Origin: Actinomycetota bacterium
Lineage (GTDB): Bacteria; Actinomycetota; Actinomycetes; S36-B12
Direction of reading: 5' to 3'
DNA length: 64,000 nucleotides
Assembly (NCBI GenBank): GCA_016870195.1
Contig: VGCC01000005.1
Location: 19,126 to 83,125, forward strand
Notes under the pieces: generated by a model
The model's input: the letters and a program-made list of their open reading frames with translations, nothing else
Databases searched by the model: none
Told to the model about the DNA's origin: nothing
Translations under genes and position numbers: made by a program
In this document: positions 1 to 64,000 of the stretch, piece by piece
Layout of the letters: the number at the start of each line of letters is the position of its first letter
How positions within the stretch are numbered: position 1 is the first letter of the stretch

Positions 1-1
1 G

Positions 2-463
2 GACCTGCTTCCCGATCTCATCCGACGCGCGGTTCAGGTGAAGGCCGACGTCGTGGGGGCCGATTTCCGCGAGGTGGGTGGAGCGAACGGTGCTATCGGC
101 AGGGAGGCGCTCAACTACGGGCACACCCTGGGGCATGCGATCGAGCACTGCGAGGACTACACCTGGCGTCACGGGAACGCCGTCGCGGTGGGTCTCATGT
201 TCGCGGGTCAACTCGCGTTTCTCGGTGGGCGGCTCGACGCGGAAGGCGTGGAGACCCATCGCGCAGTCCTCGATGCGGTAGGTCTCCCACGCACCTACCG
301 ACGCGATGCGTGGCCGGCTCTGCTCGAGGCGATGTCCCTCGACAAGAAGTCCCGCGGGACGACCCTGAGGTTCGTCGTTCTCGATGGGCTGCAGAACCCG
401 ACGATCTGGCGGGCACCGGAGCAGGATCTGCTGGTCGCGGCCTACGACGCCATCAGCGCGTAG
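2..463 (+). CDS. aroB: 3-dehydroquinate synthase, C-terminal part (5' end lies outside the window)
   Basis: The frame is open from the window edge. It carries the metal-binding motif LNYGHTLGHAIEH and the tail RFVVLDGL typical of AroB. aroQ follows, as in the actinobacterial aro operon. Confidence 0.9.
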   Translation, partial: DLLPDLIRRAVQVKADVVGADFREVGGANGAIGREALNYGHTLGHAIEHCEDYTWRHGNAVAVGLMFAGQLAFLGGRLDAEGVETHRAVLDAVGLPRTYRRDAWPALLEAMSLDKKSRGTTLRFVVLDGLQNPTIWRAPEQDLLVAAYDAISA

Positions 464-472
464 GCTCGGCGC

Positions 473-904
473 ATGGCGAAGGTCCTGGTCCTCAACGGAC
501 CCAACCTCAACAGACTCGGCAGCCGTGAGCCCGATGTCTACGGCACCGGAAGCTATGAGGAGTTGGGTGGGGCACTGGCCGCGCTCGCGTCCGAGCTCGG
601 CGTGGACATCGACATGCGCCAGACCAACGACGAATCGGAGATGCTTTCCTGGCTGCATGAGGCCGCCGACGGGAGTACCCCGGTGATCCTCAATCCGGCC
701 GCGTTCACGCACTACTCCTACTCGCTCCGCGATGCGTGCGCACTGCTGACCGCCCCGATGATCGAAGTGCACCTCTCGAACCCTCTTGCCCGCGAGGAAT
801 TCCGGCATACGTCGGTGGTCTCCGGTGTTGCGACGGGAACCATCTCGGGCCTGGGTTTCGACTCGTACCTCTTGGCCCTGCGCGCCATCGCCGCGCGGGT
901 GTAG
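473..904 (+). CDS. aroQ: type II 3-dehydroquinate dehydratase
   Basis: The N-terminal signature VLNGPNLNRLGSREPDVYG is present, with HLSNPLAREEFRH. At 143 aa the length is typical. Confidence 0.95.
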   Translation: MAKVLVLNGPNLNRLGSREPDVYGTGSYEELGGALAALASELGVDIDMRQTNDESEMLSWLHEAADGSTPVILNPAAFTHYSYSLRDACALLTAPMIEVHLSNPLAREEFRHTSVVSGVATGTISGLGFDSYLLALRAIAARV

Positions 905-907
905 TTC

Positions 908-1972
908 GTGGACCTCACCCACCGACGCGAGCGACTCCTCTCTGCTATCTCTCCGGGTTCCGCATATATCTCCACGGATCCGGTTGCGATCCGGTACTTG
1001 ACCGGATTCACCGGTAGCAGTGCCACGCTCGCGCTTGCTCACTCCCTGATCATCTTCGTCACCGATGGTCGCTACCGCGACCAGGTTGTGCTCGAGTGTC
1101 CTGGCATCACACCGCTCATCGACCGGAACGGTTTTGCGAAGGTGACCGAGGAGTTGCTGCGCAGGGGAGTGCAGCAGGTGAGTGTCTCCCCGTCGACACC
1201 TTCCTCACACGTCGAGCAACTGCGTGCATCCTTCACCGAGGTTGAGGTGTGTACCGATGATCCGGTCGTCGCCCTGCGCCGGGTGAAGGACTCCGGTGAG
1301 CGTGCCGCACTGCGCGAGGCATGTGCGATCACCGCCGCATCCCTCAGGGAGTTAGTGCGACACATCCGCGCTGGAGATCGAGAGATCGACATCGCTCGAC
1401 GCCTCGAGGCCGAGTTCGGTCGACGGGGCGCCGAGGATCGATCGTTTCCGACCATCGTCGCGACGGGAGCCCACTCGGCCATCCCCCATCACCGCCCCAC
1501 CTCGACCGCACTCGCGCCCGGGGACCTGCTCGTGATCGATTGCGGCGCCCGCGTTCGGGGGTACCACGCGGACATGACCCGCACGTTCATCGTCGGTGAG
1601 GATCCTGCCGAGTGGCAACGTGAGATCCATGCAGTTGTATCGGAAGCCGCGGCTCGAGGCCGCGACTCGGTGCGACCGGACGTGCGTTGCGCGGATGTGG
1701 ACGCCGCTGCACGTGACGTGATCAGTGCGTGCGGATACGCGGAGGCATTCACCCACGGCACCGGACACGCGGTGGGACTGGCGATTCATGAGGCCCCAAT
1801 GCTCAGCGCCGAGTCGCTGGGTACCCTTGCCGCCGGCATGGCGGTCACCGTCGAACCGGGGATCTATCTCCCCAGACGCGGCGGTGTTCGAATCGAGGAC
1901 ACCCTCGAGGTCACTCCCGAAGGAAACGCCGTGCTGACCGAGGCGCCCCGCGACCTCATGCGCGTGGGCTAG
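908..1972 (+). CDS. pepQ: Xaa-Pro aminopeptidase / M24 family peptidase
   Basis: M24 metal-ligand motifs are present ([41 protein letters not shown]). It sits between aroQ and efp, as Rv2535c does. Confidence 0.9.
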
Positions 1973-1994
1973 GGAACGACGACCGGGAGAGTCG

Positions 1995-2558
1995 ATGGCG
2001 ACAACGAACGACCTGAAGAACGGCATGGTGCTGAAGATCGATGGCCAGTTGTGGGCCGTGGTGGAGTTCCAGCACGTCAAGCCGGGCAAGGGCGGGGCGT
2101 TCGTGCGCTCCAAGCTTAAGAATGTCCTCTCCGGCAAGGTTGTCGATCGCACCTTCAATGCGGGCGTCAAGGTCGAGACGGCCACAGTGGATCGCCGTGA
2201 CATGCAGTACCTCTACAAGGACGGCGACGACTGGATCTTCATGGACACCACGTCCTACGACCAGGTGTCGGTCCCCTCAGCGGTGGTGGGGGACAGCTCG
2301 GATTACCTCTTGGAAAACCAGGTGGCGCAGATCTCGATGCACGAGGGTTTCCCGATCATCGTGGAACTGCCCGCGTCGGTCGAGTTGATCATCACCTATA
2401 CCGAGCCGGGCCTTCAGGGTGACCGGTCTACCGGTGGCACGAAGCCGGCCATGCTCGAAACGGGGGCGGAGATCCAGGTGCCGCTCTTCATTGAACCGAA
2501 CACCAAGGTCAAGGTGGACACGCGCGACGGTTCCTATCTGGGCCGCGTCAACGACTAG
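1995..2558 (+). CDS. efp: elongation factor P
   Basis: It has the [15 protein letters not shown] loop and is 187 aa long. Its stop overlaps the nusB start by 1 nt. Confidence 0.97.
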
Positions 2559-2983
2559 TGTCCGCGCGATCCAAGGCCCGTAAGCGGGCCCTCGATGTCC
2601 TCTTCGAGGCGGACAGTAGGGGCGTCCCGATTCCTAGCGTTCTGGCCGAACATGTCCGGCGCCGTCGGGATGAGGGCTCACCGGACTTGAACGAGTACAC
2701 GGTCGCCCTGGTCGAGGGTGTGTCAAGCAATCAGGCCACCATCGACGACCGAATCGAGAATTCGGCCGAGGGGTGGTCGCTCGACCGGATGCCGGACGTT
2801 GATCGGGCGATCGCCCGCGTTGCGGCGTACGAGATCCTCTTCGTGGAAGACGTGCCCGATGCGGTGGCAATCTCCGAGGCGGTCGACCTCGCCACCGACC
2901 TTTCGACCGCCGAATCTCCAAGGTTCATCGCGGGTCTGCTGCATGCCATCTCGAACCAGAGACCTACACCCGAAGCGAGCTAG
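2558..2983 (+). CDS. nusB: transcription antitermination factor NusB
   Basis: It begins ARKRALDVLFEAD, carries the RMPDVDRAIARVAAYEILF core, and lies in the efp-nusB synteny. Confidence 0.93.
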   Translation: MSARSKARKRALDVLFEADSRGVPIPSVLAEHVRRRRDEGSPDLNEYTVALVEGVSSNQATIDDRIENSAEGWSLDRMPDVDRAIARVAAYEILFVEDVPDAVAISEAVDLATDLSTAESPRFIAGLLHAISNQRPTPEAS

Positions 2984-3057
2984 TGCCCCGGGTGGGATTC
3001 GAACCCACACTGGACGGTGTTTGAGACCGCTTCCTCTGCCGGTTGGGATACCGGGGC
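2984..3057 (-). tRNA. tRNA-like gene with anticodon CAA (Leu) and A73, but class-I length (5-nt variable region). It may be an atypical tRNA or a decayed tRNA-Leu.
   Basis: The reverse complement folds as GCCCCGG/CCGGGGC acceptor (7 bp), T arm GTGGG-TTCGAAT-CCCAC, and anticodon arm GCGGT-CTCAAAC-ACCGT. The D stem is weak (TCCC/AGGA) and no CCA is encoded. Confidence 0.6.
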
Positions 3058-3098
3058 GCTGCGCCAAGGGTAGCCAGATCACCGCGTAGCGTTGCGGC

Positions 3099-3704
3099 GT
3101 GGAGACCAGTGCGGTGCGGATCGTCGTCGTCGAGGACGAGTCGATCATCCGGATGGACCTGGTCGAGACCCTCCGCGAACTCGGGTACCTGGTCGTCGGC
3201 GAAGCGGGGGATGGCGCCGCCGGGATCGAGGTCGTGCGCGCGACCAACCCGGACCTGGTCTTCATGGACGTGAACATGCCCGTGATGGACGGCATCACCG
3301 CGACCCGCGCGATCGTGGGAGAGGACCTCGCCGCGGTCGTGATGGTCACGGCCTATGCGCAACGGTCGGTCGTGGACGAGGCAGTGGCGGCCGGAGCCGC
3401 CGGGTACATCGTCAAGCCATTCAGCAGCTCGGATCTCGCGCCCGCGATCGAGGTAGCCGTGGCGCAGCGACTTCAGCTGCGGGCGCTGCGGGGGCAGGTC
3501 GCGTCCCTGGCCGGGCGGGCCCAGTCCCGGTCCCTGGTGGAGCAGGCGGTCACCGTCCTGGGGGAGTCCCAGGGCCTCGGCGAGCCCGAGGCGTACGCGC
3601 TCCTGAGGCGGGCGGCCATGGATCAGCGCGTCACCCTGCCCGAGGCCGCCGCCCTGATCCTCGAGCGGATTCAGGGGGGAATATCACAAAAGGGTCACGA
3701 ATAG
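3099..3704 (+). CDS. pdtaR: response regulator with ANTAR RNA-binding output domain (PdtaR-like)
   Basis: The receiver domain shows VVVEDE...DLVFMDVNMPVMDG...KPF. The C-terminal ANTAR segment shows LVEQAVTVL...EPEAYALLRRAAMDQRVTL. The start codon is GTG. Confidence 0.88.
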   Translation: METSAVRIVVVEDESIIRMDLVETLRELGYLVVGEAGDGAAGIEVVRATNPDLVFMDVNMPVMDGITATRAIVGEDLAAVVMVTAYAQRSVVDEAVAAGAAGYIVKPFSSSDLAPAIEVAVAQRLQLRALRGQVASLAGRAQSRSLVEQAVTVLGESQGLGEPEAYALLRRAAMDQRVTLPEAAALILERIQGGISQKGHE

Positions 3705-3752
3705 GACCCGAACCCCGCACCAGATTTCGCCCCTTCACGAGGGTGGCCGTAG

Positions 3753-3793
3753 GCTGTCGGGACTGCGACGGCACTCGTCGTCGTTTCGTATGT
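3753..3793 (+). promoter_or_regulatory. two mutually exclusive hairpins in the SBP leader, a possible antiterminator/terminator pair
   Basis: Hairpin A (3753-3772) has a 7-bp stem and loop GGACTG. Hairpin B (3765-3781) has a 6-bp stem and is followed by CGTTTCGTATGT. They share 3765-3772. The U-tract is poor and the canonical ANTAR dual-hexaloop motif is absent. Confidence 0.25.
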
Positions 3794-3806
3794 CCAAGGA
3801 GAATGC

Positions 3807-5141
3807 ATGAAGCGCACTATGGTCATCAAGGCCGTGGCCGTGCTTGGCGTTGCCTCCCTCGCGCTCGCTGCGTGCAGCAGCGGTAACGAGGCTGCCACTG
3901 AGGAGACCGCAGCTGCGGAAACCACGGAGGAAGCGGCACCTGCTGAGGAGACTGCCACTGCAGAGGAGACCGCAGCGGAGGAGGCGTGTGCGAACACGAC
4001 CCTCGTTGTCGGCTCGCTGCTGCCCGCCACGGGCGACCTTGCCTTCCTCGGCCCACCGGAGTTTGCCGGCGTCGAGAAGGCAATTGCAGAGATCGACGCC
4101 GCAGGCGGCGTTCTCGGCCAGCCCGTCACCTACATCGAGGGCGACTCGGGTGACACCAGCACTGACATCGCTTCGCAGACCGTCGACTCGCACCTCTCGC
4201 AGGGTGTGCAGGCGATCATCGGCGCGGCGTCGTCGGGCGTCTCCCTGACCGTCATCGACAAGATCACATCCAATGGCGTGGTTCAGATCTCACCGGCGAA
4301 CACCTCGCCGGCGCTGACCACCTACCCGGACAATGGTCTCTACTTCCGCGTTGCTCCGTCGGACGTGCTCCAGGGCGCTGTCCTCGCGAACACCGCTATT
4401 GACAAGGGCATCACCAAGCTCGCTGTCATTGCCCGCCAGGATCCCTACGGTGAGGGTCTCAAGGACGCCACCGTCAAGGACTTCGAGGCGGCTGGTGGCA
4501 CCGTGACGTTCAACGAGGTCTACGACCCGGCAGCCACCTCCTTCGAGGCTGAGGTTGCGGCGGTCAAGGCCAGTGGTCCGGAGGCTGTTGCGGTCATCGG
4601 CTTCGAGGAGACAGTCAAGCTGCTCCAGGAGATGATCAAGCAGGGCGTCGGCCCGAAGGACGTTCCGCTCTTCCTCGTGGATGGCAACATCTCCACGACG
4701 GCATACGCGGACTTCCCGAAGAACACCATGAAGGGTGTCGTCGCGACGGTTCCGTCCGGTGAGGCCGATCTCACGGCGTTCAACGAGTCGCTGCTCGAGG
4801 TTGATCCTGAGCTGACCGACTTCGCCTACGGCGCACAGTCCTACGACGCAACCATGCTCGTGGCTCTGGCCGCCCAGGCTGCTGGTTGCGCCGACGGCGC
4901 TTCCATCGCCGAGTTCCTGCCGCAGGTCGCCGGCAACGGTGGAGAGCAGTGCTCCACCTGGGCCGACTGCGTTGCGCTGCTGGATGCCGGAACCGATATC
5001 GACTTCCAGGGTGTAACCGGCCCGGTCGATTTCAACGAGTTCGGTGATCCCGCACAGGGAACGATCTCGATCAACGAGTACGCCAGCAACACGAAGTTCG
5101 CGGAGATCGGCAAGGTCACGGCAGTGGTGCCGCTGCCGTAA
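3807..5141 (+). CDS. ABC transporter substrate-binding lipoprotein, Liv/branched-chain amino-acid (type I PBP) family
   Basis: It has a signal peptide with lipobox LALAAC|SS and an E/T/A-rich linker. The LivJ/K-like body shows GSLLPATGDLAFLGP and IIGAASSGVS. Confidence 0.88.
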   Translation: MKRTMVIKAVAVLGVASLALAACSSGNEAATEETAAAETTEEAAPAEETATAEETAAEEACANTTLVVGSLLPATGDLAFLGPPEFAGVEKAIAEIDAAGGVLGQPVTYIEGDSGDTSTDIASQTVDSHLSQGVQAIIGAASSGVSLTVIDKITSNGVVQISPANTSPALTTYPDNGLYFRVAPSDVLQGAVLANTAIDKGITKLAVIARQDPYGEGLKDATVKDFEAAGGTVTFNEVYDPAATSFEAEVAAVKASGPEAVAVIGFEETVKLLQEMIKQGVGPKDVPLFLVDGNISTTAYADFPKNTMKGVVATVPSGEADLTAFNESLLEVDPELTDFAYGAQSYDATMLVALAAQAAGCADGASIAEFLPQVAGNGGEQCSTWADCVALLDAGTDIDFQGVTGPVDFNEFGDPAQGTISINEYASNTKFAEIGKVTAVVPLP

Positions 5142-5159
5142 GGCAGGCACCGGCCATGG

Positions 5160-5189
5160 GGCCCTGGCTTCCTTCGGGAGGCCAGGGCC
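5160..5189. terminator. strong bidirectional hairpin between the convergent SBP and livF genes
   Basis: GGCCCTGGCTTCC-TTCG-GGAGGCCAGGGCC forms a 13-bp stem (one G:U) with a UUCG tetraloop. It lies in the 65-nt gap between two stop codons, and a TTT run follows. Confidence 0.7.
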
Positions 5190-5206
5190 TCAACCTTTGG
5201 GGGGAC

Positions 5207-6073
5207 TCAGGCGCGGGCGAGCGTGCCGAGATACAGCTCGATCACCTTCGGGTCGTTCGCCAGGGAGCGCCCGGTGCCGGTGTAGGCGTTGCGACCCTGG
5301 TCCAGGACGTAGCCGCGATCGACGATCTGCAGGCAGCGGCGGGCGTTCTGCTCGACGATGATCACGGTCACGCCGGTGGCATTGATGCCCTTGACGCGCA
5401 CGAACACTTCATCCTGCAGCGCAGGGGACAGGCCGGCCGACGGTTCATCGAGAAGCAGCACGGACGGTTCCATCATGAGCGCGCGACCCATCGCGACCAT
5501 CTGGCGCTCGCCTCCCGAGAGCGAACCAGCACGTTGCTTGCGGCGCTGCCCGAGTGTCGGGAAGAGGTCTGCAACCTTGTCAAAGCGCTCGGTGAACTTC
5601 TTGGGTTCCTGGAAGGCACCCATCTGCAGGTTCTCTTCAATGGTGAGCGATGGGAAGACGTTGTTGTTCTGCGGCACGAAGCCCACCCCGCGACGCACGA
5701 GTTGGTCGGCGCGCAGATTGGTGATGTCCTCGTCGCGTAGAAGCACGCTTCCCTCGTTGACGCGCACCAGGCCGAAGAGGGCTTTGAGCAGGGTCGACTT
5801 GCCGGCACCGTTGGGGCCAATGATGCCGACGAGTTCACCGTCTTTGGCGTAGAGGTCGCATCCGTTGAGGATGTTGACTCCGGGGAAGTAGCCAGCAACC
5901 ACACGGTCGGCGCGGACCAAGGCTCCGACGGACTCGGAGGCGTGGATTTGTTCGAGCGTGGCGGCATGCGGCGAGGCATTTTGGCTGGCGTCGAGGTCGA
6001 TCTCCCGCTCGAACTCGCGGGGGTCGTCAGGGCTCCCCGGCGCGGGAAGGTCACTGGGCTCGGTGTAGTTCAT
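5207..6073 (-). CDS. livF: branched-chain amino-acid ABC transporter ATP-binding protein (LivF-like)
   Basis: It has Walker A GPNGAGKST, signature LSGGERQM and Walker B LLLDEPS. The start overlaps the livG stop by 4 nt. There is an N-terminal extension of about 55 aa. Confidence 0.9.
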   Translation of the reverse strand: MNYTEPSDLPAPGSPDDPREFEREIDLDASQNASPHAATLEQIHASESVGALVRADRVVAGYFPGVNILNGCDLYAKDGELVGIIGPNGAGKSTLLKALFGLVRVNEGSVLLRDEDITNLRADQLVRRGVGFVPQNNNVFPSLTIEENLQMGAFQEPKKFTERFDKVADLFPTLGQRRKQRAGSLSGGERQMVAMGRALMMEPSVLLLDEPSAGLSPALQDEVFVRVKGINATGVTVIIVEQNARRCLQIVDRGYVLDQGRNAYTGTGRSLANDPKVIELYLGTLARA

Positions 6074-6981
6074 GCCGATCCTCCCGGGCTCTCGGTCAAC
6101 GCTTCACCGGTGGACGTGAGCTGCTTATCATGATGCGCGCCGAGGTAGGCGTCGATCACACCCTGATCCTTCATCACGGAGTCCGGGGGACCCTCGGCGA
6201 TGATCTGGCCTTGGGCCATGACGATGACCCAGTCACTGATGTCGTGGACCATGTCCATGTCGTGCTCAACGAAGAGGACCGTGGTGCCCTCCTCGCGAAT
6301 CGCCTTGATGTGCTGCAACAGACTCTGCGTCAGCGCGGGATTCACGCCAGCCATCGGCTCATCGAGCATAACCAACTCGGGTCCGGACATGAGTGCCCGC
6401 GCCATCTCGAGCAACTTTCGCTGACCGCCGGACAGTGAACCGGCGAAGTCCCCGGCCTTCTCAGCGAGATTGAACCGGGCGAGCAACGCCTCGGCGCGCG
6501 CACGGTTCGTGGACTCCTGCCCCTTCCAGAGGGGAGCGATGAAGGAGGACAGGAAACGCTCGCCGATCTGTCCCTTGGCGCCGAGCAACATGTTGTCCAT
6601 CACGGTCATGCGCGAGAGGGCCTTGGTCAACTGGAAGGTGCGCACCATGCCCATGCGGGCGAGCTTGAAAGGTGCCGTGCCAGCGACCTGGCGGGTATTG
6701 AAGGTCCACGCACCCGTGTTCGGCGCATCGAAACCGGTGAGCAGGTTGAAGAATGTGGTCTTGCCTGCGCCGTTGGGGCCGATCAGAGCCGTGATCGAAC
6801 CGCGTTGGATTTGCACGTGCTCGACGTCGACGGCCACGAGCCCGCCGAACTGCCGCTTCACGTTGTCGGCGATGAGGATGGGATCGGGCTTGGCCGCGCC
6901 GGGTCGACGTTCGACGGATGCGAGGACGGCCTGGGTCGCACGCGCCTGGGGGCCGAGCTCCTCGGTGTGGTCAGCGGGCAT
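6070..6981 (-). CDS. livG: branched-chain amino-acid ABC transporter ATP-binding protein (LivG-like)
   Basis: It has GPNGAGKTT, LSGGQRKLLEMARAL and VMLDEPMAG, plus the LivG-type C-terminal tail. Confidence 0.9.
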   Translation of the reverse strand: MPADHTEELGPQARATQAVLASVERRPGAAKPDPILIADNVKRQFGGLVAVDVEHVQIQRGSITALIGPNGAGKTTFFNLLTGFDAPNTGAWTFNTRQVAGTAPFKLARMGMVRTFQLTKALSRMTVMDNMLLGAKGQIGERFLSSFIAPLWKGQESTNRARAEALLARFNLAEKAGDFAGSLSGGQRKLLEMARALMSGPELVMLDEPMAGVNPALTQSLLQHIKAIREEGTTVLFVEHDMDMVHDISDWVIVMAQGQIIAEGPPDSVMKDQGVIDAYLGAHHDKQLTSTGEALTESPGGSA

Positions 6982-7957
6982 CGAGGGCCAACTCCTTCTT
7001 GTCGCCGAAGATCCCCTGCGGCCGGAAGATCATCAGCATCATCAGGCCGAGTCCCATGAGGATGAAGCGGATCGCACCAACATCGGTGGGCTTGAGGAAG
7101 TCGATCCAACCCGCCTGGATGGCCTGGCCGAGGAATTCACCGATCCCCGCGAGCAGGAACCAGAAGATGATCGTGCCGGCGATCGGTCCCAGGATCCGGG
7201 CAGCTCCGCCAAGCAACAGGATCGTGTAGACGAAGAAGGTGAAGTCCGGGACGAAGGTGTCGGGCTGCACGGATTGTTTCGCGACCGCCCACAGGATTCC
7301 GCCGAAGGCCATGATGATGCCGCCGACTACGAGGGATTGCATCTTGTAGGCGAACGTGTTCTTGCCGAGTGAGATGACCGCGTCCTCGTCCTCGCGGATG
7401 CCCTTGACCACACGCCCCCACGGGCTGCGCACCAGGAGCAGCATCAGGACCGAGAACAGGGCGATGAGGCCCCACCCGACGATCACGACCCAGAGGTCCT
7501 GACGGGTCCAGGTCAGGACGGGGAGGGATTCGAAGTCCGCCGGGAGCGGGTTGAGGTCGTGGAACTGCTGGCCGATCTTGCCGTTGAGCCCCTGGGTTCC
7601 ACCGAGATAGTCCGGGAGGACGGTGCGCACCGTCAGGCGCAAGAGTTCGCTGGCTGCGATGGTCACGATGGCCAGATAGTCGGCACGCAATCGCAGTGTG
7701 GGAATACCCAGGAGCAGCGAGAGAAGGACCGCGACGCCCATCGCGACCGGGATCGCCAGCCAGAGGCTGAGTTCAAACGTGAGGACGATGACACCGATGG
7801 CGTACGCGCCCGAGGCGACGAACGCAACCACGCCGAAGTTCAGTAGCCCCGTGTAGCCGAACTGCAGGTTCAGGCCAATGGCGGCGAGACAGTAGATGAT
7901 CGCGGTGATTCCGAGGGCCTGCGTGAGTGTCTGGGAGAAGACGAATGCCCAATCCAT
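6971..7957 (-). CDS. livM: branched-chain amino-acid ABC transporter permease (LivM-like)
   Basis: It is polytopic, starts with NLQFGYTGLLNFG as LivM proteins do, and sits within the operon. Confidence 0.88.
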   Translation of the reverse strand: MDWAFVFSQTLTQALGITAIIYCLAAIGLNLQFGYTGLLNFGVVAFVASGAYAIGVIVLTFELSLWLAIPVAMGVAVLLSLLLGIPTLRLRADYLAIVTIAASELLRLTVRTVLPDYLGGTQGLNGKIGQQFHDLNPLPADFESLPVLTWTRQDLWVVIVGWGLIALFSVLMLLLVRSPWGRVVKGIREDEDAVISLGKNTFAYKMQSLVVGGIIMAFGGILWAVAKQSVQPDTFVPDFTFFVYTILLLGGAARILGPIAGTIIFWFLLAGIGEFLGQAIQAGWIDFLKPTDVGAIRFILMGLGLMMLMIFRPQGIFGDKKELALDAR

Positions 7958-7960
7958 GGG

Positions 7961-9265
7961 TCAGCCCACCCGTTCTCGTCGGCCGAGGAGACCCTGCGGG
8001 CGCACCAGCAGGATCAGGATCATCAGGAACAGCGCCCCGACGGTCTTCATCTCCGGTGGGATGACCAGGGTGGTCAGCTGGATGAAGACCCCGACCACGA
8101 GGGCTCCGACCAGGGCCCCGTAGACGGTGCCGAGCCCGCCGAGAATCACTGCCGCGAACAGAACGAGCAGGATGCGCTGCCCCATGTTCCAGATCGAATT
8201 CTGGGTCATGCCGAGATAGATGCCGGCGTACGCAGCCAACCCTGCGGCCACCGTCCACACCACGGCGATCACCCGCTCGACGTCGATACCGGTGGCGGAC
8301 GCCAGGGCAGGGTTGTCCGAGACGGCCCTGGTGGCCTTTCCGATGCGTGAGCGTTGGACCCAGATCACAGTCGCGGCGAGGAGTACCACCGCGATGGCGG
8401 CGAGGACCAACTGCTTGGGCGTGGTCGAGAACGGACCGATGTTTATGCCCGCCTGACCGGCGTACTGCTCGAACGTCTTCGGACCACTCCCGAAGAAGAG
8501 GGACACGGTGTACCGGAGCACGATCGCCAAGCCGATCGACACGATCATCGCGGCGATCAGGCCAGTTTTGCGCTTGCGCAGGGGCTTCCAGAGCACCTTG
8601 TTCTGTCCCCAACCGAACACGACCGCGCAGACGATGACCGAGAGTGGGGCGGCGATGACGATGTGCAGGCCGGCCGTGTTGAAGAGCAGGGCGACGAAGG
8701 CACCCAAAGTGATCAGCTCACCGTGGGCGAAGTTGGTCAGGCCGGTGGTGCCGAAGACGAGATTGAGCCCGAGGGCCCCCAGGGCGATCAGGATGCCGAG
8801 CATGATGCCGTCGGCGAGGAGTTGGACCACCTGCTGGCCTGTGACGCCGGAGCCGGAGCCGGAGGAGGTACCGGACTCCGCTGTACCGCCGCCCTCGCCC
8901 GATACGAGTGGTACCAGCAACTTTTTCTCGCCTCCCAGAATGAGGAGCTCGCGCGAGGCGTCCTCGGGCTTCGCGAGGCTGATCCCCGCGGGGAGCGTGG
9001 TGACGTCGATCTCGATGGCGTAGGTGCCGCCCTCGGGGATCTCAACGCGGAAATTGCCCTGTGCGTCGGAGGTGGTGCTCCCGCTGAAGCCCGCCTCATT
9101 GGACACGGTGATCGCGACGCCGGTCACGGGAGAGCCGTCGGGGCCGGTCAGGGTGCCGATGACAGCGTCACCGGCGGCGGAGGCCGGTGCCATCGCTGCG
9201 ACCCCGAAGAGGGCGACGACAGCGACGAGCAGCATCCCGATACGGGATGCGATCCGACGCTGCAC
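7961..9265 (-). CDS. livH: LivH-like ABC permease fused to an N-terminal secreted beta-sandwich-like domain
   Basis: The C-terminal part is LivH-like (GLNLVFGTTGLTNFAHGE). The N-terminus has a Sec signal (RRIASRIGMLLVAVVALFGVAAMAPASA|AG), an Ig/CarboxypepD_reg-like segment of about 110 aa, and a G/S linker. I chose the GTG at 9265, which has GGAGG 4 nt upstream. The ORF stays open to 9409. Confidence 0.8.
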   Translation of the reverse strand: MQRRIASRIGMLLVAVVALFGVAAMAPASAAGDAVIGTLTGPDGSPVTGVAITVSNEAGFSGSTTSDAQGNFRVEIPEGGTYAIEIDVTTLPAGISLAKPEDASRELLILGGEKKLLVPLVSGEGGGTAESGTSSGSGSGVTGQQVVQLLADGIMLGILIALGALGLNLVFGTTGLTNFAHGELITLGAFVALLFNTAGLHIVIAAPLSVIVCAVVFGWGQNKVLWKPLRKRKTGLIAAMIVSIGLAIVLRYTVSLFFGSGPKTFEQYAGQAGINIGPFSTTPKQLVLAAIAVVLLAATVIWVQRSRIGKATRAVSDNPALASATGIDVERVIAVVWTVAAGLAAYAGIYLGMTQNSIWNMGQRILLVLFAAVILGGLGTVYGALVGALVVGVFIQLTTLVIPPEMKTVGALFLMILILLVRPQGLLGRRERVG

Positions 9266-9321
9266 GAGGCCTCCGGGTGTCAGGGGTTGAAGCACCCTAC
9301 CCAGACCCGGGGCCCACACGT

Positions 9322-9344
9322 GCCCGATTACCCCTAAATCGGGC
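9322..9344 (-). terminator. hairpin just downstream of the thioesterase stop, in the livH leader
   Basis: On the minus strand, GCCCGATT-TAGGGGT-AATCGGGC forms a perfect 8-bp stem. There is no U-tract, so its function is uncertain. Confidence 0.3.
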
Positions 9345-9348
9345 AGGG

Positions 9349-9783
9349 TCACTTCCCTTCGGAGCCCTCCTGACGGGTGCGCAGCAGGCAGGTCAGTCGT
9401 GCCGTGCATACCGGGCGACCCTCGTCGTCGACGATCCGGATGTCATAGGAGGCGACGGTGCGACCTTCGTGGAGTGGGGTCGCGGTGCCGTGGACCATCC
9501 CATCGCGGACGGCGCGGTGGTGAGTGCAGTTGAGATCCACCCCGACGACCAGGGTGCCCCAGCCGGCGTGGATCCCCGCCGCGATAGAGCCGAGGGACTC
9601 GGCTAGCACTGCGCTGGCTCCACCGTGCAGAAGGCCGAAGGGCTGCGTGTTCCCGGCTACCGGGATGCTTCCGCGCACGCAGCCGGGACGGGCCTCAGTG
9701 ATCGTCATCCCCATGCGCTCCCCGAGGTCACCGAGACCGAAGGCCTGCACCACCGCGAGGAGATCGTCGCCCTTCTCGTCCAT
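9349..9783 (-). CDS. PaaI/hotdog-fold thioesterase
   Basis: It shows NTQPFGLLHGGASAVLAESLGS and GRTVASYDIRIVDDEGRPVCTARLT, typical of PaaI-family thioesterases. I took the start at MDEKGD; the upstream part of the track ORF overlaps polA. Confidence 0.82.
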   Translation of the reverse strand: MDEKGDDLLAVVQAFGLGDLGERMGMTITEARPGCVRGSIPVAGNTQPFGLLHGGASAVLAESLGSIAAGIHAGWGTLVVGVDLNCTHHRAVRDGMVHGTATPLHEGRTVASYDIRIVDDEGRPVCTARLTCLLRTRQEGSEGK

Positions 9784-9826
9784 GGCCTGCACCCTAGGGC
9801 CGGACTCCGTCCGCGCATACGATGCC

Positions 9827-12445
9827 GTGGTGTCCGAGCGGCGGTTGCTCCTCATCGATGGGCACTCGATGGCGTATCGCGCATTCTTTGCGCTTCCGGT
9901 GGAGAACTTCTCGACCACAACAGGACAGCCGACGAACGCCGTCTTCGGGTTCACGTCGATGGTGATCAACATGCTCAAGGACGCTGCTCCCACGCACGTG
10001 GCCGTGGCCTTCGATGTCAGTCGGAAGTCCTTCCGGACGGATCGGTTTCCGGACTACAAGGGCACGCGCAGCGCCACGCCGCCCGAGTTCAAGGGGCAGG
10101 TCGAGCTGATCGACCAGGTGCTCGATGCCCTGGGGATCGCCACGTACCGCGCGGAGGGATACGAGGCCGACGACATCATCGCGACATTGACCGCCCAAGC
10201 GCTCGACGAAGGATTCACCGTCGAGATCGTCACGGGTGATCGCGACTCGTTCCAACTCGTGAGTGATTGCGTCACAGTTCTCTACCCCCGCAAGGGTGTC
10301 TCAGACCTTGCGCGGATGACGCCGGACTCGGTGGAGGAGAAGTACGGGCTCCTGCCCGAGCAATACCCGGACTTCGCGGCACTGCGTGGGGATCCCAGTG
10401 ACAACCTCCCGGGTATCGCGGGAGTGGGGGAGAAGACCGCCGTCAAGTGGTTGACCACCTATGGGAGTTTGGCCTCCCTTATCGACCATGCCGACGAAAT
10501 CGGCGGCAAGGTGGGCGAGTCCCTCCGGGCTTCCGTCGGCCAAGTGCTGCTGAACCGGGAACTCACCCAGTTGTTGACGGATGTCCCGTTGCCGAGTGGA
10601 CCCGACTCCTGCTCATGGGCCGGGTGGGATTCGGGATCGGTCGACGCGATCTTCTCCGCCCTGCAATTCACGGCGCTGCGGGATCGGCTGACGAAGTTGC
10701 CCCGCACGGGACAGGCGACGGTCCCCGCCGCCGAGGCACCGGCCGTTGACATCGACGTCGCGCATGTGTCCGGGAAGGAATTTGTCCACGGGTGCGGGGA
10801 AAGCGTGGCCATCGTGGCGACGAGCGACCTCTCCCGGGCCGCGGCATTTAATGCTGCCCGCTCGATCGTGACCGACGATGTCCGCTCGATCGAGTCCGTT
10901 CTGTCATCGATCGACATCACGAAGACCATGCACGATGCGAAGGCGTGCGCCCGGGTGCTGCTTGATCATGGGTCGGAACTGCTGGGTCTCGGTTTCGACA
11001 CGGCGCTCGCGGCCTACCTGGTGATGCCGGGCCAGCGTTCGTATGCCCTTCCGGATGTGGAGCAACGTGTCCTCGGTCGCGTCCGGGGGGAACTCGGTGG
11101 CGAGGGGCAGTTGGACCTGCTGGGCGGTGGCGACGCTGATGACCAGGTGCTCGGTGCGGATGCCGCCGCGGTGGCGGACCTCGAGTCGAGTCTTTGCCCA
11201 CGTCTGGCGGAGGACGGTCTGCTGTCACTCCTGGTCGATGTGGAACAGCCGGTTGCGTTGGTGCTGGCGCAGATGGAACACACGGGCATATGTGTGGATC
11301 GCCCGGGCCTCGAGGCGCTGTCACGTGCGTTCGGTGATGCGATGCGCGCGTGTGAGTCCAGTGCGGAGAAGATCGTCGGGCGCCCGTTCAATATGGGTTC
11401 GCCAAAGCAACTCCAGGAGATCCTCTTCGGCGAGAGAGGTCTGCCGAGGACGAAGAAGATCAAGACGGGCTACACCACCGATGCCGAAGCCCTCCAGGGC
11501 CTATACGAACAGACCGAGGACCCGCTGCTTGCGGAGATCTTGGCCTGGCGTGACCGCAGCAAGTTACGCCAGACCGTGGATGGGCTCATCCCGCTGATCG
11601 CATCGGATGGACGGATCCACACGACCTTCCACCAGACCGTGGCGGCGACCGGGCGGCTGTCCAGCAGCGATCCCAACCTGCAGAACATCCCGGTGCGGAC
11701 GGATGCAGGCCGCAGCATTCGGCGTTGCTTCGTCGTCGGCGAGGGATTTGAATCTCTGATGACGGCCGACTACAGCCAGATCGAGCTGCGGATCATGGCG
11801 CACGTCTCCGAGGACGCGGGACTGATCAAGGCATTCCAATCGGGTGAGGATCTGCACACGACTGTCGCCAGTGCCGTCTTCGGTGTCGCCCCCACGGCCG
11901 TGGATGCAGAGATGCGGCGCAAGATCAAGGCCATGAGTTACGGCCTCGCTTATGGCCTGTCGCCATTCGGCCTCTCACAGCAGTTGCGGATCACTCCGGC
12001 CGAGGCGCAACAGTTGATGGATGAGTACTTCCAGCGGTTCGGTGGGATCCGCAACTACCTCGCCGGAGTGGTCGACACCGCTCGTGCGAGCGGGTACACC
12101 GAGACGATGTTCGGTCGGCGGCGCTACCTCCCGGATCTGCAACACGACAATCGACAGCGTCGCGAGATGGCGGAGCGGATGGCACTGAACGCACCCATCC
12201 AGGGGACTGCTGCGGACATCGTGAAGATCGCCATGCTGGGTGTGGCCGACGCGCTTGCCACCGCGAATCTGGCGTCCCGACTCCTCCTTCAGGTGCATGA
12301 CGAACTCGTCGTCGAGGTGGCCCCGGGCGAGGCCGCGGAGGTCGAGAGGATCCTGCGCGAGCGGATGGGTGCGGCGGCCAGCCTGCGCGTGCCCCTGGAG
12401 GTCACCGTGGGAGTGGGGACGAATTGGGACGAAGCCGCCCACTAG
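9827..12445 (+). CDS. polA: DNA polymerase I
   Basis: The 5'-nuclease N-terminus reads LLLIDGHSMAYRAFFALP. Polymerase motifs are DYSQIELRIMAH, RRKIKAMSYGLAYG and LQVHDELVVE. The start is GTG 9827 (or 9830). The upstream part of the track ORF is antisense to the thioesterase and rejected. Confidence 0.95.
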   Translation: MVSERRLLLIDGHSMAYRAFFALPVENFSTTTGQPTNAVFGFTSMVINMLKDAAPTHVAVAFDVSRKSFRTDRFPDYKGTRSATPPEFKGQVELIDQVLDALGIATYRAEGYEADDIIATLTAQALDEGFTVEIVTGDRDSFQLVSDCVTVLYPRKGVSDLARMTPDSVEEKYGLLPEQYPDFAALRGDPSDNLPGIAGVGEKTAVKWLTTYGSLASLIDHADEIGGKVGESLRASVGQVLLNRELTQLLTDVPLPSGPDSCSWAGWDSGSVDAIFSALQFTALRDRLTKLPRTGQATVPAAEAPAVDIDVAHVSGKEFVHGCGESVAIVATSDLSRAAAFNAARSIVTDDVRSIESVLSSIDITKTMHDAKACARVLLDHGSELLGLGFDTALAAYLVMPGQRSYALPDVEQRVLGRVRGELGGEGQLDLLGGGDADDQVLGADAAAVADLESSLCPRLAEDGLLSLLVDVEQPVALVLAQMEHTGICVDRPGLEALSRAFGDAMRACESSAEKIVGRPFNMGSPKQLQEILFGERGLPRTKKIKTGYTTDAEALQGLYEQTEDPLLAEILAWRDRSKLRQTVDGLIPLIASDGRIHTTFHQTVAATGRLSSSDPNLQNIPVRTDAGRSIRRCFVVGEGFESLMTADYSQIELRIMAHVSEDAGLIKAFQSGEDLHTTVASAVFGVAPTAVDAEMRRKIKAMSYGLAYGLSPFGLSQQLRITPAEAQQLMDEYFQRFGGIRNYLAGVVDTARASGYTETMFGRRRYLPDLQHDNRQRREMAERMALNAPIQGTAADIVKIAMLGVADALATANLASRLLLQVHDELVVEVAPGEAAEVERILRERMGAAASLRVPLEVTVGVGTNWDEAAH

Positions 12446-12557
12446 GGCGCCGGCCTGGGCTCGGGCCGATTTCCCGGGTGCCCCCGGGGTGCCGTAGCCT
12501 TGCCAGGCTCAGCAGCCGCTGGGCATCCCTACTCATAGTTATCGGATCCCCTACTTC

Positions 12558-14009
12558 ATGACCGCTCCTACGACCAGCCCCGCACAGGTAGCCGTAAACG
12601 ACATCGGCTCGGCGGAGGACTTCCTCGCAGCAATCGACGCCACCATTAAGTACTTCAACGACGGAGACATCGTCGAGGGCACCATCGTCAAGGTCGACCG
12701 CGACGAGGTGCTCCTGGATATCGGCTATAAGACCGAAGGCGTCATCCCCTCCCGTGAACTCTCGATCAAGCACGACGTAGACCCCACCGAGGTCGTCAAC
12801 GTCGGCGACCGGGTCGAGGCTCTTGTTCTCCAAAAAGAGGACAAGGAGGGACGGCTGATTCTGTCCAAGAAGCGTGCGCAGTACGAGCGCGCGTGGGGCG
12901 ATATCGAGCGCGTGAAGGAATCAGACGGCGTGGTTGAGGGCCAGGTGATCGAGGTCGTCAAGGGCGGACTCATCCTGGATATCGGCCTCCGCGGCTTCTT
13001 GCCGGCCTCGCTGGTGGAGATGCGCCGGGTTCGTGATCTCCAGCCCTATGTCGGCAAGACCCTCGAGGCGAAGATCATCGAGCTCGACAAAAACCGCAAT
13101 AACGTCGTGCTGTCCCGTCGCGCATGGCTCGAGCAGACCCAGTCCGAGGTGCGTCACACCTTCTTGAACAACCTGCAAAAGGGTCAGATCCGCAACGGCG
13201 TCGTATCGTCGATCGTCAACTTCGGCGCATTCGTCGATCTCGGTGGGGTGGACGGCCTCGTCCACGTGTCGGAACTGTCCTGGAAGCACATTGACCATCC
13301 CGCCGAGGTGGTCGAGGTCGGCCAGGAGGTCACCGTCGAGGTTCTCGACGTCGACATGGATCGCGAGCGCGTCTCGCTGTCGCTCAAGGCGACCCAGGAG
13401 GATCCTTGGCAGCACTTCGCTCGCACGCACCAGATCAACCAGGTGGTACCGGGCAAGGTCACGAAACTCGTTCCCTTCGGAGCTTTCGTTCGTGTTGACG
13501 AAGGCATTGAAGGACTCGTCCATATCTCTGAGTTGGCCGAGCGGCATATCGAGATGCCTGAGCAGATCGTGCAGGTCGGCGATGAGCCGTATGTCAAGGT
13601 CATCGATATCGATCTCGAGCGCCGCCGCATCTCCCTCTCGCTCAAGCAGGCGAATGACTCCGCCGACGCCGTTGCTAGCGTGGAGTTCGATCCCTACCTG
13701 TACGGCATGGCACCGGCATTCGATGATGCTGGCAACTACATCGGCCCCGAGGGCTTCGACCCGGAGACGGGTGAGTGGAAGGCCGGATTCGAAGGCCAGC
13801 GTGCCGCGTGGGAGCAGGAGTACGCCGAGGCGCATGCCCGGTGGGAGGCCCACCGCAAGCAGGCAGCAGATGCTCGCGAAGCTGACCAGGAGGCTGCGGT
13901 GGAGTCCGGCGATGCCACCAGTTTCTCCTCCAGCGGTGCCGATGATGAGTCGTCCCTGGCATCTGACGAGAAGCTGCAGGCTCTGCGCGACAAGCTGACA
14001 TCGGACTGA
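12558..14009 (+). CDS. rpsA: 30S ribosomal protein S1
   Basis: It has four S1 repeats (for example VNFGAFVDLGGVDGLVHVSELS and LVPFGAFVRVDEGIEGLVHISEL) and an acidic C-terminus. Confidence 0.97.
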   Translation: MTAPTTSPAQVAVNDIGSAEDFLAAIDATIKYFNDGDIVEGTIVKVDRDEVLLDIGYKTEGVIPSRELSIKHDVDPTEVVNVGDRVEALVLQKEDKEGRLILSKKRAQYERAWGDIERVKESDGVVEGQVIEVVKGGLILDIGLRGFLPASLVEMRRVRDLQPYVGKTLEAKIIELDKNRNNVVLSRRAWLEQTQSEVRHTFLNNLQKGQIRNGVVSSIVNFGAFVDLGGVDGLVHVSELSWKHIDHPAEVVEVGQEVTVEVLDVDMDRERVSLSLKATQEDPWQHFARTHQINQVVPGKVTKLVPFGAFVRVDEGIEGLVHISELAERHIEMPEQIVQVGDEPYVKVIDIDLERRRISLSLKQANDSADAVASVEFDPYLYGMAPAFDDAGNYIGPEGFDPETGEWKAGFEGQRAAWEQEYAEAHARWEAHRKQAADAREADQEAAVESGDATSFSSSGADDESSLASDEKLQALRDKLTSD

Positions 14010-14018
14010 CCGTCGTAG

Positions 14019-14042
14019 GCCGGTCATCCGCCCACGACCGGC
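14019..14042 (+). terminator. hairpin after rpsA
   Basis: GCCGGTC-atccgcccac-GACCGGC forms a 7-bp stem 10 nt after the stop codon. Only a weak T-rich tail (CTCTTC) follows. Confidence 0.4.
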
Positions 14043-14055
14043 GTAGGCTCTTCAA

Positions 14056-14652
14056 GTGCTGCGCATTGCTGTGACGGGCGGAATCGGTGCCGGCAAGAGC
14101 ACCGTGGCCCGAATGCTGGCGGATCGCGGTGCGGTCGTGATCGATGCGGACGCGATCTCCCGTGCCCTGGTGGAGCCCGGTGCCCCGGGCCTCGGGCCGC
14201 TCGTGGCCGAATTCGGGCCCAGGATCCTGCGCGAGGACGGGGCGCTCGATCGGGGCGAATTAGCCTCCCTCGCCTTCTCGGAAGTCGAGGGGACGCGACG
14301 GCTGAACGCGATCATGCACCCGCTCATCCGGACGGAGGCCGAGCGCCGGGTGGCCGAGGCGCAGGAGGCGGGTGCCTCCGTTGTCGTCTACGACATGCCC
14401 CTGCTGGTGGAAACCGGCCAGCAGGATCTGGTGGACCTGGTCCTGGTCGTTGATGCACCCGAGGAGCAGCAGGTTCTCCGGGCCTCGCGCGCGTTCCCCG
14501 AGGCGGACGTCCGGCGCCGCATGGCCGCGCAGGCGACCCGCGAGGAACGTCTCGCCGTCGCGGACGTGGTCATAGACAACGCCGGGAGCACCGCGCAGAC
14601 GCAGCACCAGGTGGACGATTTCTGGGACCGACTCGTGACTGAGCGACCATGA
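14056..14652 (+). CDS. coaE: dephospho-CoA kinase
   Basis: It begins [13 protein letters not shown] (P-loop) and lies in the rpsA-coaE-uvrB synteny. The start codon is GTG. Confidence 0.92.
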
Positions 14653-16703
14653 CCCGACCCCTGACGGAGATCCCCCGGGCAGGTGCCCCGTTCGAGGTCG
14701 TGTCGGAGTTCAGTCCGGCCGGTGACCAGCCGGAGGCCATCGACGTGATCGTCCGGCGCATCGAAGCAGGGGAGAAGGAGGTCGTTCTCCTCGGTGCCAC
14801 GGGAACCGGCAAGTCCGCCACCACTGCGTGGCTGGTGGAAAGGCTCCAGCGTCCGACCTTGGTGATGGCTCCGAACAAGACCCTCGCTGCACAGTTGGCG
14901 ACCGAGTTCCGAGAACTCCTTCCGAACAACGCCGTGGAGTACTTCGTCTCGTACTACGACTATTACCAACCCGAGGCGTACGTCCCACAAACCGACACGT
15001 TCATCGAGAAGGACTCCTCGATCAACGAGGAGGTGGAGCGCCTACGGCACTCCGCCACGAATTCCCTTCTCACGCGCCGAGACGTTCTCGTCGTGGCAAC
15101 GGTCTCCGCCATCTACGGATTGGGCACCCCTCAGGAGTACGTGGATCGCATGGTGCGCGTCCGGGTCGGCGAGGAGATCGAACGCAACGACCTGCTCCGC
15201 CGGCTGGTGGGCATCCAGTACACCCGTAACGATGTCGCCTTCACTCGCGGCACGTTCCGGGTGCGAGGCGACACGGTCGAGGTGTTTCCGGTGTACGAGC
15301 AGCATCCGGTGCGGATCGAGATGTTCGGCGATGAAGTCGAGCGGGTCATGACCCTGCATCCGCTCACCGGCGAGATCCTCTCGGATGACCCGGAGGTCTA
15401 CATCTTCCCGGCTACGCACTACGTCGCGGGTCCGGAGCGCATGGAGCGGGCCATCAGCGATATCGAAGACGAGTTGGTCGTCCGGGTCGCTGAACTCGAG
15501 GGCCAGGGGAAGTTGCTCGAGGCGCAACGGATCAAGATGCGCACGTCCTACGACCTGGACATGATGCGCAATCTCGGCTTCTGCTCCGGCATCGAGAACT
15601 ACTCCCGGCACATCGACGGCCGGGAACCGGGGTCGGCGCCGAACTGCCTCCTGGACTACTTCCCCGAGGACTTCCTGCTAGTAATCGACGAGTCTCATGT
15701 CACCGTCCCTCAGATCGGTGCCATGTATGAGGGAGACCGAAGCCGCAAGGGAACGCTCGTCGAACACGGCTTCCGATTGCCGTCAGCCATGGACAACCGC
15801 CCGTTGCGATTCGCTGAATTCGAGGAACGGATCGGTCAGACCGTGTACCTGTCGGCGACCCCCGGCTCCTTCGAGTTGACCAAGGTTCAGGGAGATGTGG
15901 TCGAGCAGGTCATCCGGCCCACGGGACTCGTGGATCCCCTCGTGGTCGTCAAGTCCACGGACGGGCAGATCGACGATCTCATGCATGAGATCCGGATGCG
16001 AGTCGAGCGCGGGGAGCGCACCCTGGTCACCACCCTGACCAAGCGCATGGCCGAGGATCTGACCGACTATCTGGGCGAGAACGGCGTTCGGGTCGAGTAC
16101 CTCCATTCCGAGGTAGACACACTTAGGCGCGTCGAGTTGCTCCGCGAACTGCGGATGGGTGTTTTCGATGTGCTGGTGGGAATCAACCTGCTCCGTGAGG
16201 GGCTCGATCTCCCCGAGGTGTCCCTCGTGGCGATCCTCGACGCCGATAAGGAGGGATTCCTGCGCTCCGAAACGTCCTTGATCCAGACCATCGGACGTGC
16301 GGCACGTAACGTGTCGGGAGAAGTCCACATGTACGCCGACACCGTCACCCCGTCGATGCGGCGCGCCATCGACGAGACGAATCGGCGGCGTGCCAAGCAA
16401 GTTGCGTACAACGAGGAACGGGGGATCGATCCCCAGCCCCTGCGCAAGAAGATCGCCGACATCACGGACCTTCTGGCACGAGAGGATGCGGACACCCGTG
16501 AAGTCCTCGAGCGTGAGGGTTCTATCGCTACGCGGGCTCGCAGCGCTGCCGGAGCGGACCTTGCCGCATTGATTGAGGAGTTGACCGAGCAGATGCATGC
16601 CGCGGCCGCGAGTCTTCAGTTCGAACTTGCCGCTCGGATCCGTGATGAGGTGGCGGAGTTGAAGAAGGAGTTCCGTGGGATGCGCGAAGCCGGAGCAGGC
16701 TGA
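14649..16703 (+). CDS. uvrB: excinuclease ABC subunit B
   Basis: It has [10 protein letters not shown], the DESH box (VIDESHVT), helicase motifs, and the C-terminal UVR domain ([17 protein letters not shown]). Confidence 0.97.
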
Positions 16704-17650
16704 TGAATGTATCGCCTCTTGTGTGGGGCATCACCATCGCGGCACTCATCGGAATCATCGTGCTGGACCTGGTCATCGCCGAACGGCGCAAGACGGAATT
16801 CGGTCCCCGGGAGGCCACCCGCTGGGTGATCGTCTACATCGCATGCGCCGCCGTGTTCGCGGTGATCATCGGGTGGAAGTTCGGGGCCCAGTATGCAGGG
16901 GAGTTCGTTGCCGGTTATCTGACCGAGTACTCGTTATCGGTGGACAACCTCTTCGTCTTCATGTTGATCATGAGCTCCTTCGCGGTTCCCGTCATCTACC
17001 AGCACCGCGTCCTCCTTGTCGGCATCGTCATCGCGCTCATCCTGCGCGGCACCCTGATCGTGATCGGCGCTGAACTCATCAGTCGGTTCAGCGCGATCTT
17101 CTACCTCTTCGCGGGCTTCCTACTTTTCACGGCCTGGAAGGTCTGGACGTCGGACCATGAGGCGGAGGAGACGAGAGAGGGAGGCAACGCCCTCGTCACC
17201 TGGGTCTCCACCCGGTTCCCCACAACGAACGAGTACCACGGGACGGCGCTGACCACGAAGATCTCAGGTCGACGGGTGCTCACTCCTATGGCTCTGGTGA
17301 TGCTGGCCATCGGGACCACCGATCTGCTGTTCGCTGTGGACTCGATTCCCGCAGTCTTCGGGATCACTCAGGAGGCCTACCTGGTCTTCGCCGCGAACGC
17401 ATTCGCCTTGATGGGACTCCGGCAGCTTTATTTCCTCTTGAAGGGTGTGTTGGGTCGCCTCCGCCACCTCAACAAGGGTTTAGCCATCATTCTCGGCTTC
17501 ATTGGGCTGAAACTCCTGCTCGAGGCGCTGCATTCGACGACCTCACTTCCGGTTCCGACGATCCCCATCTGGTTCTCCCTGTTGTTCATCGTCGTGGTTT
17601 TGGCCGTAACGGCGGCGACGAGCGTGCGGGCAGCCGGTCGGCCTGAGTAG
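16703..17650 (+). CDS. TerC family integral membrane protein (paralogue 1)
   Basis: It is polytopic with the TerC signatures EYSLSVDNLFVF and DLLFAVDSIPAVFGIT. Its ATG overlaps the uvrB TGA (TGATG). Confidence 0.9.
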   Translation: MNVSPLVWGITIAALIGIIVLDLVIAERRKTEFGPREATRWVIVYIACAAVFAVIIGWKFGAQYAGEFVAGYLTEYSLSVDNLFVFMLIMSSFAVPVIYQHRVLLVGIVIALILRGTLIVIGAELISRFSAIFYLFAGFLLFTAWKVWTSDHEAEETREGGNALVTWVSTRFPTTNEYHGTALTTKISGRRVLTPMALVMLAIGTTDLLFAVDSIPAVFGITQEAYLVFAANAFALMGLRQLYFLLKGVLGRLRHLNKGLAIILGFIGLKLLLEALHSTTSLPVPTIPIWFSLLFIVVVLAVTAATSVRAAGRPE

Positions 17651-17681
17651 CGCTTCGCGGGCGATACGCAATACTGCTTAG

Positions 17682-18674
17682 ATGGAGCTGAACCTCGGCG
17701 TCTGGGCCATCACGATTGGCGCGCTTGCCATCCTGATTCTGATGGATTTCGTGATCGTGTCGCGAAAGCCCCACGAGGTGCGCTTCGGGGAGGCATTGGG
17801 CTGGTCGATCTTCTACATCGTCGTGGCTATCGCCTTCGGTATTGGGGTGTGGCTTTGGCAGGGGAGCGATTTCGGCACCCAGTACTTCACGGCGTACCTG
17901 GTCGAGAAGTCACTGTCCGTCGACAACCTATTCGTGTTCATCATCATCCTGACCCAGTTTGCAGTCCCGAGCAATCTTCACCAGCGGGTTCTGCTGGTCG
18001 GGGTGGTCCTGGCCCTGGTGATGCGGGCCATCTTCATCGCCATCGGCGCGGCCGCGCTGGCCGCCTTCGCCTTCACGTTTGTGATCTTCGGGGCAATTCT
18101 CATCTGGACGGGTATCCAATTGATGCGGCACCGCAACGAGGATCCCGACCCAATGGACAATCCCGTGATTCGACTCGTGCGCCGCAAGCTGCCTTTCACG
18201 GACGACTACGACGGAACGAAGCTGTTCACCACGGTCGCTGGGGCTCGAGTCGCGACTCCGCTGCTCTTCGTCATGATCGCGATTGGAGCCACCGACCTTC
18301 TTTTCGCCCTCGACTCAATCCCTGCCACCTTCGGGGTGACACAGGAGCCCTATCTGGTTTTCACCGCGAACGCATTCGCGCTGCTGGGTCTGCGTGCGTT
18401 GTACTTCCTGCTCCGGGGTCTACTCGACAAACTAGTCTACCTTTCGACGGGCCTGTCGGTGATCTTGATCTTCATCGGATTCAAGTTGGTTTTGACCTAC
18501 TTCCACGAGGTGTTCCCGGACTCCGTGCCCAAGATCCCCACCAATGTCTCCCTGGGCGTGATCATCGGTGTGCTGATCATCGTAGGTATCACTTCCTACC
18601 TGAAGGTGCGAAAAGACCCGACGGCTGTGGCGCACGCCGGTCGGATGACCGGGTCGAAGGAGCGTACCGACTAG
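17682..18674 (+). CDS. TerC family integral membrane protein (paralogue 2)
   Basis: It shows EKSLSVDNLFVF and DLLFALDSIPATFGVT and is clearly paralogous to the upstream gene. Confidence 0.9.
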   Translation: MELNLGVWAITIGALAILILMDFVIVSRKPHEVRFGEALGWSIFYIVVAIAFGIGVWLWQGSDFGTQYFTAYLVEKSLSVDNLFVFIIILTQFAVPSNLHQRVLLVGVVLALVMRAIFIAIGAAALAAFAFTFVIFGAILIWTGIQLMRHRNEDPDPMDNPVIRLVRRKLPFTDDYDGTKLFTTVAGARVATPLLFVMIAIGATDLLFALDSIPATFGVTQEPYLVFTANAFALLGLRALYFLLRGLLDKLVYLSTGLSVILIFIGFKLVLTYFHEVFPDSVPKIPTNVSLGVIIGVLIIVGITSYLKVRKDPTAVAHAGRMTGSKERTD

Positions 18675-18676
18675 GG

Positions 18677-18946
18677 CTATTCCGCCTCGTGAAGTAGTTC
18701 GCGATCGCAGCGACGCAACGCGGCTTGGGTGACAAGTGTCCCCGCTCCGAAGATGAGCACGGGCAGCAGCCAGGTGAGCAGCCAGGTCAGACGCACGTCA
18801 ACATCCCCGGAGAAGGAGTTGACGACACCGAAGAGCACCCATCCGACGACGATTCCCCAGATCACGGTCCCGGCAACCCACAGCTGCCGTCTCTTTCGGA
18901 GTCCATCGCGCTTGCGCAGGAGGGCCAGTTCACGTGATTCCTTCAT
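18677..18946 (-). CDS. small hypothetical membrane protein (2 predicted TM segments)
   Basis: This 89-aa ORF has a basic N-terminus and two hydrophobic spans. It fills a gap that is otherwise empty. I recognise no family. Confidence 0.5.
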   Translation of the reverse strand: MKESRELALLRKRDGLRKRRQLWVAGTVIWGIVVGWVLFGVVNSFSGDVDVRLTWLLTWLLPVLIFGAGTLVTQAALRRCDRELLHEAE

Positions 18947-18958
18947 GGGCGAAGCATG

Positions 18959-19609
18959 TCACCAGCGGCGCGCACGCCATTGCCCCAGGTGCGGCCTTTC
19001 CACGCCGAGTGTGGTGTCGTCGCCGTGGCCCGGGTACACCCAGGTGGTATCGGGAAGACGGCCGAACACCCTTTCCTCGACGTCCCCGATGAGGAGGTCG
19101 AAGTCCTCAGGAGACCACGTCTTGCCGACCCCGCCGGGGAAAAGGGAGTCACCGGTGAAGAGGTGGGTATGACCGGCAGGGTCGTCGTATAGCAGGGCGA
19201 TGGATCCCGGGGTGTGCCCGCGCAGGTGCAGTGCTTGCAACGTGATGTCCCCGAAGGTCAGGCGATCCCCATCCGCAAGTGGGTGCGTGGTGGCTACGGG
19301 AAGTGCCTCCATGTCCTCGATACCCGCGTATGTCGGTGCTCCCGTTGCCGCGACGACGTCGGCCAGGGCCCCCCAGTGGTCCGCATGGCGGTGGGTGGTG
19401 ACGATGCCGGTCAGTCCATCGGGCCCGATGAGTTCGAGGATCCGCGAGGGCTCAGCCGCCGCATCCACGAGGAGTTGATGCCCGGTGGTTCTGCAGCGCA
19501 GTAGGTAGGTGTTGTTGTTCATGGGTCCTACGGCGAGCTTGCTGATGATCAGCGAGGTCAACTCGTGGACGGCAGCCGGACCGCCTACGCTGACCCGGCC
19601 TGAGTACAT
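18959..19609 (-). CDS. MBL-fold metallo-hydrolase (glyoxalase II-like)
   Basis: It carries the HxHxDH motif (THRHADHWG) and a later GHTPGS. It sits next to uvrA, as Rv1637c does. Confidence 0.88.
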   Translation of the reverse strand: MYSGRVSVGGPAAVHELTSLIISKLAVGPMNNNTYLLRCRTTGHQLLVDAAAEPSRILELIGPDGLTGIVTTHRHADHWGALADVVAATGAPTYAGIEDMEALPVATTHPLADGDRLTFGDITLQALHLRGHTPGSIALLYDDPAGHTHLFTGDSLFPGGVGKTWSPEDFDLLIGDVEERVFGRLPDTTWVYPGHGDDTTLGVERPHLGQWRARRW

Positions 19610-19640
19610 GACGGCAGGCTAGCGACATGGGAGCGGCAAC

Positions 19641-22502
19641 GTGAGTGACCGACTCGTCGTTCGTGGCGCACGGGAACACAATCTGAAGGACGTGTCCCTC
19701 GATCTGCCCCGGGATGCGCTCATCGTCTTCACCGGGCTCTCGGGCTCGGGAAAGTCCTCGCTGGCATTCGACACGATCTTCGCGGAGGGCCAGCGTCGGT
19801 ACGTCGAAAGTCTCTCGGCATACGCGCGGCAGTTCCTCGGACAGATGGACAAGCCCGATGTGGACTTCATCGAGGGCCTCTCGCCGGCGGTGTCCATCGA
19901 CCAGAAGTCGACTTCCCGCAACCCGCGCTCCACCGTCGGGACGATCACCGAGGTCTACGACTACCTGCGACTCCTCTTCGCACGCATCGGCCATCCCCAT
20001 TGCCCTGAGTGCGGTGATCCGATTGCCCGGCAGACCCCGCAACAGATCGTCGATCAGGTCCTCGAGCTTCCGGCGAAGACCAGGTTCCAGGTGCTTGCTC
20101 CCGTAGTACGAGAACGCAAGGGGGAGTATCAGGACCTCTTCCGGCAACTCCAGTTCCAGGGTTTCTCCCGGGTCAGGGTGGATGGAGTGGTGCATGCGCT
20201 GGCCGAGGTGCCCACCCTGAAGAAGCAGGAGAAGCACACGATCGAGGTGGTGGTCGATCGACTCACGGTGTCTGCGGAGTCCCGGCAGCGGTTGACCGAC
20301 TCGATCGAGACGGCGCTGGGACTCGGACACGGGTACGTCATTCTGGAGTTCGTCGACCGTGAAGACGATGCACGGGAGGTGACCTACTCCGAGCACCTCG
20401 CGTGTCCGCGTGATGGTTTGTCCTTCGAAGAGCTTGAGCCGCGGTCCTTCTCATTCAACTCACCGTTCGGAGCGTGTCCCGAGTGCACGGGATTGGGCAC
20501 CACCCGTGAAGTGGACGCGGAGTTGGTGATCCCGGATCCGGACCTGAGCCTTTCCGAGGGTGCGATCGCCGTGTGGTCCCGAGGTCAGGTATCGGACTAC
20601 TTCGCCCGCCTCCTCGCCGCGGTGAGTGAGGAATTGGGAATCGACATGGACACTCCATGGCGCAAACTCCCGTCACGGGCGCGCCGCGCCCTCCTCGAGG
20701 GGCATCCCACAGAGGTGCACGTTCGATACCGCAACCGCTACGGACGGCAGCGGTCGTACTACACCGTGTACGAGGGAGTGGTGCCCTACATCAAGCGGCG
20801 GCACGAGGAGAGCGAATCAGACTCGGCGCGCGAGCGCTTCGAGGGCTACATGCGCGAGATCCCCTGTCCGGTCTGCGAAGGGACGCGGCTGAAACCGCTG
20901 TCGCTCTCGGTGACCATCGCGGACCACTCGATCGCGCAGATCGCTGCGTTGCCCATCGGCGATGCTGCCCGATTCCTCAGCGGGCTGGAACTGAGCGCCC
21001 GCGAGGCCACCATTGCAGCGCGCGTCCTCAAGGAGGTCAACGAGCGCCTTCGATTCCTCGTCGACGTCGGCTTGGACTACCTCTCGCTCGACCGGGCCTC
21101 GGCGACGCTCGCAGGAGGAGAGGCGCAACGCATCCGCCTTGCGACCCAGATCGGGTCGGGATTGGTCGGTGTCCTCTACGTCCTCGACGAGCCGAGCATC
21201 GGACTCCACCAACGCGATAACCATCGACTGATCGAGACCCTCGTCCGTCTCCGCGACCTGGGGAACACCCTCATCGTTGTCGAACACGATGAAGACACCA
21301 TCAGGACGGCCGACTGGGTGGTGGATATCGGCCCCGGCGCCGGTGAGCACGGCGGTCAGATCGTGGTGAGTGGTCCGGTTGAGGACCTACTTCGGAATCC
21401 CGAGTCGATGACCGGCCAATACCTCACAGGATCGCGCTCTATCGACGTCCCCACCGTGCGGCGACCTCAGATGCAGGGAGAGATCACCGTCCACGGTGCC
21501 CGAGAGCACAACTTGCAGGACGTCACCGTTGCTTTCCCCTTGGGGAACCTCGTCGCTGTGACCGGGGTTTCCGGATCCGGGAAGTCGACGCTGGTCAATG
21601 ACATCCTCTACTCGGTCCTGGCACGTGAACTGAACGGGGCACGGATCGTTCCCGGGAAACACGTCAAGGTCACCGGAATGGAGAGCCTGGACAAGGTCGT
21701 GCACGTCGACCAGAGTCCGATCGGGCGCACGCCTCGATCGAATCCGGCGACCTACACGGGTGTGTTCGACCACATCCGCAAGCTGTTCGCCGAGACTCCC
21801 GAGGCCAAGGTCCGCGGATACCAGCAGGGGCGCTTCTCCTTCAACGTCAAGGGTGGCCGCTGCGAGGCGTGCGCGGGTGACGGGACGATCAGGATCGAGA
21901 TGAACTTCCTTCCAGATGTGTACGTGCCATGCGAGGTATGCCACGGAGCCCGGTACAACCGGGAGACCCTTGAGGTGCATTACAAGGGCAAGACGATCTC
22001 GCAGGTCCTCGATATGCCGATCGAGGAGGGGCTCGAATTTTTCGAGAACATCCCGCCGATCGCCCGGCATCTGCGCACCCTGGTGGACGTCGGGCTGGGT
22101 TACGTCCGACTCGGGCAATCGGCACCCACGCTCTCGGGCGGTGAGGCGCAGCGTGTGAAGTTGGCAGCCGAATTGCAGAAACGCGCCACGGGTCGAACCG
22201 TGTACGTCCTCGATGAGCCAACCACCGGGCTTCACTTCGAAGACATCAGGAAGCTCCTCGGTGTCCTTCAATCACTCGTCGATCGGGGGAATACCGTGAT
22301 CGTCATCGAGCACAATCTGGATGTCATCAAGACCGCGGACTGGGTCATCGATATGGGGCCCGAAGGTGGCTCGGGCGGCGGCACGGTTGTGGCCACGGGA
22401 ACCCCGGAGGACATCGTCGGCCATGGGGGAAGCCACACCGGGTCCTTCCTCGCCGAGATGGTCCCCAACAGGAGGAAGCCGCACCGTAAGGTCAAGGCGT
22501 GA
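19641..22502 (+). CDS. uvrA: excinuclease ABC subunit A
   Basis: It has two ABC modules ([33 protein letters not shown] twice) and zinc-finger cysteines ([19 protein letters not shown]). Confidence 0.98.
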
Positions 22503-22514
22503 TGGAATGAGCAC

Positions 22515-22955
22515 ATGGTTGCTGTGAATCGACGGGAAGTCCTGGCCACCGGCGGCATCGTCGCCGCTGCCACGGTGGTTGCTGCCTGCTCATCTGGGGG
22601 AACCGGCATGACGGGGGAGCCCGCCGAGAGCCCGCTGGCCACCGCGGACGCGGGGCAGGCGAGTCCGACCGGCGCCCTGGCTGCGATTGCCGACATTCCG
22701 GTCGGCGGCGGAGTCGTCGTTCCGGAGCCTCCGATCGTGATCGTCCAGCCGACGGAGGGTGCGATCCTCGGCTACACGGCCGTGTGCCCCCATCAGGGTT
22801 GCCTGGTCTCCGAAGTGGTCGACAATCAGATCATCTGCCCATGTCACCAGTCCTATTTCTCCGCGGAGGATGGGGCAGTTATCTCGGGGCCCGCCACGAC
22901 CGGGTTGGCCAGCGCCGACGTACAGATCGACGGCGACTTCGTCGTTCTCGGCTAA
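22515..22955 (+). CDS. Rieske [2Fe-2S] domain protein with a Tat-like signal and lipobox
   Basis: The N-terminus reads NRREVLATGGIVAAATVVAAC|SSG. The Rieske ligands are CPHQGC and CPCH. Confidence 0.85.
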   Translation: MVAVNRREVLATGGIVAAATVVAACSSGGTGMTGEPAESPLATADAGQASPTGALAAIADIPVGGGVVVPEPPIVIVQPTEGAILGYTAVCPHQGCLVSEVVDNQIICPCHQSYFSAEDGAVISGPATTGLASADVQIDGDFVVLG

Positions 22956-22958
22956 TAC

Positions 22959-24815
22959 GTGACGGATCCGTCGGAGTATCGGCCCGACCCGGGGTCGGTG
23001 CCGGTGACTCCGGGGGTCTACCGATTCCGCGATCCATCAGGCCGGGTGGTCTACGTCGGAAAGGCGAAGAACCTTCGATCCCGGGTGAATTCGTACTTCT
23101 CGGACTTCAGCGCTCTGCATCCACGAACCCAGTCGATGCTCACCACGGCGGCATCGGTCGACTGGGTCACCGTGGCCAACGAGGTCGAGGCGCTCACCCT
23201 CGAGTACGCCTGGATCAAGGAGTTCGATCCCCGATTCAACGTCCGGTACCGCGACGACAAGTCCTACCCCTTTCTCGCCGTCACCGTCGCAGAGACGTGG
23301 CCGCGAGTGTCGATCGTGCGCGAGGCCAAGCGCAAGGGGACGCACTACTTCGGACCCTATGCGCATGCCTGGGCGATTCGGGACACGCTGGAACAGCTCA
23401 CGAAGATCTTCCCCGTCCGCACCTGCCGCGATGGGGTGTTCCGCCGCGCGGCGCAGGCGGGGCGGCCGTGCCTGCTCGGGTTTATCGGCCGCTGTAGCGC
23501 GCCATGCGTGGGTCGGATCAGCGAGTCCGACTATCGGAAACTTGTCGACGACCTGGAGAGATTCTTGAAGGGAGACGCCGACCGCTACGTTCGCGAGGCG
23601 CGTCTGGCGATGGAGTCTGCGTCCGCTCAGCAGGATTACGAGGAGGCCGCGAAGTGGCGTGACCGTCTCGGTGCACTTGAGCACGTCCTTGAGCGAAACT
23701 CCGTCGTACTGCCCGATGCAACGGATGCCGATGTGATCGGCCTTGTGAGCGAAGCCTTGCACGTGGGCGTCGAGGTCTTCCACGTGAGGTCGGGGCGACT
23801 CGTGGGTGAACGAGGTTTCGTGGTAGAGCGGACGGAGGATCTCGACGAGTCCGGCTACGCGGAGCGGGTGCTCCAGCGTCTCTATGGTGGAACGGACGAC
23901 TCCGCTGCCGTTCCACGCGAGGTCCTCATGAGCGTGCTCCCGTCGGATTCTGGCACTGTGGAGCAGTGGCTGAACGGCGTGCGGGGGAGTTCGGTTTCGT
24001 TACGGATCCCGCAACGGGGAGATAAGGCCGCGTTGCTGGCAACCGCGGAGACGAATGCGCGGAACACCCTGGCGCGCTACACAGCCAAGCGGAGCACGGA
24101 CCTCACAGCGCGCACCCAGGCTCTCCAGGAAATCCAGAATGCATTGGAGATGAGGGAATCCCCCCTGCGCATCGAATGCGTCGATGTCTCCACCCTCCAA
24201 GGGTCAGACACTGTCGCGTCCGTCGTCGTCTTCGAGGATGCGCTTCCCAAGAAGTCTGATTACCGCACCTTTCGTATCCGCACGGAAGGTGCGGACGATC
24301 TCACGGCGGTGTCGGAGGTGGTTCGCCGTCGGTTCCGCACGGAGGCGGATCGCGAGGATGGGCGCTATCCCACATCGCTCCTGGTCATCGATGGCGGACC
24401 TGCGCAGGCACGCGCGGCCCGCGATGCGCTCCGAGAGGTGGGCATGGATCGGATTCCGGTTGTGGGTCTGGCGAAGCGCATGGAGGAGGTGTGGCTCCCC
24501 GACGATCCCCAACCGGTCATCCTGTCGCGGTCGAGCGAGGCGTTGTATCTCCTGCAGCGGATTCGCGATGAAGCGCACCGCGTGGCGGTGACCTTTCATC
24601 GCAGGCGCCGAGGTGGACGTGTCAGCGAGAGCGCATTGGACACCATCCCGGGTCTGGGCCCGCAACGTAGGTCCGCGCTTCTGCGCCACTTTGGTTCCGT
24701 GGCCGTGATTCGAGCTGCCGAGCCGTCTGAGATCGCTGCCGTTCCGGGCATCGGCAGCACACTGGCCCAGGTGATCGTGCAGGCGCTAGCGTCGGAGGGT
24801 GACCGCGGTGAGTAG
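22959..24815 (+). CDS. uvrC: excinuclease ABC subunit C
   Basis: It has a GIY-YIG domain (GVYRFRD...VVYVGKAKNLRSRV), a UVR domain, and a C-terminal (HhH)2 segment (IPGLGPQRRSALL...VPGIG). Confidence 0.97.
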   Translation: MTDPSEYRPDPGSVPVTPGVYRFRDPSGRVVYVGKAKNLRSRVNSYFSDFSALHPRTQSMLTTAASVDWVTVANEVEALTLEYAWIKEFDPRFNVRYRDDKSYPFLAVTVAETWPRVSIVREAKRKGTHYFGPYAHAWAIRDTLEQLTKIFPVRTCRDGVFRRAAQAGRPCLLGFIGRCSAPCVGRISESDYRKLVDDLERFLKGDADRYVREARLAMESASAQQDYEEAAKWRDRLGALEHVLERNSVVLPDATDADVIGLVSEALHVGVEVFHVRSGRLVGERGFVVERTEDLDESGYAERVLQRLYGGTDDSAAVPREVLMSVLPSDSGTVEQWLNGVRGSSVSLRIPQRGDKAALLATAETNARNTLARYTAKRSTDLTARTQALQEIQNALEMRESPLRIECVDVSTLQGSDTVASVVVFEDALPKKSDYRTFRIRTEGADDLTAVSEVVRRRFRTEADREDGRYPTSLLVIDGGPAQARAARDALREVGMDRIPVVGLAKRMEEVWLPDDPQPVILSRSSEALYLLQRIRDEAHRVAVTFHRRRRGGRVSESALDTIPGLGPQRRSALLRHFGSVAVIRAAEPSEIAAVPGIGSTLAQVIVQALASEGDRGE

Positions 24816-25686
24816 TGGATCGGATGAGCATTCGATCGAGTTGACCATCGTGACCGGGATGTCGGGTGCGGGACGCACCACAGCTGCTCGAGCCCTCGAG
24901 GACCTGGGGTGGTTCGTCATCGACAACATCCCCCCGAGCCTGCTCGCGCCCGCCGTGGACCTTGCTCGAAAGTCGACGGACGTGCACAAGGTCGCCGTCG
25001 TGGTCGATGCACGCGGTGGGTCGTTCTTCGCGCGTTTCCGTCAGGCGCTGGCGGAGCTTCCATCGGCCGGAATCACTAAGAGCCTGGTATTCCTCGAGGC
25101 GAGTGATGAGTCGCTCGTCCGACGCTTCGAGAGCTCGCGCCGCCCCCATCCGTTGCAGCGTGGCGCCCGGATCCTCGATGGCTTGGAGCGAGAACGAGAA
25201 GTGCTTGGTGATCTTCGCGCAATGGCGGACCTCGTCATCGACACCACGAACCTGAATGTCCACGACCTCCGCAGGAGGATCGAAGACGCATTCTCCGGTG
25301 CAGATGCTCCACTTCTTCGCCTGACAGTGATGAGTTTCGGATTCAAGTACGGGATCCCCGTGGACGCAGACATGGTCTTCGATGCGCGTTTCCTGCCCAA
25401 CCCCTACTGGGATGAAGACCTGCGCCCCCTATCGGGAATGGATCAGGCGGTGGCCTCCCGTGTCCTGGGGGAGGCGGGCGCGCACGCCTTCGTATCCCAT
25501 GTCATCTCCCTAGTGGAGACCGTGCGTGATGGCTACATCCGCGAGGGCAAGCGATTCGGAACCGTGGCACTCGGGTGCACCGGTGGCAAGCACCGCAGCG
25601 TCGCACTGGTTGAGGAAATCGTGGATCGTCTGGATTCAGTCGGGATCGACGCCGTCCCGGTGCACCGCGATCTTGGGCGCGAATGA
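24799..25686 (+). CDS. rapZ: RNase adapter protein RapZ (YvcJ family P-loop protein)
   Basis: It shows GMSGAGRTTAARALEDLG and the C-terminal CTGGKHRSV motif. The GTG start overlaps the end of uvrC. Confidence 0.93.
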   Translation: MTAVSSGSDEHSIELTIVTGMSGAGRTTAARALEDLGWFVIDNIPPSLLAPAVDLARKSTDVHKVAVVVDARGGSFFARFRQALAELPSAGITKSLVFLEASDESLVRRFESSRRPHPLQRGARILDGLEREREVLGDLRAMADLVIDTTNLNVHDLRRRIEDAFSGADAPLLRLTVMSFGFKYGIPVDADMVFDARFLPNPYWDEDLRPLSGMDQAVASRVLGEAGAHAFVSHVISLVETVRDGYIREGKRFGTVALGCTGGKHRSVALVEEIVDRLDSVGIDAVPVHRDLGRE

Positions 25687-26708
25687 GTCCTCGCGGGAGG
25701 ACTGCGCCCGGCAGTGATCAAGCTGGGCCCGCCGTGGTCGCGCTCGGTGGCGGCCACGGTTTAGCCTCGACCCTGGAGGCGCTGCGGCGCGTCACGGATC
25801 GGATCACCGCGGTCGTGACCGTCGCAGATGATGGGGGCTCGAGTGGCCGCCTGCGCGAAGAGTTCGGTGTCATTCCACCGGGGGACTTACGCATGGCCCT
25901 GGCTGCCCTCTGCGGGGACGACACGTGGGGTCGAACGTGGGAGCGGGTGATCCAGCACCGCTTCACCAGTGAGGGACCCCTCAACGGTCACGCTCTCGGG
26001 AACCTGTTGATCACCGCACTTTGGCAAACCACCTCGGGCCCGGTGGAGGGGTTGGATTGGGTGGCCGCCCTGTTGGAGGCTCAGGGGCGAGTGTTGCCGA
26101 GCACGACGCAGCCTTTGGAGATCATCGCCCAGATACGTGGGCACGACGAGGGGCGTCCCGACTCACTCGTGCAGGTGGTTGGTCAGGTGGCGGTCGCGGG
26201 AACCCCGGGGCGGGTCGAACAGATCGACGTCATCCCCTCGGACGCTCCGGCATGCCCCGAGTCCCTCGCCGCCATCCTTGATGCAGATGCTGTGATTCTC
26301 GGACCGGGATCCTGGTTTACGTCCGTGATGCCACACCTGATGATCGCGGACCTGCGCTCGGCGATCATCGAATCCCCAGCGGCGAAGGTCCTGGTGGTCA
26401 ACCTCAACCCCCAGCCGGGTGAGACGTCGGATTTCTCCGCGCACGCACATCTGGAGGACCTGCATGCGAGGTTCCCCGATATTCAGCTCGACTGGGTGGT
26501 GGCCGATCCCGTGCACGTGGAAAGTCTCGATGCCCTCCGGGGCAGGGCCTCCGAAGTCGGAGCACAGGTCTTCCTCGCCGATGTGGCGGCAGGCAGATGG
26601 GAACCTGGACAGCACGACCCACAGCGGTTGGCGGTTGCATTCGACAGCGTCCTAGGCTTGCGCCGGTCACCAGACGAGAGCGAGGACGTGCGATTTCCAT
26701 GGCGATGA
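25683..26708 (+). CDS. yvcK: YvcK/CuvA family gluconeogenesis factor (CofD-like)
   Basis: It shows [22 protein letters not shown] and PGDLR, and lies in the rapZ-yvcK-whiA synteny. Confidence 0.92.
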
Positions 26709-27685
26709 CCAGCTCCGTCAAGGACGAATTGAGTCGGGTCGAGGTCACGAAGGTCTGTTGCCGCAAGGCTGAGGTATCGACGATCCTCCGATTCGCGAGT
26801 GGACTCCACATCGTCAGCGGGAAGATCGTCGTGGAGGCCGATGTCGATACCGGCGCCACCGCCCGTCGCCTGCGCAAGGACATCTTAGACATCTACGGCC
26901 ATCAAGCGGATATCACCATGGTCCAGGGGAGCGGTATCCGGAAGGGCACGCGGTACCTCGTGCGTGTGGTCTCAGGTGGCGAGGCCCTCGCAAAGCAGAC
27001 CGGCATCGTCGATGGGTCGGGACGGCCCGTCCGTGGACTGCCGCCGGCGATAGTGTCCGGAGGTCTCTGCGACTGCGAATCTGCGTGGCGTGGGGCCTTC
27101 CTCGCACACGGCTCCCTCACCGAACCGGGACGATCCAGTTCTCTGGAAGTCACGGCCCCCGGGCCCGAGGCCGCGCTCGCCCTCGTCGGCGCCGCGAGGC
27201 GTCTCGGGATCGCGGCGAAGTCGCGCGAGGTGCGCGGAGTTGATCGGGTGGTGATCCGCGATGGTGATGCCATCGGTGCACTTCTCACTCGACTGGGGGC
27301 ACACGAATCGGTGCTGGCCTGGGAGGAGCGCCGCATGCGGCGCGAAGTCCGTGCCACTGCGAATCGTCTCGCAAACTTCGACGACGCGAACCTCCGCAGG
27401 TCGGCGCGCGCTGCCGTCGCGGCAGGTGCGAGGGTGCAACGTGCCCTCGAGATCCTCGGTGACGATGTCCCGGAACATTTGGTGACCGCGGGACGACTCC
27501 GGATCGAGCACCGGCAAGCGTCCTTGGAGGACCTTGGTGCGCTGGCCGACCCGCCCATGACCAAGGACGCGATTGCGGGCCGGATCCGCCGGCTTCTGGC
27601 CCTCGCCGACAAGCGTGCTTCCGACCTCGGAATCCCCGACACCGAGTCTGCGCTGGGACCTGATCTGGACGGTCAGGACAACTGA
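26699..27685 (+). CDS. whiA: DNA-binding sporulation/cell-division regulator WhiA
   Basis: It begins [14 protein letters not shown], has the degenerate LAGLIDADG-type segment [11 protein letters not shown], and ends in an HTH. I chose the ATG at 26699 rather than the longer track ORF. Confidence 0.93.
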
Positions 27686-27757
27686 GACCGAGGCAACATC
27701 CCCGTACGTTGCTCACTAGAATGTAAGCGTTATCTCCGGTGAAATCCGTCGTCATAG

Positions 27758-28777
<1,020 letters not shown>

Positions 28778-28779
28778 AC

Positions 28780-29970
28780 ATGCGGTCCCTCGACGATCTC
28801 GAGGTCGACGGGAAGCGGGTCCTCACCCGGGTCGACTTCAACGTGCCGCTGGGCACGGTGGATGGGCAGGTGACGATCAGCGACGATGGGCGCATCCGTG
28901 CTGCGCTACCTACCATCGAGTGGTTGCGCGCGCACGGAGCATCCGTGATCCTCGTCGCCCACCTGGGACGCCCCAAGGGAGTTCCGAAACAGGAACTCAG
29001 TCTTGCGCCGGTCGCAGCCCGGCTTGGGGAACTCCTCGGCACCCAGGTACCGCTGATCCGCCTCGAAGATCTCGGTTCGCTCACGCTCCAGGCAGGCGAA
29101 GTGGTCCTCGTCGAGAACATCCGCTTCGATTCCCGCGAGACAAGCAAGGATGCACAGGAGAGGCGGTCTCTGGCCCGCGAGCTCGCGTCGAATGCAGACC
29201 TCTTCGTCTCGGAGGGCTTCGGGGTCGTGCACCGGGAGCAAGCCAGCGTCACCGAGGTGGCGCAGGTGCTGCCCAATGCCGCCGGATGGCTCGTTGCCCG
29301 CGAAGCGCAGGTCTTCACGAGGATCCTGGAGCACCCCGATCGACCGTTCGTCGTGATCCTCGGGGGTGCGAAGGTCAGCGACAAACTCGGCGTCATCGGG
29401 AATCTGATCGCGCGGGTGGACCGCCTTTTGATCGGCGGTGGAATGGCCTACACCTTCCTGGCTGCGAAGGGGTATCCGACCGGGGACTCGATCGTCGAAC
29501 CTGATCAAGTTCCAACAGTTGCCGATTTCCTGCGCCAGGCTGCGGAGCGCGGTGTCGACGTGCTGCTTCCGGTCGACCTCGTCGTGGCCGATGCCTTCGC
29601 GGCTGATGCCACGGTGAAAGTGGTCCCGGCCGACCAGATCCCCGATGGCTGGCAGGGTCTCGACATCGGGCCGAGGACGCGGGAGATGTTCGCGGCTTCG
29701 ATCGCAGGCGCCGGCACCATCGTCTGGAACGGACCGGTGGGGGTGTTCGAAATGGCTCCCTTCGCCGCGGGCACTCGTTCCGTCGCGGAGGCCGTCGCCG
29801 GATGCCCTGGCTTCACCGTCATCGGGGGCGGCGATTCCGCCGCCGCGGTGCGGCAACTTGGCATCCCCGACGAGAACTTCGGCCACATCAGCACCGGGGG
29901 CGGAGCGAGCCTTGAGTTCCTCGAGGGCCGTACGCTGCCGGGACTCTCGGTATTGGAGACCCATGACTGA
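28780..29970 (+). CDS. pgk: phosphoglycerate kinase
   Basis: It begins [24 protein letters not shown] and contains GGGDSAAAV. The track ORF start at 28228 is an out-of-context extension across gap. Confidence 0.97.
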
Positions 29971-30742
29971 CCGCAAGCCGCTGATGGCGGGCAACTGGAA
30001 GATGAACGTGAATCACTTTGAGGCGATCGCTCTCGTCCAGAAAGTCGCCTACGCGCTTAATGACGCGGACTTCGCCGCAGTAGATGTTGCAGTTCTCCCG
30101 CCCTTCACTGACCTGCGCTCGGTCCAGACCCTCATCGAAGGCGATCGCTACGACATCGCCTACGGAGGACAGGACATCTCCGCCCATGACTCGGGGGCCT
30201 ACACCGGCGAGATCTCCGGGGCAATGCTCGCCAAACTCGGCTGCACCTACGTGCTGACCGGTCACAGCGAGAGGCGGACACACCATTCGGAGGGCGATGC
30301 CGTGGTCAACGCGAAGACCAGGGCCGCCCTGCGTTACGAACTGACCCCAATCGTGTGTGTTGGGGAAGGCCTGGAGATCCGTCAGGCAGGTGATGCCGTC
30401 GACTTCGTGACCTCGCAACTGCGAGCGTCACTCGAAGGGCTGAGTTCGGCGGAGGTGGCCCGTTGCGTGATCGCCTATGAGCCAGTGTGGGCTATCGGTA
30501 CGGGAGAGGTTGCCACGCCCGAGGACGCCCAGGAGGTGTGCCGCGCCATCCGCGAGGCCCTACGGGCCGATCACGGTGGGGAAGCCTCGGGTATGCGCGT
30601 GCTCTATGGCGGGTCCGTGAAGGCGACGAACATTGCGGGGATCATGGCAATGCCCGATATCGACGGGGCCCTCATCGGGGGTGCCAGCCTCGACCCCGAC
30701 GAGTTCGTCGGTATTGTTCGCTACCGGATGCACCCGGCGTAG
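29963..30742 (+). CDS. tpiA: triose-phosphate isomerase
   Basis: It shows [16 protein letters not shown] and [11 protein letters not shown]. The ATG overlaps the pgk stop. Confidence 0.97.
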
Positions 30743-30770
30743 CGTCCCCAACCCGATCGGACACCAAAGA

Positions 30771-31016
30771 ATGCTGACCGCCCTGACCATCGTGCTCGCG
30801 GTGCTCCTGGTGATTACGAGTGCCCTCTTGGTGGTGCTGATCTTGCTGCACCGCGGCAAGGGTGGCGGACTGTCGGACCTCTTCGGAGGCGGGGTGAGCT
30901 CGTCAATCGGCGGGTCGTCGGTAGCAGAACGCAATCTGGATCGACTGACGGTCGCCATCGCGTTGATCTGGGCGGCGTGCATCATCGCCGTCGGACTGAT
31001 CGTCAGAACCGGCTGA
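30771..31016 (+). CDS. secG: preprotein translocase subunit SecG
   Basis: It is 81 aa with two TM segments and the motif HRGKGGGLSDLFGGG. Confidence 0.92.
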   Translation: MLTALTIVLAVLLVITSALLVVLILLHRGKGGGLSDLFGGGVSSSIGGSSVAERNLDRLTVAIALIWAACIIAVGLIVRTG

Positions 31017-31032
31017 GAGCGGAAGGACAGCA

Positions 31033-31365
31033 GTGGCAGGTGGCAGCGCGATTCGCGGGAGCAGGGTCGGCGCAGGACCCATGGGGGAAGCGGAGCGCGG
31101 TGAAGCCGCACCCAGGATGTTCATGTCCTTCTGGTGTTCGCGCGGGCACGAGTCTCGGCCGAGTTTCGCCACCGACGCGGAGATCCCCGAGGAATGGGAC
31201 TGCCCACGATGCGGGCTTCCGGCAGGTCCCAACAAGGAGAATCCGCCGGCACCACCCAAGATCGAGCCTTACAAGACGCACCTCGCATATGTGAAGGAGC
31301 GTCGTTCAGATAAGGATGGGGCAGCGATCCTTCAGGAAGCCCTCGACAAACTACGAAGCCACTAG
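31033..31365 (+). CDS. rbpB: RbpA-family RNA polymerase-binding protein, RbpB-like paralogue
   Basis: It shows IRGSRVGAGPMGE, a zinc-ribbon-like C..H...CPRC core (FWCSRGHE...WDCPRCG), and the sigma-interaction tail KTHLAYVKERRSDKDGAAILQEAL. Confidence 0.85.
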   Translation: MAGGSAIRGSRVGAGPMGEAERGEAAPRMFMSFWCSRGHESRPSFATDAEIPEEWDCPRCGLPAGPNKENPPAPPKIEPYKTHLAYVKERRSDKDGAAILQEALDKLRSH

Positions 31366-31376
31366 GCCGAGGCCGG

Positions 31377-32486
31377 TTAGTCGCGCATGACGCGGCTGAT
31401 CGTGTCGAGCAGATCGATCCATGAGGCGATGAACTTCTCCACGCCTTCCTGCTCAAGTTTCTCGAACACGGAGTCGAAGTCGATCCCTACCGCCTGGAGT
31501 CGATCCCATATTCGGTCAGCCTCGGCATGCGTGCCGAGAAGTGTGTCCCCGCGGAACATCCCATGGTCGGCGACGGCCTCCAGCGTGGCCTGCGGCATGG
31601 TGTTGACCGTGCCGGGCGCCACGAGCTCGATCACGTAGCGCGTGTCATCGAAGGCGGGGTCCTTGACGCCAGTCGAGGCCCAGAGTGGTCGCTGCGCGCG
31701 GGCACGATCGCGGGCGAGTTCCTGCCACCGGGGAGATCCCGTGAATTCCTGGTAGGCAGCCCATGCACGCTGCGCGTTGGCGATGGCTGCGGTCCCTCGC
31801 AACTGTGCTGCATCTGGCGTCCCGAGGGTTGAGAGGCGAGCATCGACCTCGGTATCGACGCGACTGACGAAGAAGCTCGCCACTGAGTGGATCGTGGGCA
31901 GAAATAGACCGTTGTCTCGCGCCAGTTCTAGACCCTCCGCGTGCGCGGCCAGAACCTGTCGGTACGTGTCGACGGAGAAGATCAGGGTCACGTTGACGCT
32001 GATTCCTCGCGCGAGCGTCGCGGTGATCGCGGGCAGGCCCGCGGGCGTCGCCGGGATCTTCACGAGCAGGTTCGGCCGATCCACGAGGTCCCACAGTGCC
32101 GCTGCCTGGCCGATCGTGCCTTCGGTGACGTGGGCCAGGCGCGGGTCCACCTCGATGGATACCCGCCCATCGATCCCGTCGCTGGAGCGCCACACCTCAC
32201 CGAAGAGGTCGCATGCGGCGCGCACATCATCGGTGGTGAGCACGCGCACGATGTCATCGGCGTTCTGTCCTTGCGCAGCGAGGTCGCGGATCTGGCGGGC
32301 ATACGAGGAACCCCCGGTGGAGATCGCCTTCTGGAAGATCGTGGGATTCGTGGTGACCCCGCGGACGTCCCAGGTGGCGATGAGATCCGCAAGATTCCCC
32401 GTGGTGAGGCGTGTCCGATCGAGGTCGTCGAGCCAGAGGGACACCCCGGCCCGGGTGAGTTCTTCCAGAGTCGTGGCCACGGTCAT
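31377..32486 (-). CDS. tal: transaldolase (long actinobacterial type)
   Basis: It shows [18 protein letters not shown] and LLVKIPAT. Its start overlaps the tkt stop by 4 nt. Confidence 0.95.
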
Positions 32487-34531
32487 CCTTCTGCGAGTGA
32501 TGCGCGCACGGCGTCAGCGACCCGCTCGGTCGTGAACCCGAACTCGCGGAACAACGTGATGTGGTCGGCACTTGCACCGAAGTGGTCGATCCCGATCACC
32601 CGGCCGGCAGATCCGACATACTTCCACCACCCGAGGGTGGCTCCGGCCTCGACGGCGACGCGGGCACGCACCGAGGGCGGGAGAACGAGGTCGCGGTAGT
32701 CGGGATCCTGGTCGTCGAACCACTCCAGGCAGGGGGCACTGACGACTCGGACGGAGATGCCGTCTTTCTGGAGATCCTGCGCGGCTGCCAACCCGAGCGC
32801 CACCTCCGAGCCGGTGGCGATGATGATGGCATCGGGTCTCTCCGGTCCCTCGAGAACGTACGCGCCGCGGGGGACTCCATCGAGGGCGCCGTCCGGGTCG
32901 GTGATGGTGGGCACGTTCTGTCGCGTCAAGACGAGGCCGACCGGACCCCGTTGATGGAGGATCGCCGACCATGCCGCGGACGTTTCATTCGCGTCGGCGG
33001 GGCGCACCACTGCGAAACCCGGGATGGCGCGGAGGCTCCAGAGGTGCTCGATCGGCTGGTGGGTCGGACCGTCTTCGCCGAGGCCGATCGAGTCATGCGT
33101 CCAGACGAATGTCGACGCACACTGCATGAGTGCGGCGAGCCGCACTGCTCCCCGCATGTAGTCGCTGAAGACCAGGAACGTGCCACCGTAGGGACGCAGG
33201 AGTCCATCCAGGGCGGCTCCATTCACGACGGCGCCCATCGCGTGCTCGCGCACACCGAAGTGGATGATGCGACCGAAGGGGTCTGCCCCGGGAATCGGGC
33301 TCGAGGAGGGGAGGAACGAGCCACCACCCTCGATGGACGTGTTGTTCGATTCCGCAAGATCGGCGGAGCCACCCCACAACTCGGGCAGAAGTGCAGCAAG
33401 TGCATTGACTGTCTCACCCGAAGCCTTGCGCGTCGCCACGGCTGTGCCCGGCGAGTACTTGGGCAGAGCCGAGTCGATATCAGCCGGAAGGGCATGGGAC
33501 TCCAACCGCATCAGGAGTGCCAGGCCGGATTTGTTGCCTTCGCACCATGTGGCGAAGAGGTCCCGCCACGCGTCGATGAGTGGTTGGAGTCGCGTGGCGA
33601 GTCTGCTGCGTACCTCGGCGAGTACGGCTGAATCGAATGCGAAGTGTTCGCCGGGATCGAGGCCAAGCGCCGCCTTGGTGGCCGCCACTTCGTCGGCGCC
33701 CAGTGCGGATCCGTGGGACTTCGCCGTACCGGAAGCAGTGGGAGCAGGCCACGCAATGGTGGTGCGGACTCGGATGAAACTCGGCCTGTCGGGGACCTCA
33801 CGCGCGGCATCGATGGCCGAGAGCAATGCCGCGACGTCGACGTCGCCCGAGGGCAGTTGCTCGACCTCGTGCACATCCCAGCCGTAAGCTCGATATCGAG
33901 CGACGACATCCTCGGTGAAGGCGACGGCGGTGTCTCCCTCGATGGAGATGCGGTTGTCATCCCAGATCACCGTGAGTGAGCCCAGGCCTTGTGTGCCGGC
34001 AAGGGAACTCGCCTCGCCGCTGATCCCCTCTTCGAGATCACCGTCCGAGGCGAGGACGTAGACGCGATGGTCGAAGGGACTTGTCGGGGAAGACGGGTCG
34101 AGGATCCCGCGCTCGTAGCGTGCACCCATGGCCATGCCCACCGCGGTCGCGAGGCCCTGCCCGAGCGGGCCGGTCGTCGTCTCGACACCGGGCGTGTGGC
34201 CGCATTCGGGGTGCCCCGGCGTGCGGCTTCCCCACGTGCGGAACGCTTGGAGGTCCTCCATGGTCAGACCCATGTCCGCGAGAAAGAGCTGTAGGTACAG
34301 GGTGAGGCTTGAGTGGCCTGCGCTCAGTACGAATCGGTCCCGTCCCAACCAGGAGGGGTCGCGGGGGTCGAAGGTCATCACGCGGGTGAAGAGCAGGTAC
34401 GCCACCGGGGCGAGGCTCATCGCGGTTCCGGGGTGGCCGTTTCCAACCTTCTGCACGGAATCCGCTGCGAGCGCCCTCAGATAGGCGACTGCGCGCTCAT
34501 CGGTCTCGTCCCAGGTGAGGAGCGACGTCAC
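32483..34531 (-). CDS. tkt: transketolase
   Basis: It has the GHPG ThDP motif, GDLEEG, and [19 protein letters not shown]. Confidence 0.97.
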
Positions 34532-34591
34532 TTCTCCAGCCTAGTGAGGATTCGGCTGCACTCAGCCGTTCGATACGCTCCCAAGGTGTCG

Positions 34592-35503
34592 ATGGCGTCA
34601 GCTCCCACCCTGGACGAGACACGCGTCACAGATCGGATTCGCTCCTATATCGCGATGACGAAGCCACGCATCATCGAGTTATTGCTCGTGACGGCGATCC
34701 CGACGATGTTCCTCGCAGCCGAAGGTCTTCCCACGCTGCGATCCGCGATCGCGGTTCTGGTGGGGGGTGCTGCCGCCGCTGCGGCGGCGAACACGTTCAA
34801 CAGTGTCTACGACCGAGACGTCGACGCCGTGATGGCGCGCACGCACGACCGTCCGCTGGCCCGCGGTGCGGTATCGCTGCGTGCCGGGCTGATTCAGGGC
34901 TCGATCCTCACTGTGGTGTCCGCGCTCGTCCTGGCCCTCCTCACTAATCCTCTCGCGGCAGGTCTATCCCTGGTCGCCATCGCGCTCTACTCAGTCGGCT
35001 ATACGATGATTTTGAAGCGCCGCACGACCCAGAACATCGTCTGGGGCGGGGCTGCGGGATGCATGCCGGTCCTGATCGCGTGGGCGGCGATCACCGGGTC
35101 ACTGACCTGGACTCCCGTCGTGCTATTCCTCGTCGTCTTCTTCTGGACGCCGCCGCATTACTGGCCACTGGCGATGAAGTACCGCGAGGAATATCGACAG
35201 GCGGGAATCCCGATGCTGCCCGTGGTTGCCACCGACAGGGTCGTGGCGCGCCAGATCATCGTGTACAGCTGGGTGATGGTCGCGGTGTCGCTCGCGCTGG
35301 TTCCCGTCGCGGGCATGGGAGTGGTCTACCTGGTGGGCGCGGCCGCCCTTGGTGCCCTCTTCCTGGTGTTGGCCTATCGGGTGCGCTCAAGTGTCGGCTC
35401 GGCCGACCTCGATCGCCGGGCGATGCGCCTGTTCCATGGTTCGATCACGTATCTGGCGATCCTGTTCCTACTGGTAGGCGTGGATCCGTTCCTCGGCTGG
35501 TGA
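34592..35503 (+). CDS. ctaB: protoheme IX farnesyltransferase (heme O synthase)
   Basis: It is a UbiA-family polytopic protein with TKPRIIELLL, NSVYDRDVDAVMARTHDRP and FFWTPPHYW. The start is ATG 34592 (GTG 34586 is also possible). Confidence 0.93.
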   Translation: MASAPTLDETRVTDRIRSYIAMTKPRIIELLLVTAIPTMFLAAEGLPTLRSAIAVLVGGAAAAAAANTFNSVYDRDVDAVMARTHDRPLARGAVSLRAGLIQGSILTVVSALVLALLTNPLAAGLSLVAIALYSVGYTMILKRRTTQNIVWGGAAGCMPVLIAWAAITGSLTWTPVVLFLVVFFWTPPHYWPLAMKYREEYRQAGIPMLPVVATDRVVARQIIVYSWVMVAVSLALVPVAGMGVVYLVGAAALGALFLVLAYRVRSSVGSADLDRRAMRLFHGSITYLAILFLLVGVDPFLGW

Positions 35504-36421
35504 GAGACCCCGGGTACGCAGCGCGGGGGCGAGGAACAGCAGGGCGACCCAGGTGGCGACAGCCCCCAGGACGTGGATCCCGACGAGGAGTTCCGGCAAA
35601 CCGGTGAAGTACTGGGTGTAGCCGACTACCCCCTGAGCACCTGCGATACCGGCGAGGATGAGTGCGCGACGACGGAGCGTGCCGAGATCCGCGTTGAGTG
35701 ACGCCGCGACGATGACGCCGATGATCAGGCCGAGGAAGAGGAACACGGCGTCGGCGTGGAGCCAGGAGACGGTGCGGGGGTCAAAACTGAACCGAGCCTC
35801 GGTCTCAGCGTCCCCACTGTGCGGGCCGCTCCCGGTGACGATGACGCCGAGGATGACGACGGCCAATCCGACGGCGATCAGGGCATAGGTCAGTACGACC
35901 ACGGGACGGGGCGCCGTCCACACGATCGGCTGGTCTCCTGGTTCCCCGGAGCGCGCGACGAGGGCGACGCACGCGGCGACGAGGGCAATCGAGACCAGGA
36001 AATGGGCCGCGACGATCGTGGGGTGCAGCCCGGTCAGCACCGTGATGCCGCCGAGGACCGCTTGCAGCACGGTGCCCGCGAGCGGGACCACGGCGAGGAC
36101 GGTGAGGACGGGACGCGGAGGGAGGTCCGCGGCCCGACGCCGACGCGCGTCCGCGAGGGCTGCAATGACGGCCGCGATGGCCAGAGCGGCAAGGACGAAG
36201 GTCAGGAGACGGTTGCCGAACTCCACGTACTTGTGCCAGGCCTCGGCCTGGGTCGCGGTGGGGATGTAGGAGCCCTCGGCACACTCGGGCCAGGTGGGGC
36301 AACCCAGGCCCGACCCGGTGATCCGCACGATGGCCCCGGTCACGATGATCGCCCCCTGGGCGACCAGGTTCGCCACGTAGACGCGGCGTACCCACGCGGG
36401 GGATCGCCCGTCGGTGCCCAT
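35468..36421 (-). CDS. ctaA: heme A synthase (COX15/CtaA)
   Basis: It is polytopic with GSGLGCPTWPEC and conserved His residues. The start is at MGTDG. It converges on ctaB with a 36-nt overlap. Confidence 0.88.
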   Translation of the reverse strand: MGTDGRSPAWVRRVYVANLVAQGAIIVTGAIVRITGSGLGCPTWPECAEGSYIPTATQAEAWHKYVEFGNRLLTFVLAALAIAAVIAALADARRRRAADLPPRPVLTVLAVVPLAGTVLQAVLGGITVLTGLHPTIVAAHFLVSIALVAACVALVARSGEPGDQPIVWTAPRPVVVLTYALIAVGLAVVILGVIVTGSGPHSGDAETEARFSFDPRTVSWLHADAVFLFLGLIIGVIVAASLNADLGTLRRRALILAGIAGAQGVVGYTQYFTGLPELLVGIHVLGAVATWVALLFLAPALRTRGLSPAEERIHAYQ

Positions 36422-36448
36422 GGTCTTCCCACTGTATCCAGGCCCGAT

Positions 36449-36483
36449 TTGCGTACATCTCGATTTACGCAACAATATTGTTG
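36449..36483 (+). promoter_or_regulatory. putative sufR/suf operon promoter overlapped by a SufR-type operator
   Basis: The promoter has -35 TTGCGT (36449-54), an 18-nt spacer and -10 CAATAT (36473-78). The perfect palindrome CAACAATATTGTTG (36470-83) equals CAAC-N6-GTTG, the motif reported for cyanobacterial SufR. It ends on the GTG start, so the transcript is probably leaderless. Confidence 0.55.
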
Positions 36484-37142
36484 TGAAATTCCCCGGTGAA
36501 GCCGCCGAGCGGGTGGCGCGGAGCCTGCTGGAGTTGGGTCCCGCGACGGCTGCGGAGGTTGCCTCGCGCCTGGGGATGTCGGCCGCAGCTGTTCGGAGAC
36601 CGTTGGCCGCGCTGGCTGTTTCCGGCCTCGTGGAAGCGACCGACGAGGCGCCCTACGGCCCACGTGCGCGGCGCGGTCGCGGTCGGCCAAGCAAGGTCTT
36701 CTCCCTCACCCAGGATGGTCGCGCGGCATGCGATCAGGCCTACGACGATCTGGCCCTCGCCGCGTTGCGTTTTCTTGCCGACACCCAAGGGCGTGCGGCC
36801 GTCGCGGAATTCGCCGCACGTCGCGCCCGGTCGGTCGTCGGCAGCGGCACCCAGTCCATCGATGCCGTGGTCCAGCGCCTCGACGCCGCCGGGTTCGCGG
36901 CAGAGTCGAGCAGCCTCGCGTCGGGTCAACACCAGCTCTGCCAGCACCACTGTCCTGTGGTGGATGCAGCGCGTGAGTTCCCCGAGCTCTGTGACGCCGA
37001 GGCGGAGGCCATCGCCCAGGCCCTGGGTCGCCACGTCACTCGATTGGCCACGCTGGCGCAGGGTGACGGAGTGTGCACCGCACTCATCGGTCCATCGATC
37101 CACAGTCCGACATCCCCGTCCCGAGGAAAGGTTTCGGCATGA
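36483..37142 (+). CDS. sufR: SufR-like winged-HTH (ArsR/DeoR-type) Fe-S-sensing repressor of the suf operon
   Basis: The N-terminal HTH reads [27 protein letters not shown]. The C-terminal Cys cluster is C-x12-C-x13-C-x14-C (CQHHCP...ELCDAE...VCT). It lies directly upstream of sufB, with an ATGA overlap. Confidence 0.82.
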
Positions 37143-38560
37143 GCACCGCAGCAGAGGAACAAGCCAAAACGATCGATGCGCTGAGCCGCTACGAGTATGG
37201 CTGGCGTGACGCGGACGATGCAGGCTCCGGCGCTCGCCGTGGGCTCAACGAAGACGTGGTGCGGGACATCTCGGCTAAGAAGGGTGAGCCGGAGTGGATG
37301 CTCGACCTCCGGCTCAAAGGTCTTCGACTCTTCGAGAAGAAGCCGATGCCCGCCTGGGGGTCCGACCTGACCGGGATCGACTTCGACAACATCAAGTACT
37401 TCGTGCGGTCGACGGAGAAGCAGGCCTCGAGTTGGGATGAGTTGCCGGAGGACATCCGCAACACCTACGACCGACTCGGGATCCCCGAAGCGGAGAAGAA
37501 TCGCCTGATCGCCGGTGTGGCGGCGCAATATGAGTCCGAGGTGGTCTATCACGCCATCCGCGAGGACCTTCAGGAGCAGGGCGTCATCTTCCTCGACACC
37601 GACTCCGGCCTCAAGGAGCACCCGGAGCTGTTCCGTGAGTACTTCGCGAGCGTCATCCCTGTGGGCGACAACAAGTTCGCGGCTCTGAACACTGCCGTGT
37701 GGTCGGGCGGGTCGTTCATCTACGTCCCGAAGGGCGTGCATGTCGAGATCCCGCTGCAGGCCTACTTCCGGATCAACACCGAGAACATGGGACAGTTCGA
37801 GCGGACCTTGATCATCGTCGACGAGGATGCGTATGTGCATTACGTCGAGGGATGCACTGCACCCATCTACTCCAGCGACTCGCTGCACTCCGCCGTGGTC
37901 GAGATCATCGTGAAGAAGGGTGCCCGCTGTCGCTACACCACCATCCAGAACTGGTCAGTGAACGTGTACAACCTCGTCACGAAGCGCGCAGTGGCGCACG
38001 AGGGCGCCACGATGGAGTGGATCGACGGGAATCTTGGTTCGAAGGTTACCATGAAGTATCCGGCCGTATGGATGGTGGGGGAGCATGCCAAGGGGGAGAC
38101 TCTCTCCATCGCCTTCGCGGGAGAAGGTCAGCACCAGGATGCCGGCGCCAAGATGGTGCACGCTGCGCCGTACACCTCCTCGTCGATCGTGTCCAAGTCG
38201 GTTGCACGCGGTGGCGGTCGCACCTCGTACCGGGGACTCGTGCAGGTCCAGGAGGGGTGTCACCACTCGAAGAGCACGGTGCGCTGCGATGCCCTTCTGG
38301 TGGACGACGTGTCGCGGTCGGACACGTACCCCTACGTGGATGTCCGCGAGGACGACGTCTCGATGGGCCACGAGGCCACCGTTTCGAAGGTCAGCGAGGA
38401 CCAGCTCTTCTATCTGATGTCGCGCGGTATGGCCGAGGACGAGGCGATGGCGATGATCGTTCGGGGCTTCGTCGAGCCAATCGCGCGGGAACTCCCGATG
38501 GAGTACGCCCTGGAGTTGAACCGACTCATCGAGTTGCAGATGGAGGGCGCTGTCGGATGA
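37139..38560 (+). CDS. sufB: Fe-S cluster assembly protein SufB
   Basis: It begins YEYGWRD and shows a typical SufB core ([25 protein letters not shown]). No intein is present. Confidence 0.96.
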
Positions 38561-39666
38561 CCGCTGTCGCCGAAGCGCCTGCCACCGACCTTGCGCCGAG
38601 GATCCGCTCGAATGATCCCGACGACTTCCCCCTGCCGACCGGGCGGGAGGAGGAATGGCGGTTCACCCCCGTGAACGTGGTCCAGGACTTCTTCGAAGTT
38701 CGGCCACTGCCCACCCTCGGGTTCACATCCCCGTCGCCGTTGGTGTCGACGGGGGCGGTCGGGGACGACACGTACGCGGTGGATCGGCCAGCGGCGATCG
38801 CGCGCCATGCCGTGGCGCATGCGATCGTCATCGAAATCCCGGACGGCCACGAGTCCGGAGAAGCAATCGATGTCTCACTCGTGGGGTCGGCACCCGCCGC
38901 CGTGGGCCACATTGTCATCCGGTGTGGGCGCCACGCATATGCCACGGTCGTCCTCCGGCACGACCTTGCGACGGATTCCGCAGGGTCCATCGTCACCCAC
39001 GTCGGTGATGGATCGCGCCTGACAATCCTGTCTCTCATGGATGGGCGGGGAGATTCACGGCAGATGTGGCAGTGGCACTCGATCATCGGGCGGGACGCCA
39101 CCCTGAACGCGCTGAGTGTCACCATGGGCGCCGCCTTCATCCGCATGTGTCCCTCGGTGGAGTTCGCTGGCCCTGGTGGTGCGGTGGATGTGGTCGGTGC
39201 CTTCCTGACACAGGGCGCGGAATATCAGGAACATCGGGTCTTTATCGATCACAACCAACCGCATTGTTCGAGCAACGTCGTCTACAAGGGGGCTCTCTCG
39301 GGTGATTCCTCGCACAGCGTGTGGGTGGGAGACGTCCTCGTTCGTCGCAATGCCGTCGGGATCGACACGTACGAACTGAATCGGAATCTGCTTCTCACTG
39401 ACGGACCCCGTGCAGACTCCGTTCCCAATCTGGAACTGGAAACAGGGGATGTGGCCGGCGCCGGTCACGCCAGCGCCACCGGTCGGTTCGATGACGAGCA
39501 GCTCTTCTACCTGCAGAGCCGTGGCATCCCCGAGGACCTTGCCCGCCACCTCGTCGTGCGCGGATTCTTCGTGGATGTGCTGGCGAAGATCGGAGACGAG
39601 ACCTTGCGCCGGGAAGTGCTGACCGGGCTCGAGGCTCGAATCGGGATGTCGGAGCTGCCACCATGA
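38557..39666 (+). CDS. sufD: Fe-S cluster assembly protein SufD
   Basis: It shows EEWRFTP and the C-terminal FYLQSRGI. It is coupled to sufB by an ATGA overlap. Confidence 0.93.
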
Positions 39667-39992
39667 CGGCGGTGCGTGCGTGTTCCCTCGCAGACCTGCC
39701 CGGGGTGGGAGCGATCAGGGTCGTCGTCGATGGCTGGAACGTTGCGGTCGTCAGCACGGTCGAGGGGGTCTTCGCCATTGAGGATCGCTGTTCCCATGCG
39801 GATGTGGCGCTTTCCGAGGGCGACGTGGACGGCTGCACCATTGAGTGCTGGTTGCACGGATCGCAATTCGATCTCCGAACCGGCGAGCCCCTGTCGCTTC
39901 CGGCCAACAAACCGGTACCAGTTTTCCCCGTCGCCGTCGAGGGCGAAGGCCCATCCGCAGACATCATGATCGACATCCCGGAAACGAGGTAG
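39663..39992 (+). CDS. Rieske-type [2Fe-2S] ferredoxin encoded within the suf operon
   Basis: The Rieske ligands are CSHADV and CWLHGSQF. It is 109 aa and shares an ATGA overlap with sufD. Confidence 0.88.
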   Translation: MTAVRACSLADLPGVGAIRVVVDGWNVAVVSTVEGVFAIEDRCSHADVALSEGDVDGCTIECWLHGSQFDLRTGEPLSLPANKPVPVFPVAVEGEGPSADIMIDIPETR

Positions 39993-39994
39993 CA

Positions 39995-40756
39995 GTGAAC
40001 ACGTTGAAGATTTCGGATCTCCACGCAAGCGTCGACGTTGAAGGCGGAACAAAGGAGATCCTGAGGGGTGTCTCGCTGACGCTGGATTCAGGTTCGGTCC
40101 AGGCCGTGATGGGACCCAACGGCAGCGGAAAGTCGACGCTGGCCTACGTCATCGCGGGTCACCCCAAGTACACGGTCACGTCGGGATCGATCACCCTCGA
40201 TGGGGTCGACGTCCTGGGCATGTCGGTGGACGAGCGTGCGCGTGCGGGGCTCTTCCTGGCCATGCAGTACCCGGTGGAGATCCCTGGTGTGTCGGTGTCC
40301 AATTTCCTCCGTACCGCTGCCACATCCGTACGGGGTGAGGCACCCAAGCTTCGCGAGTGGATCAAGGAGGTCAAGGAGGCCATGGCCTCCCTCCAAATGG
40401 ACCCTGCCTTCTCCGAGCGCAATGTCAACGAGGGATTCTCCGGTGGCGAAAAGAAGCGCCATGAGGTGCTTCAACTCGCGTTGCTGAAGCCCAAGTTCGC
40501 CATCCTCGACGAGACCGACTCCGGGCTCGACGTCGATGCCCTCCGCACGGTCTCCGAGGGCGTGAATGCCTTCCACGCCACTTCGGACGCGGGAATCCTC
40601 CTCATCACGCATTACACCCGCATCCTGCGCTACATCACACCCGACGTCGTGCATGTCTTCGTCGACGGCCGCATCGTCGAGAGTGGCGGCCCCGCTCTCG
40701 CCGACGAACTCGAGGCACAAGGCTACGAGCGTTTCGTCTCCACGGTGAACGCCTAG
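39995..40756 (+). CDS. sufC: Fe-S cluster assembly ATPase SufC
   Basis: It shows GPNGSGKSTL, FSGGEKKRHE and ILDETDSGLD. The start is GTG at 39995. Confidence 0.96.
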   Translation: MNTLKISDLHASVDVEGGTKEILRGVSLTLDSGSVQAVMGPNGSGKSTLAYVIAGHPKYTVTSGSITLDGVDVLGMSVDERARAGLFLAMQYPVEIPGVSVSNFLRTAATSVRGEAPKLREWIKEVKEAMASLQMDPAFSERNVNEGFSGGEKKRHEVLQLALLKPKFAILDETDSGLDVDALRTVSEGVNAFHATSDAGILLITHYTRILRYITPDVVHVFVDGRIVESGGPALADELEAQGYERFVSTVNA

Positions 40757-40761
40757 GACAC

Positions 40762-42042
40762 GTGATGACCAGTCTCGATCCGCAACGCATCAAGAAGGAT
40801 TTCCCACTCCTGGAGCGCACCGTCCGGGATGGGCAGCCGTTGGTGTACCTGGACAGTGCGGCGACGTCCCAGAAGCCGCGCGCGGTCCTTGATGCGGAGC
40901 GTTCCTTTTACGAGACCTCGAATGCGGCCGCCCATCGGGGCGCCCACCAGTTGGCGGAGGAAGCCACGGAGGCCTACGAAGGCGCCCGTGCCCGCGTCGC
41001 GGGGTTCGTCGGAGCCCGGGCGAACGAAGTGGTGTTCACCAAGAACGCCACGGAGGGCTTGAACCTCGCCGCCTACGCCTTCAGCAACGCCTCCGCCCTC
41101 GCACGTCACGGCCGTGAGGTCGATCCACGATTCGCGTTGCGTCCGGGGGATTCCATCGTGGTCACCGAGATGGAACACCATGCGAATCTCGTGCCGTGGC
41201 AGGAAGTCGCTGCGAAGACCGGGGCCACGCTCCGGTGGATAGGGCTCACCGACGACGGGCGACTCGACCTCGGTGACCTCGGCAGCGTCATCGATTCGTC
41301 GACGCGTGTCGTTTCGATCGTCCACCAGTCGAACATCCTCGGAACGATCACCCCGGTTCGTCAGGTGATGGATGCCGCACATGCGGTCGGCGCGATCGGG
41401 GTCGTCGATGCCTGTCAGTCAATTCCGCACATGCCGGTGTCGATGGCGGACCTCGGCGCTGACCTCGTCGCGTGGAGTGGGCACAAGATGCTGGGTCCGA
41501 CGGGTATCGGCATGCTCTGGGGCCGCGAGGACGTGCTCGCCACCATGCCGCCGTTCCTCACCGGTGGCTCGATGATCGAGATGGTGTACCTCGACCACAG
41601 CACCTACGCACCGCCACCCCAGCGGTTCGAAGCGGGAGTGCCCATGGTGGCTCAGGCGGTCGGCCTCGGTGCCGCCGTCGAGTACCTCGACGACCTCGGG
41701 ATGGATGCCGTCGCGGCTCATGAGCATGAGCTGACCGGCTATGCGCTGGCCCGACTACAGGAGATCGATGGAGTGACCGTCATAGGTCCGCGGACGAATG
41801 TCGAGCGGGGCAGCGCGATCTCGTTCACGGTCGAGGGGATCCACCCGCATGACGTCGGACAGATTCTCGATAGTCGGGGGATCGCCGTGCGGGTCGGGCA
41901 CCACTGCGCCTGGCCCACCTGTCGACGGTACGGCGTTCCGGCCACGACACGCATCTCCACCTACATCTACAACGATCACGGAGACATCGACGCCGCCGTC
42001 GCGGGGATCCGTGCCGCTCAGAAGTACTTCGGGGTGGCGTGA
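40762..42042 (+). CDS. sufS: cysteine desulfurase SufS (class II aminotransferase V)
   Basis: It shows the PLP lysine context SGHKMLGPTGIG and the active-site Cys in RVGHHCAWP. Confidence 0.95.
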   Translation: MMTSLDPQRIKKDFPLLERTVRDGQPLVYLDSAATSQKPRAVLDAERSFYETSNAAAHRGAHQLAEEATEAYEGARARVAGFVGARANEVVFTKNATEGLNLAAYAFSNASALARHGREVDPRFALRPGDSIVVTEMEHHANLVPWQEVAAKTGATLRWIGLTDDGRLDLGDLGSVIDSSTRVVSIVHQSNILGTITPVRQVMDAAHAVGAIGVVDACQSIPHMPVSMADLGADLVAWSGHKMLGPTGIGMLWGREDVLATMPPFLTGGSMIEMVYLDHSTYAPPPQRFEAGVPMVAQAVGLGAAVEYLDDLGMDAVAAHEHELTGYALARLQEIDGVTVIGPRTNVERGSAISFTVEGIHPHDVGQILDSRGIAVRVGHHCAWPTCRRYGVPATTRISTYIYNDHGDIDAAVAGIRAAQKYFGVA

Positions 42043-42501
42043 ATGGACGTCGATTCGCTGTATCAGGAGATCATCCTCGACCACTACAGGAATCCCCGCG
42101 GCGTCGGATTGCTGCCGGAGCCGCACGGGGAGAGTCACCAGGTCAATCCCACCTGCGGTGACGAGGTCACCGTCACCGTGACGGCAGATGCGGACGGACT
42201 GCTGCACGTCGGCTACGAGGGTCAGGGATGCTCGATCTCCCAGGCGAGCGCAAGTGTGATGAGCGAATTGGTGGAGGGGCGCCCTATCGCCGAGATTCAT
42301 AGGGTCGAAGCGGCGTTCCTCGACCTGATGCGATCCAAGGGGTCAGGCACCCCCGATGAGGAAGTCCTCCAGGATGCAGTGGCATTCGCTGGGGTCTCCA
42401 AGTACCCGGCACGCATCAAGTGCGCATTGCTTCCCTGGATGGCCCTCAGGGACGCGGAAGTCAAGGCGGGAATCCCGGTGGAAGGTGGTTCATATGAGTG
42501 A
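42043..42501 (+). CDS. sufU: SUF sulfur-transfer/scaffold protein SufU
   Basis: It shows NPTCGDEV, GQGCSISQAS and KYPARIKCALL. Confidence 0.93.
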   Translation: MDVDSLYQEIILDHYRNPRGVGLLPEPHGESHQVNPTCGDEVTVTVTADADGLLHVGYEGQGCSISQASASVMSELVEGRPIAEIHRVEAAFLDLMRSKGSGTPDEEVLQDAVAFAGVSKYPARIKCALLPWMALRDAEVKAGIPVEGGSYE

Positions 42502-42820
42502 GGTCCAGACCCACGCAAGCGAGGACGATGTTCTCGAAGCCATGAAGGACGTCGTCGACCCGGAGTTGGGCATCAACGTCGTCGACCTCGGCCTGGTCTA
42601 CGGAGTGAGTGTCGATGACGCGAATATCGCCACCGTCGACATGACTCTCACGTCCGCGGCATGTCCGTTGACCGATGTGATCGAAGATCAGACCAGGATG
42701 GCGCTGTCACCTGTTGTCGCCGACTTCCGGATTAACTGGGTGTGGATGCCGCCGTGGGGACCGGACAAGATCACCGATGACGGGCGCGACATGTTGCGCT
42801 CCCTCGGCTTCAACGTGTAG
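42494..42820 (+). CDS. sufT: DUF59/MIP18 family Fe-S assembly protein (SufT-like)
   Basis: It shows DVVDPELGINVVDLGLVY and LTSAACPL. It is the last gene of the suf operon. Confidence 0.9.
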   Translation: MSEVQTHASEDDVLEAMKDVVDPELGINVVDLGLVYGVSVDDANIATVDMTLTSAACPLTDVIEDQTRMALSPVVADFRINWVWMPPWGPDKITDDGRDMLRSLGFNV

Positions 42821-42841
42821 CCACCGTACGATCGGCGCGTC

Positions 42842-44434
42842 ATGATCCGCGCCACAGGCATCGAACTCCGCGCTGGCTCCGAACTCCTCCTCGAGGCGGA
42901 GTCGCTGCGCGTGGATCGAGGCGACCGCATCGGCCTTGTCGGTCGCAATGGGGCGGGGAAGACCACCTTGACCCGGGTATTGGCGGGGGAGGGCATCCCG
43001 GCGTCCGGAACCGTGGACCGTCGAGGTTCGGTCGGCTACCTCCCCCAGGACCCACGGAGCGCGGACCCGCACGAATCAGCCCGGGGACGGATCCTCTCGG
43101 GCCGTGGACTGGCTCAGGTGGTCCGCCGACTCGAGTCCCTACGCCAGGAGATGACACATCTAGACGATCCGTCCATCGTGGGCGACAAGTACGCGCGAGC
43201 CGAGGCCGAGTTCGAATCCAAGGGCGGGTACGCGGCGGAAGCGGAGGCAGCCTCGATCGCCGCGTCCGTGGGGTTGCCTCCGCGGGTGCTGGAGCAGGAA
43301 CTCGGGACTCTCTCCGGCGGTCAGCGCAGGCGGATCGAACTGGCCCGCATCCTGTTCAGTGGTGCGGACATCCTCCTGCTCGATGAGCCGACGAACCACC
43401 TTGATGCCGACTCGATCGTGTGGTTGCGAGGATTCCTGTCGAGCTATCAGGGTGGCTTCATCGTGATCAGTCACGACACGGAGCTTCTCGAGGCGACGGT
43501 CAACAAGGTCTGGCACCTGGACGCCCAACGACATGTCATCGATCAGTATGCAATGTCGTGGAAGAACTACCTCCTGGCCCGTGAGACGGACGAACGTCGG
43601 CGCAAGCGCGAGCGGCGTAACGCCGAACAACAGGCGGAGGCCCTTCGAACACAGGCGGAGCGTATGCGCGCCAAGGCGACAAAAGCCAAAGCTGCGCAAT
43701 CGATGTTCAAGCGTGCCGAACGACTACTGGGGGATGCAGAGGGAGAGAGACGGTCGGAGCGGGTTGCGAAACTGCGATTCCCCGAACCGAGGCCGTGCGG
43801 TCGGGTTCCGATCGAGGCGACGGGCCTATCGAAGTCCTACGGGTCCGTCGAAGTCTTCACGGACATCGACCTGGCCATCGACCGCGGATCCCGCGTCGTG
43901 ATCCTGGGACTGAACGGTGCCGGCAAGACCACGCTCTTGCGCATCCTGGCCGGCGTCGATCGGGCGGACACCGGAAGCGTCGATCGAGGGCATGGTGCGG
44001 TTGTCGGCTACTACGCCCAGGAGCACGAAACCCTGGACCCGGCCGCCACCGTTCATCAGACGCTGGCGTCGGCGGCGCCGGATCTAGACGAGACCTCGCG
44101 GCGCACCGTGCTCGGCTCCTTCCTGTTCCAGGGCTCCGCCGTGGACAAGCCCACGCATGTCCTCTCGGGTGGGGAGAAGACACGTCTCGCCCTCGCGTGC
44201 CTCGTGGTGTCGGGGGCGAACGTGCTCCTCTTGGACGAGCCGACGAACAACCTGGACCCCGCCAGCCGCACGGAGGTACTCACCGCGCTGGCGTCCTACC
44301 GGGGGGCGGTGGTGCTGGTGAGCCACGATCCGGGCGCCGTGGCAGCCTTGTCACCCGAGCGGGTCGTCCTCCTGCCTGATGGTGACGAGGACCTGTGGAG
44401 CGACGAATACGCGGGATTGGTGGAACTGGCATGA
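42842..44434 (+). CDS. ABC-F family ATPase (two ABC domains, no TMD)
   Basis: It has two Walker A motifs (GRNGAGKTT, GLNGAGKTT), two signatures (LSGGQRRR, LSGGEKTR), and an R/K/E-rich inter-domain linker. Its position resembles that of Rv1473. Confidence 0.92.
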   Translation: MIRATGIELRAGSELLLEAESLRVDRGDRIGLVGRNGAGKTTLTRVLAGEGIPASGTVDRRGSVGYLPQDPRSADPHESARGRILSGRGLAQVVRRLESLRQEMTHLDDPSIVGDKYARAEAEFESKGGYAAEAEAASIAASVGLPPRVLEQELGTLSGGQRRRIELARILFSGADILLLDEPTNHLDADSIVWLRGFLSSYQGGFIVISHDTELLEATVNKVWHLDAQRHVIDQYAMSWKNYLLARETDERRRKRERRNAEQQAEALRTQAERMRAKATKAKAAQSMFKRAERLLGDAEGERRSERVAKLRFPEPRPCGRVPIEATGLSKSYGSVEVFTDIDLAIDRGSRVVILGLNGAGKTTLLRILAGVDRADTGSVDRGHGAVVGYYAQEHETLDPAATVHQTLASAAPDLDETSRRTVLGSFLFQGSAVDKPTHVLSGGEKTRLALACLVVSGANVLLLDEPTNNLDPASRTEVLTALASYRGAVVLVSHDPGAVAALSPERVVLLPDGDEDLWSDEYAGLVELA

Positions 44435-45189
44435 ACACACCCGGTGGCGTGCGCGTGTGGCAGGAGGAGCCGGACGTCCTGCGGGTGCGCCTCGACCGCC
44501 CTGAGAGCCGCAACGCGCAAACGCCCCAGACATGGGCGGACCTGGTATCCGTCGCGGATCAGGTCACACCAGAAACGCGGTTCGTAATCCTGGACGGCAC
44601 CGCTCCCGACTTCAGTGCCGGACTCGATCGGGCGCTGTTCGCACCGGGGGCCTCCGACGTCACCCTGCTCAGCCTGGCCCAGGGCACCGACGCGGAGTTG
44701 GATACCTTCATCCAGGCCGCTCAGGCTGCCTTCCGCGTGTGGCGGTCGCTTGACGCGCACGTGGTCGCCGTGGTTCAGGGCAATGCGATCGGCGCGGGAT
44801 TCCAGTTAGCTCTCGCGGCGGATCTCGTGGTGGTGCACCCGGAGGCACACCTCGTACTGCGTGAGACCGCGCTGGGAATCATCCCCGACCTCGGCGCTGC
44901 CGCGCATCTGCACCCAACCCTGGGGTATTCGCGCGCCCTCGCGCTGACCAGCGGAATACCGATCAGCGGAAGCACGGCCTACGCCTGGGGACTGGCCACG
45001 GTGCTCTCGGAGTCTCCGGAGGAGGCTACCCAGGTGCTACTCGATCAGTTGCGCGCAGCCAATCCGGGTGCCCTGAGAGCGGCAAAGCGAGTGATGGCGG
45101 ATGTCTCCGCTGGTGCTGAGCCGTGGGTGACCGAGCGTCATGCGCAGATGCAGCGGATGCGTGATCTGATCCGCGAGTTCACGCAATGA
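44431..45189 (+). CDS. enoyl-CoA hydratase/isomerase (crotonase) family protein
   Basis: It has the crotonase fold markers LDRPESRNA, FSAGLD and GNAIGAGFQLALAADL. It is coupled to the ABC-F gene by an ATGA overlap. Confidence 0.85.
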   Translation: MNTPGGVRVWQEEPDVLRVRLDRPESRNAQTPQTWADLVSVADQVTPETRFVILDGTAPDFSAGLDRALFAPGASDVTLLSLAQGTDAELDTFIQAAQAAFRVWRSLDAHVVAVVQGNAIGAGFQLALAADLVVVHPEAHLVLRETALGIIPDLGAAAHLHPTLGYSRALALTSGIPISGSTAYAWGLATVLSESPEEATQVLLDQLRAANPGALRAAKRVMADVSAGAEPWVTERHAQMQRMRDLIREFTQ

Positions 45190-47057
45190 GCAACTACAAC
45201 ATCTGGCAGACCTACCAGTCCTTCACCCGGGACCGATCCGTGTCCCGGACCCGGTTGCAGCGTTCGGTTGTGCGCCGGATCCTCTCCTATGCACTTCCGT
45301 ACCGATCCCTGATCGTGCTGTTCCTCATCACGGTGACCGTTGCGTCCGTGCTCGCAGTAGCGCAGCCACTTCTGTTTCGCCGGATCGTGGACGAGGGCAT
45401 CAGCGTCGGCGATGCCGGTCTCGTCACGTGGACCGCGATCCTCATCGCTGCGCTGGCATTTGCGGATGCAGGGCTGGGGCTTGTGGGCCGTTGGTACTCC
45501 GCACGCATCGGTGAGGGTCTGATCTTCGACCTGCGCACTGAGGTGTACGACCACGTGCAGCGGCAGTCGGTGGCATTCTTCACGCGCGCCCAGACGGGTG
45601 CCCTCGTATCGCGGCTCAACAGCGACGTCATCGGTGCCCAGCAGGCTTTCACCTCCACCCTGGGCGGAGTCGTCGGGAACATCATCACCCTGGTGATCGT
45701 GCTGGTGGCGATGTTCGCACTGTCCTGGCAGATCACCCTCTTGGCCCTCGTGCTTCTCCCGCTCTTCCTGATTCCAGCGCGCTACATGGGGAGGACCCTT
45801 CAAGCCCTCACTCGGGAGCAGATGCAGACGAACGCCTCGATGAGCTCGCAGATGACAGAGCGATTCAATGTTGCGGGCGCACTGCTGGTGAAATTCTTCG
45901 GTGACCCGGGGCGCGAGGCTGCGCTGTTCGCAGGCAAGGCGGCACTGGTCCGGGACACCGGTGTCCGGATAGCTATGGCGAACCGCTACTTCTTCACCGC
46001 CCTCACGCTCGTCGCTGCGCTCGCCACGGCGCTCACCTACGGGGTCGGCGGCAATCTGGTTATCGCAGGAACGATCAGCTTGGGCACCTTGATCGCCCTG
46101 GTCGCGCTCCTCGCTCAGATGTACGGACCGCTGACCGCGTTGTCCAACGTTCGCGTCGACGTGATGACCGCCTTGGTGTCATTCGAGCGTGTCTTCGAGG
46201 TACTCGATCTCCCGCCGCTAGTGGCCCCCCCGACGCGCCCACGTCCGCTTCCGAACGGACCACTCGGCGTGGAGTTCGACGACGTCTCCTTCCGTTACCC
46301 GGCAGCGCGCGACGTGAGCCTGGCCAGTCTGGAGTCCATCGCCGTGGCCGAGGTGGACCGCCCGTCAGCGGACGTACTCGATCACATGAACTTCAGCGTT
46401 CCCGCGGGCACGATGACGGCGCTCGTTGGCACGAGTGGTGCGGGGAAGACGACCATCACCGCCCTTGTCGCACGGCTCTACGACCCGACGTCGGGGGTCG
46501 TTCGCATCGGCGGGGTCGACGTCGCCGATGTGGAATCTCAGGAACTCCGCGAGGCGATCGGTGCCGTGACCCAGGACTCGCACCTCTTTCACGACACAAT
46601 TCGGGCGAACCTGTCCTTCGCGCGGCCCGACGCAAGCGAGGAGGACATGGTCGCTGCGTGCCGGGCGGCGCACATCTGGCACGTCATCGAGACCCTGCCC
46701 GACGGCCTGGACACGGTGGTGGGAGACCGGGGTTATCGACTCTCGGGCGGGGAGAAGCAGCGGATCGCCATCGCGCGTGTCCTGCTCAAGGCCCCTCGGA
46801 TCGTGATCCTCGATGAGGCGACCGCACACCTCGATAGTGAGAGCGAAGTCCTGGTGCAACAGGCCCTGGATACAGCCCTCGCCAACCGGACCTCCCTCGT
46901 GATCGCGCACCGTCTCTCGACGATCCTGCGTGCCGATCAGATCCTGGTCGTGGCGGGTGGCCGCATCGTCGAACGCGGAACACACCGAGAACTGATCGGC
47001 CGCGGCGGGATGTACGCGGACCTGTACACGACTCAGTTCGCCAGCTCTGCTTCCTGA
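45186..47057 (+). CDS. ABC exporter, fused permease/ATPase (MsbA/MdlB type)
   Basis: A six-TM N-terminal domain is followed by GTSGAGKTT, LSGGEKQRIAIAR and ILDEATAHLD. Confidence 0.92.
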   Translation: MSNYNIWQTYQSFTRDRSVSRTRLQRSVVRRILSYALPYRSLIVLFLITVTVASVLAVAQPLLFRRIVDEGISVGDAGLVTWTAILIAALAFADAGLGLVGRWYSARIGEGLIFDLRTEVYDHVQRQSVAFFTRAQTGALVSRLNSDVIGAQQAFTSTLGGVVGNIITLVIVLVAMFALSWQITLLALVLLPLFLIPARYMGRTLQALTREQMQTNASMSSQMTERFNVAGALLVKFFGDPGREAALFAGKAALVRDTGVRIAMANRYFFTALTLVAALATALTYGVGGNLVIAGTISLGTLIALVALLAQMYGPLTALSNVRVDVMTALVSFERVFEVLDLPPLVAPPTRPRPLPNGPLGVEFDDVSFRYPAARDVSLASLESIAVAEVDRPSADVLDHMNFSVPAGTMTALVGTSGAGKTTITALVARLYDPTSGVVRIGGVDVADVESQELREAIGAVTQDSHLFHDTIRANLSFARPDASEEDMVAACRAAHIWHVIETLPDGLDTVVGDRGYRLSGGEKQRIAIARVLLKAPRIVILDEATAHLDSESEVLVQQALDTALANRTSLVIAHRLSTILRADQILVVAGGRIVERGTHRELIGRGGMYADLYTTQFASSAS

Positions 47058-47749
47058 GCATCCTCGCGGGCTTCACGCCGGAGGAATATGAACCACCCGC
47101 TGATTGCGACGGCGGCGAAGAGGATCCACTGCACGGCGTAGGAGATATTCCGGCTCTCATCGATGTCGGGGAGGTCCAGCACTTCCAGTCCGATCTCCTC
47201 CTGAGACGACTGGATCCACTGGGGATATGCATCACCGTCGAGTCGTGGGAGTTCCGCCGTGCTCATCGCGGTGATCTGTCCACTGGGCAGATCTGCGGGT
47301 GTCGGTCCGGTGTCTTCGAAGGCTCGGAGGTATCCGGCGATGGCTTGTGGGCCAGATGGCGCCGGGGGCACCGGGATCGACGTCGTGGCGGCCGTTTGGG
47401 AGGGCATCCACCCGCGTACGACCCACACGTGCGTGCCGGGAAGGTTGCCCGGTTCCAAGGCCGATGCCACCCAGAAGCCGTTACCGCCCCCCTGGGGGCG
47501 TGAGCGGACCAGACGATCGCTTCCCTCGACGAACGCGCCCTCCACCGTGACACGTGAGTACTCGGGATACTCCCCGGTGTCCAGGGGCTGTGGCTCGGCG
47601 GTGAGCCGCGTCGTCAATTCGGTGCGGTCAACGCGGTGCTCCTCGGCGCGACTCCACTGCCAGGCACTCAGCAGACCGAACGCCACGACCGCCACGACCA
47701 CGGCGACGGTGAATCCGATCCAGCGGCCAGTTCGCAGCAGTGCCCACAC
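47033..47749 (-). CDS. SURF1 family cytochrome oxidase biogenesis protein
   Basis: It has N- and C-terminal TM segments and the SURF1-like pattern WQWSRAEEH...VRGW...PQW. It converges on the exporter gene with a 25-nt overlap. Confidence 0.8.
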   Translation of the reverse strand: MWALLRTGRWIGFTVAVVVAVVAFGLLSAWQWSRAEEHRVDRTELTTRLTAEPQPLDTGEYPEYSRVTVEGAFVEGSDRLVRSRPQGGGNGFWVASALEPGNLPGTHVWVVRGWMPSQTAATTSIPVPPAPSGPQAIAGYLRAFEDTGPTPADLPSGQITAMSTAELPRLDGDAYPQWIQSSQEEIGLEVLDLPDIDESRNISYAVQWILFAAVAISGWFIFLRREAREDAQEAELAN

Positions 47750-47766
47750 ACCAGCAGGATAAGCCG

Positions 47767-48099
47767 CTACGCGTCCGATCGATCGGGCTCGACGATGACT
47801 CCCTCGATCGCCGCGCCAGAAGCAGGGAGAGCCGCCTGGGGTTGCGGGACGACACCCAGGTCACCGGAGCGATCACGTGACTTGCCTGCGTTTGCGATCA
47901 CAACGGCGAAGTACGGCAGCACCACGGCCCCTGCGATCAGGACCCATCGGGGCCACCCCGGCACGATGATCGCCCCGAGTACACAGGCAGTGCGGATGCC
48001 CATCGACAGCAGGTATTTGCGGGTGCGCGACGTCTGCTCGTCGGAGAGTGCGCGCTGGGCACCTGTGATGGTGTGCACGTCCTGCGGGGATGTCGCCAC
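47767..48099 (-). CDS. DUF3099-like small membrane protein
   Basis: It shows ITGAQRALSDEQTSRTRKYLLSMGIR followed by two TM segments. I chose the GTG at 48099. The ORF is open to 48246, where it would overlap the dodecin gene. Confidence 0.65.
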   Translation of the reverse strand: MATSPQDVHTITGAQRALSDEQTSRTRKYLLSMGIRTACVLGAIIVPGWPRWVLIAGAVVLPYFAVVIANAGKSRDRSGDLGVVPQPQAALPASGAAIEGVIVEPDRSDA

Positions 48100-48172
48100 A
48101 AGAGCACGGTACGGGGGAAAGCGACCTGCCGCCAGGTGAGCCCTAGGCTGCGCGCGAGGAGAGGAGCGAATC

Positions 48173-48385
48173 GTGGCGGATCGGGCGTACGGCATCACCG
48201 AGATCGTGGGAACCTCCCGGGAGTCCATTGAGGCCGCGGTGCGCAATGCCGTAGCCAGGGCCGGGGACCAGCGTCGCCATGTGGACTGGTTCGAGGTTGA
48301 GCAGATCCGCGGCTACGTCCGGGAGAACACGGTCGACCACTTCCAGGTGACGGTGAAGGTGGGCTACCGCCTCGAGGATTCCTGA
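48173..48385 (+). CDS. dodecin family flavin-binding protein
   Basis: It is 70 aa and shows YGITEIVGTSRESIEAAVRNAV...WFEV...F.V.VKVGYRL, typical of bacterial dodecins. Confidence 0.88.
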   Translation: MADRAYGITEIVGTSRESIEAAVRNAVARAGDQRRHVDWFEVEQIRGYVRENTVDHFQVTVKVGYRLEDS

Positions 48386-48386
48386 G

Positions 48387-49028
48387 ATGTGGGACAAGCG
48401 GTCTTTCGATCGGCTGGTGAGTTTCACCGACGCGGTGACCGCGGTCGCCATCACGCTCCTCATCTTGTCCGTCATCGACATCCGGGCCACCCCAGGCGAA
48501 GGTTCTGTCTGGGATGTGCTCTCAGACAACTCGAGTGAGTTGATCACCTTCGGTTTCACGTTCGTGGTGGTGGCAGTCATGTGGCAGGTGCATCTTCGAG
48601 TTTTCCGCCGCCTGATTGCCTTCGACGCGGTGATCTTTTGGCTCAACCTGCTGTGGTTGATCGGCATCGTGCTTCTGCCATGGACGAGTTCGGTGTACGG
48701 CGAAGGGATGGGCGTTGCGGCGAGCGCGACGGCTCGAGACGAAGGTATGGGGGGAACCGGGCTGCTCTACTGGTGCAACCTCGCGGTGATCTCCTGGAGT
48801 GCGGCATTGATCGGGTGGCACGCGCTGCGTCATCCGGAACTCTGCGATCCGCATATGAAGGCGGTCACCCGTCCCCGCAGGGGATTCATCTTTGGATTCG
48901 CGTTCCTCATCGTGGGAATTGCCAGCGTCTTCGCGCCCGTGCTCGGGTCGTGGCTGGCCTTGATCTTTATCCCGCTGGGAATCATCCTGTCCCGCATCGA
49001 CGATCGGAGGGCACGGAGTGCGACCTGA
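48387..49028 (+). CDS. TMEM175/DUF1211 family potassium channel-like protein
   Basis: It has the signature RLVSFTDAVTAVAITLLIL and six TM-like segments. Confidence 0.82.
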   Translation: MWDKRSFDRLVSFTDAVTAVAITLLILSVIDIRATPGEGSVWDVLSDNSSELITFGFTFVVVAVMWQVHLRVFRRLIAFDAVIFWLNLLWLIGIVLLPWTSSVYGEGMGVAASATARDEGMGGTGLLYWCNLAVISWSAALIGWHALRHPELCDPHMKAVTRPRRGFIFGFAFLIVGIASVFAPVLGSWLALIFIPLGIILSRIDDRRARSAT

Positions 49029-49728
49029 GGGAGTAGTGCTGGTTACGGGGGGTAACCGCGGTATCGGGCTCGCCTGTGCGCGCAGGTTGCGCGATGCCGG
49101 ATGGTCAGTCGTGGTGGGATCCCGTTCGGGGTTGGCACCCGATGGTCTCGCGGCAGTTTCGCTGGATCTTGCCGACCCCGCCTCGATCGAGCGGGCCTTC
49201 GACCATGTGACCCAGGCACATGGACCGGTGATCGCCTTGGTGAACAACGCTGGCATCACTGCGGACACACTGCTGATGCGGATGTCCGACACGGACATCG
49301 ATACCGTCTTGGAGACGAATCTCGCGGGGCCGATCCGATTGACGCGGGCAGCGGTTCGCGGGATGGTTCGGGCCCGCTGGGGCCGGATCGTGTTCGTGTC
49401 GTCGGTTGTCGCGACCATGGGCGGGCCCGGGCAGGTCAACTATGCGGCGTCGAAATCCGGGATGATCGGTGTCGCCCGATCACTCGCGCGAGAACTGGGT
49501 CCCCGTGGAATCACAGCCAACGTAGTGGCTCCCGGGTTCGTGGATACGGATATGACTGCGGAACTCGATGATTCGCGGCGGGAACAGATCCTGACGTCGA
49601 TACCGTTGGGGCGCTACGCATCACCGGACGAGATTGCCGGGGTCGTGACGTTCCTGTGTTCGGACGACGCCGGCTACGTCACCGGTGCCGTGGTGCCGGT
49701 CGACGGCGGTCTCGGCATGGGCCACTGA
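49018..49728 (+). CDS. fabG: 3-oxoacyl-ACP reductase (FabG1/MabA-like SDR)
   Basis: It shows VTGGNRGIG, NNAGI and YAASKSG. It is followed by inhA, as in Rv1483-1484. Confidence 0.92.
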   Translation: MRPEGVVLVTGGNRGIGLACARRLRDAGWSVVVGSRSGLAPDGLAAVSLDLADPASIERAFDHVTQAHGPVIALVNNAGITADTLLMRMSDTDIDTVLETNLAGPIRLTRAAVRGMVRARWGRIVFVSSVVATMGGPGQVNYAASKSGMIGVARSLARELGPRGITANVVAPGFVDTDMTAELDDSRREQILTSIPLGRYASPDEIAGVVTFLCSDDAGYVTGAVVPVDGGLGMGH

Positions 49729-49738
49729 AGGGAGAGGC

Positions 49739-50506
49739 GTGGGAATCCTGGATGGTCGCTCCGTGCTCGTCACGGGCGTGTTGACGGATCAGTCGATCGC
49801 TTTTCACATTGCGCGCCTGTGTCAGGAGGAGGGCGCCTCCGTGATCCTGACCTCCTTCGGTCGGGCGCTCTCACTCACCACGCGCGTCGCCACCCGACTT
49901 CCGAATCCCGTCGAGACAGTCGAGTTGGACGTGACCGAACGGGAGCACCTCGAGTCTCTGGCAGATCGGCTCCGGCCGTTCGCCGACCACATCGATGGCG
50001 TCGTGCATTCGATCGGTTTCGCGCCGGAAGCTGCGCTGGGCGGAAACTTCCTCAACACCGAGTGGGCGGACGTCTCGACAGCCGTCGAGGTGAGTGCCTA
50101 CTCGCTCAAGTCCCTGACGATGGCCTGCCTCCCTCTTATGGATCGCGGCGGTTCGGTGGTGGGGCTGGACTTCGACGCCAGCGTGGCCTGGCCGACCTAT
50201 GACTGGATGGGGGTGGCCAAAGCGGCTCTCGAGAGCACATCGCGCTACTTGGCCCGAGACCTCGGGTCGCGGGGGATCCGAGTGAACCTCGTTGCCGCGG
50301 GCCCCATTCGCACCATGGCGGCCAAGAGCATCCCGGGATTCGAGGAATTCGAGGAGGTGTGGAAGGAGCGCGCACCCCTGGGCTGGGACCTCACGAATCC
50401 GGAGCCTGCGGCGCGCGCCTGCGTTGCGCTCTTGTCGGACTGGTTCCCGGCTACGACCGGTGAGATCGTGCACGTCGACGGCGGTGTCCACTCGCAGGGT
50501 GCGTGA
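49739..50506 (+). CDS. inhA: NADH-dependent enoyl-ACP reductase (InhA/FabI)
   Basis: It shows LVTGVLTDQSIAFHIA and YDWMGVAKAALES (Tyr/Lys pair). The GTG start follows the RBS GAAGGGAGAGG. Confidence 0.92.
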   Translation: MGILDGRSVLVTGVLTDQSIAFHIARLCQEEGASVILTSFGRALSLTTRVATRLPNPVETVELDVTEREHLESLADRLRPFADHIDGVVHSIGFAPEAALGGNFLNTEWADVSTAVEVSAYSLKSLTMACLPLMDRGGSVVGLDFDASVAWPTYDWMGVAKAALESTSRYLARDLGSRGIRVNLVAAGPIRTMAAKSIPGFEEFEEVWKERAPLGWDLTNPEPAARACVALLSDWFPATTGEIVHVDGGVHSQGA

Positions 50507-50988
50507 TGGGGCTTCTCGTTCTGATGCGCCACGCGAAATCCGATTACCCGCCCGGGGTTCCGGATCATCGGCGACCGCTGGCGAAGCGGGGACGTCGGGA
50601 AGCACCACTGATGGCACCACTCCTCAATCGCGAACTGGTGGAGTCGGCGTGGGTCCTCGCGCTTGTCTCCGACGCAGTGCGCTCGCAGCAGACCTGGGCC
50701 GCCGTCTCGGGGGCGTGGAATCGTCGTGTGCGCGTTGAGACCGCGCCTGCACTTTACGAGGCAGAGGTAAGTGCAATCGCGGATCGCGTGCGTTCTGTCG
50801 AGTCTGCGGATGCCGTCATCGTGGTCGGACACAATCCTGGTTTGGAGGACTCGGTGCGCGCCTGGGTCGGGCACGAGGCAATCGACAGGTTCCCCACGTC
50901 AGCCTTTGCAGTACTCGAGTGTGATCAGCCATGGGCGACATTCGACCGCGGTGCCGTGCGCCTCAGGTCATTCCACGTCGCGCGCTAG
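50503..50988 (+). CDS. histidine phosphatase family protein (SixA-like)
   Basis: It has the RHG-type motif LMRHAKS followed by RPL..RG, and a later VGHNPG. Confidence 0.85.
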   Translation: MMGLLVLMRHAKSDYPPGVPDHRRPLAKRGRREAPLMAPLLNRELVESAWVLALVSDAVRSQQTWAAVSGAWNRRVRVETAPALYEAEVSAIADRVRSVESADAVIVVGHNPGLEDSVRAWVGHEAIDRFPTSAFAVLECDQPWATFDRGAVRLRSFHVAR

Positions 50989-52190
50989 GGGCGCGGCGTG
51001 GGCGTGCCTCCCCGGGCATCCGCCTCCTCGATCTCGGCACGCGTGATCCCTAGGAGGAAGAGCACCGAATCGAGATAGGGAACGTTCACGGATGCATCGG
51101 CAACTTCACGTGTCACCGGTTTGGCGTTGAAAGCGATCCCGAGGCCGGCCGCAGCGAGCATGTCCACATCGTTGGCACCATCGCCGATCGCCACCGTGCG
51201 GCGTCGGGGAATTTGGTACGTGGCTGCGAGTTCCTCGAGCACCTCGCGCTTGGCAACCCGGTCGATGATCGGTCCGATTACTCGTCCCGTGAGACGTCCA
51301 TCTGCGATCTCCAACTCATTCGCTCGCACTACGTCGACACCCAGATCCTGCCCAATCGGGGCGATGACGGGGGTGAAGCCGCCTGAGACCAGGGCAATGC
51401 GGTAACCCAATCGCTTCAGGGTGCGGCACAGTGTTCGGGCGCCGGGCGTGAGGGTGATCTCGTCGCGGACCTCATCAAGGACGCCTGCAGGAAGTCCGGC
51501 GAGTAGCGCCACCCGCTGACGTAGCGCCTCCTGGAAGTCGATCGTGCCTTCCATCGCGGACGTCGTGATGGCGGCAATTTCGGCAAGTCGGTCGGCACGG
51601 GCGGCGAGGAGGTCGATCACCTCGTCCTGAATGACCGTGGAATCGACGTCGAGTAGCACGAGGTACTGACCGCGCGCCTCCAGTGACTGATCCTGGATCG
51701 CGATGTCCACGCCACTGGAACTCGAAATCTCCGCGAGTTGCCGTCGAATCTGATCCGGGTCGAGTCCGGAACCGTCGAAAGCGATCGCGGTTACCGGGTA
51801 ATCAGCGATGCGATGGATTCGGTCGATGTTGCCGCCGTGGGTGGCAACCTCTCGCGCGACGAGGGAGACTGCATCCGGGAGCAACGGTGCGCCGAGGATG
51901 GTCACCCGGAACTTGCGGTCCATCATGTCGGGGTTCTCCGGCTCTCCGATCGCAACGTCGACATCCATGCTGAGCGTCGACGCGATCTCGCGGATGTGCT
52001 CCGCGCACGCCTCGAGGTTCGTGTCGTCGGTCAAGCCCTCGAGCAGGACCGCGAGGACCAGGCGTCCCCGGATCACCAACTGTTCGGTATCGATCACGCG
52101 CACGGGGTGTGCGCCGCAGGCACGGAAGATCTCACTGGACACGCCCGGCCGGTCCGAGCCGTTGACGGTGATGAGGAGGGTGCGACGCAC
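50985..52190 (-). CDS. serB: phosphoserine phosphatase SerB with N-terminal ACT domains
   Basis: It has two ACT-like N-terminal segments and HAD motifs DVDSTVIQDE, SGGF and GDGANDVDM. Confidence 0.92.
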   Translation of the reverse strand: MRRTLLITVNGSDRPGVSSEIFRACGAHPVRVIDTEQLVIRGRLVLAVLLEGLTDDTNLEACAEHIREIASTLSMDVDVAIGEPENPDMMDRKFRVTILGAPLLPDAVSLVAREVATHGGNIDRIHRIADYPVTAIAFDGSGLDPDQIRRQLAEISSSSGVDIAIQDQSLEARGQYLVLLDVDSTVIQDEVIDLLAARADRLAEIAAITTSAMEGTIDFQEALRQRVALLAGLPAGVLDEVRDEITLTPGARTLCRTLKRLGYRIALVSGGFTPVIAPIGQDLGVDVVRANELEIADGRLTGRVIGPIIDRVAKREVLEELAATYQIPRRRTVAIGDGANDVDMLAAAGLGIAFNAKPVTREVADASVNVPYLDSVLFLLGITRAEIEEADARGGTPTPRP

Positions 52191-52230
52191 GCGGACACGG
52201 TAGTGGGGCCCGGAACCTTAGGCTGCCCGG

Positions 52231-53010
52231 GTGAGGGTGCTGAGCATGCGGGGTGTCGGTGTCATCCGCGCAGGTCGATGGATCCTCGACGGCATCAATT
52301 GGGAGGTGGATGCGGGGGAACATTGGGTGGTTCTCGGCCCCAACGGCGCCGGGAAGTCCACCCTCATGTCGATCGCCGGTGCCCGGATGTTTCCGAGTCG
52401 AGGCGAGGCCGCGGTGCTCGGACACGAGTTGGGCGCGGTCCATCTGTCCGAGATCACGCCAGCGGTCGGGTACGTGGGTGCCGCGGAAGGCGAGCACATT
52501 CCCGATTCCGAGCGGGTGGTGGACGTCGTTGCCACGGCCGTGCACGGCATCCGGGGGAGGTGGCGCGAGACCTACGACCGGGTAGACATGGAGCGCGCGG
52601 TGGGCCTGCTGACCACCTGGGGCGTGGGTGGATTGGCCGATCGGCACCTGGGCTCCCTGTCCGACGGGGAGTGGAAGCGCGTGATGATCGCGCGCGCGCT
52701 GATGACGGACCCCGAGATGCTGATCCTCGACGAACCCGCTGCCGGTCTGGATGTGGCAGCGAGGGAGCACCTCGTCGCCGACCTCGAGCGGATGGCCCGC
52801 GATGAGCACGGGCCGTGCACCATCACGGTGACCCACCACTTCGAGGAAATTCCGAGTACGGCGTCTCACGCGATCTTGCTGAGCGCGGGTCACACGATCG
52901 CCCAGGGGCGACTTCGTGACGTAATCTCGGACGCGTCGATTTCTATGGCTTACGGCAGCGCATTGCATGCGGTTGAGTACGGTGGGCGATGGATGGTGGT
53001 GCGCGCGTGA
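52231..53010 (+). CDS. orphan ABC ATPase (ModF/YlmA-like, no adjacent permease)
   Basis: It shows GPNGAGKSTL, LSDGEWKRVMIARAL and ILDEPAAGLD. No TMD gene is nearby. Confidence 0.85.
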   Translation: MRVLSMRGVGVIRAGRWILDGINWEVDAGEHWVVLGPNGAGKSTLMSIAGARMFPSRGEAAVLGHELGAVHLSEITPAVGYVGAAEGEHIPDSERVVDVVATAVHGIRGRWRETYDRVDMERAVGLLTTWGVGGLADRHLGSLSDGEWKRVMIARALMTDPEMLILDEPAAGLDVAAREHLVADLERMARDEHGPCTITVTHHFEEIPSTASHAILLSAGHTIAQGRLRDVISDASISMAYGSALHAVEYGGRWMVVRA

Positions 53011-54473
53011 CACATCTCTGGATTCTCGGCGATCAGCTCGGTGCGCATTTCGACGATGACTCGCTGCCAAGTGTTCTGATCGAGTCACGATCCATGTTCC
53101 GTCGTCGGAGATATCACCGACAGAAGGCGCACCTGATCCTCACTGCAATGCGGATGCGGGCATCCGAAGACGATTCGATATTCGTTCGTGCAGAGACTTT
53201 TGCCGAAGGGCTCGCGCAGATCGGGACGCCCGTCGAAGTGTGGCATCCGCACAGTCGCGCCGCGGTGGCGATGGCGCGCAGGCTCGGTGCGGTGATTCGC
53301 GAGGGCACGCCCGGCTTCTTGACGTCGTGGGAGGAGTTCAACGCGTGGGCGCAGGGACGTGGTTCATCACGCCTGCTCCTCGAGGACTGGTACCGAACCA
53401 CGCGACGTGAACATCACATTTTGATGGAGGGCGACGATCCGGTCGGCGGGCGATGGAACTTCGATGAGCTGAACCGTGAGCCCCCACCGCGGGGCCGGGA
53501 TCAGCTCCTTGATCGAGCACCACTGTGCCCAACCGAGACCGATGTCGATCAGGAAGTGCGTGAGGTGCTGGACCGATGGGAGGCCGAGGGGATCGAATTC
53601 CTAGGCCATGACGCTCCCCGTCGTTTCGCTGCGTCGCGTGGTGAAGCTCGTGCGGCCCTCGACGATTTCATCACACATCGACTCGCGGACTTCGGCCCCT
53701 ACGAGGACGCGATGATGTCGGGTGATCCTTTCCTCGCGCACTCACTCCTGTCGGCGCCACTCAACCTCGGCCTGCTCGCACCCGGTGAGGTAATCGAGGC
53801 GGCTGTGCGTGCCTATCACGCGGGTTTCGCCCCGCTCCCGAGTGTCGAGGGATTCGTCCGACAGGTAGCGGGGTGGAGAGAGTACGTCTGGCATCTCTAC
53901 TGGCACCTGGGCGAGGACTACCCCGAGATGAATGTCCTCGAGGCGCGAACCCCTGGACCGACCTGGTTCGAGGAACTCGAGTCGACCGCGATCTCGGCCG
54001 CATGTCTCTCGGACGTGATGGCGGGGGTGGCCGAACGCGGCTGGGTACACCACATACCCCGGTTGATGATCCTGGCGAATTGGGCCTTGCAGCGCGGATA
54101 CGAGCCTCGGATGATCAACGATTGGTTCCAGCGTGCTTTCGTGGACGGCTATCCCTGGGTCATGGCAGCCAATGTCATCGGCATGGGTCTGTTCGCGGAC
54201 GGTGGCATTGTGGCAACGAAGCCTTACGCGTCGGGTGGGGCCTACATCAACCGGATGAGCAACTACTGCGGTGGATGTCGCTACTCGCCGACGGTACGTG
54301 TCGGTGACGATGCGTGTCCGTTCACCGCGGGCTACTGGTGGTTCTTGGACCGGAATCGCGAGCGACTCGCGGGCAACCATCGGATGTCGCGAGCGCTGGC
54401 AGGGCTGCGCTCTCGTCCGGACATCGGGGAGATCCGGGCGCAGGAGGAGTCGCGATTCGGGGCAGCACCGTGA
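53007..54473 (+). CDS. cryptochrome/photolyase family protein, FeS-BCP / (6-4) photolyase-like (COG3046 type)
   Basis: It begins HLWILGDQL. The C-terminal part shows WVHHIPRLM, YASGGAYINRMSNYCGGC...DDACPF, with four Cys residues placed as in PhrB-type [4Fe-4S] photolyases. The GTG at 53007 overlaps the ABC ATPase stop (ATG 52989 is also possible). Confidence 0.85.
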   Translation: MTHLWILGDQLGAHFDDDSLPSVLIESRSMFRRRRYHRQKAHLILTAMRMRASEDDSIFVRAETFAEGLAQIGTPVEVWHPHSRAAVAMARRLGAVIREGTPGFLTSWEEFNAWAQGRGSSRLLLEDWYRTTRREHHILMEGDDPVGGRWNFDELNREPPPRGRDQLLDRAPLCPTETDVDQEVREVLDRWEAEGIEFLGHDAPRRFAASRGEARAALDDFITHRLADFGPYEDAMMSGDPFLAHSLLSAPLNLGLLAPGEVIEAAVRAYHAGFAPLPSVEGFVRQVAGWREYVWHLYWHLGEDYPEMNVLEARTPGPTWFEELESTAISAACLSDVMAGVAERGWVHHIPRLMILANWALQRGYEPRMINDWFQRAFVDGYPWVMAANVIGMGLFADGGIVATKPYASGGAYINRMSNYCGGCRYSPTVRVGDDACPFTAGYWWFLDRNRERLAGNHRMSRALAGLRSRPDIGEIRAQEESRFGAAP

Positions 54474-54518
54474 TCGTGGTGACATGCTGGTGACCATGTC
54501 GGCAAGCCCGGGCTGCAC

Positions 54519-55118
54519 GTGGAGGAGTCCGTGAGGGGGAATCTCACCATTCCCAACGCGATCAGCGTCGCGCGGCTGGTCGGGGTCCCTCTGTTCCTGT
54601 GGTTGCTCCTCGTCGCTGAAGCCGATGTCTGGGCCTTTCTCGTCCTGGTGCTGGGTGGGGCCTCCGACTGGCTTGACGGGTATTTGGCCCGCCGCCTGAA
54701 CCAGTTCTCCCGGGTCGGGGAGATCCTGGACCCCCTGATCGACCGGTTGTATATCGCCGCGACCCTCGTCGGCCTCGCCCTGCGCGAGTTCATCCCTTGG
54801 TGGCTACTGGCCATCCTGGTCCTGCGCGACGTCCTGCTCGTCGCATTGCTCCCAATCTTGCGCCGACGGGGCAGGATCAGCCTTCCCGTCACCTATGTCG
54901 GCAAGACCGGGACCTTCGCGCTTTTGTGGGGATTCCCGCTTCTCCTGCTGGGGGGGCTGCCATTTCCCGTGGGTTCAGCGATCGTCGCCATCGGTTGGGC
55001 GTTCGCGTTGTGGGGAGCATTTCTTTATTGGTGGGCGGGTGTGCGCTACGCCCAGACCGCGCTTCGCGTGGACTACGCTGCAGGAGTAGAGAGGAGTCAA
55101 GGGCATGACACCCGGTGA
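54519..55118 (+). CDS. pgsA: CDP-alcohol phosphatidyltransferase (PgsA-type)
   Basis: It has the motif DWLDGYLARRLNQFSRVGEILDPLIDR (D-G-x2-AR-x8-G-x3-D-x3-D). Its position is equivalent to Rv1822. An alternative GTG lies at 54531. Confidence 0.88.
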   Translation: MEESVRGNLTIPNAISVARLVGVPLFLWLLLVAEADVWAFLVLVLGGASDWLDGYLARRLNQFSRVGEILDPLIDRLYIAATLVGLALREFIPWWLLAILVLRDVLLVALLPILRRRGRISLPVTYVGKTGTFALLWGFPLLLLGGLPFPVGSAIVAIGWAFALWGAFLYWWAGVRYAQTALRVDYAAGVERSQGHDTR

Positions 55119-55488
55119 GCTGCGCTACACGTCCAGCCACGAATGGATCCGGGACGAGACGGATGGCACGGTGACGTTCGGGATTACGGAGTATGCCCAG
55201 CATGCCCTGGGAGACATCGTCTTCGTCGCCCTGCCCAGCGTCGGGTCGACGCTGTCCGCAGGGGACTCGTGTGGCGAGATCGAATCGACCAAGAGCGTCA
55301 GCGAGATCTATGCGCCGGTGAGTGGTGAGATCGTCGCCGTCAACGGGGAGTTGGAGACGCGACCCGAGCGGGTCAATGCGGAGCCGTACGGTGGCGGGTG
55401 GTTCGCCCGGATGCACATGAGCGACGCAGGCCAGTGGGGGCAATTGCTCTCTGCAGCGGACTACGAAGCACTCACCGCGAGCGCTTGA
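55105..55488 (+). CDS. gcvH: glycine cleavage system protein H
   Basis: It shows the lipoyl-lysine context GEIESTKSVSEIYAP and is 127 aa. Confidence 0.96.
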   Translation: MTPGELRYTSSHEWIRDETDGTVTFGITEYAQHALGDIVFVALPSVGSTLSAGDSCGEIESTKSVSEIYAPVSGEIVAVNGELETRPERVNAEPYGGGWFARMHMSDAGQWGQLLSAADYEALTASA

Positions 55489-55498
55489 GGCCCCGGAC

Positions 55499-55975
55499 AT
55501 GAAGTGCACATCCTGTGGCGAGACGCTGGAGCCGGGGGATCGGTTCTGTTCATCGTGCGGCCATGCGGTTCCGGACGCTGACGACACCGGTGTGCTGCCG
55601 ACGGTTGCCGACAGCGGATCCCACCCCTCGGTCGGATCGGGAAGGGGAGCGGAGATCCCCTCGGGCGGCGCACTCCTGGTGGTCCATCGTGGACCTGGCC
55701 AGGGAACGGAGTTCTCACTTCCTGCGGATGCCGACGTCATCGGCGTCGGTCGTGCACCTGAATCCGATGTCTTCCTCGACGACGTCACCGTGAGCCGACG
55801 TCACGCAGAGTTTCGACGTGGTGCCGAAGGGTGGAGTGTCCGGGACATTGGCAGCCTCAATGGCACGTATGTGAATCGCGTGCGTGTGGACGATCAGAGG
55901 CTGCGCGGGGGAGACGAGGTTCAGATCGGCAAGTTCCGATTCGTCTTCCTGGTCGGCATCGACCCGGCAGGGTGA
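55499..55975 (+). CDS. garA: FHA-domain regulator, GarA/OdhI homologue with N-terminal zinc ribbon
   Basis: The FHA core is near-identical in pattern to GarA (DVFLDDVTVSRRHAEF...GSLNGTYVN...GDEVQIGKFRFVFL). The N-terminus reads CTSC-x10-CSSC. Confidence 0.88.
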   Translation: MKCTSCGETLEPGDRFCSSCGHAVPDADDTGVLPTVADSGSHPSVGSGRGAEIPSGGALLVVHRGPGQGTEFSLPADADVIGVGRAPESDVFLDDVTVSRRHAEFRRGAEGWSVRDIGSLNGTYVNRVRVDDQRLRGGDEVQIGKFRFVFLVGIDPAG

Positions 55976-55979
55976 TGTG

Positions 55980-56666
55980 ATGGCGGATGCACAACGGCGC
56001 GAGAGCGCCACGACGACCTTGAGCATCGGCGAGGTCCTGGGAATCCTCAAGAAGGAGTTTTCGGATGTGTCGATCAGCAAGATTCGCTTCTTGGAGACCG
56101 AGGGACTGGTGACACCCGCTCGAACGCCCTCCGGATACCGGCGTTTCTCGTCGAATGACGTGGAGCGATTGCGGTCCGTGCTCACGATGCAACGCGATCA
56201 CTATCTACCCCTGAAGGTCATCCGGGAGAACCTCGAGGGTGTCTCGGACGGTCCGGATATGGGTGCGATCGTCCCGCAGGATTTTCGGGCGGGTGGTGGA
56301 AGGGTTCGGCTCAATCGTGCTGAGCTCGCCGAACACGGTGCACTCGACGAGGGCGAGATCGACGAACTCGAGGCGATCGGCCTTGTGTGGCGTAACCCTG
56401 CGGGGCACTACGACGAAGAGGCCTTGGCAATCTGCACCATCGCCTCACGGCTCCGCGCCTTCGGAATGGAGTCGCGGCATCTCCGCAGCTTCCGGGTGGT
56501 CACCGACCGTGAAGCCGGTCTGATCGAGCAGATGATCACCCCCTATACCCGCGACCGCGACGGGCGAGCCCGAGCCCAGGAGGCGGTTCGGGAGATCGCC
56601 GCCCTGGTGATTCAGCTGCACGCAGTCCTGCTGCGGGCTGAGATGGTCCGCGCTGGTCGGGCCTGA
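55980..56666 (+). CDS. MerR family transcriptional regulator (Rv1828/FtsR-like)
   Basis: The MerR HTH reads LSIGEVLGILKKEFSDVSISKIRFLETEGLVTPARTPSGYRRFS. It lies downstream of garA, as in mycobacteria and corynebacteria. Confidence 0.88.
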   Translation: MADAQRRESATTTLSIGEVLGILKKEFSDVSISKIRFLETEGLVTPARTPSGYRRFSSNDVERLRSVLTMQRDHYLPLKVIRENLEGVSDGPDMGAIVPQDFRAGGGRVRLNRAELAEHGALDEGEIDELEAIGLVWRNPAGHYDEEALAICTIASRLRAFGMESRHLRSFRVVTDREAGLIEQMITPYTRDRDGRARAQEAVREIAALVIQLHAVLLRAEMVRAGRA

Positions 56667-56721
56667 TTCGCTCTGCACGAACACGACTGCGTCGGGCAGC
56701 TTCCCGTCGTACGCTGGTCGC

Positions 56722-57201
56722 ATGATCCCGATGGACGTCGTGGGCGTGCGCATGGAGATGCCGTCGAATACGCCGATAGTCCTGCTTCGGGAGGCTGAGG
56801 GCGTCCGGTATCTGCCGATCTGGGTGGGGGCCGCCGAGGCGACCGCGATCGCCTACGCGCACCAGGGAGTCGTTCCACCGAGACCGATGACCCATGACCT
56901 CATGAAGGACCTGCTCGAGGCGCTGGGGACTGAAATTCGTGAGGTTCGGATCACGGACCTCAGCGATGGGGTCTTCTACGCCACGATCGTGCTGTCCAGC
57001 GGAGTGGAGGTAAGCGCCAGACCCTCCGACGCCATCGCCCTCGCGCTTCGCACCGAGGCGCCCATCGTCGGTTCGGCCGAGGTCCTCGAGCAGGCCGGGA
57101 TCGAGATCGCGGACGAGGTGCCCGAAGAGGACCAGGTCGAGAAATTCCGGGAGTTCCTTGATCAGGTGACCCCCGAGGACTTCGGCACAGCCGGCACCTG
57201 A
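56722..57201 (+). CDS. bifunctional nuclease family protein (DUF151, Rv1829-like)
   Basis: It shows VLLREAEGVRYLPIWVGAAEATAI...RPMTHDL and an acidic tail. Confidence 0.88.
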   Translation: MIPMDVVGVRMEMPSNTPIVLLREAEGVRYLPIWVGAAEATAIAYAHQGVVPPRPMTHDLMKDLLEALGTEIREVRITDLSDGVFYATIVLSSGVEVSARPSDAIALALRTEAPIVGSAEVLEQAGIEIADEVPEEDQVEKFREFLDQVTPEDFGTAGT

Positions 57202-57342
57202 GGCTTCAGCAGACCTTGAGACTTTGCCCCGGGATACGCGCGTGTCGCGGGTGGGCCGGCGATGGAGGAGTTCGTAGATTCGTTCCACTGCCCCTCGTGA
57301 CCAGGCGAGTACCGTGGGGACCCGACCACGGGAGGCGGCCAG

Positions 57343-57903
57343 ATGTTCGAAGGGCAGCGTGACGGCCAAGAGAGCCTGTTCGATGCGGGGAGCCTCCGTC
57401 CGATTCCCGATCATGTCGGCTACCGCGGTCCGGTCGCGTGCGCGGCGGCCGGGATCACCTACCGGCAGCTCGATTACTGGGCGCGGACCGGCCTCGTGGA
57501 GCCCACGGTGCGCGGCGCCTCCGGTTCGGGCTCACAGCGTCTTTATAGTTTCCGTGATGTGCTGACCCTGCGGATCGTCAAGCGACTGATCGACACCGGT
57601 GTGTCCCTGCCCAACATCCGTGCAGCGATCGCCCACTTGGGCACTAGCGACGGCAGCGACCTTGCCAGCCTCACATTGATGAGCGACGGAGCGAGCGTGT
57701 ACGAATGTCGCAGCGCAGACGAGGTGGTCGACCTCGTTCGCGGCGGGCAGGGAGTTTTCGGGATCGCTGTGGGATCGGTCTGGCGAGAGGTGGAGGGGAC
57801 GCTCGCGACCCTTCCCGCCGAGGATCCAGCGGGGGAGCCAGTTGTGCCCGTCGAAGTCACCGATGAGTTGGCGCGCCGCCGGGCGAGCCGGGCTGCGGTC
57901 TGA
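57343..57903 (+). CDS. MerR family transcriptional regulator (Rv1830-like)
   Basis: It shows [46 protein letters not shown]. Confidence 0.88.
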
Positions 57904-57939
57904 ACGGATTCGGCTAGACTTAGCTCGCTGCTTGAACCC

Positions 57940-58125
57940 GGGCGGGAGAGAACTGCACCAGCAGTCGCCGAAGGAGCAATCTCCCCGACAACCTCTCAGG
58001 CACAGGGACCGTCCGGGTAAGGCACCTCTGGAAGGCGAGACTTTGGTCTCCACCGACGGGGAAAGCCGCGAATGCGGTGAAACTCTCAGGTCGCGCAGTG
58101 CGCGGGCAACAGAGGGGGAGTGGTT
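57940..58125 (+). promoter_or_regulatory. tandem glycine riboswitch (two aptamers) controlling gcvP
   Basis: Aptamer 1 shows GGGAGAG...TCGCCGAAGGAGCAA...CTCTCAGGCACAGGGAC. Aptamer 2 shows CTCTGGAAGG...CCACCGACGGGGAAAGCC...CTCTCAGG...AACAGAGG. These match the GGAGAG / CACCGAAGGGGCAA / CUCAGG-GGAC glycine-aptamer consensus blocks. Confidence 0.85.
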
Positions 58126-58147
58126 GCCCCCTGCCCGAGAGGTGAAC

Positions 58148-60979
58148 ATGGAATTCGTCGGTCGTCACATAGGTCCACGTGATGCGGATGTCATCGACAT
58201 GGCACAGCAACTCGGTTTCGAAGATGCCGACGCACTCATCGCGGCGGTCGTTCCCGAGGTCATCGCCTGGACGAGCGGACTCGATCTCCCCGCGCCCCTC
58301 TCGGAGCCCGAGGTCACCAGGCGCCTCCGCGAGCTCGCATCAGCCAACACCGTCACGGTCCCGATGATCGGGCTCGGCTACTACGCCAGCCACACGCCGG
58401 CTGTCATCCGACGCACCGTGCTCGAAAACCCCGCTTGGTACACGGCGTACACCCCGTACCAGCCGGAGATCTCCCAGGGCCGGCTCGAGGCCCTCCTCAA
58501 CTTTCAGACCCTCGTCGAGGACTTGACAGCGTTGCCCATCGCCGGATCGAGCCTGTTGGACGAGCCCACTGCAGTGGCCGAGGCGATGGCCCTGGCGGTG
58601 CGCTCCACTGGGCGCGACCGGCTGCTGGTCGACTGTGATGCCCATCCTCAGACTCTCGCCGTGCTCAGCACCCGAGCGGAGCCGATCGGGGTGGAGATCG
58701 TGGTCGCGGATCTTGCAGGGCAGGGGCCCGCAGGTGAGTTCGCCGGCGTTGTGGTCGGCTATCCGGGGAGTTCCGGGCAGATCCGTGACATCCGCGAGGT
58801 GATCGCCCTGGCCCGCGATGGCGGTGCGTTGGCCATCGTGACCACGGATCTCCTCGCCCTCACCCTGCTCACCCCACCGGGGGAGTGGGGGGCGGACATC
58901 GTGGTGGGTTCCGCCCAACGCCTCGGTGTGCCGATGGGCTTCGGGGGACCCCATGCGGGTTTCATTGCCGTGCGGGCCGGGCTCGAGCGAAGCCTGCCCG
59001 GGCGCCTGGTTGGGGTCAGCGTCGATGCCGACGGGGCACCGGCGTACCGCCTGGCCCTGCAGACCCGCGAGCAGCACATCCGCAGGGAGAAGGCCACGAG
59101 CAACATCTGCACGGCCCAGGTTCTCCTCGCCGTCATGGCGAGCATGTACGCGGTCTACCACGGGCCCGAGGGACTCACCGCGATCGCGCAACGAGTCGCG
59201 CAGTCCGCCAGCAGGCTGGGGGAGGCCCTGAGCTCGGCGGGATTCGCGCTCGTTCACGATGACTACTTCGACACGCTTCATGTGCACGCGCCCGGCCGGG
59301 CGCGCGAATTGTGGGAAGCATGCCGGTCGAGGGGAATCACGTTGCGGCTGGTCGACGCTGACACCATCGGAATCAGCGTCGATGAGACCACCACGGCGGA
59401 GCATGTGGCCGTGGTTGCGGACGTGTTCGGTGCGCAGATCGGTGCTGCCGAGCACACAGCGATTCCGATTGAGCTGACGCGTACGTCGCCGTTCCTGACG
59501 CATCCTGTTTTCCATCAGCACCGTAGTGAGACATCCATGTTGCGCTACATCCGTCGTCTCTCCGATCGCGATGTGGCCCTCGACCGGTCGATGATCCCGT
59601 TGGGCTCCTGCACGATGAAGTTGAATGCAGCGACGGAGATGGAGCCGGTCACGTGGATGGAATTTGCGCACATGCATCCATTCGCACCGCTGGAGGACTC
59701 GGCCGGATATCGGGAAATGATCCGGGACCTCGAGGCGTGGCTCTGCGAGGTCACCGGGTACGACGCGATCTCACTGCAGCCGAATGCCGGTTCGCAGGGC
59801 GAGTTTGCAGGATTGCTTGCGATCCGCGGATATCACCGTTCACGTGGTGATGATCAGCGGGATGTCTGTCTGATTCCCAGCAGCGCACACGGCACGAATG
59901 CTGCAAGTGCGGTCATGGTGGGGATGACGGTTGTGGTCGTGCAGTGCGACGAGCAGGGGAATGTCGATGTCGCCGATCTTCAGGTCAAGATCGATGCGCA
60001 CGCTGATCGGCTTGCTGCGCTGATGATCACCTATCCATCGACTCACGGGGTCTTCGAAGAGGCTGTCGCGGACATCTGTGCGCGCGTCCACGCTGCAGGC
60101 GGGCAGGTGTATGTCGATGGTGCCAACCTCAACGCGCTCGTTGGACTTGCGAAGCCCGGCGCATTCGGCGCGGACGTCTCGCACCTGAACCTGCACAAGA
60201 CGTTCTGCATCCCCCATGGCGGCGGGGGACCGGGGGTGGGTCCCGTGGGGGTGCGCGCCCACCTGGCGCCGTTCCTCCCCGGGCACCCGTTGGTGCCGGA
60301 GGCCGGTCCGATGGGCCGCGGTCACATCAACGGCGGAGTGGGTCCCGTGAGCGGAGCGCCCTGGGGGAGCGCCGGAATCCTTCCGATTCCCTACGCCTAC
60401 ATCGCGATGATGGGGGGAGAGGGCCTGACCCGTGCGACCACGGTGGCCATCCTGAACGCCAACTACGTCGCGCACCGGCTACGCGACCACTACCCGATCC
60501 TGTACGCCGGTGATCGCGGGCTGGTGGCCCACGAGTGCATCCTGGACATTCGACCCATCACGGCTCGATCCGGCATCTCGGTCGATGACATCGCCAAGCG
60601 GCTCATCGACTATGGCTTCCATGCTCCGACGATGAGCTTCCCGGTCGCAGGGACCCTGATGGTGGAGCCGACCGAGAGCGAGGACCGCGCGGAGCTGGAC
60701 CGCTTCTGCGACGCCATGATCGCGATCCGGGGGGAGATCGCCCGGGTGGAATCGGGTGAATGGCCGGCGGATGACAATCCCCTGGTTCACGCCCCGCATA
60801 CCGCCGCGAGTGTCGTCGGGTCCTGGTCGCACCCGTACAGCGCTTCGGAGGCGGCCTTTCCGGGGACGGTGAACCCTGCGGACAAGTACTGGCCTCCGGT
60901 GCGGCGCATTGACGGTGCCTACGGGGATCGGAACCTGGTCTGTTCCTGCCCGCGGCCTGAGGAACTCGCCGCCACATAG
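58148..60979 (+). CDS. gcvP: glycine dehydrogenase (aminomethyl-transferring), P protein, single-chain
   Basis: It begins [10 protein letters not shown], shows SNICTAQ and the PLP lysine context [19 protein letters not shown]. The upstream track-ORF extension covers the riboswitch and is rejected. Confidence 0.97.
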
Positions 60980-60990
60980 CCTGGGGTGTC

Positions 60991-61020
60991 ATTGCGTAGT
61001 ATTGATCAACTACGTAATAT
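60991..61020 (+). promoter_or_regulatory. AT-rich promoter plus 10-8-10 inverted repeat upstream of the recombinase gene
   Basis: The promoter has -35 TTGCGT (60992-97), a 17-nt spacer and -10 TAATAT (61015-20), with the ATG at 61030, so the transcript is probably leaderless. The inverted-repeat arms ATTGCGTAGT (60991-61000) and ACTACGTAAT (61009-18) match at 9/10 positions around the spacer ATTGATCA. Confidence 0.5.
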
Positions 61021-61029
61021 CATTGGGGC

Positions 61030-62061
61030 ATGGTGGCTCCTCCCACGCTCCAGCGGCTCACCGTGGCCGAGGCGGTCCAGCGCTATTTCAGGGACGTGGA
61101 GCGACGACTGGCGGCCGGATCCCTGGCGGAGACGACGGCACGGACCTACCGACGCGACCTGGACGACCTCATCCGCCTGGCCGGCGCCGACACCGTTCTG
61201 GACGATCTGACAGGTGCCGATATCGACGACATCGTGGTGGCGTTCCGGCACGAACCCGACCGGCGCTATGCCGTCCCTCGGACCGACACCAAGGGCACCG
61301 GTATCGCCGCCCGGTTTCGGCAGTCCATCTCCCGGTTGTTCACCTTCGCCGAGCGCGAGGCCTACATCCAACGCAACCCCATGCCGGACACGAGCGCCCG
61401 ACCCAAGCCTCGGGATCGGGCAGCCGGGGCCCGCACCGCACTCCCCCTGGACTCGGCGCGCGCCCTCGTCGACGTGCCGCAGGATCCCCCGACGGCACGT
61501 GTCGACCACCGGCTCTCGGTGCGCGACGAGGTGATCCTGCGCATCCTCTTGGAGACCGGGCCGCGGGTCAGCGAGCTGTGCGCGATGGACAGGGCAGATG
61601 TCGACGTCCGCGACGGTGTGACCTGGTTACGGATCCGACATGGAAAGGGTGGCAAGGCCCGGGATGTGCCGCTGTCACCGAGCACCGCGGAAGTGTTGAG
61701 CCGCTACGAAGCCGACCATCGCCCCCCTGCCTGGCATGCCGATCCCCCGCCGCGTCAGGAAGACTCGGAGCGCGCGCTCTTCGTCACCTTCCGAGGGCGT
61801 CGAATCACCCCGCGTGATGTCCAGAATCTCGTCTCACGCACATGTGCGCTCCTCCCCGCGCAGGTGCGCAGGCGCGCAACACCCCACGCACTGCGGCACA
61901 CGATGGCCACACTTGCGCTCTCCAGTGGCGCGGCCGATGTGTCCGTTGTCCAACGCCTCCTCGGTCACGCGAGCCTGGCGACCACCGGCGTATACCTGGA
62001 CGAGATCCGCGAGGAGCTGGCCCAGGCGGTCCTGCGCAATCCGGTAACCGGACGCACCTAG
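61030..62061 (+). CDS. tyrosine recombinase / site-specific integrase (XerC/XerD-like)
   Basis: The N-terminal SAM-like domain shows TYRRDLDDLIRLAG. The catalytic residues are R (ETGPRVSEL), K (HGKGGKARDVPL), HALRHT, LLGHASLATT and the Tyr in GVYLDE. Confidence 0.9.
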   Translation: MVAPPTLQRLTVAEAVQRYFRDVERRLAAGSLAETTARTYRRDLDDLIRLAGADTVLDDLTGADIDDIVVAFRHEPDRRYAVPRTDTKGTGIAARFRQSISRLFTFAEREAYIQRNPMPDTSARPKPRDRAAGARTALPLDSARALVDVPQDPPTARVDHRLSVRDEVILRILLETGPRVSELCAMDRADVDVRDGVTWLRIRHGKGGKARDVPLSPSTAEVLSRYEADHRPPAWHADPPPRQEDSERALFVTFRGRRITPRDVQNLVSRTCALLPAQVRRRATPHALRHTMATLALSSGAADVSVVQRLLGHASLATTGVYLDEIREELAQAVLRNPVTGRT

Positions 62062-62075
62062 GGAACCTTCCGGCG

Positions 62076-62103
62076 GCCTCCTGCGTCCCATCCCCCAGGA
62101 GGC
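62076..62103 (+). promoter_or_regulatory. hairpin that sequesters the rbpA Shine-Dalgarno (could also terminate the recombinase transcript)
   Basis: GCCTCCTG (62076-83) pairs with CAGGAGGC (62096-103) to form 8 bp with a 12-nt loop. The 3' arm contains the AGGAGG located 5 nt upstream of ATG 62108. Confidence 0.35.
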
Positions 62104-62107
62104 AGTC

Positions 62108-62449
62108 ATGGAATCGATGCGTGGAAGCCGTCTCGGGGCCTTGAGTTACGAGCGGGATGAGCACGTTGCTCCCGCGGGGCGACGCGGTGTGCGCTACGTC
62201 TGCGCGGACGGCCACGTCAGCATCATCCCGTTCTCCACGGACGCCGACGAGATCCCCTACACCTGGACGTGCCGGTGCGGTGCGGAGGCAACAAGCCCCG
62301 ACGTCGCGAAGCCCGAGGCCGGTCCGGAGAAGCACCAGCGGACGCACTGGGACATGTTGCTCGAACGCCGGACACGCGAGGACCTCGAGGAGCTGCTCGA
62401 AGAGCGTCTCACGCTCCTCCGCCAGGGAGCTCTCCCCCGCTCTGCGTAG
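62108..62449 (+). CDS. rbpA: RNA polymerase-binding protein RbpA
   Basis: It shows RGSRLGALSYERDE and the tail RTHWDMLLERRTREDLEELLEERLTLLR, closely matching the mycobacterial/Streptomyces RbpA pattern. It neighbours fxsA and ppm1, as Rv2050 does. Confidence 0.92.
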   Translation: MESMRGSRLGALSYERDEHVAPAGRRGVRYVCADGHVSIIPFSTDADEIPYTWTCRCGAEATSPDVAKPEAGPEKHQRTHWDMLLERRTREDLEELLEERLTLLRQGALPRSA

Positions 62450-62828
62450 TCGGCCGACGGATCACCTCACCGGCGATCACGTCACCCGCAGCGAAACCCA
62501 TGCGAATCGGTGACACCTGCACCCACGCCCGCAAGCGCGTCCCTAAGGGCCGGTGCACGGCCGGCACCAGGAGCACGAGGGCCGCGAGGTCGGTCAGAAA
62601 GCCGGGGACGATGAAGAGCACGCCGGCAACACCGAGGACGAGGGCCCGATCACCCCTCCCCCGCGCTGCCTCAGCCCCCGCATTGCGGACCAGGGCCCAG
62701 CCGACGGGCACGCCGAGGACTATGAGCAGGAGCGCCCATCCCCAGCCGAGAAGCGTGGCGACGCCCCAGAACGCGAGGATCTCGGCGAGCGGGTAGCCAA
62801 AAACCAGCAGCCGCCAACGGACGTTCAT
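62409..62828 (-). CDS. fxsA: FxsA family membrane protein
   Basis: It shows the FxsA pattern PLAEILAFWGV...LFIVPGFLTDLAALVLLVP. Its 3' end overlaps rbpA by 41 nt. Confidence 0.88.
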   Translation of the reverse strand: MNVRWRLLVFGYPLAEILAFWGVATLLGWGWALLLIVLGVPVGWALVRNAGAEAARGRGDRALVLGVAGVLFIVPGFLTDLAALVLLVPAVHRPLGTRLRAWVQVSPIRMGFAAGDVIAGEVIRRPTTQSGGELPGGGA

Positions 62829-63610
62829 CTGCCCTCCCCCCGACGCGTCATCGCCCGTTCGCGAAGCCGCGTAACCCGGGAATCAACCCCCCACACGGTG
62901 ACCCGCCAGAGGGCCTCGGCCACGATCGTGCGACTCATCTTGCTCGCCCCCGAGGTCCGCTCCACGAAGGTGATCGGCACCTCGCGCACCTGCATGCCAC
63001 GTTGCACGGCGCGCCAGGCGAGGTCCACCTGGAAGCAATAGCCCTGCGAGGCAACCTCGTGGAGATCGAGGGCACGGAGCGTGCTGGCCCGGAACGCGCG
63101 GTAGCCGCCCGTCGCATCGCGGATCGGCACCCCGAGCATCAGGCGGGTGTAGAGGTTGCCCCCCTTCGAGAGCACCTGGCGACCACGGGACCAATTCTCT
63201 GTTGCACCGCCGGTGACCCATCGCGATCCCAGGACCAGATCGCAGCCACGCAATGCGCCGAGCAGCCGCGGGAGCTGCTCCGGTTGATGGGAACCGTCGG
63301 CGTCCATCTCGACGAGGACGTCGTACCCGTTCTGCAGTCCCCAGGCGAATCCCGCAAGGTACGCCGTCCCGAGACCCTCCTTACCCAGCCGATGCATGAC
63401 GTGCACCTGATCGTCGTGGGCTGCCCAGTCATCGGCGACCCGACCGGTGCCATCCGGGGAGTTGTCGTCCGCCACGAGCACATCTGCCTCGGGAACGGAG
63501 GTACGTACCCGTTCGAGTATCGCCGGAAGTGCGACGCGCTCGTTGTAGGTAGGAATGATGACGAGGATTCGACCGAGGTCGGTGAACGTGGTCGAGGGGT
63601 CGTCGCTCAC
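62825..63610 (-). CDS. ppm1: polyprenol monophosphomannose synthase (GT2)
   Basis: It shows IIPTYNE, VADDNSPDGT and EMDADGSHQP. It shares a 4-nt overlap with lnt upstream and with fxsA downstream. Confidence 0.93.
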   Translation of the reverse strand: MSDDPSTTFTDLGRILVIIPTYNERVALPAILERVRTSVPEADVLVADDNSPDGTGRVADDWAAHDDQVHVMHRLGKEGLGTAYLAGFAWGLQNGYDVLVEMDADGSHQPEQLPRLLGALRGCDLVLGSRWVTGGATENWSRGRQVLSKGGNLYTRLMLGVPIRDATGGYRAFRASTLRALDLHEVASQGYCFQVDLAWRAVQRGMQVREVPITFVERTSGASKMSRTIVAEALWRVTVWGVDSRVTRLRERAMTRRGEGR

Positions 63611-64000
63611 GCCTCCACCCTAGTGAGAGCTTGTCGCGACCACGGAGTCCATGTCAGGACCAGTCCGATCATCGTCAGTGCGATTGCCGCGTACGTCAGG
63701 GGCGGTCCGATGACAGAGCCCGGAGTCCGCACCTCGACACGGGGAAGGTCAGCGACAACGTACCCGACATCATCAATGGGAAGTCGCGCGATCTCCTCTC
63801 CGCGGGGGTCGAACGCCACCGTGGCGCCCGTGGTGGCGGCCACGCCCAGGGAGCGTCCGGTTTCGCGCGCACGTAGTCGTTCGATGGCCAACTGCTGATT
63901 GAGTTGACTCATCCCGGCCCAGGTCGCGTTGTTTGTCTGGACGGTCAGGATGTCTGCGCCCCCAGCCACGACCTCGGCGATGGCCGCGTCGTAGGCGACC
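63607..64000 (-). CDS. lnt: apolipoprotein N-acyltransferase, C-terminal part (5' end lies outside the window)
   Basis: The frame is open to the window edge. It has the CN-hydrolase C-terminal region (QTNNATWAGMSQLNQQLAIERLRARETGRSL) and a final TM segment. It sits upstream of ppm1, as in the mycobacterial Lnt-Ppm1 pairing. Confidence 0.85.
   Translation of the reverse strand, partial: VAYDAAIAEVVAGGADILTVQTNNATWAGMSQLNQQLAIERLRARETGRSLGVAATTGATVAFDPRGEEIARLPIDDVGYVVADLPRVEVRTPGSVIGPPLTYAAIALTMIGLVLTWTPWSRQALTRVEA

Follow-up and report, generated by a model that had tools for sequence, protein, structure and literature searches.

A type I tRNALeu(CAA) gene beside a pdtaR-like ANTAR regulator in an uncultivated freshwater actinobacterium, very probably its ordinary reader of UUG

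The window (the whole 64-kb stretch of actinobacterial DNA that was analysed) contains a single tRNA gene according to ARAGORN, namely a tRNA-Leu(caa) that lies between nusB and a gene for a pdtaR-like response regulator (Table 1). The plus strand upstream carries aroB'-aroQ-pepQ-efp-nusB, while the genes beyond the ANTAR gene encode a Liv-type branched-chain amino-acid ABC transporter and a 4HBT thioesterase, followed by polA, rpsA and uvrB/A/C; leuS is absent from the 64-kb window. Contigs identical to the window's occur in JGI freshwater metagenomes. The ANTAR ORF in its longest form begins with a GTG at 3099 and spans 201 aa, and the JGI gene call starts at 3114. Hence, the distance from the 5' end of the tRNA (3057) to the start of the regulator is either 41 nt, the value given by an earlier reading made from the sequence only, or 56 nt with the JGI start. 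Elsewhere in the window, a tandem glycine riboswitch (RF00504, 74.7 and 35.9 bits) occupies 57933-58122 directly upstream of gcvP (which ends at 60979), and this layout is textbook.

Table 1. Features at the tRNALeu(CAA) locus, in window positions
Feature	Position	Strand	Basis and remarks
nusB	2558..2983	+	Pfam PF01029; convergent with the tRNA; its stop codon TAG (2981-2983) abuts the tRNA 3' end
Encoded C74	2983	-	Sequence; overlaps the G of the nusB TAG stop (+ strand)
Type I (short variable loop) tRNALeu(CAA), positions 1-73	2984..3057	-	ARAGORN; Rfam RF00005, 53 bits; model R1, 87.5 bits; covariation in alignment A1
Putative -10 box TACCCT (TANNNT)	3067..3072	-	10-15 nt upstream of the mature 5' end; inferred from positional conservation
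pdtaR-like response regulator, receiver + ANTAR domains	3099..3704	+	Pfam PF00072 + PF03861; divergent from the tRNA

The tRNA is recognised as such by two independent programs. The Rfam/Infernal match to RF00005 aligns 2984-3057(-) with the complete model (positions 1-71 of 71) at 53.0 bits and E=1.5e-8, which is 24 bits above the gathering score of 29 and not at the level of a pseudogene, and ARAGORN reports a tRNA-Leu(caa) at 2983-3057(-), the encoded C74 included. The cloverleaf comprises a 7-bp acceptor stem (GCCCCGG/CCGGGGC), a D stem of 3 bp plus C13.A22, the D loop AACCGGCAG, a 5-bp anticodon stem that includes G27.U43, the anticodon loop CUCAAAC with U33, A37 and the anticodon CAA, a 5-nt variable loop (CCAGU) with U48, a T arm with a 5-bp stem (GUGGG-UUCGAAU-CCCAC), and A73 as the discriminator base. 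The 13:22 pair is the only non-standard one flagged by the RF00005 match. The reverse complement of 2984-3057 reads letter for letter as the sequence-only reading gave it, and the stems, the TTCGAAT T loop, U33/A37, the CAA anticodon, A73, the 74-nt length and the 5-nt variable loop described there are all found again in the sequence, by ARAGORN and by RF00005. Canonical type II tRNAs possess a long variable arm of >10 nt; here only 5 nt separate the anticodon and T stems, and neither ARAGORN nor Infernal returned an alternative fold with a long variable arm. The minimum-free-energy fold of the isolated 74-nt transcript is not a cloverleaf (z = -2.1), a result that is uninformative for a tRNA. 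Non-cloverleaf folds of this kind are common among unmodified tRNA sequences.

At the 3' end, C74 is the only nucleotide of CCA encoded at the window locus. The encoded tail differs among relatives, from C in the window to CC in L013 and L014 and the full CCA in L019 and L020. Since CCA is only partly encoded in the window, the rest must come from a CCA-adding enzyme. On the 5' side, a scan for the sigma-70 consensus returned no promoter for the tRNA. In diverged relatives a TANNNT hexamer (TACCCT, TAACCT, TAATGT) recurs at a constant distance from the tRNA while the surrounding sequence differs, and this positional conservation in the sequences suggests a conserved -10 box.

The locus was then compared with contigs from related organisms, whose NusB proteins are 83%, 81%, 72%, 64% and 60% identical to the window's within an overall range of 60-97%. 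The nearest named NusB relatives are MAGs of Nanopelagicales and Acidimicrobiia, and the closest relative at NCBI is GCA_041443025.1 (93% NusB identity). The same tRNA(CAA) is present in every fetched contig whose sequence extends past nusB; L018, where it is missing, stops 231 nt after nusB. When the region between nusB and pdtaR is aligned, as the sequence-only reading had proposed, the 74 nt are identical across these relatives save for one C-to-U change in the D loop, whereas both flanks diverge freely. It should also be noted that in several relatives nusB is separated from the tRNA/ANTAR pair by additional genes (L017 at 10418-11191, L019 at 10433-15403, L020 at 10433-13315, and GCA_041443025.1), whose products include an IS-type transposase, a sedolisin-like protein of 677 aa and hypothetical proteins. 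The adjacency of nusB and the tRNA is thus lineage-specific. None of the relatives with insertions contains att-like repeats of the 3' half of the tRNA, so nothing marks the tRNA as an integration site. An 18-mer with 2 mismatches inside polA was considered as such a repeat and judged to be a chance match.

To place the tRNA in a wider family, one genome per GTDB species was scanned with the pattern CTCAAA-N14-GGTTCRANTCC, which matched at least 120 loci. Among the matches listed, at least about 84 loci belong to Actinomycetota, each with a single tRNA-Leu(caa) of 73-75 nt. The carriers include Streptomyces, Kitasatospora, Actinacidiphila, Micromonospora, Salinispora, Mycobacterium, Amycolatopsis, Pseudonocardia, Nocardioides, Cellulomonas, Bifidobacterium, Planktophila and other Nanopelagicales, and Acidimicrobiales. 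The exact window sequence is found again in two other MAGs among these matches (L030, L108). A class-I size had been called unusual for this tRNA, and this stands for bacteria in general; within Actinomycetota it does not, as the scan shows the type I CAA isoacceptor to be the standard form there. Of the other tRNA matches listed, most belong to large tRNA gene arrays in other phyla; four non-actinobacterial MAGs (L034, L097, L110, L125) have a short tRNA(CAA) gene standing alone, and a dozen or so listed loci have no tRNA at the pattern match. At L121 (JBCECL010000009.1), labelled as a Brevundimonas sp. MAG, the type I tRNALeu(CAA) matches that of Cellulomonas L116 in every base and has an ANTAR regulator next to it; the contig is probably actinobacterial and was placed in an alphaproteobacterial MAG by a binning error.

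The distinct sequences from Actinomycetota, 62 in number, were collected into an alignment (A1) and scored on the cloverleaf and the 15:48 tertiary pair. Standard pairing is observed in 98.8% of cells, compared with 79.2% after shuffling and at most 51% with slid partners. Changes on both sides that preserve pairing, which the sequence-only reading had named as a feature to look for, occur in 19 of the 21 pairs, and the covariation score is not reached by any of 500 shuffles. At the Levitt pair 15:48, 53 sequences have A:U and 9 have G:C, with 0 mismatches. U8, A14, C13 and A22 are invariant in all 62 sequences. Other columns of A1 are invariant by construction: the scan pattern prescribed C32, U33, CAA and A37 in the anticodon loop, a variable loop of 5 nt, and the greater part of the T loop. 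The D stem had been listed as an oddity on account of its weakness; this description falls away, given that the same architecture is found in E. coli leuX and that C13 and A22 are kept in 62/62 family members. In addition, a covariance model (R1) was built from 9 Streptomycetaceae sequences only, in order to avoid circularity. On this model the window tRNA scores 87.5 bits and the remaining actinobacterial members score 70-89 bits, against 40.4 bits for E. coli leuX and <55 bits for most of ~150 other tRNAs from control arrays. The window tRNA is thus well formed, is under strong purifying and compensatory selection, and forms a single aligned family with the Streptomyces genes.

The meaning of the codon that a CAA anticodon reads can be followed in the window itself. 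TTG occurs 25 times in ten window genes (~8% of Leu codons), and in orthologue alignments with seven related contigs Leu is the aligned residue at TTG in 92% of cases, at CTG in 81%, at CTC in 86% and at CTT in 78%. Since TTG aligns with Leu like the other Leu codons do, UUG means leucine in this organism. Nothing suggests reassignment or programmed mistranslation at UUG.

A tRNA of this type is already known, as the type I tRNALeu(CAA) of Streptomyces coelicolor was characterised in 2019 (Fan, Huang, Ji & Wang, NAR 2019 47:6369, PMC6614811). That organism has five tRNALeu isoacceptors, of which four are type II and the CAA one, its only CAA isoacceptor, is type I, with the variable loop A44-C45-A46-G47-C48; a single LeuRS charges both types, with a kcat/Km of 6.25 s-1 uM-1 for the CAA and 14.2 for the UAA isoacceptor (PMC6614811). 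E. coli LeuRS is unable to charge the type I tRNA, and recognition by the Streptomyces enzyme is permitted by the C-terminus of its leucine-specific domain (L732/G733) (PMC6614811). Leucylation requires the U8:A14 pair together with C74 and a variable loop that is no shorter than 5 nt and includes nucleotide 48, while A73 is no identity element (PMC6614811). Attempts to knock out the gene failed, which the authors attribute to the 6706 UUG codons in the genome; some Streptomyces are without a type I gene, and type I tRNALeu is called rare (PMC6614811). Given that the Streptomyces orthologue cannot be leucylated without C74, most of the genomes compared here must depend on the CCA-adding enzyme for maturation of the tRNA. 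The Streptomyces members of A1 show the published ACAGC loop and C48; our link to the S. coelicolor tRNA rests on this published variable-loop sequence and the named positions rather than on a full-length alignment. Judged by its sequence, the window tRNA has all the elements reported to be necessary for leucylation, namely U8, A14, the encoded C74 and the 5-nt loop CCAGU, which ends in U48. In the literature searched, no description of a bacterial type I tRNALeu was found besides that of Fan et al. (PMC6614811), and neither a tRNA identity review nor a paper on M. tuberculosis LeuRS mentions it.

These data bear on the explanations that the sequence-only reading had left side by side, namely a functional Leu-type tRNA that lacks the variable arm, a tRNA of altered identity, a decayed tRNA-Leu or old integration-site scar, and a tRNA-like RNA element. 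A decayed gene, in the sense of a pseudogene that has lost its variable arm or is the scar of a past integration, could account for the incompletely encoded CCA and for the extra genes, a transposase included, that separate nusB from the tRNA 3' end in relatives. It has virtually no likelihood when set against stems that are all perfect, an RF00005 score well over the cut-off, a near-invariant sequence in diverged relatives with compensatory changes throughout the phylum, and the lack of att-like repeats of the 3' half in those relatives that have insertions; moreover, the orthologue is functional and resisted deletion (PMC6614811). Near-invariance and covariation, together with the normal meaning of UUG and the biochemistry of the orthologue (PMC6614811), speak equally against a tRNA-like element.

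The idea of an altered identity, in which a class-I tRNA would bring an amino acid other than Leu to UUG by mistranslation or reassignment, draws on a size that is atypical for bacterial tRNALeu and on the failure of E. coli LeuRS to charge the Streptomyces orthologue (PMC6614811). We regard it as extremely unlikely, since TTG aligns with Leu as well as CTG or CTC does, the D arm and core are tRNALeu-like, and the S. coelicolor LeuRS leucylates the orthologue with the efficiency given above (PMC6614811). What is left is the functional Leu-type tRNA, which conservation, covariation, the R1 score and the biochemistry of the orthologue (PMC6614811) all support. The locus is thus very probably a working tRNALeu(CAA) of type I, orthologous to the experimentally characterised tRNA and serving as the ordinary reader of UUG in Actinomycetota.

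The neighbouring regulator raises a separate question. Among the matches listed, an ANTAR regulator adjoins the tRNA in 72 of the 84 actinobacterial loci, with a gap of 7-418 nt (median 132), and nine of the loci without such a neighbour are cut at an edge. The two genes are divergent in 57 of these matches and co-oriented (tRNA, then regulator) in 15, mostly from Nanopelagicaceae, whereas the flank opposite the ANTAR gene is not conserved. The description of the locus as a synteny junction is therefore apt for the nusB side, which varies among relatives, but not for the tRNA-ANTAR pairing, which is kept across the phylum. Between the ANTAR gene and the livK-like binding-protein gene, there is a weak terminator-like hairpin at 3765-3781. 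The livK leader (window 3705-3806) was considered as an ANTAR target and set aside, as its fold is no better than those of shuffled sequences (z = +0.37).

Besides decoding, the tRNA might also play a part in regulation, in connection with the adjacent pdtaR-like ANTAR gene and with the branched-chain amino-acid transporter, either by co-regulation through a shared promoter region or with the tRNA or pre-tRNA serving as an ANTAR ligand. Such a role is consistent with a pairing that, among the matches listed, persists despite inversion of the tRNA in 15 loci and despite the differing other flank, and with the Liv-type transporter located downstream in the window. Adjacency alone, however, can be frozen ancestral synteny. 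Known ANTAR targets are paired hexaloops, unlike the loops of the tRNA, which have 7 nt. The livK leader is without significant structure, and no ANTAR RNA family in Rfam reaches its gathering score within the 64-kb window. The literature searched likewise offered no support: no paper linking pdtaR and tRNA-Leu was found, and a paper on actinobacterial ANTAR-RNA makes no link to tRNA. An added regulatory role is thus very unlikely. The more general proposition that the adjacency of tRNA and pdtaR reflects functional coupling rather than frozen synteny is also unlikely, if less remote; such coupling could take the form of shared expression control or of an interaction of PdtaR with the tRNA or its precursor, and the Liv transporter would possibly connect it with leucine or branched-chain amino-acid status. 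The conserved linkage to pdtaR is, in our view, a small lead.

Taken together, the following picture is proposed for the type I tRNALeu(CAA). In this uncultivated actinobacterium from freshwater, the gene would encode an elongator tRNA whose variable loop has 5 nt and which is orthologous to the type I tRNA of S. coelicolor. In this genome it would presumably be expressed from the TANNNT -10 box just upstream, and its CCA end would be completed post-transcriptionally. By analogy with S. coelicolor (PMC6614811), the organism's own LeuRS is expected to charge it with leucine. The charged tRNA would then read UUG codons as Leu, in this genome presumably as their sole dedicated reader.

On this account the locus is a normal translation gene of an essential type, and neither a relic nor a recoding device. 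The supposedly rare type I tRNALeu(CAA) emerges as the standard UUG reader across many Actinomycetota, from Mycobacterium and Bifidobacterium to freshwater Nanopelagicales and Acidimicrobiales, a phylum-wide spread that has probably been under-appreciated, though the genes are routinely annotated as tRNA-Leu. If the type I form is standard across so many Actinomycetota, actinobacterial LeuRS must generally recognise both tRNA types. This dual recognition is relevant to drugs that target LeuRS and to orthogonal actinobacterial LeuRS/tRNA pairs.

Other short leucine tRNAs occur in gene arrays. Arrays of 14-35 tRNA genes within 8 kb (L031, L039, L042, L047, L049, L052, L066, L075, L081-L083, L096 and others) are hosted by Acidobacteriota, Planctomycetota, Verrucomicrobiota, Chloroflexota, Cyanobacteria, Lachnospiraceae and one Actinomycetota MAG. 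Their class-I tRNALeu genes resemble the window tRNA in length (73-78 nt) and in the D arm (GUAGCCCAAYNGGCAGAGGC), and the caa and taa tRNAs of L066 and the gag tRNA of L047 reach 72-77 bits on the Streptomycetaceae model R1. Unlike the window tRNA, they come with several Leu anticodons (caa, taa, tag, gag), are clustered, and have no adjoining ANTAR regulator. A census of the array tRNAs by a D-arm regular expression proved too crude to tell isotypes apart and was not used as evidence. Human mt-tRNALeu(UUR) is likewise a leucine tRNA with a short variable loop, although it differs in its anticodon and in its degenerate mitochondrial core. Human mitochondrial LeuRS charges both tRNALeu types of S. 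coelicolor, whereas the S. coelicolor LeuRS rejects the mitochondrial tRNA (PMC6614811).

The type II tRNA leuX of E. coli and the window tRNA have in common the CAA anticodon, A73, A26, a 3-bp D stem, a 13.22 pair that is not Watson-Crick, and the D loop AAYCGGYAG; the gross difference lies in the variable arm, which has 13 nt in leuX and 5 nt in the window tRNA. Relative to Streptomyces type I tRNAs, the D loop of the window tRNA is 1 nt longer, its 15:48 pair and variable loop are A15:U48 and CCAGU instead of G15:C48 and ACAGC, and its pairs 10:25 and 11:24 are U:A and C:G, where Streptomyces has G:C followed by C:G or U:A. Shared by the window tRNA and the type I tRNALeu of S. coelicolor are the CAA anticodon, the 5-nt variable loop, U8:A14, G18G19, A73, the 3-bp D stem and a length of 73-74 nt.

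Follow-up and report, generated by a model that had tools for sequence, protein, structure and literature searches.

A Xer-like tyrosine recombinase gene and a linked 28-bp inverted repeat at a probable actinobacterial replication terminus

The recombinase gene, its upstream repeat and the surrounding locus

By virtue of its position between gcvP and rbpA, a lone recombinase gene stands at the meeting point of two gene blocks in the window, that is, the whole 64,000-nucleotide stretch of actinobacterial DNA that was analysed. No further tyrosine recombinase was found in the window, which takes in the suf, fabG/inhA and gcv regions. The features of the locus are as follows.

57863..60979, + strand: gcvP, glycine dehydrogenase (PF02347/PF21478 on the identical metagenome contig L081)
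60991..61000, + strand: left arm of the inverted repeat, ATTGCGTAGT, read from the window (consensus ATTRCGYAGT in seven lineages)
60992..60997 and 61015..61020, + strand: TTGCGT and TAATAT, 17 nt apart, the -35 and -10 hexamers proposed in the earlier note for the ATG at 61030
61001..61008, + strand: asymmetric 8-bp spacer ATTGATCA, putative crossover region, from the window sequence and lineage comparison
61009..61018, + strand: right arm of the inverted repeat, ACTACGTAAT, read from the window
61018..61023, + strand: probable -10 hexamer TATCAT, 6 nt before the A of the ATG, predicted by comparison
61030..62061, + strand: Xer-like tyrosine recombinase, 343 aa (PF00589, E 3e-31)
62076..62103, + strand: GC-rich hairpin GCCTCCTGCG-N8-CCCAGGAGGC between the recombinase gene and rbpA, kept in lineage L001
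62108..62449, + strand: rbpA, opening the right flank rbpA-fxsA-ppm1-lnt (PF13397 on L081)
60000..62500, no strand: switch of GC skew and gene orientation, probable replication terminus, from skew bins and gene strands

On the left, the block gcvH-FHA/garA-MerR-BFN-MerR-gcvP ends with the gcvP stop codon at 60977-60979. On the right, the hairpin at 62076..62103 is a boundary feature outside the recombinase site; its right arm holds AGGAGG, the Shine-Dalgarno sequence of rbpA. Both the base composition and the layout of genes change across this locus. With the window extended by contig L101, GC skew runs from +0.04 to +0.10 over 48-60 kb and is negative in all 2-kb bins from 60 to 70 kb, and genes to the left of the locus are mainly on the + strand, those to the right mainly on the - strand. 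No change of skew sign occurs at the repeat on the related contigs L100 (21 kb), L087 and L089, which are short and come from a group with weak skew.

The 28 bp from 60991 to 61018, ATTGCGTAGT-ATTGATCA-ACTACGTAAT, have a 10-8-10 geometry and span -39 to -12 relative to the start codon. Re-reading of the window bore out the earlier note on the coordinates, the sequence and the complementarity of the arms, which is 9/10 and becomes 11/14 on extension. The intergenic spacer that holds the repeat had been called the most AT-rich stretch; at a GC fraction of 0.40 it is indeed the top 50-mer, a rank that it shares with 36441-36490. The 8-bp spacer, in which the earlier note pointed out a GATC, reads ATTGTTCA in L001, and three further lineages have ATTGGTCA. 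Since GATC is not kept among lineages, any significance of Dam methylation sites was dropped. The form ATTGnTCA is found in 5/7 freshwater-clade lineages, and Micrococcales sites have the similar spacers ATTGTACA and ATGGTACA, in constant orientation relative to the gene.

Taken by itself, the repeat is not beyond chance, since 11 repeats of 10-8-10 geometry with a match of at least 9/10 occur in the 64-kb window; its significance comes from its conservation at orthologous loci. The full pattern has no further match in the window at up to three mismatches (0 expected), and a second copy was found neither by a half-site matrix in any related locus examined nor by a covariance model in 1.1 Mb. 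An exact scan across a metagenome collection, which did not return contigs of the window's own organism, gave six matches, gene-linked only in L095; those in L094 and L096-L099 are likely due to chance, given their differing GC or gene content. Viral contigs gave 0 matches to the pattern.

The product of the gene is a complete R-K-HxxR-H-Y recombinase, as had been proposed: PF00589 is accompanied by a weak SAM-like N-terminal domain, no arm-binding domain is found, and R179, K206, H286-x-x-R289, H313 and Y322 show no variation among 25 homologues. Since the N-terminus MVAPP is conserved, the start codon at 61030 is fixed. The two insertions noted earlier turn out to be small, amounting to ~9, 5 and 5 residues when set against E. 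coli XerD, together with N- and C-terminal extensions. Among solved structures, E. coli XerD is its best relative (1a0p, E 1e-22). Orthology to XerC or XerD would, according to the earlier note, count against its own reading; with 145 bits on the XerC model TIGR02224 (cut-off 335) and 134 bits on the XerD model TIGR02225 (cut-off 330), the protein is an orthologue of neither. Its own orthologues L002, L004 and L010 score 106-133 bits on these models, and genuine actinobacterial XerC/XerD proteins from control loci score 296-340 bits. Orthology to XerS (67 bits on NF003462, cut-off 267) and to XerH (structure 5jjv, E 7e-7 over the catalytic domain only) fails as well. The family is distinct from XerC, XerD, XerS, XerH and XerA, and the protein is by prediction a simple, arm-less, complete Xer-like recombinase.

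The recombinase gene tree agrees with taxonomy. Searches of 50,697 phage and 72,556 plasmid records returned no close homologues, the best matches being XerC/D-level (33% at most), and no phage genes accompany the recombinase, just as the earlier note had observed. A prophage or ICE integrase was therefore rejected, there being no arm-binding domain, phage genes, second site or mobile-element relatives.

The promoter was earlier described as near-consensus and its transcript as leaderless. The first description is overstated, as the two hexamers match at 7/12 positions and a consensus scan did not report them. The second fares better with a different hexamer. In 6/6 distinct repeat-type loci, TAnnnT lies exactly at -12..-7 from the start codon; the equivalents of TATCAT are TATTCT (L086), TAGAAT (L087), TAATGT (L089) and TAGAGT (L100). 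While the repeat is shifted by 2 nt in some loci, the register of TAnnnT is unchanged. Since it is conserved at a fixed distance, TATCAT supports a leaderless mRNA better than the hexamers first proposed, and the recombinase mRNA is, on this comparison, probably leaderless. Control by LexA was dropped, TCGAAC-N4-GTTCGA being absent upstream of the gene.

Conservation of the repeat, canonical dif and a DNA-damage promoter

Among close relatives, seven lineages with 59-100% protein identity (the window, L001, L086, L087/88, L089, L095 and L100) share the consensus ATTRCGYAGT-N8-ACTRCGYAAT, placed 11-13 nt ahead of the start codon. Their flanks differ, with four neighbourhoods in all, and include gcvP, a CBASS/SMODS gene and a Tad/T2SSE block; between L089 and L100 both flanks are retained and the repeat-plus-gene cassette is inverted. 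Since the repeat is kept across the seven lineages despite differing flanks, it travels with the recombinase gene. Of the explanations first put forward, a self-regulated, Xer-like single-recombinase/site module is the one favoured by the repeat-gene linkage, the recurring geometry and the terminus-like locus. Two marks of such a module, a simple Xer-like enzyme and a dif-like repeat genetically linked to its gene, are present.

Orthologues with 37-47% identity extend to the Micrococcales and Streptosporangiales. The 10-8-10 geometry reappears in Micrococcales as ACCAKTGTGT-N8-ACACnnTGGT, in Sanguibacter with intermediate arms as ACTACGTTGT-N8-AGAACGTAGT, and in Streptosporangiales as ACCAGACAGA-N8-TCTGTCTGGT. 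Over 23 sites, the arms are complementary at 89% of positions with changes on both sides at 8/10 positions, and their covariation score is 0.64 compared to 0.22 when shuffled and at most 0.22 when slid, pair statistics that are partly circular in that sites in other orders came from an inverted-repeat search. Homology of the sites between orders is suggested, though not proven, by geometry, by position and by half-site similarity that forms a gradient. The covariance model places exactly one site at each family locus and, at E <1, none in ~0.6 Mb of control XerC/XerD loci.

Canonical dif, of the Frankia type CCGATAATGnnCATTATGTCA (PMC3025954), precedes the gene in 18 loci (17 by scan plus Nonomuraea L104). 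The distance is 0.6-2.5 kb in Micrococcales, and in Streptosporangiales it is 0.9-6 kb. Between the two comes the repeat, which in the ten Micrococcales loci with dif in reach is separated from dif by 460-640 bp. In some Streptosporangiales it is ~4 kb from the gene and is thus tied to the gene more loosely than to dif. The cumulative-skew extremum of the Streptosporangiales falls at or near the dif-repeat interval, as in Nonomuraea L104, where skew changes from -0.27 to +0.31. No conserved gene or RNA was found between dif and the repeat, the ~500 bp being unalignable across genera. At the repeat-type loci there is no canonical dif, nor is there one in 71 kb around the window's gene, where the maximum is at most 12 bits on a dif matrix that gives true sites 34-50.

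In Oerskovia and Xylanimonas, the orthologue is flanked by FHA/garA-MerR-BFN-MerR and by rbpA-lnt, and canonical dif lies between these blocks. Since these are the two blocks that flank the gene in the window, the junction appears to be old and to match the terminus. The suggestion that the locus is left over from a rearrangement joining the blocks is accordingly without support.

The consensus published for PafBC is tGTCgg(N10)tA(N3)T (PMC8635444). A strict form, GTCRG[TA]G-N8-TAnnnT, has 23 matches in 666 kb strand-bases, 21 of them no more than 100 nt upstream of the recombinase gene. It is present in 21/25 distant orthologous loci, often in a leaderless configuration. The motif occurs neither upstream of the window's gene nor elsewhere in the 64 kb; where TAnnnT would be expected, N10 downstream of TGTCAT at 60987, the sequence is TGATCA. 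Two loci (L085 and L105) have neither the repeat, nor dif within reach, nor the PafBC motif, and L093, with neither repeat nor dif within reach, has a PafBC-like sequence with one mismatch. In the part of the literature covered, no paper puts a tyrosine recombinase in the PafBC regulon and no dif-linked third Xer is described in Actinobacteria.

The repeat as a candidate core site and rival readings

Collectively, these observations point to the repeat as the recombinase's own core site, in a XerS/difSL-like terminus module. In the window the site would be fused to a leaderless promoter, and by binding there the recombinase would auto-repress its gene as well; we consider this reading slightly likelier right than wrong. 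Gene and repeat would then form an undescribed, widely conserved actinobacterial terminus module, usually beside dif and behind a DNA-damage promoter, which may untangle sister chromosomes as a second system or as a replacement.

As to mechanism, we infer that the recombinase, as a member of an unnamed Xer-like family anchored at the actinobacterial replication terminus, binds the 28-bp 10-8-10 repeat as its cognate core site. Two protomers would occupy the two arms, two sister copies of the site would enter synapsis, and strand exchange over the asymmetric 8-bp spacer would produce a terminus crossover that resolves or unlinks sister chromosomes, comparable to XerS at difSL. In most lineages, the site would operate a few hundred bp from the dif of XerCD, with the gene under a PafBC DNA-damage promoter. 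In the freshwater lineage, the PafBC motif and the adjoining canonical dif would have been lost and the site merged with the gene's leaderless promoter, where the bound recombinase would keep its own gene from being transcribed.

A broader version of this proposal is tentative and, on balance, probably claims too much. It holds that many Actinobacteria possess a second, damage-inducible terminus system, in which a third recombinase of the Xer-like kind, acting at a 28-bp 10-8-10 site of its own a few hundred bp from dif, adds sister crossovers when recombinational repair makes dimers, and that the streamlined freshwater lineage lost PafBC control, became auto-regulated and replaced XerCD/dif. 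The core-site reading itself has points against it. Since canonical dif, and hence XerCD, is present in most lineages, a second resolution system looks redundant. Furthermore, a different terminus protein could be the binder of the repeat, given the looser linkage to the gene in some Streptosporangiales.

It is unlikely, though well within reason, that the repeat is a mere operator for a separate transcription factor and that the recombinase acts elsewhere. Such a factor might be a homodimeric DNA-damage regulator that replaced PafBC, its site having its centre near -26, as does the PafBC element. The repeat does cover -39 to -12 of a promoter without a -35 element, in near-constant register with the conserved -10 at all repeat-type loci, and relatives have an activator-dependent promoter at the same gene; within the freshwater clade, a pure operator fits this fixed register equally well. 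The lack of another copy in the 64 kb or in related loci counts both ways, as there is no partner repeat for recombination and no further repeat for a separate regulator. Against the operator stand the repeats of Micrococcales and Streptosporangiales, which coexist with an intact PafBC promoter from 30 nt to 4 kb upstream and are nearer to dif than to the gene. Since they are so placed, regulating the PafBC promoter is not their conserved job there. The arms also turn over in step with the recombinase, whereas operators of conserved regulators, the PafBC element among them, are constant across the same lineages. A quite improbable reading would make the repeat the place where an integron-like or island-capturing system attaches or inserts DNA, with a damage-induced integrase adding or removing foreign DNA beside it. 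The DNA on the repeat-distal side varies by lineage (gcvP, CBASS, a Tad block, type I R-M plus HigBA), and the dif-repeat interval is unconserved, measuring 0.36-4.2 kb and containing unrelated inserted genes, but variable DNA is to be expected at any terminus. Integron integrases are under SOS control, which damage-inducible expression recalls; the protein, however, scores 60 bits on the integron-integrase model TIGR02249 (cut-off 265) and 44 bits on NF011946 (cut-off 435), and is an orthologue under neither. Each locus has one site with no attC-like repeats and no cassette array, close relatives are absent from phage, plasmid and viral collections, and the gene tree tracks taxonomy in a locus that is syntenic between the window and Micrococcales.

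The compensatory changes of the arms, several of whose mismatches are G-U on the + strand, and a + strand fold of -13.8 kcal/mol (z = -3.1) would also suit an RNA hairpin, either a gcvP terminator or a 5' structure of the recombinase mRNA, in place of protein-binding DNA. This is very improbable. In L089, two mismatches are A-C on the + strand and the sequence folds like its shuffles (z = -0.96), and in L087, L089 and L100 the repeat is not downstream of gcvP. No U-tract follows the repeat and no terminator was called, and a gcvP terminator was dropped for want of that U-tract. The -10 conserved at -12..-7 puts the repeat upstream of the transcript, and an Rfam search gave no match. In Micrococcales the outer positions decay and the inner GTGT/ACAC is retained, a pattern that marks sites bound by protein.

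Chromosome dimer resolution is ascribed to XerCD/dif in nearly all bacteria, with XerS, XerH and XerA as the known exceptions. If the repeat is a core site, the present family would add a fourth recombinase/site family to these exceptions, one that normally sits beside dif and does not replace it, and the actinobacterial PafBC damage response would be directly tied to chromosome segregation. The lineages would offer a natural series for the displacement of one system by another, from dif plus a second site to the second site alone, fused to a promoter. The co-varying arms in four lineages may be ready specificity variants of a small arm-less recombinase, with practical value for genome engineering. 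Should the repeat prove to be a mere operator, a conserved, dif-linked and damage-regulated recombinase would still have come to light.

Comparison with known recombinase systems

Cre/loxP and Flp/FRT combine inverted arms around an asymmetric 8-bp spacer with one recombinase species. They have no sequence relationship with the present system past a shared superfamily, and their 13-bp arms in a plasmid or phage context differ from the 10-bp arms at a chromosomal terminus here.

XerC/XerD share with the present recombinase a simple two-domain tyrosine recombinase fold with a full catalytic set, a 28-bp site and a probable location at the terminus, in relatives right beside dif. The sites themselves differ: 9/28 positions are shared with canonical actinobacterial dif in the better orientation and 7/28 in the other (19 and 21 mismatches), and the central region is 8 bp here and 6 bp in dif. 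The symmetric arms of the repeat suggest that one protein binds rather than a heterodimer. Unlike xerC and xerD, which are unlinked, the recombinase gene here is linked to its site. Turning to the PafBC (RecA-NDp) regulon, the Micrococcales and Streptosporangiales orthologues carry tGTCgg-N10-TAnnnT directly upstream, whereas the window's gene is without the motif.

The closest parallels are XerS/difSL of streptococci and lactococci and XerH/difH of Helicobacter and Campylobacter, where a lone recombinase of ~350 aa lies beside its own dif-like terminus site, much as is proposed here. Proximity of the site to the gene has been called a hallmark of single-recombinase Xer systems (PMC5357621). 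In the case of XerS, difSL is directly upstream of xerS and has been proposed as part of its promoter, so that there too the site is just upstream of the coding sequence and maybe within the promoter (PMC1914069). That site-gene pair is also self-contained among neighbours that are otherwise unconserved (PMC1914069, PMC5357621). As for differences, difSL is 31 bp, whereas the site here is 10-8-10 and nearly symmetric. Compared to XerS and XerH, the module proposed here mostly coexists with a canonical dif and does not replace it and, where it does so coexist, has its gene under a DNA-damage promoter.

The recombinase and its upstream repeat

The end of gcvP, the spacer behind it, the inverted repeat and the recombinase ORF all have the coordinates and sequence that the earlier note described, and the repeat arms, read from the sequence, are complementary at nine of ten positions. 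The features of this locus are as follows.

gcvP end, 60979, followed by a 50-nt spacer and then the recombinase ORF
Left arm, 60991-61000, ATTGCGTAGT
Central 8 bp, between the left and right arms, ATTGATCA
Right arm, 61009-61018, ACTACGTAAT
Recombinase ORF, 61030-62061 (+)
GC-rich hairpin, 62076-62103, between the recombinase gene and rbpA, GCCTCCTGCG-N8-CCCAGGAGGC

The encoded protein matches PF00589 (E 3e-31) and carries the complete R-K-HxxR-H-Y set expected of it, with R179, K206, H286-x-x-R289, H313 and Y322 invariant across 25 homologues. Its N-terminus, MVAPP, is also conserved among homologues, which fixes the start codon. On the NCBIfam models, the protein scores 145 bits for XerC, 134 for XerD and 126 for XerA (cut-offs of 335, 330 and 220); three distant orthologues score 106-133 bits on the XerC/XerD models, where true actinobacterial XerC and XerD, taken from control loci, reach 296-340 bits. 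Among solved structures, E. coli XerD is the nearest (1a0p, E 1e-22); compared with it, the insertions previously noted are real but small at about 9, 5 and 5 residues, plus terminal extensions. No close relatives were found among 50,697 phage and 72,556 plasmid records, where the best matches are at the level of XerC/D (at most 33% identity). From these scores, catalytic residues, structural match and phage and plasmid searches, the protein is a complete, arm-less, Xer-like recombinase of a family separate from XerC, XerD, XerS, XerH and XerA. No second tyrosine recombinase gene lies within the window.

Taken by itself, the repeat is not beyond chance, since the window holds eleven 10-8-10 repeats with at least 9/10 matching; no further copy of its full pattern occurs in the window at up to 3 mismatches (expected 0). 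Among close relatives, orthologues at 90, 84, 76, 64 and 59% identity have the same repeat 11-13 nt ahead of the start codon. A metagenome scan added another gene-linked repeat (L095), and a locus identical to that of the window is present on several lake metagenome contigs.

Repeats upstream of the recombinase gene in related loci
L001: ATTGCGTAGT-attgttca-ACTACGTAAT
L086: ATTGCGTAGT-attggtca-ACTACGCAGT
L087/88: ATTACGTAGT-acctgcaa-ACTGCGTAAT
L089: ATTACGCAGT-attggtca-ACTACGCAAT
L100: ATTACGTAGT-attggtca-ACTGCGTAAT

The flanks are gcvP and rbpA in the window, L001 and L086; CBASS nucleotidyltransferase, YaaC and NYN genes in L087; and a Tad/T2SSE block in L089 and L100. Between these last two, the repeat-plus-gene cassette is in opposite orientations (L089, 2958-4152; L100, 9958-11023) although the Tad/T2SSE block to one side of it and a further gene block to the other are both conserved.

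In every repeat-type locus, TAnnnT lies exactly at -12 to -7 from the start codon (TATCAT, TATCAT, TATTCT, TAGAAT, TAATGT, TAGAGT), and this register is kept even where the repeat is displaced by 2 nt. Together with the absence of a Shine-Dalgarno sequence, it supports the leaderless transcript suggested earlier, relative to which the repeat would span -39 to -12 or -41 to -14. The promoter once called near-consensus (TTGCGT-17 nt-TAATAT) is present but agrees with only 7 of 12 consensus positions and goes unreported by a consensus scan, and the spacer GATC is not kept across repeat-type loci.

The gcvP-recombinase spacer does have the lowest GC content among 50-mers of the window (0.40), as had been noticed by eye, but is tied with 36441-36490. 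This second stretch, located between divergent genes ahead of the suf operon (where Pfam identifies sufB, sufC and sufS), carries a perfect palindrome, CAACAATATTGTTG, and the inverted repeat TTGCGTA-N10-TACGCAA, which are probably a regulator operator and, at a guess, one of SufR type. It has the heptamer TTGCGTA in common with the recombinase repeat at a different spacing. Downstream of the recombinase gene, the 62076-62103 hairpin has a left arm (CCTCC) that pairs with AGGAGG, the Shine-Dalgarno sequence of rbpA 5 nt ahead of its ATG; the hairpin could terminate the recombinase transcript, control rbpA translation, or do both. L001 has kept the hairpin; L086 and Oerskovia lack it.

Distant orthologues, dif and DNA-damage promoters

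A scan of one genome per species gave orthologues at 37-47% identity in Micrococcales (Sanguibacter, Oerskovia, Cellulosimicrobium, Xylanimonas and others) and Streptosporangiales (Nonomuraea, Actinomadura, Microbispora and others). PafBC, which activates the DNA-damage response of mycobacteria and actinobacteria (PMC6789036, PMC8635444), has the consensus tGTCgg(N10)tA(N3)T (PMC8635444). Its strict form, GTCRG[TA]G-N8-TAnnnT, matches 23 times in 666 kb strand-bases, with 21 of these at most 100 nt upstream of the recombinase gene on the same strand; the window has no PafBC motif. A Frankia-type dif, CACGCCGATAATGCACATTATGTCAAGT (quoted in PMC3025954), lies with intact core upstream of the gene in 17 loci and in Nonomuraea (L104), at 0.6-2.5 kb in Micrococcales and 0.9-6 kb in Streptosporangiales. 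L104 (NZ_LT559118.1), a PLSDB 'plasmid', is a circular 11.85-Mb replicon of Nonomuraea gerenzanensis and evidently its chromosome; the entire record is annotated with only 10 features, and the recombinase match is unannotated. The locus stands at 54.8% of this record, where GC skew passes from -0.27 to +0.31, and in the remaining Streptosporangiales loci with marked skew the cumulative-skew extremum is at or close to the dif-repeat interval.

Between dif and the recombinase gene, these orthologues have a 10-8-10 repeat with lineage-specific arms. The Sanguibacter recombinase is the cultured protein most similar to that of the window.

Repeats between dif and the recombinase gene
Micrococcales (ten loci): ACCAKTGTGT-N8-ACACnnTGGT
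Sanguibacter (arms intermediate toward those of the window): ACTACGTTGT-N8-AGAACGTAGT
Streptosporangiales (seven loci): ACCAGACAGA-N8-TCTGTCTGGT

Where dif is in reach in Micrococcales (ten loci), 460-640 bp separate it from the repeat, and this holds even with 1-2 kb inserted between repeat and gene. The dif-repeat interval has no DNA conservation and no conserved ORF, and in some Streptosporangiales it has received ordinary genes. The repeat spacers are asymmetric, never reversed with respect to the gene, and alike (ATTGnTCA in the freshwater clade of the window versus ATTGTACA and ATGGTACA in Micrococcales). In a set of 23 sites, complementarity holds at 89% of arm positions, and both arms have changed at 8 of 10 positions. 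Covariation scores 0.64 in this set, compared with 0.22 after shuffling and no more than 0.22 in slid controls, a partly circular comparison as the sites were picked as inverted repeats. A covariance model built from them finds one site per family locus and, in about 0.6 Mb of control XerC/XerD loci, no match at E <1. That dyad symmetry is kept through such sequence turnover argues for a homodimeric binder of the repeat.

More conserved bases border the Micrococcales repeat (L003, L005, L006, L013, L090 and L092; alignment A2, columns 790-863), with GATTCGGACATA about 9 nt upstream and TGACATAA about 5 nt downstream, whose reverse complement, TTATGTCA, equals the XerD-arm core of dif. These may be extra half-sites or part of a larger composite site. 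The module is not universal in the recombinase family, since the repeat and canonical dif are both missing, within 6-10 kb, from L085 (protein P0009, 61% identity), L105 (P0056, 48%) and L093 (Carbonactinospora, 46%). The PafBC motif is also absent from L085 and L105; L093 has a one-mismatch form, TGTCGG-N10-TCGAAT, and its gene is at 9% of the chromosome coordinate.

The window locus as a probable terminus position

The synteny junction of the earlier note proves to be an old one, at the spot occupied by dif in relatives. The window order is FHA, MerR, BFN, MerR, gcvP, repeat, recombinase(+), rbpA(+), fxsA, ppm1, lnt(-), and that of Oerskovia, flipped, is FHA, MerR, BFN, MerR, ..., PLD(-), recombinase(-), repeat, dif, island, rbpA(+), lnt(-), with Xylanimonas similar; relative to the MerR-BFN block, the recombinase cassette of the window is inverted. 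GC skew is positive over 58 kb of the window; after extension with L101, all 2-kb bins between 60 and 70 kb are negative, and gene orientation switches where the skew does. With no canonical dif in the 71 kb of window and extension, the repeat thus occupies the position expected for a terminus site. In M. tuberculosis, the gcvB and rbpA blocks presumably lie on opposite sides of the terminus region, which would explain their apparent unlinkage there.

Defence or mobile genes directly adjoin the module in L087 (252-1532 and 3129-5003, carrying a CBASS SMODS gene, YaaC and NYN), and in Oerskovia (L090, 3778-7885) Fic, a phage-type integrase and patatin lie between rbpA and dif. A type I restriction system and HigBA adjoin the locus of another homologue (P0028). 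The terminus module appears to be located in a hotspot for foreign DNA.

A putative cognate site and its alternatives

Judged from sequence, the repeat is best read as the putative cognate core site of the recombinase, in a terminus module of the XerS/difSL kind. The recombinase is the sole gene always linked to the repeat, whose 10-8-10 geometry and asymmetric spacer are the architecture of tyrosine-recombinase core sites. Proximity of the site to the gene has been called a hallmark of Xer systems with a single recombinase (PMC5357621), and difSL, immediately upstream of xerS, has been suggested to belong to the xerS promoter (PMC1914069). Since the site overlaps the core promoter in the window clade, its occupancy should repress the recombinase gene there. 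In the other lineages, expression would respond to DNA damage, a sensible arrangement if the enzyme handles dimers from recombinational repair. The anatomy of the module is solid; its function we infer wholly.

An operator for a separate regulator is unlikely: lineages that have retained the PafBC promoter carry repeats of the same geometry next to dif and at a distance from that promoter. Variable DNA adjoining the repeat would also fit an integron-like capture site, but each locus has one site, cassette repeats are absent and the recombinase lacks similarity to integron integrases, which makes this improbable. Least credible is an RNA hairpin: the repeat lies upstream of the inferred start and has no U-tract, L089 has A-C mismatches, and the outer arm positions decay while the inner ones do not.

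In literature of incomplete coverage, we found neither a dif-linked third Xer-like recombinase in Actinobacteria nor a tyrosine recombinase in the PafBC regulon, and the family-wide pattern of recombinase, repeat and dif is surprising. Compared with known single-recombinase dif-like modules, most lineages here differ in that the module coexists with canonical dif under a damage promoter, while the window's version is unusual in being fused to a probably leaderless promoter with dif not nearby.
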